Shown: positions 1-64,000 of the stretch, in pieces
Numbering within the stretch: the stretch's first letter is position 1
How the letters are laid out: each line of letters opens with the position of its first letter
NCBI RefSeq assembly: GCF_018350175.1
Contig: NC_058368.1
Span: forward strand, 38,132,001 to 38,196,000
Source: Felis catus
Lineage: Eukaryota
Direction: 5' to 3'
Length of the DNA: 64,000 nucleotides
Program-made: the position numbers and the translations under genes
The notes under the pieces: model-generated
What the model was told of the DNA's origin: nothing
Databases searched by the model: none
The model's input: the letters and a program-made list of their open reading frames with translations, nothing else

Positions 1-89
1 TCTCTTCAAGGTCCTATCCCCAAATATAGTCACTTTGAGGGTTAGGGTTTCAACATATAAATTTGGGGTATACAATTCAGCCCGTAGCA
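1..89 (-). mobile_element. MaLR (MLT1-type) LTR fragment, truncated by window start
   Basis: GTTAGGGTTTCAACATATAAATTTGGGGTATACAATTCAGCCCGTAGCA resembles the reverse complement of the MLT1 LTR 5' terminus. Confidence 0.7.
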
Positions 90-714
90 CTAGGTTATCA
101 CACCGAATTTATTTGTCATATCTCTCCAGTCCCTTCTGGTCTGTGATATTTTTCAAATTTGTTTTTGATTGTGGTATAAGGTGAGGTTTGAATCTTTTTT
201 CTTTTTTCTTTTTTATGTACGAGTATGATTTGGTTTAACTGGTTTGTTGAAAAGACTATTCATTCCCTATTAAATTACCTTGTACACAAATGAATATATA
301 CCTGTGGGTCTATTTCTGGATTTTATATCCTGTTCCATTTACTAACTGTCTGCCCTTATGCCAAAACCACACTACCTGATTTCAGTAGCTTTATAGAAAA
401 TGTTAATATCAAATATTTGAAACATCCAACTTCGTTATTCCTTTGAAATATTGTTTTCATTATTTCATTTTTTTCGAAGTTTTATTAAAATTATCTTCTT
501 AATATCTACAAAATAAGATTACTTAGGTTTTAAATGTAATTGCATTGACTCCATATATCAGGGCAGAATTGACATTTTAACCATATTGAGTTTTCCAATC
601 CCTAAACACGGTATCTCTCTCTAACAAGATGCCATCTCTCTTCTTTCTCTAGAATGTTTTGTAGTTTTCTTTGTACTCTTTTGCACATATTTTTAAAAGG
701 TTTCTTAAGTATTT

Positions 715-935
715 TTTTTAAATTTTTTAAAAATATTTTTATTTATTTTTGAGACAGAGAGAGACAGAGCATGAACGGGGCAGGGGCAGAGAGAGAGGGA
801 GACACAGAATCGGAAGCAGGCTCCAGGCTCTGAGCTGTCAGTACAGAGCCTGACACAGGGCTCGAGCTCAGGAACCGCGAGATCATGACCTGGCTGAAGT
901 CGGACGCTTAACCGACTGAGCCACCCAGGCGCCCC
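715..935 (-). mobile_element. Can-SINE (SINEC_Fc-type)
   Basis: Antisense tRNA-derived head ending CCACCCAGGCGCCCC, (GA)n, poly-T; imperfect TSD AGGTTTC(T/C)TAAGTATTT on both sides. Confidence 0.95.
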
Positions 936-2984
936 AGAGGTTTCCTAAGTATTTTGATGCATCTATAGTTGATAGTTTTAACTTCAAAGTTTAATTGTTC
1001 GTGATAGCATACAGAAACTATGTATAAACCTTGTGTTCTATAACCTTACTCACTTGCTAATTCTAGTAGCTCTTTTGAAGATTCCTCAGGATTTTCTACA
1101 TAGAAAATCATATTGTCAATACATAAAGATAATTTTATCTATTTTTTTCTAACAATGCTTTTATTTCTTTTTGTTGTCCTGCTGCACTGGCTAAGACTTC
1201 CAGTGAAATGTTGAATAGAAGTGGTAAGAGTGGATATCCTGGCCTTGAGATCCTTGCTGTAATGTTATCTGGAGATTTTTCAGAAAGAACCTTTATCAGA
1301 TTGAGTGAGTACCTTTAAATCCCTGGTTTGCTGAGAGTGCTTATAGCAAAAGTGTGTTTAACTTTGCAAAGGCTTTTTTCTGGATACAATAAGATGATCA
1401 CATGTATTTTGTTTTATAGTCTATTATTATAGTGAGTTGCATTGATATTCATATGTCAATGAACCACATTTCTTGGATAAAACCCATTTGATCATAAATG
1501 TATGGTCCTTTAAATACATATTTAGGATCTGTTTGCTAAAATTTTCTTAAGGATTTTTGCATTTATATTTATGGTTTTCTTTTCATATAATGCCGTTGTC
1601 TGGTTTTGGTTTCAGGGTATTCTGGGCTATAAAATGAGATAAAAATGTTTCCTCTTCTCTTCTATAAACATTTTGAGAGTTTGTGTAGAATTCTTATGAC
1701 TTCTGTCTTTATCAATTTGGTAAAATTTACCACTGAAGCTGTCTTGACTCTGGAGTTTTTTCTTTGTCAGAGGCATTGTTATAATGATAAATTCAATTTA
1801 TTAAATATATATAAAGAGAGTGCTTTGGGTGAGCTATATTTTCTTGAATGAGTTTTGATAGTTTTTATTTTTTTAAGAAATATATTCCTTTGATCTAGTT
1901 GACCAAATTTAGTGGAATAGAATTATTTATGATATTCCAGTTTATCCTTTCAAAATTTGCAGGATTTGCCATTTGTGCCCTTTTATATTCCTGATGTTGT
2001 TACTGTGTATCTTCTCACTTTTTTTTTTTAACTGGCCAGTCTGGCTAGAAATATATTACTTTTAAAAAATATATTCAAATAACTTATTGAAAAGCTGAAA
2101 GCAGCTTAGATGATTGATTTGAGAGATTTCTTCTTTTTCTTTCTAAGCGCTCGTTTAGTAGCATCCCATTAATTTTGTTGTGATTAATTTCCGTGCATTC
2201 ACATTAAGTGGGAAAAATATATACAACATATAATACATATTTTTTCTTATGATTGCTTCCCTAAAGTATGGGTTATTTAAATTGTGTTATTTAATTCCTG
2301 AATATTTGATATTTTCCATATATGTGTCTGTTTTTGATTTGCAGTTCAGTTTCTTTTTGGTCATAGAACATAATATGTATGATTCCAATAACCTTGTGTT
2401 TACTGAGCTGTGTTTTATCACCTAGAAAATATTCTACCTTGGTGAATAGTCTATGTACATTTAAAAAAAATGTGTATTTTGCTATTGTTAAGTAGAGAAT
2501 TCAGTAAGTATCTACAAAGACCAGTTTTTTATTAGTGTTGTTCCAGGTTTTCAGAGCCCTACTTATTTTTGTCTCTATTTGTTCATCAATTATTCAGAGA
2601 GGAGTGTTAAAATCTCCTACAGTAATTGTGGATTTATATATTTCTCCTTGTATTTCTATCACTGTGTTTCAGTTATTCTAAACCTCCATTATTGGATGCA
2701 GATACACCTTTAGGATTGTTATGCCTTCCCAATATTTTGATTCCTTTATTATTATGAAATATACTTCCTTATCCTTGGCAGTATTCATTGTTCAGAAGTC
2801 TATTTTCTCTGACATTAGAATGGCTGCTACAGCTTTTTTATGCACATGTTAATAGTATTTTTCCATCCTTTTGTTCTTATCTGATTTTTGTCTTTATATT
2901 TAAAATGATTTTCATGTAGCTGCATATAGCTGGTTGTAGTTTTTAACTCGACTTTTTGTTCTGTTTATTTATTCATTCTGGTTT

Positions 2985-3255
2985 CAAGTTTTTATTTAAA
3001 TTGTGGTTAGTTAACATACAGTGTACCACTAGCTTCAGGTGTAGAATTCAGTGCTTCATCACTTCCGTGCAGCACCCAGTGCTCATCACAAGTGCCCTCC
3101 TGATTACCCGTCATCCATTTGGTCCATGTCCTGCCTACCTCCCATCCAGCAGTCCTCTGTTTGTTCTCTATAGTTAAAAGTCTCTTATTGTCTGCCTCTC
3201 TCTTTTTTTCCCCTATGTTCATCTGTTTTATTTCTGAATTTCTACATGAGTGAAA
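2985..3255 (-). mobile_element. Carnivore L1 3' end fragment
   Basis: TTAGTTAACATACAGTGT...CACCCAGTGCTCATCACAAGTGCCCTCC...ATGAGTGAAAT, typical antisense carnivore L1 3' UTR. Confidence 0.85.
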
Positions 3256-3712
3256 TTTGATGATTTATGTGTTTATTGAAACTTAAGACCATTTATATCT
3301 AGTTCAATTACCAACATCTTTAATGCTGGTTTAAATCTACCCACTAGTAATTGTCACAGGTGTTCTCAATCCCTTTCTTATTTTTTCCAGTGTATTTTTT
3401 TTATTATACTTTTAAGTATTTAACTTCCATCATTGCATTTTATTTTTTAAATTTTGTTCATGACAGTTTTAAAAAAATTTTTTTTCAATTCTAGTATGTT
3501 TTTATTTTTTAATTGCTGCTTTAGGATTTGTCATATACATTTTTAGCATGCCACAGTCTACCTTCAAATAATACTATATCACTTCATGTATATTTCTGTA
3601 ATCTTGTAACTGCAAACTTCCATTTTTCCCTGTTCTCTATTTTGTAATGGTTATCACATATACTATTTTTATTTACATTATAAATTCACAATATACTAGT
3701 ATTACTACTTTT

Positions 3713-3936
3713 TTTAATATATATATATTTTTTCAACGTTTATTTATTTTTGGGACAGAGAGAGATAGAGCATGAACGGGGGAGGGGCAGAGAGAGAGGG
3801 AGACACAGAATCGGAAACAGGCTCCAGGCTCTGAGCCATCAGCCCAGAGCTGGACACGGGGCTCGAACTCACGGACCGCGAGATCGTGACCTGGCTGAAG
3901 TCGGACGCTTAACCGACTGCGCCACCCAGGCGCCCC
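3713..3936 (-). mobile_element. Young Can-SINE (SINEC_Fc)
   Basis: Near-consensus, CpG-rich; perfect TSD TATTACTACTTTT at 3700-3712 and 3938-3950. Confidence 0.97.
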
Positions 3937-4881
3937 ATATTACTACTTTTCTTTAGGCAATTCTTTGTCTTTTAAGGAAATTAAGATATGAGAAAACTAC
4001 GCATTATCCATAACTGTATCTGCCCTTCCAGGCCTTTATCATTCTTTTTATTGATTTATATTTCCATATTGTGTCATATCTCATGCCTAAAATATCTCTT
4101 TAACATTTTTGTGTATTTCTTGATAGTGTATATCTCATGGCAATAAATTCTCAGTTTTTGTTTTTGGAATATATTTTACTGAGTATAAAATTATAAATTG
4201 ACTTTCTTTTTCAGTGCTCCAAATATGTCATTTCATTGTCTTTTTATCTGCCAATTTCCTGAGGAGATTAGATTTTATTCCTTTATTCATATATTCCTTG
4301 GTCTGTAATATGGCTTATCTTTCCCACTCCACAATTTTCTTAAGATTTTATATTTGTCACTGTTTTTCAGTAATTTGACTATGGTGTGCCTTGTGATTTA
4401 TTTCTCTTTTATTCTTCAGTGATCTTCTGGGATCTGCAAGATTATCGATTCCTTAAATTTAGATAATATTTATTAAATTTATTAAATATATACATTCTTT
4501 TTCCTTCTCACACCTTTCCTTCAGGGATTCCAGAGTGACATATATTAGACAGTTTGACATTTTTTTCCCCATGGATCATTTATGCTTTGTTCATTTTTCA
4601 TCAGTTTTTTTTTTCTCCTCTGTGCTTCATTTTGGATAGTTGCTCTTTGCTGTGTCTTTAAATTTAATGAAGTTTTCTTCACCAGTGTCTCACCCACTGT
4701 TAGTCGCATCCAAAGTATATTTCATATCGGATATTGATTTTTTAACTCTACTAGTCTTACTTGTGTGTGATTTTTTCCTTATATCTTCTATTTTTTTCTC
4801 ACATCGCTTCTCTCTTCCTTTACTATTGTGGCCATATAGAGCATTTTTATATTGATGTTTTAATATACTTGTGTTCAAAAC

Positions 4882-5450
4882 TGTGAAAGGAATAAGATTT
4901 TACCACACTAATAAGTTGGAAGCTAATAAGTAGGTCTGTCACAGTTTTATGGATGGTTGCAGAAGACATGATACTTATGAGGCATAAACAATGGACAGGT
5001 TAGTACTCACAAAGATATCATTGACCACAGCATCAGCATTTTCATACTGGTTCTTTAAGCCCCAGTGCCTACAGGTGGTGCAAACAGGATTGGATGGCCC
5101 CTGCACACAGTATGTTTTCTATGACAGATGAGGAACCCTGAATTAGGGAACCTGAGCCTCTTCCAATGGACTGTACACATTCCTTTCCTTTGCTCTAGGG
5201 GAAGAAGTTTTCTTTCTTATTTTGGGCGTTGAGGATGGCTGTGCTTTGCTGTGGAGGGAGGCACCATCTTTGTCTTTCAAGGCTGTGAGAAAACCTACCA
5301 TTTGCTCAGAAGAGAAAAAATGTCTCTATCATGAAAGCTGTTATCTTTACAGACATCACTGAAAACATAGTCAAGAACAAAAAGCAATCAGTGCATCTTA
5401 CAAGACATGCAGAATATAAGGAAACAATCGAGAAGATAATTATCTCTCAA
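4882..5450 (-). mobile_element. Old solo LTR (ERVL-class, MER73/MER74-like), tentative
   Basis: TG start and CACAGTTTTATGGATGGTTGCAGAAGACA motif recalled from ERVL-class LTRs; interrupts the L1M. Confidence 0.45.
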
Positions 5451-5552
5451 TATTGCCATTCATTCCGTTTTCCTGTAATTGATAGAACTATATGGTGATT
5501 TTTCTCCTGTCTGTAGATCATATTTTCCTGATTTCTTGAATGTCAGAAAAAT

Positions 5553-5606
5553 TTTTTATGTTTATTGTTGAAGAGAGAGAGACAGAGTGCGAGTGGGGGG
5601 TGGGGC

Positions 5607-5659
<53 letters not shown>

Positions 5660-5786
5660 ATCTGAAGCAGGTTCCAGGCTCTTGAGCTGTCAGCACAGAG
5701 CCCAACGTGGGGTTCAAACCTACCAACTGAGATCATGACCTGAGCTGAAGTCAGCCACTTAACTGACTAAACCACCTAGGTGCCCC
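5553..5786 (-). mobile_element. Can-SINE
   Basis: Antisense SINE body with long (GA)n; imperfect TSD AATGTCA..A.ATTTTT. Confidence 0.93.
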
Positions 5787-5789
5787 AAA

Positions 5790-6600
5790 TGTCAAACATT
5801 TTTTGATTGCATGTGAGATATTGTTAATTTAAGTTTAAAGTACTTTATTTCATTGTGTTTTTTTTTAACAAAGTGTTGACTTCAAGTAAGCACACAGTTA
5901 AGTTTCTTGGAATCAATTTGACCCATTAGAAACTCACTTATCCACTTTATTAGACAAGCCTCAGAGCAGTCTACTCCCATTCCAGATTAGTCAAACTACT
6001 GAGGCAATGCTTTTCTCAAGATTCTTCCCAATGCCCTACATATCGAGAGACTTTTTCATTCCAACTGATGGGAACATGAGCTATGGGCTGCTTTGTTTTA
6101 ACTCTGGAAACTGTTTAGATTACTGCTTTCTTTTCTTTTCTATCTTAATTTTTTAGAGATAGAGAGGGTGAGTGGGGGAGAGGGACAGAGGGAGAGAAAG
6201 GAAGAATCTTAAACTGGCTCCACACTCAGCACAGAGTCCAACATGGGGCTCGATCCCACAACCCTGGGATCATGATGTGAGCTGAAATCAAGAGTCTGAT
6301 GCTAAATGGACTGAGCCATATTACCTTCATAAACACTGATCTCTATCTCCTTAGTGCAGATTTTGTTTGGTCTTTTTTCTCTCTGTGTGGTGACCTGGAA
6401 AACTGTCTGCAGGCAGTAAGCTGATGCAATTTTAGAGCTTACCACATTTGTTTTTCTTCTCTCCATGAGCACTGTTCTTTGCTGTGTGTTTTCAATATGT
6501 GACAACTTTTATTTCATTTTGTTTATTTTCTAATTGTTTAAGGGAGGAAAGTAAATCTGCTTTTTGTGATTAGATCATGGCCTGAAGCAAAATAATCAGA
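5790..6600 (-). mobile_element. Ancient L1M 5' region fragment (contains a SINE)
   Basis: CACTGTTCTTTGCTGTGTGTTTTCAATATGTGACAAC...TCATGGCCTGAAGCAAAA resembles an antisense L1M 5' UTR. Confidence 0.55.
6135..6320 (-). mobile_element. Older Can-SINE
   Basis: CTCAGCACAGAGTCCAACATGGGGCTCGATCCCACAACCCTGGGATCATGA...AAATCAAGAGTC. Confidence 0.88.
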
Positions 6601-6609
6601 AAGGTTTTG

Positions 6610-6981
6610 TCTCTTATATTTTAGCTAACACCCATATTTTGGAACAGGGTGATTTGCATTCACTCCAGTACCTATTTGCAAGCCTTTAAGTTCACATTTT
6701 TAAAGTTTATTTATTTATTCTGAGAAAGAAAGAGAGAGGGGGAGAGAGATGGAGAACAACTGGGGAAGGGGAAGAGAGAGAGGGAAAGAGAGAGAATCCC
6801 CAACAGGCTCCATGCTGACAGCACAGACCGATGTGGGGCTCGAATTCATGAATCCTGAGATCACGACCTAAGCAGAGCCCAAGTCTGGTGCTTAACCAAC
6901 TAAGCCACCGAAGTGCCCTTAAGTTCACACTTTTACTATGACTTACTCAGACTTAAAAGGTAAATCCACGAGCCTAGTAAT
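6610..6981 (-). pseudogene. Putative exon relic F of decayed EF-hand/WD40 gene (interrupted by SINE)
   Basis: Minus-strand acceptor TGTTTTATAG| at 6982 followed by ITRLVDL, resembling family motif VLRLWDI/NIRVWDM; stop codons present. Confidence 0.45.
6697..6918 (-). mobile_element. Can-SINE
   Basis: Antisense SINE; TSD TTAAGTTCACA at 6686-6696 and 6919-6929. Confidence 0.93.
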
Positions 6982-7011
6982 CTATAAAACATATTTCTAG
7001 ACATGGGTCAT

Positions 7012-7455
7012 ATTTATTATTTTTACCCAGCTTCATTGATATATAATCAACAAATATAATTATAAGATATTTACTGATTTGATATGCAAATTCATGGTGA
7101 AAAGATCCCCCCCCCCATTGATTTAAACAACTTATCCATCACCTCATACATTTACCTTTCTTTTTCTTTTTTCGGTGACAACATTTAAGCTCTACTCTCT
7201 CCGCAAATGTCAATTATACGATACAGTGTTATCAGCTGGAGCCACCATGCTTTACATTACATCCTCAAACCTCTTTTATGGTGTAATTGAAAGTTTGTAA
7301 CCTTTTTCCAACCATATTTTCCCCTCTCCCAGCTCCTGGCAACTACTTCACTATTCTCGGTTTCTGTGAGTCAACTTTTTTTTTTTTTTGCCTTTTTAGA
7401 TTCCACATATAAGTTGTACCATGCAGTATTTGTCTTGATTATTTCATTAGCATAA
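7012..7455 (-). mobile_element. L1MA-type 3' UTR fragment
   Basis: TTAGATTCCACATATAAG..ACCATGCAGTATTTGTCTT..ATTTCATTAGCATAA antisense L1 3' end motifs. Confidence 0.8.
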
Positions 7456-7474
7456 GGGGATATTTGAAATATAC

Positions 7475-7700
7475 CTCAGTAATTAGAATAGCATGAACAC
7501 TGAATAATCAGAAAGATGTCAACCATAAACAGACAGGTTATACTGGTGTGTTCCTGAAAGCATGATTTTAAACACATTCACGCATACACACAGCTGCACA
7601 TACTTTTTTATTGCAGACTTATTTTCTACATTTGAAGTAAGAAGAAAAACATCTAATATTCTAGTACATTTAAGTACGTATTAACATATTACTGTTTAAC
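7475..7700 (-). pseudogene. Putative exon relic E of decayed EF-hand/WD40 gene
   Basis: Translations IRCFSSY...NKKVC and IMLSG/HTSITCLFMVD (frameshifted) resemble ILCFDY...NNKVCLW...LMKGHQTSVTHILVD; donor GAG|GTATAT at 7475/7474. Confidence 0.55.
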
Positions 7701-7858
7701 TTGTTTTTATATATATACCAAACACAAATATTGACTTTGCAGAAACTATCAAATCACTTTTTTTCATTGCCTAAAAAGTCATTTTCCTGGTTATGTGTTC
7801 ACTGAAAAGGCAATTGTTTCTGTTTTTCATATTGTGTTTTTAAAGTTATAAACCCTGA

Positions 7859-8108
7859 GGGGCACTTGGGTGGCTCAGTTGAGCGTCCGATTTCGGCTCA
7901 GGTCATGATCTCACAGCTCGTGAGTTGGAGCCCCACGTGGGGCTCTGTGCTGACAGCTCAGACCCTGGAGACTGCTTTGGATTCTGTGTCTCCCTCTCTC
8001 TCTGCCCCTAACCCACTCACTTTCTGTCTCTGTCTCTGTCTCTGTCAAAAATAAGTAAACATTAAAAAAATTTTTTTAATAAATAAATAAATAAATAAAT
8101 AAATAAAT
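7859..8108 (+). mobile_element. Can-SINE
   Basis: Sense SINE with (TAAA)n tail; TSD TTATAAACCCTGA at 7846-7858 and 8109-8121. Confidence 0.95.
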
Positions 8109-8133
8109 TTATAAACCCTGAGATGACCAGATT

Positions 8134-8315
8134 GGGACACCTGGGTGGTGCATCCATTAAGCATCTGACTCTTGATTTTGACTCAGGTCATGATCTTGTG
8201 GTTGTGAAGTAGAGCCCCACATAGAGCTCTGTGCTGGGCAAGGAGCCCACTTAAGATCCTCTCTTTCCCCCTGCCCCTCCCCCACTCATGCTCTCTCTGC
8301 CCCCCCCCAAAGAGA
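8134..8315 (+). mobile_element. Older Can-SINE
   Basis: GGGACACCTGGGTGG...GACTCTTGATTTTGACTCAGGTCATGATCT. Confidence 0.88.
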
Positions 8316-8507
8316 AAATCACCAGAGAATACCAGAGATCCTACCTTTCAACAACCTAAGAGTAATTACGAATATCAAGATAAAACAAATATGATTCATT
8401 CAGCAAAGGAGCTAAGAATGCACATAGGCTCTGGAATGACAAGGGCCAAAGATATTTTTTATCTTAAGGTGAAATAAAAAATAGTTTATTTCAACAAAAT
8501 TGTTTAC

Positions 8508-8635
8508 CTGCATGTTTTTCTTTTATGTTTCGCCAATTCCTTTTTCACTTTCATGTCTTTTCATGTATGCAGCCACATCAGTGTCCACACATTAGATATA
8601 GTTATTCCTCACTTGAAATGAAGATGATATTTATA
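8508..8635 (-). pseudogene. Putative exon relic D of decayed EF-hand/WD40 gene
   Basis: Acceptor TTCTATTTGTTATTAG| at 8636 and donor CAG|GTAAAC at 8508/8507; YKYHLHFK*GITIS weakly resembles VKFIPQMNVVVSCS/VTYNASLDAIISS. Confidence 0.45.
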
Positions 8636-8782
8636 CTAATAACAAATAGAACTGTAATTTCATAATAGCTAAATTTGTAAAAAGCAATATTTTTATTCGG
8701 TAAAATAATAAAATATGAAACAATATGAAACAAAGTGACCTATTTATAAAATGATGCTTAGTGTTTCCATAGAAAATCCTAC

Positions 8783-9109
8783 CATCTCCATAAGTTCACT
8801 TTTTTTTTGTAAGTGGAAGTTAAGATTTATGGAATAAAGAAAGCTAATGTCACCAAACTAAGACCTATTGGCTGGCTTCCAGAAGGTCAATGGGGTACCA
8901 TTTCCTTGATGATTTTACCACAGTCAAGAAAGTACATCTAAGACTAGCAGGCTCAAAACATAATTTCATTAGGATACATGGAATGCATCCATCTCTCCAG
9001 AGTCATCTTAATTTAATTGCATTCACAAAACCGATCCATAAAATGAGAATTGCTTTTTTGGCAATATAGTCATTCCAGCTGTAATCCAATATATGCAACC
9101 CTAAAATAT
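8783..9109 (-). pseudogene. Putative exon relic C of decayed EF-hand/WD40 gene
   Basis: Acceptor CTTTACAG| at 9110; ILGLHILDYSWNDYIAKKAILILWIGFVNAI...LCFEPAS resembles VMDYWSDY / MDYWYDP..ILSFGDITGKVQAI..SLFERPAS; internal stops. Confidence 0.6.
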
Positions 9110-10106
9110 CTGTAAAGCATTAACAAAAGCAATAGTTTGTACTATCGGAGCTAGCTTGGGCTGTCTGAGCAGGCACTTCAGCTTGGGTGGAGATTGTCAT
9201 AATGAATGTTTAAAATGAACAACAACAACAACAAAAACGGAGTGGAAATGCTTACATCACTGTAGTTACTACATTGCTGGTAGATACTGAGACAATGAAG
9301 ATGGAAGAGAAATTATTTGCATGTAGGATTGTGTTTGGAGAGAGAGAGTTGTAGGCTACCCTCTCGAAGACTGTTAAGGCTGAAGATGCTCCACTCAGGA
9401 GCTGATGCTTGGTTTTAATTTTCTGAGACACAGTTGAAAAAACTCCCACTGCCAGGGCTAGCAGGAAGCTGTGGTTTGTGTTTTGTTTTGTTTCCCCTCT
9501 ACTCTCAATAATCTTGCATAAGAAAATTATCAACATATGAACTAAGACAACTACATATTATACTGGTATCTTTCTCCATTTATGAACCATGTATATATAT
9601 TGTGTTACATGCACATGCTGTGAAAGAAAGGACTGAATAAAAATAAATACAATGTCAACCTGGTAGGAATTTTCTCATTGAAAGGGCCAGGTCCATTCTA
9701 TATCAGTTGGAAAATAATAAAAAAAACTGAAGAAGTAAAGTTATGCTTGGTGTATTATAATGAGAAACATATGTAAAATTCATTGTTGCCTAGCATCAAG
9801 CTAAAATAATGCTTTGTTCTCTACAGTAGGCATTTCTTGTCATTGGGGTATTATACACAATTTCATTGGTTAAAACTTCATTCTGAAGTTTCATATCAGT
9901 GCTATTAAGTCTTCCCCTGTGACATCTTTTTCTGCGATTTCAGGGCTCAAGAGCACCTGATTATGTTGATGCTTTATTTATTATATCCTAATACTGCCAC
10001 CCAAGTTATTCTTAAGATCCACTTACCTGAACATATTTATATTATTTAATTGAATTTGAGTATTTCAGCTTTTATACATGTATTGACTGAAATTTTAATT
10101 CTATAT

Positions 10107-10325
10107 CAGGGTTTCTCACCATTGACATTTTGGGCAATCATTCCTTGTTGTAGAGTCTGTCCTGTGCATAAGATGTTTAGCTAAATCCCTGGCTTCTACC
10201 CATTAGATTCAGATAGCGTGTATAAGGCTCTGGGAATATCTCGTCTCCACTTACGACATTTAAAATTATCTCCAGATATTATCAAACTTTCTTGAGGGTT
10301 AAAACCCCCACAAGTTGAGACACTG
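10107..10325 (-). mobile_element. MER20 (hAT-Charlie MITE)
   Basis: CAGGGTTTCTCA...ATTGACATTTTGGGC...GTCCTGTGCAT...GTTGAGACACTG termini; 8-bp imperfect TSD TTCTATAT/TCCTAAAT. Confidence 0.88.
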
Positions 10326-11019
10326 TCCTAAATGGCAATACTAATAGTGAAATAGTGAAATAGGGAGTTGATTTTAACTCCTACTCTCTTCCACATCTAT
10401 CTTATAGCATCCAGGAATAAGAAGGACTAGAAAGCAGAGCCATTGCCCCCCTTCAATGCCACATCTTAAAAAAGAAGGAAGAAACTTGAAAATAAGTGGA
10501 TGTAAGTTTGGGTTAGTGATTTTTTTTTAAATTCCTATGGCTGCATCCCTAGAATGTCAGTTGCTGCTTCTATATTCAAGGGTTTAGTTACACTGATGTA
10601 TATGTTCGTGGGTTTTCTGTTCCTCTTTTAGAATATATTTAGCTATATATTCAATTTGCTATAACAATACCATCAAAGAGAATTTATCTTACAAGATTGA
10701 AAAAATAGATATTATGGGGTACAAATCAGACATTCACAAAGATCAGTTTTTACAAAATGTTTTTATCCAATATATTATTTTTCTGCTAGATGTAATATAA
10801 CTTTCACAGAAAGATAAAATAGTTATATTGAATGCTATCTCATCTGGAAGAATCTAAATACATATTAAAATAATAAAACTTATACTTCCATAAAGAATAC
10901 TGTTCAACAGTGCTAAATTAATATTTTTCAATGTCATTTCAAGTATGAAAATTTCTATATATTTATCATTCAAAACTGATAAATGTTTCTTTTAAAAATG
11001 TTCCCTAGTTCCAACTTAA

Positions 11020-11343
11020 TATTTTCCTCTATTTTGTGTAAGGATAGACAATGTTCATAATTGAAGCAAAACTGATGTGAAGGTAAAACTTTATAGAATC
11101 TAGTTCATCTACAAGTTGAGTCTTTTCACACGTTAACTGGTTTACAAGATTTCTTTGTTTCACTGTGTACCATGTGTGGTACACAAATACCCGACTGTTA
11201 ACATAGGGATTCCAAATTATTAGCGTTTCTTTTGCCGAAAGTTTTTTTTTTTTAACTTTCTCTGACTCAAATTCTTTGTCTTTGAAGTGAATATAAAAAG
11301 AACTTCTTACATGCATGTACGAATGACTCAAAATTTACCTAAT
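11020..11343 (-). pseudogene. Putative exon relic B of decayed EF-hand/WD40 gene
   Basis: Acceptor TTCTCTACCTATTGTAG| at 11344; ORF 11029-11331 LSHSYMHVRSSFYIHFK...SAKETLIIW...VNQLTC...SIKFYLHIS resembles LNHGCEVVKVVFLIHRFK...TKDGILQFW...VIDMVC...KIDFFDIS (EFCAB8 as recalled). Confidence 0.6.
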
Positions 11344-11790
11344 CTACAATAGGTAGAGAACAATAATGAATTTTATTAGCATATAGACCAGTAAAATGCA
11401 ATGTCTGCTGATTACTGTGTGTGTGTGAGCAAGCATCACTTATCGATTTTAATATTAGTCACTTCATTCTTCAGAGCAGGTGTATAATGATTCTGCAAAT
11501 GTGTTATAAGGAAATATTTCAGATTATATATGTGAGATTGCTAATGTACTTTCTCATTTTTCCCCATTTCTTTTCATCCTGTGAATGTGTGTTGAGTGCC
11601 TAGTATTGAGAATTGTGTTGAGTGCTAGGCATTGGTTAGAGCACTTGGAAAAATCAGAGAACAAAGAACAAAACTCTATCTTTATAGATCTTAATCCATA
11701 ATTCTCCATGGATGGCAGCCACTAGCTCTGACAAAGTGACTAAAACCAGTGAGTACATATTTATATGAAGATTGAGCTTAGCAGCCAGCC

Positions 11791-11854
11791 TTTGGGAGAG
11801 TTAGATGTATGGAAAGGAAACTTTTGGGAGAGTTAGATGTATGGAAAGGAAACT
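11791..11854. repeat. Perfect 32-bp tandem duplication
   Basis: TTTGGGAGAGTTAGATGTATGGAAAGGAAACT x2. Confidence 0.97.
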
Positions 11855-11929
11855 TTTTCATGATAGGCAGAGCATCCTTCATATTTGCTATAGGAGTAAC
11901 AATAAATAAATTAACATCCATGAATGTTG

Positions 11930-11959
11930 TTTTTTTTTTTAATTTTTTATTGTTTATCT

Positions 11960-11997
<38 letters not shown>

Positions 11998-12165
11998 GAA
12001 TGAGTGGGGGAGGGGCAGAGAGAGAGGGAGACACAGAATCAGAAGCAGGCTCCAGGCTCTGAGCTGTCAGCACAGAGCCCGATGCGGGGCTCGAACTCAC
12101 CAACCGCGAGATCATGACCTGAGCCGAAGTCAGATACTCAACTGACTCAGCCACCCAGGCGCCCC
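11930..12165 (-). mobile_element. Can-SINE (SINEC_Fc-type)
   Basis: Antisense SINE with (GA)n and poly-T. Confidence 0.95.
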
Positions 12166-12287
12166 TTTTTACTTCTAAAATTGGGGTAGCAATATTTATT
12201 TTGAAGATTGTTCTGGTACCTTGCAGTAATGGATTTATGGCATTCAGCACACCAGGCAGTGAAAAAAATAAGTTTCCCTTCAAACCA

Positions 12288-12400
12288 CAAGAGACTCTTA
12301 ATGAGAACAAACTGAGGGTTCATGGAGGTAGGTGGGGGATGGGCTAGATGGGTGATGGTTATTAGGGCACTTGTTATGAAAAAAAAAAGGAAAGACAAGA
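12288..12400 (+). mobile_element. Short carnivore L1 3' UTR fragment
   Basis: AAGAGACTCTTAATGAGAACAAACTGAGGGTT...GGGTGATGG..TTAGGGCACTTG followed by an A-rich tract. Confidence 0.75.
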
Positions 12401-12451
12401 AAATATAAGAAAAGGAAAGAAAATACAATACTAGTTCCCCTTAAACACCCC

Positions 12452-12628
12452 TAGTTCTCAAACTTTAGCGTGTAAGTCACCTGAAGGCTTTTTACAAAAC
12501 AGATTTCTGAGGTCCACTTCCAGCATTTCTGAGTCAGTAGGTCTTGGATGGGAACTGAGAATTTGTATTTCTGACAAGTTTCCAGGTGAGCTATGATAAT
12601 GGTACCCGTGGCTTTCAGAACTATTGCC
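12452..12628. mobile_element. MER5A (hAT-Charlie)
   Basis: GTTCTCAAACTTTAGCGTGTAAGTCACCTG...TTCTGAGTCAGTAGGTCT...AATTTGTATTTCTGACAAGTTTCCAGGTGA. Confidence 0.85.
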
Positions 12629-13155
12629 CTGGACCAAGCACTTTTGCAGGGAAACTTGTGTCATCCACACATATCAGATTCAAATACACAACTTGTATCC
12701 TCATCTGTGAAACAAACAAACAAACAAACAAAAAACAAGCAAATAAATATGTTTCTTATAGTATCTTCTACTTAATTGTCATTCTAATGTATTAGTTGTA
12801 CGATGTCTCCTGGAATCTGCTTGGTGGCAAAATTAATATACCACCTCATTTACATGTTTCAGAAAGGCCTACGCCATTATAATTCTAGTGGTCTTCTGTT
12901 TAGGACAAATATAAAATCTGAAACAAAAGGTAACAAATAAAATTATAAATTATATACTTAGGCTTTACTTTTATACTTTATATTCAGCATTTTTTATTTC
13001 TTCTTATAATTTTCTTTTAAAATCTGTTTCCTTTGCAGGCTTCACTGGTAAAATAGTATTTGATAGTATAGTTATAATTTTAATTTGAAGTTATAATGAA
13101 GTTAGTGTAGTTTAGATTTAAGGCTGGACTACAGGAAAACCAACTACCTGCTTAC

Positions 13156-13685
13156 ATATAAAGTAAATTTCGTTTTTCTTTTTTGGTTTTGCTGAATGAA
13201 GGACACAGGAGTATTTTGTCCTGGGACATCTCCCCATGAATTTCTATGTCCATAACCTTTTGGTTAGGACTAATCCAATTGTGCTCAGAATCTTTTAAAT
13301 TGTCTGATAATCTAAAGGAAAATCCCATTAATATGTGTTATCTGCAATTTCTGTAATATGATTAAACTATGTAGGATGCCAGTTTTTTCTTTTATTGCAT
13401 CTTTTAATTCCCTTGCATACTTTTTAAAAATCGGATCATATTCAAATAGATATATCCACACAATCTCGTTAGAGTTTGGATTCAATTTTAGCCCCATGAT
13501 TTTGAAAATGTATTTGATTCTACTTCAGAGCAGATAAATAATTTCTATCTTTCATAGAAAATTAGTTTTCCATTGTTGCACCAATATTGCTTTCATGCAT
13601 ATAAATTTGCAAGAAAAATAATTATCATCGAGTGTGATTCAGAGTTCCATAACCAGATCAGCAGCAAAGGGCACTTCTGGAGTAA
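13156..13685 (-). pseudogene. Putative exon relic A (EF-hand region) of decayed EF-hand/WD40 gene
   Basis: Strong acceptor TTTTATTTCCCACAG| at 13686, donor AT|GTAAGC at 13156/13155; KILSTIGLVLTKRLW/MDIEIHGEMSQDK resembles KVLSSVSDEMLKELFLKVDSDCEGFVTWQK; stops and frameshifts. Confidence 0.55.
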
Positions 13686-14999
13686 CTGTGGGAAATAAAA
13701 CCAATACTACATTCTTTTATTTAGCTCTGCCTATATTCTGTGTGACTGAAAAGGGAAGTAAAATTACAGATTTCTTTTACTTAAAAGAAGAAAAATGTTA
13801 TAATCAAATCAAAGTAACTTCTAGTAAAAAAAAAAGTTATACGAATAACATGGTTTTCATTACTTCTTTACTGTTGAATTCTGGACAAAGCCTCTTTTCT
13901 AGCTGTGAAGTTAGTTTCATGTAGTGGTCAGCTACCTTGTTGATTCATACAGTCAATGTATGCCAATGATACCCAATGTTTATTTTACCATGAGCACTCT
14001 CCCCTTCTCCTGAAAGAATAGAGAAACATACATACCCGTTTAATATAATATTTCAATAGTAAACATTTAATCCATGTGTTTATAAAATAGAATAAAAACA
14101 GAACTAGCAAAATGTTGTCTCATAAATGATATGCAAAGCCCTAAATATAATTTTTTTAACTGCCAATTTTGAGTTTTCTGACACATTTTTGAGATCTGCC
14201 CTGACTTGGTCAATATATTTGATTTATTTCTGAAAATAAATAAAAAATAAATACAATGATAACAATGAAAATAAAAACAGGCCACAAGCTGAGAGCCTCA
14301 AAGAGTACTAAATTTTAAGAGAATTGTATTTCAAACTAATGCGGTAAGAATAATTAAAACCTGGCTGATTATTAGGGTCTTTAAAGGATGTTGTGCAACG
14401 CATTTCTCTGCATCTTTGTGACACAAAACCAAGAATGTATTTTCCTCCCAAAGTCCTCATACTTTTCATTAGCATCTTTCTCTTAATTCTTGAGTTGTCC
14501 TCAGAAGGCTCCTTAGGTTGGTCTTTTCTGGAATACTAACCCCAAAGCTGACAACTCTTTTGAAATGAAATATAAGCTGTGCTTTTCATATTTTGTGATC
14601 TATTTGCTGCCTTTTCCGTAATGATAATTTTTTAAATGGTTTGAATGTCAATGATTAAGTGTTTTTTGGCAATGCAAATTTGGGGTCATGTAATAATTTT
14701 AAATATTCATGCAGATATGACATGTGATGCATTTGACATTTAAAATAAAATGTAAACTTGGGGAAAAAATAAGCAGTATAAACTCAAAATCTTCCACAAA
14801 TTTAAGCAGTTAGAATTTTAAAATAACTATATTGTGTTTTCATATGTCCTCAAATTTCATGAGAAAAAATATAGCAGGCATGAAAAAATGATGGCAACTT
14901 CACGAAAAAATTCCAGGGTTTATATAAAGTTGGTACAGATCTAATTTAACTCTTGCACCTACATCTAGAGTTCCCTATAGTCATTGATTTTCTCCAAAA

Positions 15000-15350
15000 C
15001 TTGCCTTCATAGTTTATTGCCTTCATTTATTCACTCATTTTTTTTTCTGCAATAGCTAAGCCCTGTCATTTCTACCTATTGAAATCCTATTTATCTGTCA
15101 AGCTTCAGCTAACATGTCACCTGCAAAGAAGCATTTTGCAATCCCCATCCTCCAGTAGTGAGCAAGGATTGTTCCATTCTCTGAACTCCCATTGTATTTT
15201 TATGCCACTCATACAATGGGTTACCATGCGTTATAGCATTTGCAACCCCTAAAGATTATATGCTTCTTGAGTAAAGATATTATTTATTTTCAGCCCCAGG
15301 GTACATTGAACAGCTTTTGGTAATCTATAAATACTTAACGAAGAAGTATA
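15000..15350 (+). mobile_element. L2 3' fragment
   Basis: TCCTATTTATCTGTCAAGCTTCAGCTAACATGTCACC...AGATTATATGCTTCTTGAG. Confidence 0.6.
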
Positions 15351-15463
15351 GGAAAGAATATGAGGCATTCCATGGCTCCTACACAATTCAAGAAAGAATA
15401 AATTTCACTCATTTGTTAAACATATGTAATTTCTTTACACGTACTGAATCACTTAATGTTCTT

Positions 15464-15770
15464 TGTGATAGATTGATTTCACTGATGGCTCTAATTCTTC
15501 ACCCATCCCTGCGTCCTAAACTTTCTCTATCACTCTTGACTTGGTGGCTTCTGCCATCAAGATTGGGTGACTTGGCTCTACTCCACATGTCTATCATCTC
15601 TCATCAGATATCCAGGCATGCCTTAGGCTAGGAAGCATAGAAAAGCCGATAGCCAACTATCCACACCCCAACATACGAGGAATCCAGCCGAGATCAACAA
15701 AACCATTTGACAAACATTCCAGGTGTATTAGCAGTAAATACTTCTGAATGCTTACCACTGTTTTTCTCTG
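15464..15770 (+). mobile_element. MLT1-type LTR fragment
   Basis: TGTGATAGATTG...ATGGCTCTAATTCTTCACCCATCCCTG start resembles old MLT1 LTRs. Confidence 0.55.
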
Positions 15771-15879
15771 ACACTTCTCTGAAAGCTTTTCCAATCAGTC
15801 ACAGGCATGAGTGTATGTCTTGCCATGTATGTCTTGTCAAAAGTACTATACCATGTATTTTGGGTAGAGGCATCTACGC

Positions 15880-17240
15880 ATCATCTATATGTTAAGAAAT
15901 CACTTAAACAACTTTAAGACCATATTAGTTGGACTGATTTAGGTTTTCCAGAACAGTAACCTAGAAGCAAATAGGTTCATGGGACTGCTAAGCCAAGATG
16001 AAACAGAACAAGAAGTCATTACATAGGACTGAATGAACTGATTGTGGGTTTTGTTTGAAATATTATTGATCTTTTAATGTTATATTTTCTGTATATAAAA
16101 GGAAGTCTTTTCTTTTTTTCCTTAAGCTATCTATAAATTATAATAATTTAGTAGACAGAAGTTAAACATTTTTTAAATCATATGTTTTCCTCCTTGTCTG
16201 ATCCCTGCAGGATATGGGAACTATTACTAAGTTTTATACATAGCAATATGCTTGTTTTCATAGGCTCAGTGTGAATCTATCCTTCTTACCAGTAGAACTT
16301 GATTAGAAATATCAGATATGTATCCAAGGCCTTACCTGAAATGTCATATTTGAGAATGATATTCTAATAGATATACCTAGACACTTTTAAGGAACTAAGC
16401 CTGACTTTAAGGGGTCAATGCTTACAAAGCTCATTTGGGAAAAATGGCCTGGTATCTGACTTAAAGTACTCATGGACTTATATGTTCTGAGTCTTACAGA
16501 TAAAGAAGGCCACTTCTTGGTAACCCCAGGAATCAAGATATTTTAAGGACTTCTACAAGAGAGGTTTTCATCCATAATTGTAGGTAATATAGGTAAAATG
16601 TCATGGTGAGCACATGAATTGTTTTCTTGGCTTCAGGAGGCTTTTAAAAGTCCGATCTGAGATTTCTTATGAAAACTTCCCACATAGAAAACTGGAAAAG
16701 GACAACTTGGGAAATTACCATTCTTGCTACACCTATGTAAATAATCAGGCCAAATATGATAAGTTTTATTTCATGATCAAGAATACATTTCTTTGAAGTT
16801 TTTTTTTTAAATAAAAATGTGGGGTAATGACTGTAGAGAGAAATTTTATGTTTCAGTAGAAAACCATGTATAATCTAAAACACACTCTTCTTGGGAGAGG
16901 AAGATTTTGAGATTGTCCTATAAATTAGACTGGATACTGTTTCTGTGTCTGAATTATTTTAGTTCCTTTACAAATTTTCAGTTCTTTCAATTTCCTCCAA
17001 ATTGATGTTTCCAATTTTTCCTGATAGGCCTCACCAAGAACTAAAATCCAACTACCCAGATCCCTTTTAGGACCGGATGTTACCTTACAGGTGGACTTTT
17101 CTGCCACAATCTGAGGAAGTCTTGGAAGCTCAAGACCAACTCTATGAAGGACTCATCACCAGCAGACCAGGCATGGGCCAGATTACCTCCTGAATAAGCC
17201 TTTACCTAGGCCACTGTGGAAATCCTGCAAAATGCTACAG
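15880..17240 (+). mobile_element. ERV1 (MER4-group) internal sequence fragment
   Basis: GGACTGAATGAACTGA...GGAAAAATGGCCTGGTATCTG...AGGAGGCTTTTAAAAGTCCGATCTGAGATTTCTTATG...TATGTAAATAATCAGGCCAA motifs. Confidence 0.7.
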
Positions 17241-17489
17241 TAGTATCGGTCCTTATCAAAAGATAAGTAATAAATTTCTGATATTAATGGAATGATATAA
17301 AAAGATATACTTTTAATATATTTATGTAATAGCATTTTTTAAAAGTTTTGTTCAACATTTCTCAAACAGATGTTTCAGAAAGCATGTATATGTGTCTAAC
17401 CAGTACATCTAATTTTCATAATCTTCAAATAGGTCTAAGCATTTTGCCATTACACGTGATTCAGCATGACTTAAAAACAATAAAGTTTT

Positions 17490-17712
17490 GGGGCGCCTGG
17501 GTGGCGCAGTCGGTTAAGTGTCCGACTTCAGCCAGGTCACGATCTCGCGGTCTGTGAGTTCGAGCCCCGCGTGGGGCTCTGGGCTGATGGCTCAGAGCCT
17601 GGAGCCTGTTTCCGATTCTGTGTCTCCCTCTCTTTCTGCCCCTCCCCCGTTCATGATCTGTCTCTCTCTGTCCCAAAAATAAATAAACGTTGAAAAAAAA
17701 AATTTAAAAAAA
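17490..17712 (+). mobile_element. Young Can-SINE (SINEC_Fc)
   Basis: Near-consensus; perfect 17-bp TSD AAAAACAATAAAGTTTT at 17473-17489 and 17713-17729. Confidence 0.97.
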
Positions 17713-17859
17713 AAAAACAATAAAGTTTTAAGTTTTGTCTATGTGCCATTAATACATCAGTTCTGGGAATACCTGGCCAGTTGCTATTATAAAAATATGG
17801 ATGTGATTTCTTATTTCTTAAGAAGAAAAAAATTTCCAGCAAAATAATTTAGAAGTAGA

Positions 17860-18000
17860 GTATCAGTTAACAAGTTAAGCTCTAAAGACAGGAGGAACTA
17901 CATTTATATCCTATCTTTGTCACTTGCTTGCTTTATGAGGTTGAAGAAGTTATTTATCCTCTCTAATGCTCATTTCCTTATCAATAAAATTAGCATGTTT
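17860..18000 (+). mobile_element. MIR fragment
   Basis: GAAGTTATTTATCCTCTCTAATGCTCATTTCCTTATCAATAAAAT core. Confidence 0.65.
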
Positions 18001-18439
18001 TGATTAATTTGCAATTAGTATAAGGATACAGTGTACTAATGGAGTGTTTCCCAAGTTTCTATTGTTCTATGCTGCTTTAACAAATTGTGTCTTTTCTTCA
18101 TGCCATCCTCAATATTTATTCTTTAATATTTAAAAAATTTACTTATATAATTAAGTGAATATAATTATAAGTGAATTTTATATTAAAATTATTCAGGAAA
18201 ATCCATTGCTATTACCAGGAATGCAAGCAAACATAAAAATTCATAAGAGCGGTAATATATAAAAATTATATTTACTCCTTTTCCTAACGAAGGCCCTAAT
18301 CAAGGGATTTTACTTTATATAACAACAATAATGAGAGGAATTTAGCAAGTGTTATAATTTGCCATTGACAACTGAATCAAAAGACATGTAAAATTATGGG
18401 AAATGGAGTAACTTTTCACTATGCAATCCTTATTATGAA

Positions 18440-19860
18440 ATATATCAATGGAAACACTTTCCATTTTGATCCATGAGGCCAACAAAATTGTAAACATTAC
18501 AAAGCACAGGAAGAGAAAATAACTGACTGATACCTCTCATGAATATATATATATATACATATACATATATATATGTATATGTATACACATATATTCACCC
18601 AAATATTGTAAAGTTGAATTCTTTTTACAAGTAACAATACAATTTGAAAAAGGGGAATGAACTCTAGAAATGTGAGATTTATTTAATATTTGAAAATCAA
18701 TTAATGTAATTTGTAATATTGGTAGATTAAACATAATAGCTTAAAGGACAAAGACTTATGATCTTCTTAAACGTTCAGAGAAATAATATAATACAATGTC
18801 ACCTATTAATGATATAAATTAAACTCTCAGAAAACTAAGGAAACACTATAATTTACTCAACCTGGCAAAGAGCATCTGTGAAAACACAATAGCCACCCCA
18901 CCATTCTATTTAATAATGAAATAATGGACATTTTTCCTTAAAATCAGAAGCAACTATTAGAACTTAGATATGAATTTAGGAAGATCATGGGATGCAAGGC
19001 CAACCTACGCAAAAAAATCAATTGCATTCGTATATTTTAGTAGGAAGCAGTTAGAAAATACAGATTTTAAATATGCTAGAGACTTCTGCTTCTGACCAAA
19101 AGGATATAAAAAATATATCCATGTGAGACAATAAGTCAGACAAAATACATGAACCAACATTTTTCAAGACACTGAACATGAGACAATGAAGGACAATGAT
19201 CTCTGACAGAAAAAAAAAACAAATAATGTGAGTCTTTCTGTTGCCAAAACTTACTACCTCAAGAGAGTTTCCAAGCTGTGGTGCAGGGATGGATAATTCA
19301 GATGAGGTCCATTGAGCTCCCTGGGCTGAGAAGATTGCCTGGATGGTCAAGGACAGTGAAGTGACATGAGTTCACCAAACATCTTACCAGAGGGGAGAGA
19401 CTTGGGTGGAGAGGGAGTTCTGGAAATCTACAAAGGGTCATTTCCAAATATGCAGAAGAATAGTGCCCAGAAAACATGGGTAAGGTATAACAACCTGATG
19501 CTTGGAAAGAATGTCCAGAATATATTAGAGAGAACAGTATTCAGTATTCACATAAGAGTGAAAATCGTGCCTCTTCCCACCAACGGTCCTGGAAAACCTT
19601 GATTCACTGAGCATCAGATTGGGCATTCAGAAGGGTTAGAAGCATTTTGTTTCAGAAGTAGAGAATGATTGGCTATGGACGAAACACTGCTATTGTGATT
19701 CCTAGCAAGTTTTAAAAACAAGACCAGAAAGGATCAAACTGTTTTAGAATGATTTAATAACATCTCAGTACAAAGTTTAATATGTTTAAAAGAATTCAAA
19801 AATGCCTATCATCCAATAAGGTGAAATTTCCAATCCTTTCTCATTCGAATAAAAATATAT
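18440..19860 (+). mobile_element. Ancient L1M fragments (ORF2 piece followed by 5' UTR piece)
   Basis: AAACTCTCAGAAAACTAAG...AACCTGGCAAAGAGCATCTGTGAAAA, then GACTTCTGCTTCTGACC...TTTTCAAGACACTGAACATGAG. Confidence 0.65.
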
Positions 19861-20739
19861 TTAAAAAATAATTCCAGGACTAGAAACCTCACTTGCTAAA
19901 TGTCTATATTTTATTTTCTTCTCTACAGTGAAAAACTGCATTTATATCCCCTAAATGTTGAAATGATTTTTTTCTCCTTGCCCTTTCTAACATTCAATCA
20001 TACTCAAATTGGTGCATCCCACTATCATGTTTAAAACACCCTCTGAAAATATAGTTAGCAAGATCCAGTACAGAATAGATATCAGATATGCCATTCAGTG
20101 GAATGCTCTATTTATCTGTGGCTAATGTGCTTTCCCTAAATGCACCACCTCTTATTTCTCTGTAACCAATACAAACCTATATAAAATATTAATTCCCATA
20201 AGTTAAGTTTTAGGAAAATAGAACCATAAAATCGATTACATTCTACAGACTATTGACTTGGATGAAAGGGGGGGCAGCAGCCTGATGCAGAAACAGTGAC
20301 AGAAAATAACAACAAAGAACTTTTCTTAATGTCATGGAAAATGAAGCTTTTATTTTATCACCTGTCAAATGAGAACTCATTTGTTTTAGACAGAGAAATA
20401 CCAGACATTGTAAAATGAGACATTGAAGAAAAAAATGTCCACATCAGTGTAGATGTTTATATAGTCATAGAAATTTAGAGCCTTGGTGCATGAAAACATT
20501 ATTTACAAATACGTAGGATGCGTTAACAGTTTGGGTTGAAGCTCGAACTAACCTGTCGCAAAACATTAATTGCCAGTCATTCTGGTTCTAAATATTTGTG
20601 TTACTGTTAAACAAACAAAAATATTAGAGAATAGCTTATATAGTTTGCCATCTATTTAGATTTTTTGACCCCACTTCATGTAATTTGCACATGACAATAA
20701 AAGTATGTGGACTGTTTATCTTTTAATTGCATTATACAT

Positions 20740-21180
20740 AGATTATTCATCTTTCATTGCCTTGCTGGTAAGTCCTGGGGAAGGAACTCTGTGGGCTATG
20801 TCATCTCTCCATTGCCCCTGGCCTTCCTGTTTTATTTAGAATATGGAAGTTACTGACAGGAGACCAGAGGTCGGGGGGTGGGGCAGGGGAGGGGAGCCAT
20901 TTCTTTCCTATTCTCATTTTTGCACATAATCTCCAGAAGTAGTTTTTTTGCTGCCAGGAATATAGCTCTTCAATGTTTACTCCTTAGTACATTCTTAGTA
21001 ATAATGTTTTCTCCTCTCAACACTATAGACTTGGATGTAGAATAGCATCCCATGGTTGCTTTTTTCTGGATATCTCATGATGCCTTTAGTCTTCTTCTAA
21101 CCCTGACAATAAATCTGTAAGTGGTCCCTTCTGTTGGTCCATCTGGGGGAATTCAGTAATCCAGTAATGCTGACTGATAA
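20740..21180 (+). mobile_element. Old ERVL LTR (LTR33-like)
   Basis: CAGGAGACCAGAGG...CCATGGTTGCT...CTAACCCTGAC...CTGTAAGTGGTCCCTT...CTGACTGATA. Confidence 0.55.
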
Positions 21181-22469
21181 AGTGTATTACTAAAAAGTTT
21201 GTTTGGGTGACAGGACTGGATTTTCCATAAATATCAAGATTTTTGGTATGAAGTAGCAAATATTTTTAATGTGAACCTGAAATAATACCTGAAACTTATT
21301 GAATTTTTAAAATCTAATAGGTAATATTATGAGCAACATATATGTATTGTGTTTCAGTTCTCACAACCGTGTATGAGCTACTGTTACAAACAAAACAAAG
21401 TCAATCTAGTGATGGTTCACAACTGTCAAGTTATTTTGGTAAATAATAGTGTCTTGTAGTGGTAGGCTATACAGAGATATTTCCCAATTTCACCAACATG
21501 CAGAATGTTATAATAAAAGCAAGTCTTGGATCAAATTCTGTCATTAATGCATTATACCTGTTTTTAGTAGGTTTAGTGAAAGCCAACACTATATCCAGAG
21601 GAAGAAATCAGGTCAGAAGACAGTGTCCTTTGTGAAGTAGGAGATAGCCAGTACTAACAGGATTTAGAGTCTGATCCCTGCCAAAGAGATAGTAGAATGC
21701 TCTGTTTTCCAGTTTCTCATAGCTGATTCATACAACAAGAATGAGTCCTACAAAACCGATACTCTTAAAAACAAGAACAGTGAATCCCAACCACTTTTTT
21801 GAACCGTTTATTTCACCAGTGAAGACTTATTTCTAATAGCTCAGGGTAATTGGCATACTCTGTGGTACAGATTTCAATAATGATATTTGATTTGCTCAGG
21901 AAACAAGTCTCTTATGCTGATTCTACTAATGTATTTCAAATGGTAACTACGCCAAGGCATAGATTACAGGTAACATAATTATATACTACAATACTTAGAT
22001 GTATGTTTGATCAATTTATTTTTTCTATAAGAAAAAAAAAAGGTGAGCTCCTAAATAGAAATACAGCTTTTCTTATAATTAATAAGGGATAAAGAGGACT
22101 ATTCCTGAAGAGTCACTATAGCAGATGTGGTAATGGATTATATACACTGTCTCATAAAGGCTGTGTCTACTCTATTTCACCTTCTAATCATTAAACAGCA
22201 TTTCCCTCTCCTTCCCTCATTCTCTCCCTCTCTAATCCTCTCCCTCCCCTCCCCCCTCCCTCTTCTTGTCTCTGGTTTTGGGTCTTACATGTACACACAC
22301 ACACACACACACACACTGCCATTTCACCAAACCATTAGGTAGTTGTATATTATTCAATATCTTGCCTCTAAAGACTTAAAGTACCTTTTAATAACAGGGC
22401 ATTGTCCGACATAGTCATAATACAATTAACGAACTCAGAAAAGTTCATGCTAATACTAGTAAAGCAAAA

Positions 22470-23062
22470 ATTATACCAGTCAAAAGTAAACAGAGTAAGA
22501 AAAAAATTATTCAAGGTTGTTGCAATAGTAGAGAGAGACCAGAACACAGAATTCAACTCCACTGGAAAACAAAAACAAAAACAAAAACTGGAGTTTTTAA
22601 GAGCTGAGGGAGGCCTTTTTTGTTTGCTAATTGGCCTTACCAAAAGGAAAAGTAAACTCTCTTATCTTCAGGACAGGACATGGTTTTATAGCTTGAAGCA
22701 AGACACCCACCAAAGTTAGGTGCCTACTCTCCCACAGAGACTGGGAGATAGGGTCTCTACCTTCCTTGATGATTACATTTCAAAGGGATGGTCCCAAGGT
22801 CCTTGAGAAAGTCTTCCTTTATAAAACTGACAAGAGGCTTTAAAAAGATTTACATCTCAAAGAAGCAGAAAAAGAATTTGCAATTACAAGTTTTCTAAAG
22901 AAAATCCTCTAAAGAAAGGGAGAGAAGGGATCTCTTTGGTTAGGGCTTCTGGATTCTCTCAGGGGCTGGAGTATGAGGTAGGTCAGAGGCCTAGAGGCAG
23001 GAAGAAGCCTCCTTATAAACTTTAGTCAAACATGGAAATGTAACTATCATCTTGGTTAATAC
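22470..23062 (-). mobile_element. ERV1-class solo LTR
   Basis: TTGCAATAGTAGAGAGAGACCAGAAC...GATTACATTTCAAAGGGATGG...GTTTTCTAAAG motifs typical of MER4-group LTRs. Confidence 0.6.
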
Positions 23063-23618
23063 AATATTAATCATTAAACATTAATTATTTTCTCATAGAA
23101 AATCAATATTAACATTTCCTCAGTTCTCAAAGTATCCTTTTTAACTGTTTAAAAAAATCTGGGATACAAGAAAAGAACATGAAATGTGTTAAGTTTTCAT
23201 GGGTCTTTAGCTTTCCTTAAATCTAGAAAAAATGCTTCAGCTATGATTTCTTTGTTGACATTGACATTTGTGAAGAGTCAGCACTAGTTGTTTTATAGAA
23301 GTCCATCTATACTGAGTTGTTTTTACAAGTTAGCACATACACAGTATACCAAGTAGGTTTTATCCCTCCCCTCTTCTTACATGAAGAACCTAAAAGGGAG
23401 GTTAATTCTATTGACTCAAATTACGTAGTTTCTAAGTAACTAGCAGGGCCAGGAGCTAATATAAATAGTAAGATTTATCACTTTTAATCCTAATAATGCA
23501 TTGTAATAATGTATAAAATACCCAAAATATGATTTTTTCTTTTTCTGTGATTATTCATCAGCAAATGTGTGGTCATAATTTATGTTATTTATATATTACA
23601 TACATATATACATGTGTG

Positions 23619-23621
<3 letters not shown>

Positions 23622-23652
<31 letters not shown>
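23622..23652. repeat. (CA)n microsatellite
   Basis: Direct read. Confidence 0.95.
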
Positions 23653-23654
<2 letters not shown>

Positions 23655-23943
23655 GTGTTCCTTTATCTGGTAGGCTTTGTTCTCAGGCCTAGTATACAGA
23701 GACACTTACAATCAAATCACTGCCCTGAAGTAATATTGACACTGAAATATTTAAAAATTGTCAATCTGAATCTTAGGCAATGGACACACAATTAGGCGAA
23801 ACACTATATTCTTTCTATTGGAGCAGTTTAATACAGAAATGAAAATCTGGAAAGATTTCTTAAAGGAGAAGAAAATTATCTTTTTTACCTTTTTCCCTGA
23901 TAGTTGAGCTTGCAAACTCCTAACAATAAATTGGTTTACTTTT

Positions 23944-24161
23944 TTGTAAGTTTTTAAGATGTATGCACTTTTGAGAGATAGAGAGAGACATAGTACCATA
24001 GGGGGAGGGGCAGAGAGAGAGGAAGACACAGAATCCAAAGCAGGCTCCAGGCTCCGAGCTGTCAGCACGGAGTTAGACGTAGGGGCTCAAACTCATGAAC
24101 TGCAAGATCGTGACCTGAGCTGAAGTCAGACACCCAACGGACTGAGCCACCCTGAGACCCC
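23944..24161 (-). mobile_element. Can-SINE
   Basis: TSD TAAATTGGTTTACTTTT at 23927-23943 and 24162-24178. Confidence 0.95.
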
Positions 24162-24820
24162 TAAATTGGTTTACTTTTAATCATTATATAAACTAAGACC
24201 ATTTTGTAGTTACATTAACAACGCATTTTAACTTCCACAATTTTTAAATCTTCACACAATTATGAAGAATAAGTTGAAAGTTCAAACATAAGGTCTTCCT
24301 GTTCATGAAATGGTGATTTAGCATGAACTAACTGTTGAGTGCTTCCCTTGATAGCAGTCCTAACTAAACTACAGAAGTGAGATAGAGGCACGGATCTGAG
24401 TAGTAAATGTAAACCTGAGTACCTGCAAAGTTGATCAAGGACTTCCCAGAACCTGTGTGCAGTGGTGGCAGCTGGTGACAGAGCACCCCCAGATCAGCAG
24501 TGGAGATGGAGTTTGGAGAAGAACTTTTAAGTTCTGTTCTTACATCTTTCCCGTAAGTTCAAACACTCATTTTCATGTTGGTATGAAAATATCAGGGCTG
24601 AATAAAGGACTCCTGAAGAAGGAACTAACTTCTACTCAGAGCTGATGAATTACAGTGTAATAATACTTCCAGGTTTGTTTTTTTTTTTTTTGTTTTTTCC
24701 GTAAGTGCTTTATGACTGAGACTTTGTTCAGAGACATTGCCAGTTGAAAGTCAGCAGAGATGGTTGACTATAGTTCTGGAATGCCTGAGGCTCTTAGCCC
24801 TGGGGTTCATTGCTATTCAT

Positions 24821-24940
24821 CTTTTTTTTTTAAGATTTTATCTTTAAGTAATCTCTACATCCAATATCGGCCTCAAATTTACAACTCTGAGATCAAGAGT
24901 CACATGCTCTACCGTATGAACCAGCCAAACCAAACAGTCC
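24821..24940 (-). mobile_element. Short old Can-SINE (tRNA-like head only)
   Basis: TAAGTAATCTCTACATCCAA...CTGAGATCAAGAGTCACATGCTCTACC; imperfect TSD CATTGC.A.TCAT. Confidence 0.8.
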
Positions 24941-25169
24941 CATTGCCACTCATTGACAGAGAAAAAAGATTAAACCAGGGAACAAATAAGACCCATTAAA
25001 AAAGACTGACAGAAGATCAAATTACAGAACTCAGTTGTGTTTGTCAAAATGGTAATATCCAAGTAGAACATGCAAATAACACATGAGTCACAAAAACTAA
25101 ATTAGGAATTAACTTGAATACATACAATGTAATAATAATAAATGTTGTAATTATATTAAGAGTTACACA

Positions 25170-25374
25170 GAGGCGCCTGCGTGACTCAGTCAGGTAAGCG
25201 TCCAGACACTTGGTTTTGGCTCAGGTCAGGATCTCGCTGTTCATGAGACTGAATCCTGTGTCAGGCCCTGCACTGACAGCAAGGAGACTGCTTGGGATTC
25301 TGTCTCCCATCTCCCTCTGCCCCTCCTCTGCTCATGCTCTCTCTTAAAATAAATGAACTTAAAAAAAAGAAAAA
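25170..25374 (+). mobile_element. Can-SINE
   Basis: TSD AAGAGTT(A/G)CACA at 25158-25169 and 25375-25386. Confidence 0.93.
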
Positions 25375-25389
25375 AAGAGTTGCACAAAA

Positions 25390-26480
25390 AGTAATGGAGA
25401 AGACTTGAAAGTATTTCCCATTTTATTGGTTTGGTTGAGTTAATAACATGAATATATTATTTTTTCTAAGATAAATTTATAAATTCAATGCAATTTCAAT
25501 CCAAATTTCAGCTGGAAATAAAGAACTCTATAAAATTGCTCTAATATTTATCTGATAAACAGTTCATAAACATCCAAGTTAAACTCTTTTGAAATGTGAT
25601 TTCTTAAACAAGGCCCTGAGGGTACAAACCATGAAGAATAAAATTTATAGATGGTTAAATTAAAATTAAGGATTTCTGTTCAATGATGCCAAGATAGAAT
25701 TGACACATGACATATTTAGAGAAGATATTTGCAATACCTAAAACCAATAAGGGCTAATATCTAGATTATATAAAAACTCCTAAATCCTATAAGGAAAAGG
25801 AAGAACCAACAGAGAATAAGTAAAAACAAAAACAAAAACAGAACCTAATTCATAAAAAAATGAAGGTGAAGTGTAAAACAAAAATAGAGCTTAAACCCAT
25901 TCCATTAATTAATGTATTAAAGCAACATTGCTCTATTCTTTGAATTCTTCAGATTGGTAAAGTTATGGAATTGGATAATGCCATGTATTGTCAGGGTGTG
26001 GAATGTAGAAGCTTCATGCACTGCTGGCAATGAAAAAGGCTAATGCAATCATTCTGGAAAGCCATCTGGCAGTATTTGGTCAAATTAAGCATGTGAACAC
26101 TATGATCCAGGAATCTTATTTTTTGGAACTTACCCAGAGAAATTCTTACACATAGTAATAAGAGTGTATATACTATTATAGATTGCGGTAGTGAGGCATG
26201 AGAGAAAATCTAGTTGCCCATCCCAAGGGCAATGGATAAGGACAATTTAATGAAGCATATGGTTGAACACTGTTGATATTCGTAAGCAATATGGGTAGAT
26301 ATTTTAAAATTCATTTAAGTATAAAAGCAAATAAAATTATGGGATCTATTACACAGTGCAATTAAACTAAAACTCCTAAACAATGTTTAAAGAACAAATA
26401 AAAGTATCTTTATAAAATGCAATAGAATAGTTGACCCTGAAGGGAAAATAAAAGGACATTAGGATAGGGAACAAATAGCA
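25390..26480 (+). mobile_element. Ancient L1 (L1ME-type) ORF2/3' fragment
   Basis: TATAAATTCAATGCAATTTCAATC...AAAATTAAGGATTTCTGTTCA...CATGCACTGCTGG...CTATGATCCAGGAAT. Confidence 0.7.
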
Positions 26481-29400
26481 AATAAATGTGACTATTGACT
26501 AGTGAGGTACAAAAAAAATTAAAAGACCCTTTTCCTAAGTGACTTTCCTGTCTCACAAATTTGGATCTCAGACTCTAAATCCAAAACGTATTCCAGTGTA
26601 GCAAATGGGGATCTTAGGAATCTACATCTGATTATTACCTACCAGAACTGATGAGATTGTGTCCTCCAATAACCAGTAAGAAAGCTCCCTGTGGTGTAAA
26701 ATTGGAGATGTTTTTCTTTCTTTTCATTTTTCCTTCCCTCCCTTTCTCTGTCTTTCTCCTCCCTGTCTCTCCCTGTCTCATTCTTATTTTATTTATTCCT
26801 TTATTTTACAATTTAATATTTTGTGGTGGTGTAGATCGGTTACAGCAGTGGGAAGTTTTTTTAGACTCATGCAGGTTGGAAAAACAACATGATACTTTGA
26901 TTCCAGAATATCTGCTTATGCATCCCAGCAGAGCTTAGATGTGGGCAAATACAACGAATTATTTAGACAATAGGCCTGGGAATTGGTTAAAGTATGAAAT
27001 AAGCACCAGATAAAGTGGGGAAATAACTGGACTATTCCTAACTGTAGTGACAGTTCTGGTAAACCAAAACAAAAACAGCTAAAGTGGAATAAAGATGGAA
27101 ACTAAAACAAAGGAAAGTAAATAGTATGGCTTCTTCCACTTAATGGAAAACCTTCTGATGCTTTTGTTGTTGCTACTTGAGCAGAAGTGATATTTATTCA
27201 TATGACAAGTTGCAACTCTCCATAACCCGAAAGACTCTACAGGTAGATAGGGACCATAACCTGGTAAACAAAATAGTTTGTATTCTGTTAAAGAGTTGGG
27301 GCAATTTAAAGAGGAGTACTAGCAGACCAGTGCATTATTGCTAATGTGAATTCTCAGAATAAATGATCAGTAGAGTACATCGCTTATCTTAGATTCTTCC
27401 TAAATGGAAGGAATTATTGTATTCCCAATATGGGTACAAACTCTTGTGAGTAGACACTTCTAGACTGCATTACAATTAACTAGTTGCAGTGGGTGAAGGT
27501 GGAAATCTAGCAAATTTACCCTGGGACAGTCAAACTTCTCTATTCCCTCTCCAGCTAAAAAAATAATGTGTTCTTTCCACAACAGTAGGAATGTTAAGGA
27601 CAGAGACAGAACTATACCAACAATGTGATACTAAGAGATAGACTTTAATTTGGCACTAATGATACAAACCATGCATCCCCAAATCTCTGTTACTTTATGT
27701 AACTTGGCTTTGGGAGTGGCAAGAAAATGCACAGGAGTAGCCAGCATACATGTTTTAGATGATCAGTAAAAATTGGTACTATCTGCACTTCAACAACCTC
27801 CTTCTTAAAAGGGGAACATTAAAGCAAAAATAAAGAAAAGAAGGAAGGACTAAACCAGGTGAAATTATTTAAGTGGCTATTAGAAAATGAAATTAAAAAT
27901 GAAAGAAAATTGACAGTGTTGTTATTAAGAAACGGTGGCATATCATCAATGGTTGAGTGGTTGAAACAAACTTCAACTCTAGTCATAAGATTTGCTTCAT
28001 TTATCCTACTTTGGATTCATTAAAATTTCATTATGAGAATCACAAATTAGACAAAACAGTTGATGAGGGGCTAAATCCCCCCACCACCATTTTTAAATAG
28101 AAAACCATCTGAGAACAATTAACTGAAGGCAGGGATCTTCTAGCAAAACACCTGAGAGGAGGAGTCAAGGTCTTAGATGATGGCATATGAAAAATGTTTA
28201 TGAGGAATACGCAAAACTTGTGGAGATGACTGGATATAGGCATTTAACATGAAGTACACATTGGGAATAGACAGAAAAAAGACCCAAAGGTAAAATGTGC
28301 AGAGTACAGATGTTCTCTAGTGGATAATTGAAACATATGACAGGATATATTTTGTGTTATGTCACCATTACATTAGAGTATAATTGAGACCATGTGTGCA
28401 AATGGAGAGATCCAAATGTACTATTTTTAAATTGGAGGTGAGCCAAATTTACCCTTGACCTGATTAAAATTGGACATTTGGAAACCTTCGGCATTTCCCT
28501 ATCTTCTCTAATAAATATTAACTGATATAGAATTCTGGGAAGGCAACAACAGATTATTCCTCCAATTAAGAAAGGGACTGAAGTGGGAGTAATGATTTCC
28601 ACTAACTAACTTTTTAACAACTCCATCTTGTAGATGCATAAGGCAGTTGTTTCATAGAGACAGACAAGAAGGCTCTTGGGATCAAACAAAACAATTTCCC
28701 TGAGGGATTTGTCTGGAACAGATATGGTAAAACCTATATAACAAGAAATGCAACAAGACAAGGATTATTGATATGTTGCAATAGAGGTGAGTAGGCCCTT
28801 TGTACCCATTCTTTTTTTTTGTAATATAGTAAAACATTACCCACATTTATGTGGAGTGGACTTCAGTACACTTTCACAGTTTCCCCAAAGGTACATTTAA
28901 TTCACTGGCATACTGTCATAAAGAAGTACATCAGCACTTAGACTTTAAAGTCATTAGAATCAATTGATGCACTGAGTTGAAAACATAATGATAATTCTTC
29001 CACAGACAGGAAAGATAGAAGGACAGTAGTGACATCACCCATGTGACAAAGACTGGCTGATTTAAGTAGACAAAATCTAAGATCTAGAGAGTCGGTGAAA
29101 TGTTGGACAATTATAATGAGCTTGGAGTATCTCTCCAAACATGAGAAATTGATCACTATTGTTTACAACCATATAAGAAGTACAGACAGAGACTTATGGG
29201 ACCATTTGTGTTCTGGTGAATCACATCTCTCATTTAGTGATAATGCTGGACCCTATGCAAAAAGTCCTGAGACTTTAATGAAATCTATATTTGAATGGGG
29301 CCTGAAAATAAATATCTATTAAAAGATTTAAAAGGATCATGGCTCAAACATTGCTTGTACGACCTTGTGATCCAAACACTCAATTAATTTTAAAAGTTTC

Positions 29401-30679
29401 TGCAATTAAAAAGAGTAAAGAATGGAGCCTTTGGCAGAAATTGAAAGCTATACCTCAGTAAAGATTGAATTTTGGGTTTGAAATATGCCCGTTGTAGCCA
29501 CTCAATACAGTTGTTTTGAAAGAATTGGTAGCTGTTACTGGGCACACAAAGAGACTACTTTAACATAAAAGGATATCAGAAAACCCTGAGAATAGGAAAA
29601 CAGACAGCAGTTCAAGATCCAAGATCATCTGATAAGAAATGTTCATGTCCTTTATGAAAAGCCTGCTTCAATGATGGAGATCCCAAGATCTTCCTTCTCA
29701 TATTGCTACATGGTTTGAACCACATTTTCCCTCATAACCAAGGAAAAGAGGCTTGTTGATTATGAGAGTCCCTGGATTGGAGGTCATGCTTTTGCTTAGA
29801 AATCAATGAAAATAAGCCCTGTAGTTTGTCAAGTTTTGGTGAAGGAAGGTGGGAGTAATTGTAAACGTATACCATAGGTACAGCTGAGTGCCTCAGTGTT
29901 GAGCAGTGTAGGTATATATTCTCAGAAAAGTGTTAAAATATTTACAGATTTTTTTAGACTAGATACAAATGTCTTGATATGCGCTCTAGCAAATGGACCA
30001 TAGATGATTGGACACTACCAGTGTGGGGTATTCAGTTATGGAAGTTCTTATGGAAATGTAGAGGTAGAATTAAGACTCAGTACTTAGCACAGAAGGAGAC
30101 TTTAGGTGATTTGATTTTATATTCGTATGACATATGATTTTATATACATATAAAAAGTAACAAACACCTGTGTTAGTGAAATAAGGTGGCACAATGGTGT
30201 TCAAGCAATCCAAAAGTAGGCCAGGTAATGAAATATTCCTAATTCAGTGAACCATTGTTGTGTTAAAAGATTATACTTAGTATCATCAGCAAATAAAGTG
30301 CCCAAAGATGGCTTAAAGAATTCCTTGATGTCAAAGACCTGCATAGGATGACAGGTGAATTATGTCCAACCTCACTGCCCAAAGGACAATTTCATAAGGC
30401 AATTTTTAATTTGGGGTGCATTGTTTATTTTCAAATTGCACACATTCCCTAAATTCCCAGTGACAAAAATATATATGATAGTTTAATTAGCCCTAGCTCC
30501 AACAGGCCAAGCAGTAGTGTTAGGAACAGAATACAGAATTCTGAATTACACCCAAATTAAAATGCTAGAAGCCTGTCATCATGCTGAAAAAGGTTTGCTA
30601 ATCTTAATATGTACATTAATGGGGGCTCTCTTCCAAGATTGGTTATGTCTGGTTGTCAGTATGGAAATAAAATAAAACA

Positions 30680-30908
30680 GGGGCACCTGGGTGACTCAGT
30701 CAGCTAAGCGTCCAACTTCAACTCAGGTCATGATCTCTTGGTCTGTGAGTTTGGGCCCTGCACCCAACTCTGTGATGGCAGCCTGAAGCCTGCTTCAAAT
30801 TCTGTGTCTCCCTCTCTGCCCCTCCCCCGCTCTCTCTCGCTCTCTCTCACTCTCTCTCAAAAATAAACATTGAAAAAATTTTTAAAAACTTAAAAAAATT
30901 ATTAAAAA
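30680..30908 (+). mobile_element. Can-SINE
   Basis: Sense SINE; TSD ATAAAACA(G). Confidence 0.93.
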
Positions 30909-31020
30909 TATAAAACAGTTTTTGATGTATTAAACTTGTTGATAGGACAATGCTGCGAGAGGGTATGGACCCTCACTAAAAGAACTAATAACTATTTTAA
31001 CCTTTATGAAATCTATATTT

Positions 31021-31236
31021 GTTTTATTTCTTTTTAACTTTTTAAATGTTTGTTTACTTTTTGGAGAGACAGATAGCATGAGTGGGGGAGGGGCAGAGAG
31101 AGAGGAAGACAAAGAATCTGAAACAGGCCCCAGGCTCTGAGCTGTCAGCACAGAGCCCTACACAGGGCTCAAACGGGGAGATCATGACCTAGGCCGGAGT
31201 CGGACGTTTAACAAACTGAGCCACCCAGGCACCCCT
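31021..31236 (-). mobile_element. Can-SINE
   Basis: TSD AAATCTATATTT at 31009-31020 and 31238-31249. Confidence 0.93.
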
Positions 31237-32374
31237 CAAATCTATATTTTGAAGATCAATGGCCAGAAATGCTAGAGATCTGAATGGTAGGTTGTTCATT
31301 TACAAAATATGAATACCATGCTGAAATTAGAGCAGAACATTACTTAGGAGTGAGGTCTATAAATTGTTCTCTATGAATTCAGGTACTATAAATATAGGAG
31401 AACTTATATTTTTCATGGTTTAATTTCATTCATTTCAGGAATGAAGGGCCAATGCTATGTCTTTCCTTTGGGGCTAAGTGAGGCGTGTTGCTTAATTAAC
31501 GGTAACTGGAAGCCTGAGTTGGAAAGAGCTTAATTTATCATATCTGACATATGACTATCTCTAGAAATAGAATCCAGAATTTAGTGAAAACTGGCTTCTA
31601 GGTATAATTGCAGGCATTAGACATGTAGTTTCTGTGGAGAAAGAATAGAAAATGATACTGTATCATGCATGAGTGTTAAGCTTTTAAAAATCTTTCTGCC
31701 ATACCTGTAGTATAGAATGAAATTTGGTTAATTCTAATTGACTAAATGAAAATAGAAACTATGTAGATTATGATCTCAATTATTAGACAATATTTGGGGG
31801 GGGGTCTATTTTGAAAACCTTAAATGTTACAATACCTATGAAAAATGGCCAGAAAAAAAAAAAAAGTATATTTGGTCTCAGAAGATTACAAATTAAACCA
31901 ATCATCTAGACATATAAAAAGTTTCAAGTAACTGTGGATTATAGCAAAAAGAGAATATTCTCATAAAAGTAATCTAAATAAGGGTTGTGGTCACAATTAA
32001 AAAGATTTATGTAAAGAATTTACACTTATTGGTTACTGGTAAATGTTGGGTTAAGAGTATATTGATTCCTTTGTAATGTTCTCTTTGTTAGCAATCGATT
32101 TGTCTAGGGTTTAATCAGCTTAAGAATCTCCAGTTATGTTTAATAATTTGTTGTTTCCTAAGTATGTCATGTGTGCCCTTACTTCCAGGTCTCTTTAGCA
32201 CTATGATATTTCCTAGAAAGATTCTGATCTTTTTGCCCCACCATGTCTGAAGCATTCTTCAAATCAACTCCTCATGGAAGCTTTACCTATCCCTGAGTTT
32301 GGGTTATGTGTAGTTTTTATTTGCTTCTCTACAACTATAATCAATTCTAGTCCAAATCCCCATTTACTTCTTCA

Positions 32375-32560
32375 TCTTGATTTTTGGACCAGAGTGCCGT
32401 GTAATTCACAGACTACAGCATCAAAATCACATGGGAGGTAATTTAAAAAAAAATATGTCCTTGGATCTCACCTTAGACTTATTAAATCAGAAACTCTAGA
32501 GCCTGGGAATTGGCTCTGGTGATTCTTATAAGCACTAATATTTGAAAAACCTTTGCTCTA
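32375..32560. mobile_element. MER5-type DNA transposon
   Basis: CAGCATCAAAATCACATGGGAG...AGACTTATTAAATCAGAAACTCT...GGTGATTCTTAT..GCACTAATATTTGAAAAAC. Confidence 0.75.
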
Positions 32561-32688
32561 CTCTATGCTCTCTTAAGCAGCCTATGGATGAAGCTTTCTG
32601 ACATAAAGTTCCGTAAGACTATAGAGCTTCAACACTTCAACCAATTAGTTTCCTGTTGGATCAGACTTCGCAAATATCAGTGTTTTAT

Positions 32689-32730
32689 AATTCCTTTAAT
32701 AGGAATAACAATTCCTTTAATAGGAATAAC
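32689..32730. repeat. Perfect 21-bp tandem duplication of a hairpin-containing unit
   Basis: AATTCCTTTAATAGGAATAAC x2; each unit contains ATTCCT-n5-AGGAAT. Confidence 0.95.
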
Positions 32731-33331
32731 AATAATAAAGTAGCATAGGCTGCAGTGTTTATTATATCATGTGCTGTGTTTTAAGCACAAACACACATCT
32801 AGGAATGAGTTACTGTGATTTACGTTTTTTGTTACTATAAATCAAAGAAAATTTAATAATTACATATAAGCAAAAATGGAAAAACAAATATTAAAATTAG
32901 CAATATTAATTCAATGGAATAAATCTACTTCATTAGCATGAAATTGCTGAATGCAAAATAAATCTGATAAAATTGACAGTTGGGCACAACTTCTTTTGAG
33001 CTTACCATGATTAATGCTGAGGCTTATGATGGTTCTCAGTCTTACTCAATTTTTAAAATATAAAATACCATGAAACTTTCATTTGGATAGAAAAACACAA
33101 TAGATTTTGGTCTTCCTTGGCCAGAATACTAACTTATTTGCCAAATATTTTTTGTTAAATTAAAACTATTTAAAAATTTTAATTATAAAGTTTTTTTGTC
33201 TGTTTAGAGGAACTGCCATTTTATTGGAAGCCCCGTTGTGGGTCTGGAGAGCCAGTCTTTCACTGTGAGCCCTACTAAGGAATAGATTTGGGGGGTACAC
33301 CTGCTGAGACGGGTCTGGAGTTCCACATTAT

Positions 33332-33549
33332 GAAATTTTTTAAAAATGTTTTTATTTATTTTTGAGACAGAGAGAGACAGAGCATGGGCAGGGGAGGGGC
33401 AGAGAGAGAGGGAGACACAGAATCTGAAGCAGGCTCCAGGCTCTGAGCTGTCAGCACAGAGCCTGACATGGGGCTCGAGCTCACGGACTGTGAGATCATG
33501 ACGCGAGCTGAAGTCGGACGCTTAACCGACTAAGCCACCCAGGCGCCCC
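33332..33549 (-). mobile_element. Can-SINE (SINEC_Fc-type)
   Basis: Antisense SINE; flanking CCACATTAT repeat at 33323-33331 and 33556-33564. Confidence 0.95.
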
Positions 33550-33564
33550 AAAGGCCCACATTAT

Positions 33565-34410
33565 AGCCTCACCATCCAGAGCAGGCAGGTCACCTTGGCA
33601 CTCCTAGTCCCCATCCGGCTCCCAGGCCCGGGAAAAGCAGAGCAGAGCCATGGAGGGGGCCTAGAACCAAAAGCGCAAGGCTCAAGCACCGCTCGAATGT
33701 CCAACCAAACCCCAAGCCTGTGCTGCTCCTTTTAAGGAAGGGCCGCAGAAAGGAGTCTGCCAGACATGGACTGGCCTATAGCTGGAGGGAATGCAGGACT
33801 AGGGGTGGAAAAAGAAGAGGCTGTCAGGAAAGGAGCCACAGAAACAAAGATAAAGCCAGGAGAGCACAGGAGAGTTCCCAGCAGGAGGCGGGGATGGTGA
33901 AGGGGCGGGCCCGGCCACGTTTGAGTAGCTCCAAGCAGGATGGAACCAGTTCTGCAGATGCTGCCCACTGTTCCGTGCCTGGGGCTCACCTCCAAGGAGT
34001 AGCGCCCAATCTTCTCACACACAGGTGAGCAGGGAGCGGCAGTAAAAGGGGAGGGGGTGGCAGGGTCCCTGGAAGGGCGACAGTTCTTCCCCCAACTCCA
34101 GTCCCACCCGCCAGCCAGCCAGTTGGCTTTGAGAGTGTAAATTGTGCGCCATTTTTTCCCATTACTGCCAACAATTTTCCTGGCAGACGTTTGCTCTCCC
34201 TGCCCACTGCAGTCCACCTGCTCGGTCCAGGGTCCCAGGTTCACTCGCAGAAGCAGATGGCGTGGATGGCGTGGTGCTTCTGACAGCGCGGAGTCACCAA
34301 TCCTCAGTGAATCAAACTAAAGTTTAGAGCAGGGACACACCGGGGTGGGCTTCCCAGTTTGTTAGGACGCAGCAGGCTTTCGGGGTGACCTGCATGTCAC
34401 CCTGAGTTGA
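33565..34410 (-). promoter_or_regulatory. Candidate GC-rich promoter / first exon
   Basis: Only non-repeat GC/CpG-enriched island in the window; GC box 33902-33909, CCAAT 34006 and 34297, YY1-type CGCCATTTT 34147-34155, minus-strand donor GAG|GTGAGC at 33990/33989. Confidence 0.55.
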
Positions 34411-34429
34411 GAAGAGGAGAGTGTGCAGA

Positions 34430-34985
34430 TCAAGGCAGCTAGAGTTTTAGAGCTGCATACTCTAAGGTAAACTATACATGAAAAGAGCCTCAGATAGGTG
34501 GAGAATCCCTCTCAAGTATGCAGCGGAGTACTAATTCACACGCATTTGAGGGAAATACCTGAGGCTGGGAAAAGAACCACCTGATACATCTTTAGAGAAA
34601 ACAATCTCCAGAGCTCAAATAGAGCAACGAGTAGTTTGTGTTTCACGGAGGTGTAAAAATGTTAATAAATCTTGGGCCATTGAGTAGAGTACTAAGAAAG
34701 GTATTGCCTCAGTAGTGAAATAAAACTAGCCAAGACTAAAGACTTGCTCTGGCCTTATGTGAGGTTCAAACTACTTCCAAGTAACCCAACTGGGTTGAAA
34801 TGAAACCTCAAGAATAATTTAGGTATGTAAAAATATTCGGTGCTCAAAAAGGTGAAATCCAGTGTGTCTGGCATTCAGTCAAAAATTACCAGTCAAGCAA
34901 AGAAGGATGAAAGTATGACCAAAATGAGGAGAAATTAAAGAGACCAGAAATGAGATACCAAAATTAACTATGGGCTGAATATTAT
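34430..34985 (+). mobile_element. Ancient L1M 5' region fragment
   Basis: GAGAATCCCTCTCAAGTATGCAGCGGAGTACT...GAGGCTGGGAAAAGAACCACC...TCTGGCATTCAGTCAAAAATTACCAG. Confidence 0.6.
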
Positions 34986-34992
34986 TAACATA

Positions 34993-35065
34993 TCTCTCTA
35001 TCTCTATCTCTATCTCTATCTCTATCTCTATCTCTATCTCTATTTCTATCTCTATATCTCTATCC
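34993..35065. repeat. (TCTCTA)n microsatellite
   Basis: Direct read. Confidence 0.95.
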
Positions 35066-35225
35066 AAATCTATCTATAGATAGACAGATATCTCTGCCAA
35101 ACCATATCTATGATACCGTTGTATTTATTGTTTACGTAAGTTATTGCCACAACAACATGTAGGCAGTTTAAATGTCTTTTTGAATAATCAGGTTTCATAT
35201 GTTCAATCTATTAAAAATCTATTTA

Positions 35226-35449
35226 GGGGTACGTGGGTGCCTCATTCAGTTAAGCCAGCTACTTTTGATTTTAGCTCATGTCATGATCTGACAGTTGGTG
35301 GGATTGAGCCCCGTGTTGGGCTCTGTGTTGACAGTATGGAGACTGTTTGGGATTCTCTCTCCCTCTTTCTCTGCCCATCCCCTGCTCACTTACGTGAATG
35401 CTGTCTCTCAAAGTAAATAAATAAACATTAAAAAAAAAACAAACAAACT
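35226..35449 (+). mobile_element. Can-SINE
   Basis: Sense SINE with A-rich tail. Confidence 0.9.
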
Positions 35450-35464
35450 ACCATTTAAGAATAT

Positions 35465-36736
35465 GCACATGTGGGAGGGTGGGTGGGCAAGGGTCACCAG
35501 TGATGACCCCAGGCAAAGCTGGTGCTCCTGCCCCAGTGCCCAACTGGTTGGATCTGCTTAGGCATGATCTTGGCGACCCTCATCTTCAACACCATGGGAA
35601 GCCAAGGCTTTCCAAGTTCTACAAGCCCTACAGAGAAGATACACGACAGCCAGTCATCAGGGAGACATTCTATTTAGTATCTAAGAGAGAGGAAAATGTA
35701 ATTTCTTAGAAGGAGAATTGTTAATTGGAGGATCTGACAACAAACTGATTTATAGACATTATGCAACATTATACTTTGTCTTCTATGTGGATTCTTCACA
35801 AAGTGAACTTGGCATTTTAAATCCAATTCAATCACCCAGGAAGCCCAAGATTCATGGATCTCTTACCATGTGTATACAGATCTGACCCCCAAACCCACCA
35901 ATCCCTGCTTCTTGAAAATCTTTCATAATGTCCTTAGAACTCAAAGTATTTGTGGAAACATTAGACAAGCGTTTTGAAAATGTCTGTGAACTGGATTTAA
36001 TTTACAATGTAGGCAAGGTTCACAATATTCTTGCAGAAATGGTGATGGAGTGAATGGTATTGGAGACAAAAATGAATGAGATTGTTACAGAAATTCATGA
36101 ACAAAATAAACTGGAGAAATCTGAGGCTGGCTTTGCAGGATCTCTAGCCTGTGCTGTATCAGCTGTAAAAAATATGAATCTTCCTGAGATCCCAAGAAAT
36201 ATTGACACTGCTGATAGCAGTATAAAAAAGAAATATTGATATTGCTGATACCAAACCTGCCCTTTATTTAAAATAAAAATTAAAAAGGCCACTCCCAGAT
36301 AAAATCCAGGGGAAAAGTCATTTAAGTTTACCATGCAGTTGTTTACCAAAAATAGAAGAGGAGAGTCTTAACTTTTGCTCTTGGATTGAAGTCCAGATAC
36401 TGTATAGAAGTTGTGTGAAATCAGTATGGAAGCTGAACGTTGCTTTTTTTGCTCAGTGATTTTGAAGAAACTGAGTAGTACCCCTGTGATATTTCTCTTT
36501 CTTTTCTGAACTACATTCCCATATCCACCTAAGGCATGCCTCTATGGACTGACTACTACAGTATTTCAAAAAGTGTTTGAGACATTTCTTTAAATTATGT
36601 CCTTTAAACAATCCAAATGTTTTTTGTATGGTTCACAAGAGCAGCATTCCACAGTTCTTTCTGTCATTTGTTACAATTGTTATTTAAAAAACCAAGTATG
36701 TATTGCGTGAAAACATTATGACCTTTGTCTCTCTTT
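35465..36736 (+). pseudogene. AP3S1: Processed pseudogene of AP-3 complex subunit sigma-1 (5' UTR, disrupted CDS 35564-~36276, most of 3' UTR)
   Basis: HGKPRLSKFY..ETFYLVSKREENV, LLIGGSDNKLIYRHYATLYFVF, VFVETLDK.FENVCELDL, MVLET.MNEIVT..NKLEKSEAG..AVSAVKNMNLPEIPRNI are contiguous without introns; frameshifts and a TGA at 36051. Confidence 0.96.
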
Positions 36737-37354
36737 TTAAATTTATTTTTCAATTAAAAAGGACCATTTTATTGATAGTAAGTACCGTTCACCTTAGAAA
36801 AAAGAGCTTTGGAAAAAGGCTGATTTACTACATGGCCTCAGCATGAAGCCTAGGGAGGGCCTTCTATATCATAGCAAATCTAGATAATACTATCAACATA
36901 CTCAAATTTCATGGGAGAAAACAGTGGTAATTGGGTAAATCAAAACACCCATTTCTTGTACGAGCTGCCTCTTTGAGAGATGTGCAAAGGTGATATATCA
37001 CACTCCATTCTGGCCACTGCTGAGGTCATTCTAGGTAGTCAGTCTGTTTTCTGGATACTAGCCTTGGTAGTCCCATCTTGTTGTCCTGGATTTCTGATGC
37101 CCATTGAAGGGAGCCTCAGCACACCAGAACAATAATTAAGTCATGATTCTGTCTACCGCCTGAAGTGGCTATGCATAACAAAGCAGGAAACCATCTTCCA
37201 ATATCTGTATGCCGACTTCTCCCCTCTGTGGGGGTTTGTCCTCGAACTTTACCTATGTCCTCTCCTCTCAGTGAGTTTCTTTTTGTTTTTTAAAGGGTGA
37301 CTTTGATCTTTTACCTTCCTGTATTTTCTGTGAAAAATGTGTCATTATTGGTCG
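36734..37354 (-). other. Putative L1 3'-transduced unique sequence with its own poly(A) signal and tail
   Basis: Non-L1 sequence downstream (minus sense) of the L1 tail; AATAAA at 36773-36768 and T-tract 36734-36750. Confidence 0.7.
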
Positions 37355-37779
37355 TTATTTTTATTATTTATTTATTTATTTATTGTCAAGTTAGCTAACA
37401 TAGAGTATAGCCTTGGCTTCAGGAGTAGATTCCCATGATTCATCAGTTATATACAACACCCAATGCTCAGCCCAACAAGTGGCCTCCTCAATGCTCATCA
37501 CCCATTTTTCCCACCCCCTAACCCCCCACCCCCATCATATATCAATTTGTTCTCTGTATTTAAGAGTTTCTTATGGTTTGCCTGCCTCTCTGTTTGTATC
37601 TTATTTTCCTTCCCTTTCCCTATGATCTTCTGTTAACTTTCTCAAATTCCACATGTGAGTGAAATCACATGATGTCTGTCTTTCTCTGACTTATTTCACT
37701 TAGCATAATACCCTCCTGTTCAATCCACATTGTTGCAAATGTAAAGATTTCAAGCTTTTCCATCACCGAGTAGTATTCC

Positions 37780-37820
<41 letters not shown>

Positions 37821-37851
37821 ATGCATGTATACACATACATGCCACCTCTTT

Positions 37852-37886
<35 letters not shown>

Positions 37887-39640
37887 TTAATATATGAAAT
37901 TTATTGTCAAATTGGTTTCCATACAACACACAGTGCTCATCCCAAAAGGTGCCCTCCTCAATACCCATCACCCACCCTCCCCTCCCTCCCACCCCCCTAT
38001 CAACCCTCAGTTCTCAGTTTTTAAGAGTCTCTTATGCTTTTGCTCTCTCCCATTCTAACCTCTTTTTTTTCCCTTCCCCTCCCCCATGGGTTCCTGTTAA
38101 GTTTCTCAGGATCCACATAAGAGTGAACACATATGGTATCTGTCTTTCTCTGTATGGCTTATTTCACTCAGCGTAACACTCTCCAGTTCCATCCACATTG
38201 CTACAAAGGGCCATATTTCATTCTTTCTTATTGCCACGTAGTACTCCATTGTGTATATAAACCACAATTTCTTTATCCGTTCATCAGTTAATGGACATTT
38301 AGGTTCTTTCCATAATTTGGCTATTGTTGATAGTACTGTTATAAACATTGGGGTGCATGTGTCCCTAAGAATCGGCACTCCTCTGTCCTTTGGATAAATT
38401 CCTAGTAGTGCAATTTCTGGGTCATAGGGCAATTCTATTTTTAATTTTGTAAGGAACCTCTACAGTGTTTTCGAAAGTGGGTGCACCATTTTGCATTTCC
38501 ACCAACAGTGCAAGAGGGTTCCCCTGCCTTCACATCCTCGCCAACATCTGTTATAGCCTGAGTTGTTAATTTTAGACACTCTGACCAGTGGGAGATGATA
38601 TCTCAATGTGTTTTTTATTTGTATTTCCCTGATGATGAGTAATGTTGAGCATCTTTTCATGTGTCTGTTTCCCATCTGGATGTCTTCTTTGGAAAAATGT
38701 CTATTCATGTTTTCTACCCATTTTTTCACTGGATTATTTGTTTTGGGGGTGTTGAGCTTAAGTTCTTTATAGATTTGGATACTATCCCCTTATCTGATAG
38801 GTCATTTGTAAATATCTTTTCCCATTCCATCAGTTGCCTTTTAATGTTGTTGATTGTTTCCTTTGCTGTGAAGAAGGTTTTTATCTTGATGAGGTCCCAA
38901 TAGTTTATTTTTGCTTTTGTTTCCCTTGCCTTTGGAGACATGTCAAGTAAGAAGTTGCTGCAGCTGAAGTCAAAGAGTTTGCTGCCTATTTTCTGCTATA
39001 GGATTTTGATGGTTTCTTGGCTCACATTTAGGTCTTTCATCCATTTTGAATTTATTTTTGTGTATGGTGTAACAAGGTGGTCCAGTTTTATTTTTCTGCA
39101 TGTGGTTGTCCAGTTCTCCCAGAACCATTTGCTGAAGGGACTGTCTTTTTTTCCATTGGATACTCTTTCCTGTTTTGTCAAAGGTTAGTTGACCATATAT
39201 TTGTTGGTCCATGTCTTGGTTCTCTATTCTATTCCATTGGTCTATGTGTCTTGTTTTGTGCCAGTACTATACTGTCTTGATTAATACACCTTAGTAATAC
39301 AGGCATAAGTCCAAGATTGTGATGCCCCAGCTTTGGATTTCTTTTTCAACATTATGTTGGCTCTTTGGGGTCATCTGTGGTTCCATACAAATTTTAGGGT
39401 TGTTTGTTCTATGTCTGTGAAGAATGCTGGTGCTATTTTGATTGGGATTGCATTGAATGTGTAGATTGCTTTGGGTAGTATCGACATTTTAACAATACTT
39501 GTTCTAATCCATGAGCATGGAATGTTTTTCCATTTCTTTGTGTCTCCTTCAATTTCTTTCATAAACTTTCAGCATACAGAAATTTTACCTCTTTGGTTAG
39601 GTTTATTCCTAGGGATCTTATGGTTCTTGGTGCAATTATA
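37355..39640 (-). mobile_element. Carnivore L1, 3' part (ORF2 C-terminus + two tandem 3' UTRs)
   Basis: Minus-strand ORF fragments [33 protein letters not shown]-rich tails at 37355-37385 and 37848-37890. Confidence 0.95.
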
Positions 39641-42130
39641 GCTGAGAATCTCCCTAATCTGGGGAAGGAAATAGGCATCCAAATCTAAGATGCATATAGA
39701 ACTCCCTTCAAAATTAAAACAAACAAGCAAACAAACAAACACACAAAAAAAACAGCTCAACCCCATGACACATCATAATTAAACTGGCAAAATACAAAGA
39801 TAAAGAGAGAATTCTGAAAGCAGCTAGGGACAAACAAGCCTTAACCTACAAGGGTAGACACATAAGGGTGATAGCAGACCTGTCCACTGAAACTTGGCAG
39901 GCAAGAAGGGAGTGACAGGAGATACTCAATGTGCTGAATGGGAAAAATATGCAGCTAAGAATCCTTTATCTAGCAAGGCTGTCACTCATAATAGAAGGAG
40001 AGACAAAGGCTTTCCCAGACAAACAAAACTAAAGGAGTTCATGACCACTAAGCCAGCCTTGCAGGAAATCCTGAGGGGGACTCTGTGAGTGGAAAGCAGC
40101 CAGCATTACAAAGGACCAGGGACATCACGACAAGCATGAAACCCACAGATAACACAGTGACACTAAATTCATATATTTCAATAATCACTATGAATGTAAG
40201 TAGACTGAATGGCCCAATCAAAAGACATAGGATATCAGAATGGATAAAGAAACAAGATCCATCTATATGCTGCCTACAAACGACTCATTTTAGGCCTGAG
40301 GACACCTGCAGATTGAAAGTGAGGGGATGGAGAACCATCTATCACTCTACTGCGTATCAAAAGAAAGCCCCAGTAGCCATACTTATATCAGACAAACTAG
40401 ATTTTAAAACAAAGACTATAACAAGAGATGAAAAAGGGCATCATATCAATTAAGGGTTCTGTCCATCAATAAGAGCTAACAATTATAAATGTTTATGCCC
40501 CCAACATGAAACACCCAAATATACAAATCAATTAGTCACAAACATAAAGAAATGTATAGATAATAATACCATGATTGTAGTGGACTTTAATACTCCACTT
40601 ACATCAATGGACAGGTCATATAGGCATAAAATCAATAAGGAAACAATGGCTCTGAATGACCCATTGGACCAGATGGACTTACCAGATATATTCAGAACGT
40701 TTCATCTCAAAGCAGCAGAACATACATTCTGCTCAAGTGCACATGGAACATTCTGCAAAATAGATCACATACTGGGTCACAAAATAGGCCTCAACAAATA
40801 TAAAAGGATTGAGAACATACCATTCATTTTTTCAGATCACAATTCTATGAAACTTGAAGTCAACTACAGAAAAAAATTTGTAAAGCCCCCAAATACATGG
40901 AGGTTAAAGACTATCCTACTAAAGAATGAATGGGTAAACCAGGAAATTAAAGAAGAAATTAAAAAAAGTATATATGGAAGCAAATGAAAATGCTTTTATT
41001 TTCAGTCCAAACCCTTTGGGATATGGCAAAGGCAGTCATAAGAGGAAAATACATTGCAATTCAGGCATATCTCAAGAACCAAGAAAGTTCCCAAATACAT
41101 AACCTAACCTCATACCTAAAGGACCTAGACAGGCAGCACCAAAGAAAGCCCAAAGCCAGCAGAAGAGAAATAATAAAGATTAGAGCAAAAATAAACAATA
41201 TAGAATCCAAACCCAGTAGAAGAGATCAATGAATCTAAGAGATGGGTATTTTTTTAGAGAATAAACAAAATTTGTAAGCCCCTAGCCAGACATCTCAAAA
41301 AGGAGAGAGGACCCAAAATAGATAACATCATGAATGAAAGAGGAGAGATTGCACCAACACCTCAGAAATACAATTATTAGAGAATACTATGAAAAATTAT
41401 ATGCCAACAAACTGGAAAATATGGAAGAAATAGACAAATTCCTAGATACCCACATACTACCAAAACTGAAAAAGGAAGAAATAGAAAATTTGAGCAGCAA
41501 AGAAATTAAATTGGTTATCAAAAATCTCCCAACAAATAAGAGTCATGGGCCAGATGGCTTCCCAGGGAAATTCTATGAGACATTTAAAGCAGAGTTTATA
41601 CCTATTCTTCTCAAGCCTTTCCAAAAAAAAAAAAAAAAAGACAGAAATGGAAGGAAAGCTTCCAGACTCATTCTATGAAGCCAGTATTACCTTGATTCCC
41701 AAACTAGACAAAGATCCTACTAAAAAGGAGAACTACAGGCCAATATCCCTGATGAACATGGATGCAAAAGTTCTCAACAAAATACTAGCAAATCTAATTC
41801 AATGGTATATTAAAAGAATTATTCACCATGATCAAATAGGATTCGTTCCTGGGCTGCAGGGCTGGTTCAATATTCACAAATCAATGAACATGATGCGTCA
41901 CATTAGTAGAAGAAAGGATAAGGACATTTGATCCTGTCAATAGATGCAGAAAAAGCATTTGACAAAATATAGCATCCTTTCTTAATAGACACCCCCAAGA
42001 AGGTCAGGATAGGCTTGCCTGAGTGGCTCAGTTGATTAAGCATCGACTTCATGAGTTCCAGCTGCGCATCTGCTGATAGCAGAGGGCCCACTTTGTATCT
42101 TCTGTCAGCCTCTCTCTCTGCCCCCTCCAC

Positions 42131-42184
<54 letters not shown>

Positions 42185-42620
42185 AATAATAAACATTATA
42201 AAAAAGCCAGTATTGAAGGAATATAACTTATCATTATAAAAACCATACATGAAAGGTCCACAGTTAATATCATCCTCAATGGGGAAAAACTGAGAGCTTT
42301 CCCCCTGAGATCAGGAACACGACAGGGATGTCCAATCTCACCACTATTGTTTAACATAGCCTCAGCAATCAGATAGCAAAGTGAAATAAAAGGCATCTAA
42401 ATTGGCAAAGAAGAAGTCAAACTTTCACTCTTTGTAGATGACATGATACTCTATATGGAAAACCTGAAGGACTCCACCAAAAAACTGCTAGAACTGAATT
42501 TAACAAAGTTGCAGGATATAAAATTGATGTACAGAAATTGGTTGCATTTCTATACACCAATAATGAAGCAACCGAAAGAGATATCATGTAATCAATCTCA
42601 TTTACAATTTCACAAAGAAA
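39641..42620 (+). mobile_element. Inverted 5' segment of the same L1 (ORF1 C-terminus, ORF2 EN and RT), degraded
   Basis: [58 protein letters not shown]. Confidence 0.95.
42012..42205 (+). mobile_element. Can-SINE inserted in L1 ORF2
   Basis: GCCTGAGTGGCTCAGTTGATTAAGCATC..., (CT)n, AATAAACATT tail. Confidence 0.85.
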
Positions 42621-42634
42621 TACCCACTAATAAG

Positions 42635-42690
42635 TCTCTTTAAGTAAACTCCAAGGTAACTGGACTTCTAAAGAAAAAAGAAATAGAGAG
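42635..42690 (+). pseudogene. AP3S1: Terminal 3' UTR piece and decayed poly(A) of the AP3S1 retrocopy
   Basis: TCTCTTTAAGTAAACTCCAAGGTAACTGGACTTCTAAAG then an A-rich tract; matches recalled AP3S1 3' UTR end; AGTAAA signal variant. Confidence 0.7.
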
Positions 42691-45035
42691 AGAGAGAGAA
42701 AGTCATGTGTTGTTTTGGAAATTTTCATAGTTTTACTTGCTATTACATTTTTAGTTTTATAATTATCCCTTATTCGTATAATTTTTAGTTATTCTTATTT
42801 GATGGATGTGCCGTGGTTAACTGTATACTTAAGAAACAATAGTGATGATTGAGGTTTTACTTTTGATATTTTATCTCATTACAATCCATTTGGGAAATGG
42901 CAAGTTGTTGTTTTTATTTTCCTAATCCAGTACATTTCTTCTGCTACACATTAATAAATGGCTCCTTTAAACTATTGATTGCCACTATCGGCAACCTACA
43001 TTTATCACAGCTGTATTGCTTTTTTCTATTGCATAGTAATTTGCTCCTCATTTATTTCACTTTGTAACACACAAAAGCTAAAAATCACAAATACCTTGTA
43101 ATAGGGGACCATATAGGGTGCATATTTAACATGATATTGTTTTTTATGACCATTATATTCAAAACATAAATGAATTTAAAATATAGATATCATTAACAGA
43201 GGAACAAAATTTTCAAAAATAGGGTTAAGTGACTGAAAATTAAATGTTCCAAGGTGTTACCACTGGTTATAAAAAGCAAACTAATAATATTTCTCCATTT
43301 TAACATACTTTATAATATGCTGTCAAATATATTGAGGTTTGTAGGGCTGCCCTGGTTCCACTTATTTCTGACTCCTTATTCCATGGCTTTTTTTCCTTTG
43401 GATAATTGAGTTAGCCCCATCTTTCCAATTTTGCTCAAGTTAGCCAAGGATATGTCCTGATGATTGCAGCCAAAGAAATCTTCACACACAGCGTTTTCAG
43501 ACTATCAGCATTCAATAATTACTTTATGTGTTTTACGCTAACTAAACACTTTGTTAATTTTTATGTTGTACTCAAAAATAGACCATACATTTTAAGAACT
43601 TAAGATATAGTAGAGATTTTAAGGATAAGTTTGTATAATGAACATCTAAATAACACTAAGGACAAAATTCTAAAAGATTTTTTACAAAATTCCTAAACTG
43701 CTCATAATGCATGTCTATGAACAAAAGGTTCATAATGAAAATTTAAGCATATACTTTGTTATATTCAATAACTTACCTTCTAACTTATTTTCCAAGGCAA
43801 AACTAAGGAAAAGGGGAAAATAAAATGGATTAAAGTTCATCATTATCACCAAATTAGATTTGCTTAGATACAGTAAGTTACTGGATTATATGACCTTTCT
43901 GTTCTAAACTATTATCAAAGCCCATTATCTTAGTGTCATTATTGTTCTACAAGTCATGAATTATTCTAAGCAAAATTAATATCCAGAATTACTACATTAT
44001 TGAAATATGTGGGAAGTCAGACAATTTGTTGAAATAGGAATGAAAATGTACAGTTAGGTATGAGTAGCTTAAATAGCTAGACTGAGCATTCAATAAACAC
44101 CCTCATAACATGCAAGATAAAATATTCATCCTTAAAAATCCACAAACTGGATTTTTCAACTACTTGGATTTTTCAAAGTCTCAACCCAAAATTAAGCTGA
44201 TGTTAACTAAACTCACAAGAGATTGATAAATAAATCAAATTTCCAATATATTAATTTACTCTAGTGATCACATTTCTACCTAGAGCAGCTTACTTCCTAG
44301 TATTTGAACTATATAAGAAAATTAATTATTGATCAAAAGCTTGCCTGATGACCATGGTATGAAAGAATAGAGAAGCAGATAGCCTCAAGAGATATCTCAT
44401 CTGTTTCACGAAGAAGCCTAGTAAATTATTCCTATCTCACCCAGCAGAGAACAGTATCAAGGGGCCAAATTTTTCATATTCCCCCAAATTATTTCTTATT
44501 TCTGAGCAGTGATGAATCCATGCTGCTGAATTTTGCTTCTCTGAAATCCGTTTTCTTATTCTATCCATTTCTCTGTTGGCAGTTTCATTCTTTTGATGTG
44601 TTATTATCACTGAGCATGCTGTTTATAGGAGAGTTGTTTATGTAAACAGAACAAATTGAATATTTTGCTTCCTTTTTTTTTTTTTTTTTTAGTGGTTAGC
44701 TTTCAGAGGGTTACTTGAACTTTGAATTATTGAAAGGAATCTCAGTCTTCTCCAATTGACTATTTTATCTTTCTTCAATGTCAAATCTTCCATTTCAAAC
44801 TATGTATGAAAATTGATAATCTGTTCATAATTTATGTTGTCATGCCCAGGATAAAGCCACCATCATCTTCCTGGAAATATAGGCCAAAAATGTGAGATAA
44901 CTTTCACTGTTTTCTCTGTCTTTGTATCTTCTATTCACAGAATCATCAATTCTTTTTGTGCAATATTTTGTGTTCCCTCTTTTCCATTCTAATTCTTGCC
45001 TCCGTGATTCAGAATATTTTTAGGTTTGCCTTAAC

Positions 45036-45852
45036 TGTTGTAGACTCTGGGTCTAAAGTTCTCTCTTGTCTAGCAAGATGGCGGGACGCAGGATGAAAAG
45101 TGAGAGATGGCTAATGTCTGGGAAAAGACAAGAGTCCTGAATAAGGGTCCTTGCCCTGTTTTTATTACGATCATAAGGCTTACAAACATGGCAATGGACG
45201 TGCACAAAGAGACAATGAATCTGTGAGCATTAACTTGCAGATGTGAGGGAAAGGGGATCTTGAAGATATTCGGGGTTAGGGGTTTGGGTTAATACAAAAC
45301 AAAATCCTGGTGCTGGGAACTCAGTAGGAAGGTTGTTTACAGAGGACATGAGGCACCACCCTGGTTTATCTTAACTAGCCTAGGGATGAGACAGGTAGGG
45401 GATATAACCACAGAGTTAACAAGGCACCTTTTCTTTTATTAATCATCTCGTCTCTGGGCTTCTTCAACTGCAGCGCATCAGTCTATAGCCCAATTTACCT
45501 GTTTACCTAACTTGGTCCATCCTTCCTGTGAAAGCAGATTTCTGCTATAGTACTAAATTGGGGGGGGGGGCGCTTCTACCCTGAATACCTAATCTTGTTT
45601 ATTTCATATAGCTATGTTTATATTGGTGCCTTTGCACCTCCGTATTCAGGGGCCTTTGCCCCTCCCTCTCTATTCTGGGAGCTTTATTCTGTCCCCGCTT
45701 TATTCTAGAGGCCTAAGCCCCCCCTTCTCTATCCTTATTCACCTAACCTTGTTTACCCAAACTCGGGTGTGAACATCCTATGGCTTTGTACCTCTTTATG
45801 CCTTGTTAACCCATTGGTGTAAGGCCAGGGAATTTCTAAACTTATTCCCATA
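45036..45852 (-). mobile_element. Solo LTR, class II (ERVK/betaretrovirus-like)
   Basis: Minus-sense termini T(A)TGGGAATAAG...CTACAACA; 6-bp TSD CTTAAC/CTTGAC (45030-45035, 45853-45858); minus-strand AATAAA near 45160. Confidence 0.75.
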
Positions 45853-45864
45853 CTTGACTATACT

Positions 45865-46735
45865 ACTTATTTATTCATTCATTCTTTCAGTCATTCAACA
45901 GATATTTTCTTTAGTTCCTACTGTGTACCAGTTAGCAGTCTGAAGACATAGCAGGAGACAGACATAAAGGAATCTGACCTCATAGGATTATATTCTACTG
46001 GAGGAACACAATAAACTATAACTAGTAAATAAATAAATATATTGTGCTATAAATATTAAGATGAAAACAAAATAATAGGAACATGATTAGAAAGAAGCAC
46101 TGTGATATAGTGCTTCTATATGCATAATGATGAATTATTTTAGATGAGTAATCAGGGAAGACCTTTCTGAAGTGACATTTAAGCAGAGAACTAAGTGACT
46201 GAAGGAGCAGAGCAATGGGGAAATACTAGTGAATGAATAGTCTTTCAAACATTGGGGAATATAAGGGGGAAAATGTTGGGAAGGTTGAAAAATAATACAA
46301 AAGGCAGTGTTGCTGAAGTGGACTACAATACAGAGAAAACTAGAAATGAGGCTCAAGAGATAGGCAGGAGCCAGGTGATGGAGGGCCTTGTAGGCTGTAG
46401 TAACAATTTGGGTTTTATTCTATAGGTACGGGGAATCATTGGAGTGCTGTGAGTCCTAAAAGAACATTGTCAACTGAAACTTTTCACTCTTGTCCAAAGC
46501 ACACCATTGTGCTTTCTGAAAAAAAGCAAAAATGGAAGCAATGATTGGATTTAGGATAACTTCGGGAGGTAGAGTCAGTGGGACTTGTTAATAAAATGGA
46601 ACATGAGATAAAAATAAAAGACACTGAGGTTTTTAGTCTGAGAAACTGGAGCAGTATATTGCCATTTATTGAGGTGAGAAAGATTGAAGAAATCATGGAA
46701 TAATAGAGACCATAAATTTGATTTAGAAAAATTAT
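45865..46735 (-). mobile_element. L2 element 3' portion
   Basis: TTCATTCATTC..CATTCAACAGATATTT start; CAGGGAAGACCTTTCTGAAGTGACATTTAAGCAGAG; GAGGGCCTTGTAGGC. Confidence 0.85.
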
Positions 46736-47339
46736 GCAGGTATGTTTTGCAGATTTTCATTCCGTAATGTAAATACAGCAAAGACCTTCTAATCTATTGT
46801 CTTCAGTTAGTGTTGTCAATTTTTAATTTCAGGGTTTAGCTACAAAATCAGAAACCATGGACTAAGAAGCAATTAGAAATGCACCAGGCAAACTGTGCTT
46901 GAACATTCCAATTGAATCAGAAGCTGGAATTCAAATTCTAAGTAGAAATGCTGGAGGAATATATCTTCTGTAACTCTCTAATTTTGCCCCATGGAAGAAC
47001 AATAGTAAATGCAATGAAAGAGCATCATTATATATTTTATAAATGCTGCAATGGTGACAATGTGAATGATGGTCATATTGAAATGGGCTGACTTCCGGGA
47101 GAATGTTGGAGTTTGGGGGTTACACAGGCCTAGAATCAATATTTTATTGCCCCAAACAAAGAGAGTAAGCCTCCTTGATATCCAGCAGAGGCTGGAAAAG
47201 GTAATGAAAAACATTTTGCTTGGGAGGATTCTTTGGTGGGGGCTAATAGATTATATTAGGGCAAAAACATAAGACTAGGTTTCTAAATTACTGAACAGGA
47301 GTTTGTATAACAGAAGTTCCAAATCTTTCCTGACTTGAT

Positions 47340-48350
47340 CTATAAGGTATACCAAATAAACTTGTGAACAGAGCTTCCTATCATGAAATTAATACAAACT
47401 GACTACTATGCCCTGAAGTTGGGCACAATCAGCCACATTAGTTAATCATTTAGAAGTAGCATATTCCAGGGGCGCCTGGGTGGCTCGGTTGGTCAAGTGT
47501 CCGACTTCAGCTCAAGTCACCATCCGAAGATGGTTCATGAGTTCGAACCCCATGTGAGTTCTCCTGACTGCCCAGAGCCTGGAGCCTGCTTCAGATTCTG
47601 TGTCTCCCTCCCTCTCTCTCTGCCCTCCCCCCTCACACTCTGTCTCCTTCTCTCTCTCAAAATATGAATAAATTAAAAAAAAAACTTAAAAAAAAGAAAG
47701 TGGCATATTCCAGAATAGGGTTTCCACTGTTCTGAAAACATTAAAAAAGTTCTGTAAGCAAATGATTCAAAATTCCACTGGCCTACTTCTGTATAATGCT
47801 ATTCCTTATATGGCAACATGGGTTCCCTGTGTGAGATGACCAGGGAGGGGAAAATATTATAGCGAATGACTCTCATAATATACTAATACAAGTCAGTATT
47901 GAATTCCCCCGGAGTTACTGAGCCAGACTCAGAAGTGTTCCTGAAAGCCTATCGAGAAGACAAATTCTCCCAGTGGGCAGAATATCAATCAGTGTATCTT
48001 GTGGTCACTTTGCATTAAAAAAAGACAACGTGAAGTTAAGTTCTACTTTGATATATGGAAAGTGGCCATCAGTATTATCAGCTAGTATGCTACTTAAAAA
48101 GATCAGAGTTGAAGGATCTGTGATAATAAAGGTTGAGGGAAATGGATATTAGACAATTCAGAATGAGAAATGAGGGCAGGGTATGAAAATACCAGTGCCT
48201 CTCTGCTGGCTCCCTGAAAGACCCTACCACAGAGGAGTGAACTACAGACACATTCTACATGAATGGCAAGCTCTTTCCCTAGTCTTTCCCTAGTCTCCCC
48301 AATAGTTGTTCAGTGTGATTACTAAATTAATGGTAGTTTGCTGAGTGAAG
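47340..48350 (+). mobile_element. ERV-L pol (RNase H) internal fragment
   Basis: EPDSEVFLKAYREDKFSQWAEYQSVYLVV (47920-48006) resembles ERV-L GKSSQWAELRAVHLVV. Confidence 0.75.
47469..47697 (+). mobile_element. Can-SINE
   Basis: TSD AAGT(A/G)GCATATTCCA at 47454-47468 and 47698-47712. Confidence 0.95.
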
Positions 48351-48373
48351 GATGGGCTTAAAACTTTTTATTG

Positions 48374-48539
48374 GGGGTTGCCTGGGTGGCTTAGTTAAGC
48401 ATTCAACCTCAGCTCAGGTCATGATCTCTCACAGTTTGTGGGTTCCAGCCCTGCGTAGGACTCAGTGCTGACAGCTCAGAGCCTGGAGCCTACTTCAGAT
48501 TCTGTGTCTCCCTTTCTTTCTGCCCCTCCCCTGCGTGTT

Positions 48540-48589
<50 letters not shown>

Positions 48590-48626
48590 TCTCTCTCAAA
48601 AATAAATAAACATTAAAAAATTAAAA
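48374..48626 (+). mobile_element. Can-SINE
   Basis: Sense SINE with long (CT)n; imperfect TSD AAAAC.TTTT.ATTGG. Confidence 0.93.
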
Positions 48627-51600
48627 AAAACCTTTTCATTGGTTTCCAGATAGTGTAAATAATAATAGGCAATAGACATGAACTAAGTAAAATCTTATAT
48701 TTTAGTGGGGAACATAGGTGTTGAATACACAGTTTCACACTTATAAAATTACAAATCAAGAAAAGTGTTGCCAGAAAATGATAGGATTCTAAGGGTCAAT
48801 TTTAATTTAGCTCTCAGCATCTCCTTCTCTGTAAACCATCATTCACCAGTTCTTAACTCTTGCTATAATAACCACATCCACTGCCCCCCACCCCACCAAC
48901 ACACATGTTCACACACATAGTGTTAACCAGCCCTTTCCTCTCTGTTCGCTTAACATCATATCGTGCATCATGATTCATTTCATTAGAGTATAATTGCTGA
49001 TTTATCTGTTCTAACTCTCACAGAGGACAGGGATTATGTTTAAACTTTGAACCCCATTTCCAATGTGTGCTGCATAGTCAAGTACTCAGGATGCTGTTAT
49101 CCAGTATTGAGTTTGTTGAAGATTCAGTTCAGGTGTCAGTTAATCCTAAAGACTTTAATGATCTTTGTGAATCTCTTTGAAATGTCACATCGTACACTAA
49201 AAAAATCTATGGTTGTCTTGTCTGACTTTTCATATTTGTTTTCATATTACTTTTATCTCACTATTCACTAGGTTTTACATTTTACATGTGTTTCTTTTTC
49301 TCATACAGAAGCAACCACATGCCAGTATTCCAGTTGTCTATACATTTACTGGGTCAGGGATAATGAGAAGTACCTTTCACGGAATGTCTATTATGAGAAA
49401 ACAAAGACCCAAAAGTTAATTAAATCCTGAATCTCAAAGTCAGTGAGAGGCAGAGCCAATATTCAAGTCTAAGTCTGTCTGACTTCAAAGCCAAACTCTT
49501 TACTATATAATACTGTCTTATTTTGAGCTGCAAAATGCCTAAAAAGTAAGGTCTAAAAATTACTTGTAGATTCATTGTTCACTCACTTTTAACTCTCAGA
49601 ATGACTCAGAGGACTCATTGTAATGCAAGGAACAGGGGAACAGCAGGCAACGTTTTCTTAGGAGGCCAGATTCTGTCCCTAGATAGCTATGCCTCCTTGG
49701 CCAAACCAAAAGCTCTTTGGGTGCTTAAGTTACCAGATGATTTTAGGCTAAAAAAATGGGAAAACTTGTGAAAAGAGTTAATATTTGTTTTAAGGAAAAT
49801 ATATTTTTAATGTATGCATTTTATATGTTGTTATTCAGTTTAATCAAGGCTTCTTTTCACTTTCAGAAACTTTCCAACATAAAAAATCAGTACTTTAATA
49901 TAAAGACACTTTTTACTGATTTAGATCACTGTCTGCTATGTTCATTTTATTATAGACTACTTATGACACTCAAATATCTTTCCACAACAACAACTGAAAA
50001 AGGAAATTAAAAACAATAATTGAATATATTTTAAGAAATTTTGAGCAGCAGGCTCTTTTTGAAAGGAAAATAATTTTCCAAAGATGTATTTTTCTCTAAA
50101 GAAAAGAGAACATTGTTTCCAAAGTACCAATTTCCTTGTAAAACAATTTGGAGGAAGCTGTTTTTACCACGGTGACAAAATCGAGATGCAGATTACTTCA
50201 TCAGAAGAAGGCAATTTTCCACAATCAGCTGAGCTCAGAACACTGAGTGTGTTACATTGAATTTTTGGTACAAAACTGCTTTTGAAGATATTAGGGAGTG
50301 TTTGTCTTCTTACTCAAGGCTCCAGAAGGACAAGAACTAGCTAAACTGTTGAATAATCTTTAGGCAAAACAAATGTAACTTTCATAAAAAGAAAGTTATT
50401 ATATATTTTTTAGAATTTTTTGAACTAAGATTAATTACACAGTGTAGTGGCTTTTTAAAAAGAAGTGCTGACAATATTAAAAGTGGTAATATGCAGATGG
50501 GAAGTTGCTTTCCATAATCTGTATGGCCTTGCCTCACTGCTGCTTTCTGGTGACACCACATCCCACAGCCAAGTGTGACCTCCACGTTCCTAACTGCTCC
50601 TGCCTTTAGATTAAGACAATTTCATACTGTTTTGCTCATTCATAATAAATAGGCATACAATTGTATTAAAGCATAAAAATAGCCTAAGATCATTAAAGAC
50701 ATCTAGAACCATGTAGCAACCAACGTTTCCTACTTTATTTAATTACAGTTTTATACATTTCTCCCCCTGCTGTCGTCTGCTGCTAGGAAAGAGGTATGGT
50801 TAACTTTTTCTTCTAGCTTGCCTTGTATTTCTATCCAGTCTCTTTCATCTTGCCTACTCAGGATCAAAATGTTGAAAAGACAGAGAATGGGAAGTCTAGC
50901 AGAAATGTACTTGATTGATCAGAGCTGTGAATTGTGGTCTTATGCTCTTTAAGCTTGACGTATGTTTATTGTGATGTGTGTGTTGGGAGAGGGAGGAATC
51001 TCTCAACTACGTGTCCGTGACCAAGGTAGTTTATTTTCCTTGGACATGCCGCTTTCCCCTTGGTCTGTTAGTTTTCAGGGGCCTACTGCCTATGGGTTCT
51101 TTCTCCAATGGCCCCATTGCCCTTGTGGCTGCCCTAATAATTTTAATTGACTTTGGTTCCGTTCTCTTGAATGTATCTGCCTAAAGGCAAAGAATCACTT
51201 TGTCTCCAAGCTCTCTGATATAAACTGATCCTAATACAGCAGGAAACTCTCCTTTGCTTCATAACCAAAACAGAAAGTAAAGTCAACTCTGCTTTTATCT
51301 TTCCCATGTTGAAATTAGACATCAACTGCCTAACTCTTGAGGACATATGTCGGGCTTGCTTAGCCATCCTGTTGAAGGTTGGTTCTTTTATTAGTTACAA
51401 GGTTGGCTCAGGTACTCCTTACCCAAAATGGAGGTACTCACAGAAGAGTGCTTTTGAAATCCCTGATCCTGTTCTCTCTTGATGCTTAAGGTTTTAACCA
51501 TTTTATATCTTCAATAAGGTGAAGGATTTTTAGATTTGTGAAATTAGTTTGTAAAATTTTGAATGAAAGTTTGCTTTTTGTCCATGTAATATCTGTTGTA

Positions 51601-51949
51601 TCTTAGTGACTCAGTCCAAACTTCCAATTTTGCTTTTGTACTGAAGGATATCACATTCTGTTAAGTGTTTTCATTACAGTATTGTGATAACTCTTCAAAA
51701 AATTTTATAGTACTTTAGCTACCAGATTTTTAACTTCTTGAGAGGGATAATATGACTAATAATAACAAAAATTAAGAGTTATGTTACCTGTAGACCATGT
51801 ATGGAGTCAGTGTGGTAGTTCTGAATTTCTTCTCCACCCTTCCTTTTCAATCTATACATTCCAAAAGTGGTAAGAAAAGTCATCTTTTCCATCAGCATGA
51901 TTAGAAGCAACCATGAACTGACCGTGGAATATTAACCTCAGTATATGAA

Positions 51950-53005
51950 ACTTCACTAATTATAAGGGAAATGCAAATCAAAAACATAATAAAACATCAC
52001 CTCACACTTGTAAGAATTGCTATTATCAGAAAATGAAAGCTAAATAGTTTGGCAAAGATATGGACAAAAGGAAACCCTGTACACTGTTGATGGGAATGTA
52101 AATTGGTATAGTCATTATGGAAAAGAATATGAAGATTTCCTCAAACAATTAAAAATAGAACTATTATATGATCCAGCAAACCCATTTCTGGGTCTATATC
52201 CAAAGGAAATTAAATAGGCATCTCAAAGAGATCTGCACTTACGTGTTCATTTCCCAATTATTTATAATACCCGAGATGTGAAATGTTATACATATTATTA
52301 CATTTTATATATAAATATATACATTTATATATATATGTAAATATATACATTTTATATATAAATTATTACATTTATATATATATAACATTTTCTCTTTATG
52401 TACATCTTATTTTTCTTTACATACAATGTATATATACACATATATTATGTATATATGTATAATATATGTATATACACATACACACAATAGAATATTATTC
52501 AATCTTGAAAAAGAATGAAATCATGCTGTTGGGACAACATGCATAAAACTGGAGGGCATTATGCTAAGTGAAATTAAGCCATATGCATAAAGACAAATAC
52601 TCCATCATCTCACGTATATGTAGAATCAAAAAATGTCAAATGCATAGCATCAGAGAGTAGCATGGTGTTTTCCAGAGGCTGAAGAATGGGAGAAATGGGG
52701 AGATGTTGGTCAAAGGGGTACAGAGTTTCAGTTATGCAAGATAAATAAGTTCTGGAGGTCTAATGTACAACAGTGTGACTATAATTAATAATATTGTATT
52801 GTATACTTGAAATTGGCTGACAGCAGATCTTAAATGATCTTAAAAATCTACCCTCACCCCCCCCCAAAAAGTGAACTATGTGACGTGATGGTATGCTAAT
52901 TACCTTGAGTGTGGTGAACATTTCACAATGTATATAAGTATAAAAACAAGTTGTACATCTTAAATACATTCAGTTTTTGATTGTCAATTACCTAAATAGA
53001 GTTGA
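51950..53005 (+). mobile_element. L1MA-type ORF2 end/3' UTR with internal AT-rich low-complexity expansion
   Basis: AGGGAAATGCAAATCAAAA...ACACTGTTGATGGGAATGTAAATTGGTA...GGCATTATGCTAAGTGAAAT...TTGTCAATTACCT. Confidence 0.88.
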
Positions 53006-53739
53006 AACAAAACTAACCTCTATTCCCTGCTCTGGACGGGTTGGAAAATTGAAGTGCATTGTGCTCAGAGTAGCCAAAGGATCCCATTATTTGAATTTAT
53101 TACATGATCATGCTTATGATACTACTGTGCAGTGTTTTGGCACATACCGCTTTGTTGTTAATTATCTCCATCTTTGCTCTTTAAAATATTATAGTATTCA
53201 TTAATTATCTCTAAATACTCCCTTTAAAAACTGTTCACAAAAAAACCCCCAAAAACAAAAAACCCAAAACAGCAGTTTCCAATGGTGAGAGCTATTTGGC
53301 AGAGCAGTCTTGGCTGTTTCTATTTATTTCAAAGAGAATTAAAAAGCTTAGACAAAACAAATGACAAAGTGTATGTGGGAATCTGAGGGTGTTTCTGAAA
53401 AATTTATAAACTGGCTTCATTTATTTAGTGGTCTTTAGAGTAACTACAATTCAATTCATTTTAAGAATGTTTGGGGAAATATGTCCAAAATTGCAATTTG
53501 AAAACTCATTCCCAGAAAATGTATCTGGAACAATTTTCATACAACTAAAAAAAAAAAAAGAAAGAAAGAAAGAAAGAAAGGAAACCACACAAATAGTGCT
53601 TGATTTCACTCTTTTTTATCTCATAATTCTAGAAATCTAGACAAAACTAAATATTTTACCAGTAATTGTCACGTATTTTGGGAGAAGCCATTGGATATTT
53701 TATATCTCAGCAATCAGATATTTTAAAAGATTGCTTTTT

Positions 53740-53959
53740 TATTTTTTTTATGTTTTTAACGTTTATTTATTTTTGAGAGAGGGAAAGACTGAGCATGAGC
53801 AGGAGAGGGGTAGAGAGAGAGGGAGACACAGATCTGAAGCAGGCTCCAGGCTCTGAGCTGTCAGCACAGAACCTGATGCAGGGCTCCAGCCCATGAACCA
53901 AGAGAACATGACCTGAGCCAAGGTCAAACGCTTAACCGACTAAACCATCCAGGCGCCCC
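53740..53959 (-). mobile_element. Can-SINE
   Basis: TSD AAAAGATTGCTTTTT at 53725-53739 and 53960-53974. Confidence 0.95.
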
Positions 53960-54563
53960 AAAAGATTGCTTTTTAATTTAAGGAGAAAGTAGTTGAATAT
54001 TTGTATGGATGCCAATATACAATGATTATGCTCTTACTTTAACTGCTGTCAATAAATTGAAACCCATCTTTGTCTTAAAAGAACAAAGCCTAGAAAATTA
54101 GCTAGATGTCTCAGAAAGTACCCCTTGTTTCAGTAACAATCATCAGATAAGAAAACCCCAAACCAAGAAAAATAAATCAGCCATTTCTATTGTGCTATTT
54201 GAAAATTCAAATTATTATAAAATTATGTTATTATTTTATGCAAAAACGTTAGCACTGAAGTAGAAGACACCTGGATAATTTTCATATAATTTGTGATGAA
54301 ATCCAGTGGCTTTATCAAGTAAAATTAAAGACTATACTTCTTATATTTGTTTATAATTTAGTATTTCGTCCTTAAAAATATTATTTATTGCTATATGAAA
54401 GTAAGGGAATAGAACCTATAAACAAGTCAACTATTAACCAATGAAAGAAAACGTAGTTTTGGTAATATTATTAAATTAATTGTTAAAATTATGTAGTAAG
54501 GAGCAAATAGATATGTAACTAAATCATAAGGAGAAATGGGCTCTGAAAAAAAAAGATTAAAGT

Positions 54564-54755
54564 GGGGTGGCTGAGTGGTTCCGTTAGTTAGCACCAACTC
54601 TGGATTTCACTCAGGTCATGATCTCACTGTCTGATTGGTGAGATCAAGCTCTGCCTAGGGGTCTGCACTGACAGCATGGAGATTCTGTCTCTCTCTCTCT
54701 CTGCCCCTTCCTGGCTCTCTCTCTCTCTCTTTCAAAATAAATAAGTAAACTTTAA
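54564..54755 (+). mobile_element. Can-SINE
   Basis: Sense SINE; TSD AAAAAAAGATTAAA. Confidence 0.88.
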
Positions 54756-56042
54756 AAAAAAAGATTAAAATTATTACTGTTTAAAAGTTCACAACTTTAG
54801 TGAAGTAATTATATGCATGGAAATCAAAACTTTAGAATTATAGAAATATAGGAGCATGTTTTATAAGTTAACATCTTTGATTTTGCATATATTTCTGAGC
54901 CTGTTTAGTAGCCTTTAGTAATGCATGTGGCAATGGAATTTCAACATGTATCAGAACTTTTATCTTCTCTAAAGTTCTTAGAATATTAACATCTAATCAA
55001 GTAAACATGTATATTAGTGGAAACATTGGATTTTAAAATCTTATGTGAAATAGAAGCCTTATACAATTATTAACCATTTTTTTGTGATGATTCTATGCAT
55101 ATAAACTCCTTGTCATCTTTGTACTTTTCTTGTCTATTTCCAGAAAAAAAATTCAGATGTTTAGAGCCCAATAATTCTTCTTGTTTCCCACCTTTAGGAT
55201 TTCTTCCACCAACTTGTTGAATAAATTTGCAATTAACCTGAAATTTATTCTATATCCTCCCTTTTACATTCATGTTACAAATTGGTAATCATGCCTTGGA
55301 GATTTGCCTTGCTTGATGTCTCCTTTTTGTATTTCTTTTTTTAATTTTAATTAAATTATAATTAACATACAGTGTCATGTTAGTTTTAAGTGAACAATAT
55401 AGTGTTTTAACAATTCTATACATGTACTCAGTGATCATCATCATGATCAGTGTACTTGTAATCCATTTATCTATCTCACCCATCACCCCTGCCCCCAATG
55501 AGCTTCCCTCTGGTAATCATCAGTTTGTTCTCTATAGTTAAGAGTTTGGGGGGGGGGGGGTTGCCTATTTTTTTCTTTCTTCATTTGTTTTGTTTCTTAA
55601 ATTCCATATAGGAGTGAAATAACATGATATATGTCTTCTCTTATTGACTCATTTTGCTTAGCATTATACTCTAGATTAATCCATGTTGTTGCAGATGGCA
55701 AGATTTCATTCTTTTTCATGGCTGAGTAATATTCCATTGTGTATATACTGCTTCTTTATCCATTCATCTATCCATGGACACTTGGGCTGCTTCCATAATT
55801 TGGCTGTTATAAATAATTCTGCAATAAACCTAAGGTGCATATATATTCTCAAATTAGTGTTTTTGTATTCTTTGTATAAATACCCACTATGGAATTACTG
55901 GATCATACAGTAATTCTATTTTTAATATTTTGAAGAACCTCCATATTGTTTTCCACAGTGGCTACAACCAGTTTGCATTCCCAAAAACAGTGCATGAGGG
56001 TTTCTTTTTCCCTACATCCTTACCAACTCTTCTTGTTTCTTC

Positions 56043-56266
56043 GTTTTTTTTTAATTTTTATTTTTTTTGTGTTTGTTTGTTTATTTTGAGAGAAGGAGAG
56101 TGCAAGCAAGGGAGGGGTAGAGAGAGAGGGAGAGAGAAATCCCAGGTAGGCTCTGTAATGTCAGTGCAGAGCCTGATGCGGGGCTCAAACTCATGAACTA
56201 TGAGATCATGACCTTAACTGAAACCAAGAGCAAGAAGCTTAACGTACCAAGTAGCCCAGGCATGCC
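56043..56266 (-). mobile_element. Can-SINE within L1
   Basis: Antisense SINE body. Confidence 0.88.
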
Positions 56267-56660
56267 TCCTGTGTTTTTATTTTAGCCATTCTGACAGATG
56301 TGAATTGATATTGTGATTTTGATTTCTGTTTGCCTGATGAGGAGTGATGTTGATCATCTTTTCATGTGTCTGTTGGCCATCTGGATGTCTTCTTTGGAGA
56401 AATGTCTGTTCATATCTTCTACACATTTTTGATTGGATTATTTATTTTTGCGGTGTTGAGTTGTATCAGTTGTTTATATGTTTTGGATACTAGCCCTTTG
56501 TCAGATATGTCATTGGCAAATATTTCCTCCCATTCACTACTTTGGTGGTGGTTTCTATTGCTATGCTTTTAATTTTGTTGTAGCCCCAATAGTTTATAGT
56601 GTCTCTATCTGGTTTGGGTATCAGGGTAATGCTGTCCTCAGAATGAATTTGGAAGCTTTT

Positions 56661-56712
56661 CTTCTTCTTCTTCTTCTTCTTCTTCTTCTTCTTCTTCTTC
56701 TTCTTCTTCTTC
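56661..56712. repeat. (CTT)n microsatellite
   Basis: Direct read. Confidence 0.95.
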
Positions 56713-56814
56713 TTTTTGGAATAGTTTGAGAAGAATCAGTATTAACTCTGTTTTAAATGTTTGGTGGAATTCACCTGTGAAGCTTTCTGGCCCTGGACTT
56801 TTTTTGCTGGGAGT

Positions 56815-57037
56815 TTTTTTTTTTTTTAATTTTTTTAATGCTTGTTTATCTTTGAGAGAGAGACACACACACACAGAGTGAGCAGAGGAAGGGCAGAGAG
56901 AGAGAGGGAGACACAGAATCCGAAGCAGGCTCCAGTCTCTGAGATGTGGGCACAGAGCCCAATGCGGGGCTCAAACCCATGAGCCGTGAGATCATGACCT
57001 GAGTCGGATGTTGAACCAACTGAGCCACCCAGGCTCC
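56815..57037 (-). mobile_element. Can-SINE within L1
   Basis: Antisense SINE; imperfect TSD TTTTTG(C/T)TGGGA. Confidence 0.92.
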
Positions 57038-57205
57038 TTTTTGTTGGGATTTTTTTGATTACCGATTCAATTTCATTGCTTGTAGTTAGTCTTTTCAAGT
57101 TTTCTTCTTCTCCTCCACCTCTTCCTGTTCCTCCTCCTCTTCCTTCTCTTTCATTTCCTCCTCATTTTTCTGCTTCTGCCCTGCTTCTCAGCTTATCTTT
57201 CCTCT

Positions 57206-57248
<43 letters not shown>

Positions 57249-59559
57249 TCTGGCTAAAGGATTATTGATTTTGTGGATCTTTTCAAAGAACCAGATCCTG
57301 ATTTTATTGATCTGTTCTATAGTTATTTTAGTTTCTATTTCATGTATTTCTGCTCTAATCTTCATTGCTTTTTTCCTTGTCCTGGTTTGTGTTTTTGCTG
57401 TTCTTTTTCTAGCTCTTGTAGGTGTAAGGTTAAGTCGTTTTTTGATATTTTTCTTGCATCTTGATGTAGACCTGTATTGCTATAAACTTCCCTCTGAGAA
57501 TAGCTATTGCTGTTAGCCCAAAGCTTTTGGACCATTGTGTTTCCATTTTCATTTGTTTCTGTGTATATTTTGATTTCTTCTTTCATTTCAGAGTTTCCTC
57601 TGCCTCCTCATTTTGTCTAACTCTCTGTGTCTGTTTCTGTGTGTTAGGAAAGTCAGCTCTGTTTCCTGCTCTTGAAAGTAGTGGCCTTATGAAGAAGAGG
57701 CCCTGCAGTGCCCTGTGGTGCCATGTCCCGTGTTCACCAGAACCTGGCACTTGAGGGATGTCTCCTGTGTGTGTTGTGTGTGCCCGACTGCTGTGGCTGA
57801 GGCATGTTTGCCTTCAGTCCTGTCGTCTGGAGTGGTTCTCTTTGCCTGCTGTGGGTAGGGTTTGTCCTTGGGTTGTTAGTGGGCCAGTCTGGGGCCACCT
57901 TAGGCTTGAATTGAGCCAGACCAGGCATTTGCCAGAGATGTAATAGTAGCGAACTACATGGCTCTTTCCCTGTGTTGTGCCTTGAGAAACTTTGGTTGGT
58001 GGGAGGGGCCTGAAATCAGACCAGAGTTCTGCCCTCCGCTCCCTGCAGGGGCCACAGTGGGACTGGCATATGTGATTATTTTCCCCTTTAATTGGGGCAG
58101 GAGTCACTTTGGAGTGGTGCTGACTCCTGTCAGGGCTAACTGTAGACTGCCATGCTTGTGGCACCACTTTGTTTGGGCTTTGGCCAAGGGCTTATTGGAG
58201 GGGGCAGTTCTGTAGGAGAACATGGGGGTGGGGCAATCAGAGTTAGAAAGTCTGAGCAGTCTGCTATGGGAGAGGACATGGAACCGCTTGGAAAACTCCT
58301 ATCACGGTGTTGACGTGGGGGGCAGGACCACAGGAGAATGTGATTCTATGCTGGTCCACTGTAGGAGGGGGCCTGCAGCTACTCAAAACTCCTGCCTAGG
58401 CCCACTGGGTTGGAGGGAGATGATCTGCAGAAGTGTGCAGGAGTAGGGCACCAGTGTTAGCAAGTTAGGTGGAGAATGTGCTGTTTGCTGGTTCCCACCG
58501 GTGTCTGCATCTGTGCTGGGGTGAAGGAGAGAAATGGCGCAGCCAGCTTTTTTGTTCTAGGAGAAGTCTTCTATAGATTCTTGCTCTTCCAGCACATGCT
58601 CTGAGATTAATAAACAAATCCCCCTCCTGTATACCCTAGACTTCAAACTATTGCTTCTATGCTTTATCTCCTGGGGGCCCTTTGTTGTGCTGTCTCTTTA
58701 GGGGAAACTCAGTTTTCACTCACCCTCCAGGTTCTCCCAGAGCTGAGCCCCCTTGTTTTTAAAGTTCCAGAAGGTGTTAAACCACACTCATTGTAAAAAC
58801 TCAAGAAATTAGCCTCTCTGGTTTTCAAAGCCATGTGTTACAGGGATTTGTCTTCCCAATGCAGGGCCCCATGCCTTGGGTTCCAGATGTGATTTTTGTT
58901 TCTTTTCCCTTTCTATGCCCGCTGTGTCCCTCCCTCCCTAAGACAGTTCTGAGGGTCTGTTTAGCTACCAACCTTGTCTCTGCCCTTCCTACCCTCTTTG
59001 ATGTGGCCTCTTCTCCACATTTAGCTGTGGAGAGTCTGCTTTGCCAGTCTCTGGGTCATTTTGGATTATTTACACTGGGTGTTATCTAGTTGTAGCCATG
59101 GAATGAGGTATGCTTAGGATCCTTCTATTCTGCCATTTTCCCAGGAAATCTCCTTTTTACATTTCTTATTTTCCCTTCCCATCATAATTTTATGGAGGCT
59201 ACACTAAGCTTCTTTACTGGATTATTGCAATATTCCCTTCCCTTTTATTCCCTTTACTGACACCACTTCATATTTTCCAAAGCACAAATTTCACAGCCAA
59301 TGTTGTCATGCTTAGAATACCTCAGTGGCAATGTATAGTTTTCAAAATAATGGTTATAATCACAGCTTAAAATTCTATGCTTGGACCTCTTGAACTCTAC
59401 CTTTTTATCTTAATTCTCACCAGAAGCTTAACTAGAACATCTTTAGTCTGTGCCTAAATGCAAAATTGCTTCAAATGCAAATTCTGGAAGTAGAGTGAGA
59501 CCTAATACTCATGGAAAAAGAAGGAGGTCAGAATGACTAGAGTAGATGGAGTAAAAGAG

Positions 59560-59950
59560 ACATCCAAGTGTGATGAGTAGTCACTGGAGGGCTTGAACTA
59601 ACCTATGAAAATGATGACTTCCATTTAAATGAGGTTCACTCATGGCTGGTGTATGAAGAGACTGTGAAGGACAAAAGTGGAAGCAGGGAGAACACTTAGG
59701 ATGTTGTTACAATGGTCTGGGCAAAGATCATAGTTGTTTGGACTGAGGTCCTGGTCCTGAGAACTGTCAGATTCTGCCTTCATTTAGAAGGCACAGTCAA
59801 CATGGTGGAATGATGGATTTGATGTGGAGTGTGAGGAAAAGTAAAGAGTCCAAGTCATTCCAGGGCTTGAGGCCTCAGCAACTGGATGATGCTGGTGTCA
59901 TTTACTGAAATGTAGGTCACTGTAGGAAAAGCAAATTTAGGGATGTAGAA
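59560..59950 (-). mobile_element. L2 fragment
   Basis: AAAGTGGAAGCAGGGAGAAC..TTAGGATG...GGATTTGATGTGGAGTGTGAGG...GGCCTCAGCAACTGG..GGTGTCATTTACTGA. Confidence 0.8.
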
Positions 59951-60374
59951 CGTGAGAGCTCAGCACCCTATGAGGGCCCCCATCTCCTATCACCTTCATG
60001 CTCTATAGCTACTCACCCAGGTGTACCCATACTGCCACAGCCTAAAGGTCACCTCCCCACCCCAGAGAACACCACTATGTTCTCTGACCCAGCGCATAGT
60101 CATTCTTTCCTAATGATCTCCTTATGGACCTTCTCAGAAGTCACCAAAATGGCCAAGTTAAGAAGGAACTGATAGTCTATTTTGATCTAAGATCTACAAA
60201 TTATTCAGCCATGTGATTCTTACCTTTTAAAAAAGTTTTTCTCATGGATTTATTAAAGATTTCTAATTTAATTGTCTTACAGTTAAGAGATATAGTCTGA
60301 TGATATCTATTCATTAAAATTTGAAATTTGCTTAATATCTTAATACACAGTCATCTCTTGTAAAAATAAAATGT

Positions 60375-62800
60375 GAAATTAGTGAGTAAAAATGAATATT
60401 TCTGTAAAAATCAGTCAAGGAACTCACACAAAGAAAAAAGGATATAAAATATAATAACATATACCCAAAATATGGAGAGGAGAGGAGAAAATAATGGATT
60501 CAAACTTGCATGGCCATCAATTTAATATAGACTGCTATTTGTAGAAGAGGTTATATACAAACCTAATGGTAACCACAGATCAAAAACTGCTAATAAACAT
60601 GCAAAGAATAAAGAGAATGAAATCCAAATATATCACTAAAGAAAATCAGCAAAATATGAGAGAAAGACAAGAAAGGATCAGAGAAAATCTCCAGAAGGAA
60701 CCACAAAACAAGTAATAAAATGGCAATAAATACATATCTATTAATAATCCTTTTGAATGTAAATGGAATAAACACTCCAATCAGAAATACAAGATGTCAT
60801 AATGGATAAAAAAAAAATAAGACCTGCTGCCTATAAGAGACTCATTTTAGACCTGAAGTCACCTGCAGATTAAAAATGAGGGGATGGAGAAACATTTATC
60901 ATGGAAATGGATGTCAAAAGGAACCAAGAATAGCAAAACTTATATCAGACAAACTAGATTTGAAAACAAAGACTGTAACAAGAGACAAAAAAGGGCACTA
61001 TATAATCTTAAAGGGGATAATCCAACAAGAATATACAACAATTGTAAATATTTTTGCTCCCAATATGGAGGTGCCCAAATATTAAAAACAGTTAATAACA
61101 AACATAAGAGAACTAATTAATAATACAATAATAGTAGGGGACTTTAACACCCCACTTACATCAATGGGCAGATCATCTAACCAGAAAATCAACAAGGAAA
61201 CAATGGCTTTGAATGGCACACTGGTGCAAATGAACTTAACAGATAGACTGAGAACATTTCATCCTAAAACAGCAGAATACACATTCTTTTCAAGTGCATA
61301 TAGAACATTCTCTAGAATAGATTACATATTAGGTCACAAAACAGACCTCAACAAATACAAAAAAAAATGAAATTATACCATGCACTTTTTCTGACCTCAA
61401 CACTATGAAACTAGAAATCAACCACAAGAAAAAGTCTGTAAAGACTACAACTACATGGAGTTTAAAGAACATCCTGTGAAATAATGAATGGATCAACCAG
61501 AGGAAGCAAAACAAACAAACAAAAACAAAACAAAAAACAAAAACATGGAAACAAATGAAAATAAAAACACAATGGTCTAAAGCCTTTGGGATGCAGCAAA
61601 AGCAGTCCTACAAGGGAAGTATATAGAAATATAGGCTTATGTTAAGAAGAAAGAAAAATCTCAAATAACTTAACCTTGCATCTAAAGAAGCTAGGAAAAG
61701 AACAACAAAAGAAGCCTAAAGCCTACATAAGGAAGGAAATAGTAAAATTTAGAGTGGAAATAAATGAAATAGAAATGCAAAATAACGATGGAACAGATCA
61801 ATGAAACCAGGAGCTGGTACTTTGAAAACGTTAATAAAACTGATAAACCTCTAGCCAGACTTATCAAAAAGAAAAGAGAAAGTATCAAAATAAATAAAAT
61901 AACAAATGAGAGAGGAGCAACAAAAATGAACACCACAGAAATACAAACAAATATAAGATAATGTTATGCAGAAGTATATGTTAACAATTTGGACAACCCC
62001 GATGAGATAGATAAATTCCTAGAAACATATAAACTACCAAAACTGAAACAAGAAATAGAAAACTTGAACAGACTGATAAACAGCAAAGGAACTGCATCAG
62101 TATCAAAAAACTCCCAACAAACCAAAGTCCAGGACCAGATGGCTTCACAGGCAAAATCTAAGAAACATTTTAAAGAAGCGTTAATACCTATTCTCAAACC
62201 ATATCAAAAAATAGAAAAGAAAGGAAAACTTCTAAATTTTTTCTAGGAGACCAATATTACCCTCCTATCAAAACCAGTTAAAGACACCACTAAAAAACAG
62301 AACTATAGGCAAATATCTCTGATGAACATAGATGCAAAAATTCTCAATAAAATACAAGCAAACCAAATCCAATAGTATATTAACAAAAATTGATCATCAC
62401 AATCAAGTAGGATTTATTTCTGGTATGCAAGGGTAGTTCAATATTCACAAATCAAATCAATATAATACACGACATTAATAAAAGAATAGATAAAAACCGT
62501 ATGATCATTTCACTAGATGCAGGAAAAGCCATTTGACAAAGAACAGCATCCATTCATGATAAAAACCCTCAATAAAGTATGTTTCTAGGGAACACACTTC
62601 AGTTTCATAAAGGCCATCTATGAAAAACCCACAGCTAATACCATCTTCAATGGGGAAAAACTGAGAGTTTTTCCTTTAACACTCAGAAACCAAACAGGGA
62701 TGTTCACTCTCAACACTTTTATTCAATATAGTACTGGAAGTCCTAGCCACAGAAATCAGACAAAAAAAGAAGTAAGAGGTGTCCAAGTTGGCAAGTAAGA
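60375..62800 (+). mobile_element. Carnivore L1 internal fragment (inter-ORF region + ORF2 EN/RT), no 3' end
   Basis: GWRNIYH..LISDKLD, GDFNTPL, FSRIDYILGHK, DEIDKFLETY; many stops. Confidence 0.92.
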
Positions 62801-62809
62801 AATTGTAAA

Positions 62810-63845
62810 AGTCTGTATTTTCTAATTCAAGCTAAATTTTTACATTTTATCTGTTGATAATTTTGAATGATGAATTTAAATCTACATTAACCGGGGAATT
62901 AAAATTTTCCCTGTGGTTCCATTAGATGTGCTTTTATATTTTTATACATTTCTAGATTATCATATTGGATACATGCAAATTTAGAATTTTTGTTGTATTA
63001 AAACTTTTGATGTTTTGAAGGGCATCATTTTCCTAATAATACCTTTTTTTAAAGTCACTGTTATTTTTTATATATGCATTTTACACACATATTTCCTCAC
63101 TCTTACTTTTAATAAGTCTGGCTGGGTCCTTTGGCTTTAATAGTGTGTCTTTTAAACTGCAAATGGAGTTTTTGTTGTTACCGGTCTCTGTGTTTGAAAA
63201 ATGACTTCATTCACTTTACATATAATTATAATTAATACATTTGCACTTATTTGCAGTCTCTTAATTTGTGCCTTCTGTTTGTACTCTTATTTATTATTTT
63301 TTTATTCTTGCATTGTTCTCCATTTTCAATATTACACTCTCTCTACTAATTTGCAGTAATTATTGCATTTTCTTTTTAATGATTCGCTTTTTTATTTTAC
63401 CTTGTAGGTTTAACAAAGTCTGAAATCAATTAATATTTTAATGCTTTCCTGAATATACAGGAAGGGAGAATTGTAAAAACTGCATCCTAATTTGCATATC
63501 TACTTCCATACTTGCTGAAAGTGGAAATAATAAGGAAATATATGTTAGTAAAATACTTTCGAAAAGTATAAAATTGCTTCAAAATAAAACGCACTGTTAA
63601 TAAAATGCATGCCTTTCAATTTACATATTAATTTACACATTTTTGTTTTTGTCCAATTTATATATCATATCTCTTTTAACCTAATTGATAATATATTTTA
63701 TGCATACAGATCTTTTAGAATTGTTTACATGGTTATCCATTTTCTTTGCTCATAATTTTTCTTTTATGTAAAAAGTATTTCTAGGTTCACTTTTTTCTTC
63801 CAAAAGTACATCTTCTAGAAATTCACTTAGTAAATGACTCTTTCT
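62810..63845 (-). mobile_element. Ancient degraded L1M fragment
   Basis: T-rich; ATTGGATACATGCAAATTTAGAATT, TCATTCACTTTACATATAATTAT motifs continuing the old L1 at ~60240-60360. Confidence 0.5.
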
Positions 63846-63852
63846 AAAAACA

Positions 63853-64000
63853 ATTTTTTTAATGTTTATTTAGTTTTGAGAGAGAGAGAGAGAGAGAGAA
63901 AGAGACAGAGTGTGAGCTGGGGAGGAGCAGAGAGAGGGAGACACAGAATCTGAAGCAGGCTCCAGGCTCTGAGCCGTCAGCACAGAGCCCGACGAGGGGT
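63853..64000 (-). mobile_element. Can-SINE, truncated by window end
   Basis: Poly-T, (GA)n, GACACAGAATCTGAAGCAGGCTCCAGGCTCTGAGCCGTCAGCACAGAGCCCG. Confidence 0.95.

What the first reader, a model, noticed from the sequence alone, without database searches (positions are those of the whole stretch)
35832..35945. AP3S1 retrocopy preserves an extra 114-nt cassette exon exactly at the exon 3/4 junction
Seen: a 114-nt segment with no poly(A) or clear TSD sits between codons ..I-Q (ATTCAA, 35831) and V-F-V (GTATTTGTG, 35946). Its length is a multiple of 3 but it reads SPRKPKIHGSLTMCIQI*. Recalled: AP3S1 exon 3 ends at codon Q91 (c.273). Inference: the retrotransposed mRNA was an alternatively spliced isoform with a cryptic or poison exon from parental intron 3. 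The pseudogene is then a fossil record of an isoform, probably an NMD target, that may be unannotated.
Basis: partly seen in the sequence, partly recalled or inferred. Interest (0 to 1): 0.75.

Follow-up and report, generated by a model that had tools for sequence, protein, structure and literature searches.

The report
Pseudogene fossil of AP3S1 poison exon
A dead, intron-less copy of the AP3S1 gene in a cat-like genome carries an extra 114-base piece that is a real alternative exon, with a stop codon, from inside the living gene's third intron; this is a known kind of genomic fossil that here points to a splice form not found in the protein records searched.

Summary

- **Where it sits.** Window 35832-35945 lies exactly between the exon 3 and exon 4 parts of an AP3S1 processed pseudogene.
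- **Where it comes from.** The parent gene is on the same contig, about 56 Mb away. The segment maps into parental intron 3, 229 nt after exon 3. Homology starts right after a polypyrimidine tract plus AG and ends right before GT.
- **Other retrocopies.** Six other junction-spanning loci (five events) join exon 3 directly to exon 4.
- **A second capture.** An independent retrocopy on C21 has its own target-site duplication and no flank homology to the window. It carries the same cassette plus a 48-nt in-frame cassette from intron 5.
- **Coding effect.** All three cassette versions (113, 114 and 115 nt) contain the same TGA. The window and parent reading frames stop inside the cassette, so it behaves as a poison exon. 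NMD sensitivity is inferred, not shown.
- **Prior records.** No protein isoform and no paper with this exon was found.

The principle is known (Shemesh 2006). This scan met the same kind of case before on other DNA (e1-604145). I class it as a new member of a known kind, of modest interest.

The parts
35470..35631 (+). Exon 1-derived part of the AP3S1 retrocopy (5'UTR and first 23 codons; ATG at 35564-35566; 1-nt deletion near 35590)
   Evidence: Local alignment to the parental exon 1 region, L025:1425-1602. Genome search matched 35531-35631 at 81%. Indel list.
35632..35719 (+). Exon 2-derived part (4-nt deletion near 35696 breaks the frame)
   Evidence: 86% to parental exon 2; exon map and indels.
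35720..35831 (+). Exon 3-derived part, ending at the codon for Q91 (ATT CAA)
   Evidence: 96% to parental exon 3. Parental exon 3 ends ATTCAA|GTAAGT. PDB alignment ends at residue 91.
35832..35945 (+). Cassette '3b': 114-nt copy of an alternative exon from parental intron 3 (the finding)
   Evidence: 88% to C1:94351220-94351325, E 5.1e-29. Its boundaries coincide with AG and GT in the parent. It is absent from 6 other junction-spanning retrocopy loci.
35883..35885 (+). In-frame TGA inside the cassette (codon 18 of the cassette in the AP3S1 frame)
   Evidence: The ORF 35685-35885 ends here. The same TGA letters are present in the parent and in the C21 copy.
35946..36017 (+). Exon 4-derived part
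   Evidence: 92% to parental exon 4; exon map.
36018..36124 (+). Exon 5-derived part (contains a TGA where the parent has GGG GGG ATG)
   Evidence: 87% to parental exon 5; exon map; sequence.
36125..36742 (+). Exon 6-derived part (end of the coding sequence and 3'UTR), with a short internal tandem duplication at 36194-36253. Only a decayed A-run (AAAAA at about 36758) follows and no confident target-site duplication was found
   Evidence: 84% to parental exon 6. The 3' end alignment stops at 36742. Duplication is family D10, seen as a 20-nt insertion.

Best explanation
Window about 35470-36742 is a processed pseudogene (L1-type retrocopy) of AP3S1. Its template was not the standard six-exon mRNA. 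It was a spliced isoform that included an extra cassette exon ('3b', ancestrally about 114 nt) lying in parental intron 3, 229 nt downstream of exon 3. The spliceosome removed the 229-nt mini-intron and the remaining 21.2 kb of intron 3, using the AG and GT that still flank the segment in the parent. The resulting mRNA was reverse-transcribed and inserted in the germ line. The same isoform was captured a second time, independently, at C21:41.14 Mb. The exon carries an in-frame stop, so the isoform would encode only residues 1-91 of sigma-3A plus a short tail of 17 aa (114-nt form) or 31 aa (present 113-nt parental form). That product lacks the C-terminal half of the sigma-adaptin fold. The stop lies about 200 nt upstream of the last exon junction, so the isoform is expected to be an NMD substrate, that is, a poison exon. 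Shown here: the mapping, the splice-signal flanks, the exact junctions, the stops, and the independence of the two captures. Inferred: NMD sensitivity, any regulatory role, and whether the exon is still spliced today.
For: (1) The cassette hits only 3 places in the 2.43-Gb genome: itself, parental intron 3 (88%, E 5.1e-29) and the C21 retrocopy (83%).
(2) All six parental exons were found in order on C1:94324133-94396822, with the cassette match lying between exon 3 and exon 4.
(3) In the parent the segment is preceded by a polypyrimidine run plus AG and followed by GTCGGT. Exons 1-6 all show GT-AG introns.
(4) When 788 nt of parental intron were searched against the genome, the retrocopies matched only query 230-344 (C21) and 235-340 (window). 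That is the cassette and nothing of the flanking intron.
(5) 6 of 8 junction-spanning retrocopy loci join ATTCAA directly to GTATTTGTG-like exon 4. The other 2 of 8 carry the cassette at exactly that point.
(6) The two cassette copies look independent. Each is closer to the parent (88.7% and 84.4%) than to the other (79.3%). They share only 2 of 1034 exclusive derived sites, within the 0-16 range of the other 20 pairs. Their flanks show no homology, and the C21 copy has its own AATCCAGTTCAA duplication plus an A-tail.
(7) Stops: the window frame stops at TGA 35883-35885. The parental cassette reads SCKKPTIPDLLPCVSRSDPQTHPSLPPENLS*.
Against: No RNA evidence was obtained, so present-day use of the exon and its NMD sensitivity remain untested. 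No protein with the cassette-encoded tail was found (details under Tried and rejected). The parental splice signals are weak by consensus as I recall it: AAG at the acceptor, and C at +3 and G at -2 of the donor. The cassette shows no sign of the strong conservation typical of classical poison exons. Parent-only changes are 5 of 113 sites plus one 1-nt indel, against 2 of 352 in coding exons 1-4 (Fisher p 0.011), and are similar to exon 6/3'UTR at 18 of 575 (p 0.56). The AU test does not reject a tree that joins the two cassette copies (p 0.276), so their independence rests on flanks, target-site duplication and site patterns rather than on the tree.
Confidence: 0.9

Rival explanations
1. One-off splicing noise. 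The cassette was never a recurrent isoform; an aberrant, cryptically spliced transcript merely happened to be retrotransposed.
For: Weak acceptor (AAG) and donor (AGG|GTCGGT) in the present parent. Near-neutral evolution of the cassette in the parent. No matching protein isoform in the database. The C21 template also carried a second unusual exon, 5b, which could mean a generally sloppy transcript.
Against: Two independent captures among 7 independent junction-spanning events. P(at least 2 of 7) is 0.002 if inclusion were 1% and 2e-5 if it were 0.1%. Leaving out the ascertained window copy, 1 of 6 gives P 0.059 at 1%. The two captures differ in age (K2P 0.178 and 0.124), so the same AG/GT pair was used at two different times.
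Confidence: 0.07
2. The two cassette-bearing copies stem from a single capture (one copy duplicated, or re-retrotransposed from the other), so the isoform was recorded only once.
For: The AU test does not reject a clade of the two (p 0.276). They share 5 states in the cassette that differ from the parent.
Against: Each is nearer to the parent than to the other. Only 2 of 1034 exclusive shared derived sites lie outside the cassette, no more than unrelated pairs show. The shortfall from additivity is the same for window versus C47, which lacks the cassette. Flanks are unrelated, and the C21 copy is 5'-truncated with its own target-site duplication. C21 has cassette 5b and the window does not. 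The 5 shared cassette states are as expected from changes on the parental intron since both insertions.
Confidence: 0.04
3. A DNA-level insertion into the pseudogene after it formed (filler DNA, a transposon fragment, or gene conversion), unrelated to splicing.
For: The segment has no intrinsic feature that proves an RNA origin when read alone.
Against: It lies to the base at the exon 3/4 junction in two unlinked retrocopies. It matches single-copy parental intron bounded by AG and GT. It has no target-site duplication, no A-tail and no other copies in the genome.
Confidence: 0.01
4. A productive alternative coding exon that adds residues to sigma-3A, not a poison exon.
For: The window copy is 114 nt, a multiple of 3. 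The C21 copy reads open through the cassette.
Against: The window (114-nt) frame stops at TGA, and the same TGA letters are in all three versions. The parental 113-nt form shifts frame and stops at TAA. The C21 open frame results from its private 1-nt insertion.
Confidence: 0.02

Closest known systems
Processed pseudogenes as 'genomic fossils' of splice variants (Shemesh, Novik, Edelheit, Sorek 2006, PNAS 103:1364)
   Same: An intron-less retrocopy preserves the exon composition of an alternatively spliced parental mRNA, including exons missing from annotation. I saw this paper only in reference lists, because the paper itself is not held. Carelli et al. 2016 (PMC4772013, passage read) cite it for retrocopies serving as archives of transcript isoforms.
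   Different: This is a specific, apparently undescribed case in AP3S1 of a cat-like genome. The same stop-bearing cassette is captured twice independently and at different ages. What the 2006 paper reports in detail is recalled, not read here.
MSANTD2 retrocopy with a stop-bearing alternative exon
   Same: A dead retrocopy whose template mRNA carried an alternative exon with a premature stop (note seen).
   Different: Different gene and genome. That exon was described as conserved, whereas here the parental cassette evolves about as fast as UTR. I did not re-test that finding.
Classical poison exons coupled to NMD (for example in SR-protein genes; recalled, not from any call)
   Same: A cassette exon with an in-frame stop well upstream of the last exon junction, expected to send the mRNA to NMD.
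   Different: Classical cases are highly conserved and autoregulated. Here no constraint is seen (5 of 113 parent-only changes plus an indel), the splice signals are weak, and no regulation is known.
Annotated AP3S1 short isoforms in vertebrates
   Same: They diverge from the standard protein right after ...DLIQ (end of exon 3): exon 3 to exon 5 (VHNIL..., 13 of 122 stored proteins), exon 3 to exon 6 (AGLAG..., 8 of 122), and intron read-through forms.
   Different: 0 of 122 carry the cassette-encoded tail.

Membership tests
Processed pseudogene (retrocopy) of AP3S1 | All parental exons present in order, without introns, at a locus other than the parent | tested here: met
   Exons 1-6 of the gene at C1:94.32-94.40 Mb align colinearly to window 35531-36742, about 56 Mb away on the same contig. 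Protein identity is AP-3 sigma-1.
Processed pseudogene (retrocopy) of AP3S1 | Poly(A) tail and target-site duplication | tested here: inconclusive
   The window copy has only AAAAA after the 3'UTR and a 7-nt ACCATTT on both sides. The C21 copy has a clear AATCCAGTTCAA duplication and an A-run.
Processed pseudogene (retrocopy) of AP3S1 | Disabling mutations / no intact reading frame | tested here: met
   1-nt and 4-nt deletions in exons 1 and 2, stops, and a 20-nt insertion.
Cassette (alternative) exon of the parent gene | Sequence lies in the parental intron between the two flanking exons, same strand | tested here: met
   C1:94351215-94351327, between exon 3 (ends 94350985) and exon 4 (starts 94372526).
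Cassette (alternative) exon of the parent gene | Flanked by a 3' splice site (polypyrimidine tract + AG) and a 5' splice site (GT), with homology ending at them | tested here: met
   ...cccttttttcttgttaacgtaAG|TCATGC...CTCAGG|GTcggt. Retrocopy matches stop at these bases.
Cassette (alternative) exon of the parent gene | Included in some and skipped in other mature transcripts | tested here: met
   As recorded by retrocopies, 2 of 8 junction-spanning loci include it and 6 of 8 skip it.
Cassette (alternative) exon of the parent gene | Junction-spanning RNA reads today | not testable with these tools
Poison exon / NMD-coupled unproductive splicing | In-frame premature stop more than about 50-55 nt upstream of the last exon junction (rule recalled) | tested here: met
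   Parent: TAA 17 nt before the cassette end, then exon 4 (72 nt) and exon 5 (107 nt), so about 196 nt to the last junction. Window form: TGA at 35883-35885.
Poison exon / NMD-coupled unproductive splicing | Isoform rises when NMD is inhibited | not testable with these tools
   No such data could be reached.
Poison exon / NMD-coupled unproductive splicing | Sequence conservation above the neutral level (typical of the classical cases, not strictly defining) | tested here: not met
   Parent-only changes are 5 of 113 plus 1 indel in the cassette, against 2 of 352 in coding exons 1-4 (p 0.011) and 18 of 575 in exon 6 (p 0.56). Numbers are small.
Exonised transposable element | Exon is part of an interspersed repeat with many genomic copies | tested here: not met
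   Only 3 places match the cassette. In the 788-nt intron search the repeat hits fall about 310 nt downstream (query 654-788), not on the cassette. Very old repeats could escape this search.
Recursive-splicing exon | Exon starts with GTAAGT-like letters so that a 5' splice site is rebuilt after the first step (motif recalled) | tested here: not met
   A GTAAGT does overlap the acceptor (cGTAAG|T), but the exon starts TCATGC, so the junction CAA|TCATGC rebuilds no donor.

The most novel reading that the evidence does not exclude
AP3S1 has a long-lived, unannotated unproductive-splicing switch. Exon 3b would have been included in a sizeable share (several percent or more) of germ-line AP3S1 mRNA over tens of millions of years, enough to be fossilised twice. 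This implies either weak NMD in germ cells or regulated dosage control of the AP-3 sigma subunit. Together with the in-frame 48-nt exon 5b, the retrocopy family would then be a time-stamped archive of AP3S1 isoforms that annotation misses.
Probability: 0.2. Interest if true: 0.5.

Novelty: new member of a known kind. Interest (0 to 1): 0.3.

Why it matters
It gives exact coordinates and splice junctions for a candidate unannotated AP3S1 poison exon (and a second, in-frame exon 5b), both of which can be tested directly in RNA-seq. It shows that the exon was used at two separate times in the lineage. It is also a clean worked example that an 'insertion' inside a pseudogene can be an exon and not junk, which matters for pseudogene annotation and for dating exon birth and loss. 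It does not change any general understanding, because retrocopies as archives of isoforms are established.

Tried and rejected
- **RNA evidence.** The look-up of sequencing runs on the parental cassette listed 20 rows that hold at least half of its 7 sampled words. Only one (X2, a gut metatranscriptome) is on record as RNA. None could be laid, so this is no evidence of expression.
- **Protein database.**
  - The 31-aa parental tail alone was too short.
  - A two-row alignment came out misaligned.
  - The three-row profile A3 found, at 17-116 aa, 1 hit among 364 candidates. That hit is the ORF of the C21 retrocopy itself in another data set, 81 of 83 identical.
  - The same profile at 117-2000 aa found 1 weak hit among 1881 candidates, without the tail.
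  - A search with exons 2-3 (49-158 aa) gave 309 hits, of which 120 were listed. 0 of the 122 proteins stored from all three searches hold any cassette-tail motif.
  - Proteins longer than 158 aa were covered only.
- **Papers.** There were 0 papers for AP3S1 + 'poison exon' and 0 for AP3S1 + nonsense-mediated decay + cassette exon.
  - AP3S1 + alternative splicing + exon inclusion gave 4 papers. In the one I followed up (PMC8151252; main-text passage and supplementary-table row read), the mouse Ap3s1 event concerns the 92-nt exon 2, not this cassette.
  - AP3S1 + NMD gave 8 papers, none about this exon judging by title and abstract. One preprint (passages read) concerns a microexon.
  - 'retrocop' + 'poison exon' gave 1 unrelated review.
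  - Supplements of bioRxiv preprints could not be seen.
- **Other negatives.** Rfam found nothing at the cassette. A transposon origin was rejected. A recursive-splice-site reading was rejected. Scan notes by sequence and by place returned nothing.

Full report
**1. The observation**

The window is part of a 2.43-Gb genome in 71 contigs, at G000:C1:38132001-38196000. Around 35470-36742 it holds an intron-less, disabled copy of AP3S1. Translations of 35685-35831 and 36054-36236 align to residues 45-91 and 128-185 of PDB chains named AP-3 complex subunit sigma-1, with E 1.6e-21 and 9e-22.

ATTCAA ends at 35831 and GTATTTGTG starts at 35946. The 114 nt between them read SPRKPKIHGSLTMCIQI and then TGA in the AP3S1 frame. 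The segment has no A-tail, no flanking duplication beyond 2 nt, and no second copy within 33000-39000.

**2. The parent gene and where the segment maps**

I searched the genome with the retrocopy. This found six colinear exon matches on the same contig, about 56 Mb away:

| Exon | Coordinates on C1 |
|---|---|
| 1 | 94324133-94324234 |
| 2 | 94348911-94349004 |
| 3 | 94350874-94350985 |
| 4 | 94372526-94372599 |
| 5 | 94387009-94387119 |
| 6 | 94396223-94396822 |

A seventh match, to the cassette, lies at 94351220-94351325, between exons 3 and 4.

The cassette alone hits just three places in the genome:

- itself;
- this intronic site (88% identity, E 5.1e-29);
- C21:41145101-41145209 (83% identity).

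In the parent the segment is 113 nt (C1:94351215-94351327) and starts 229 nt after exon 3. It is preceded by cccttttttcttgttaacgtaAG and followed by GTcggt. When 788 nt of the intron were searched, the retrocopies matched only the cassette (query 230-344 and 235-340) and none of the flanking intron. An unrelated interspersed repeat lies about 310 nt further downstream.

**3. The other retrocopies**

Besides the window there are eight AP3S1 retrocopy loci. One of them (C16) stops before the junction.

- Six loci join exon 3 directly to exon 4, base for base: C21:24.7M, C2:16.99M, C18, C13 and two C47 copies. The two C47 copies are 100% identical to each other and count as one event.
- One locus, C21:41.14M, carries the cassette at the same junction as the window, here 115 nt long.

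So the cassette is present in 2 of 8 junction-spanning loci, or 2 of 7 independent events.

**4. Are the two cassette copies independent?**

The evidence points to independence.

- Each is closer to the parent (88.7% and 84.4%) than to the other (79.3%). The departure from additivity is the same as for window versus C47, which lacks the cassette.
- Outside the cassette they share 2 of 1034 exclusive derived sites. The other 20 pairs range from 0 to 16.
- The tree is a star with terminal branches of 0.10 and 0.16. However, the AU test does not reject joining the two (p 0.276), so the tree alone is not decisive.
- Their flanks share nothing. The C21 copy is 5'-truncated and has its own AATCCAGTTCAA duplication and A-run.
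- K2P distances to the parent order the copies as follows:

| Copy | K2P to parent |
|---|---|
| C13 | 0.288 |
| C18 | 0.266 |
| C21:41.1M | 0.178 |
| window | 0.124 |
| C47 | 0.123 |
| C21:24.7M | 0.063 |
| C2 | 0.061 |

The same AG/GT pair was therefore used at two different times.

A UniRef protein labelled Lynx canadensis is 86 of 90 identical to the frame-shifted translation of the young C2 copy. The C2 copy is thus shared with another felid. By clock reasoning (my inference) the cassette copies are much older, on the order of tens of millions of years.

**5. What the exon would do**

The three versions are 113, 114 and 115 nt. The parent has a private 1-nt deletion and C21 a private 1-nt insertion, so 114 nt is the likely older state.

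- In the 114-nt frame a TGA is reached at codon 18. Those TGA letters are present in all three versions.
- The present parental form shifts frame and stops at TAA after 31 codons.

Either way the product would be sigma-3A residues 1-91 plus a short tail. The stop lies about 196 nt before the last exon junction. By the 50-55-nt rule, which I recall, the mRNA should be an NMD substrate. That is inference.

Three-way site patterns in the cassette give 9 window-only, 9 C21-only and 5 parent-only changes, with 2 sites where all three differ, out of 113. The parental rate exceeds that of coding exons 1-4 (2 of 352, p 0.011). It resembles exon 6/3'UTR (18 of 575, p 0.56). So no constraint is visible.

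The parental donor now reads AGG|GTCGGT where the retrocopies have AAG or AAA, and the acceptor is AAG. By consensus as I recall it these are weak signals, and the donor may have weakened since the captures.

**6. How common was the isoform?**

If retrocopies sample germ-line mRNA evenly, 2 of 7 gives a 95% interval of 3.7-71% inclusion, and P(at least 2 of 7) is 0.002 at 1% inclusion. The window copy was chosen because it has the cassette. Leaving it out, 1 of 6 gives an interval of 0.4-64% and P 0.059 at 1%. This is suggestive that the isoform was not mere noise, but it is not proof.

**7. What could not be shown**

RNA runs holding the parental cassette's words were listed (20 rows, one surely RNA), but none could be laid.

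Protein searches found no isoform with the cassette tail. After ...DLIQ the stored proteins continue with exon 4, exon 5, exon 6 or intron read-through. Literature searches found nothing on this exon. Gene annotations of felids or human could not be consulted.

**8. Comparison with what is known**

Retrocopies as archives of transcript isoforms are established. Carelli et al. 2016 (passage read) cite Shemesh et al. 2006 for this. That paper is not held, so I know its content only from recall and reference lists. This scan has already met a retrocopy with a stop-bearing alternative exon in another genome (e1-604145; not re-tested).

The present case is a new member of that kind. Its small added points are the double independent capture of a stop-bearing exon and the second cassette described below.

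**9. A second cassette, found in passing**

The C21 retrocopy has 48 extra nt exactly at the exon 5/6 junction. They match parental intron 5 at L006:142-188 (44 of 47 identical; genome search 94%, only 2 places). There the segment L006:140-187 is flanked by tcctttattcAG and GTaaca. It reads QIVYTGLFCISQDFSQ in frame without a stop. No other retrocopy has it. So the C21 template was exon 1-2-3-3b-4-5-5b-6.

Noticed in passing
L003:1791-1838 (C21:41.145 Mb) and L006:140-187 (C1:94394862-94394909): The C21 retrocopy carries a second junction insert, 48 nt at the exon 5/6 junction. It maps to parental intron 5, about 1.3 kb before exon 6, and is flanked there by a polypyrimidine tract plus AG and by GTAACA. 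It is in frame and stop-free (QIVYTGLFCISQDFSQ). This is a candidate productive alternative exon '5b'. Its first two letters differ between the retrocopy (GT) and the parent (CA).
   Followed up: partly
window 35225-35445: A carnivore-type tRNA-derived SINE with an A-rich tail lies directly upstream of the retrocopy's 5' end. Similar SINEs interrupt the C21 and C2 retrocopies (L003 about 1893-2090).
   Followed up: no
window 34983-35096: A (TCTCTA)n-type microsatellite with a 12-nt register, 7 copies (family D1).
   Followed up: no
window 36194-36253: A short tandem duplication (26-nt units 34 nt apart, 88% alike) inside the exon 6-derived part of the retrocopy. It is absent from the parent and appears as a 20-nt insertion in the alignment.
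   Followed up: partly
window 37451-38254: Four direct-repeat families spaced 464-470 nt apart at 75-80% identity: two adjacent, diverged copies of some element downstream of the retrocopy (D2-D5).
   Followed up: no
L008/L009 (C47:49989542-49990595 + and C47:49903484-49904537 -): Two AP3S1 retrocopies, 100% identical over 1081 nt, in inverted orientation about 86 kb apart. This indicates a recent inverted segmental duplication or palindrome.
   Followed up: no
L019:1837-1842 (parent, acceptor of the cassette): The acceptor AG of the cassette is the AG inside a perfect GTAAGT motif (aacGTAAG|T), so a donor-like motif overlaps the 3' splice site. Its effect is unknown, and it does not fit a recursive splice site.
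   Followed up: partly
P0001 and P0003 (protein collection): Gene callers have produced 'proteins' from two of these dead retrocopies in other data sets. One is an 83-aa ORF of the C21 copy (81 of 83 identical). The other is a 121-aa model labelled Lynx canadensis on the C2 copy (86 of 90 identical, including an out-of-frame N-terminus). These are pseudogene models posing as proteins.
   Followed up: partly
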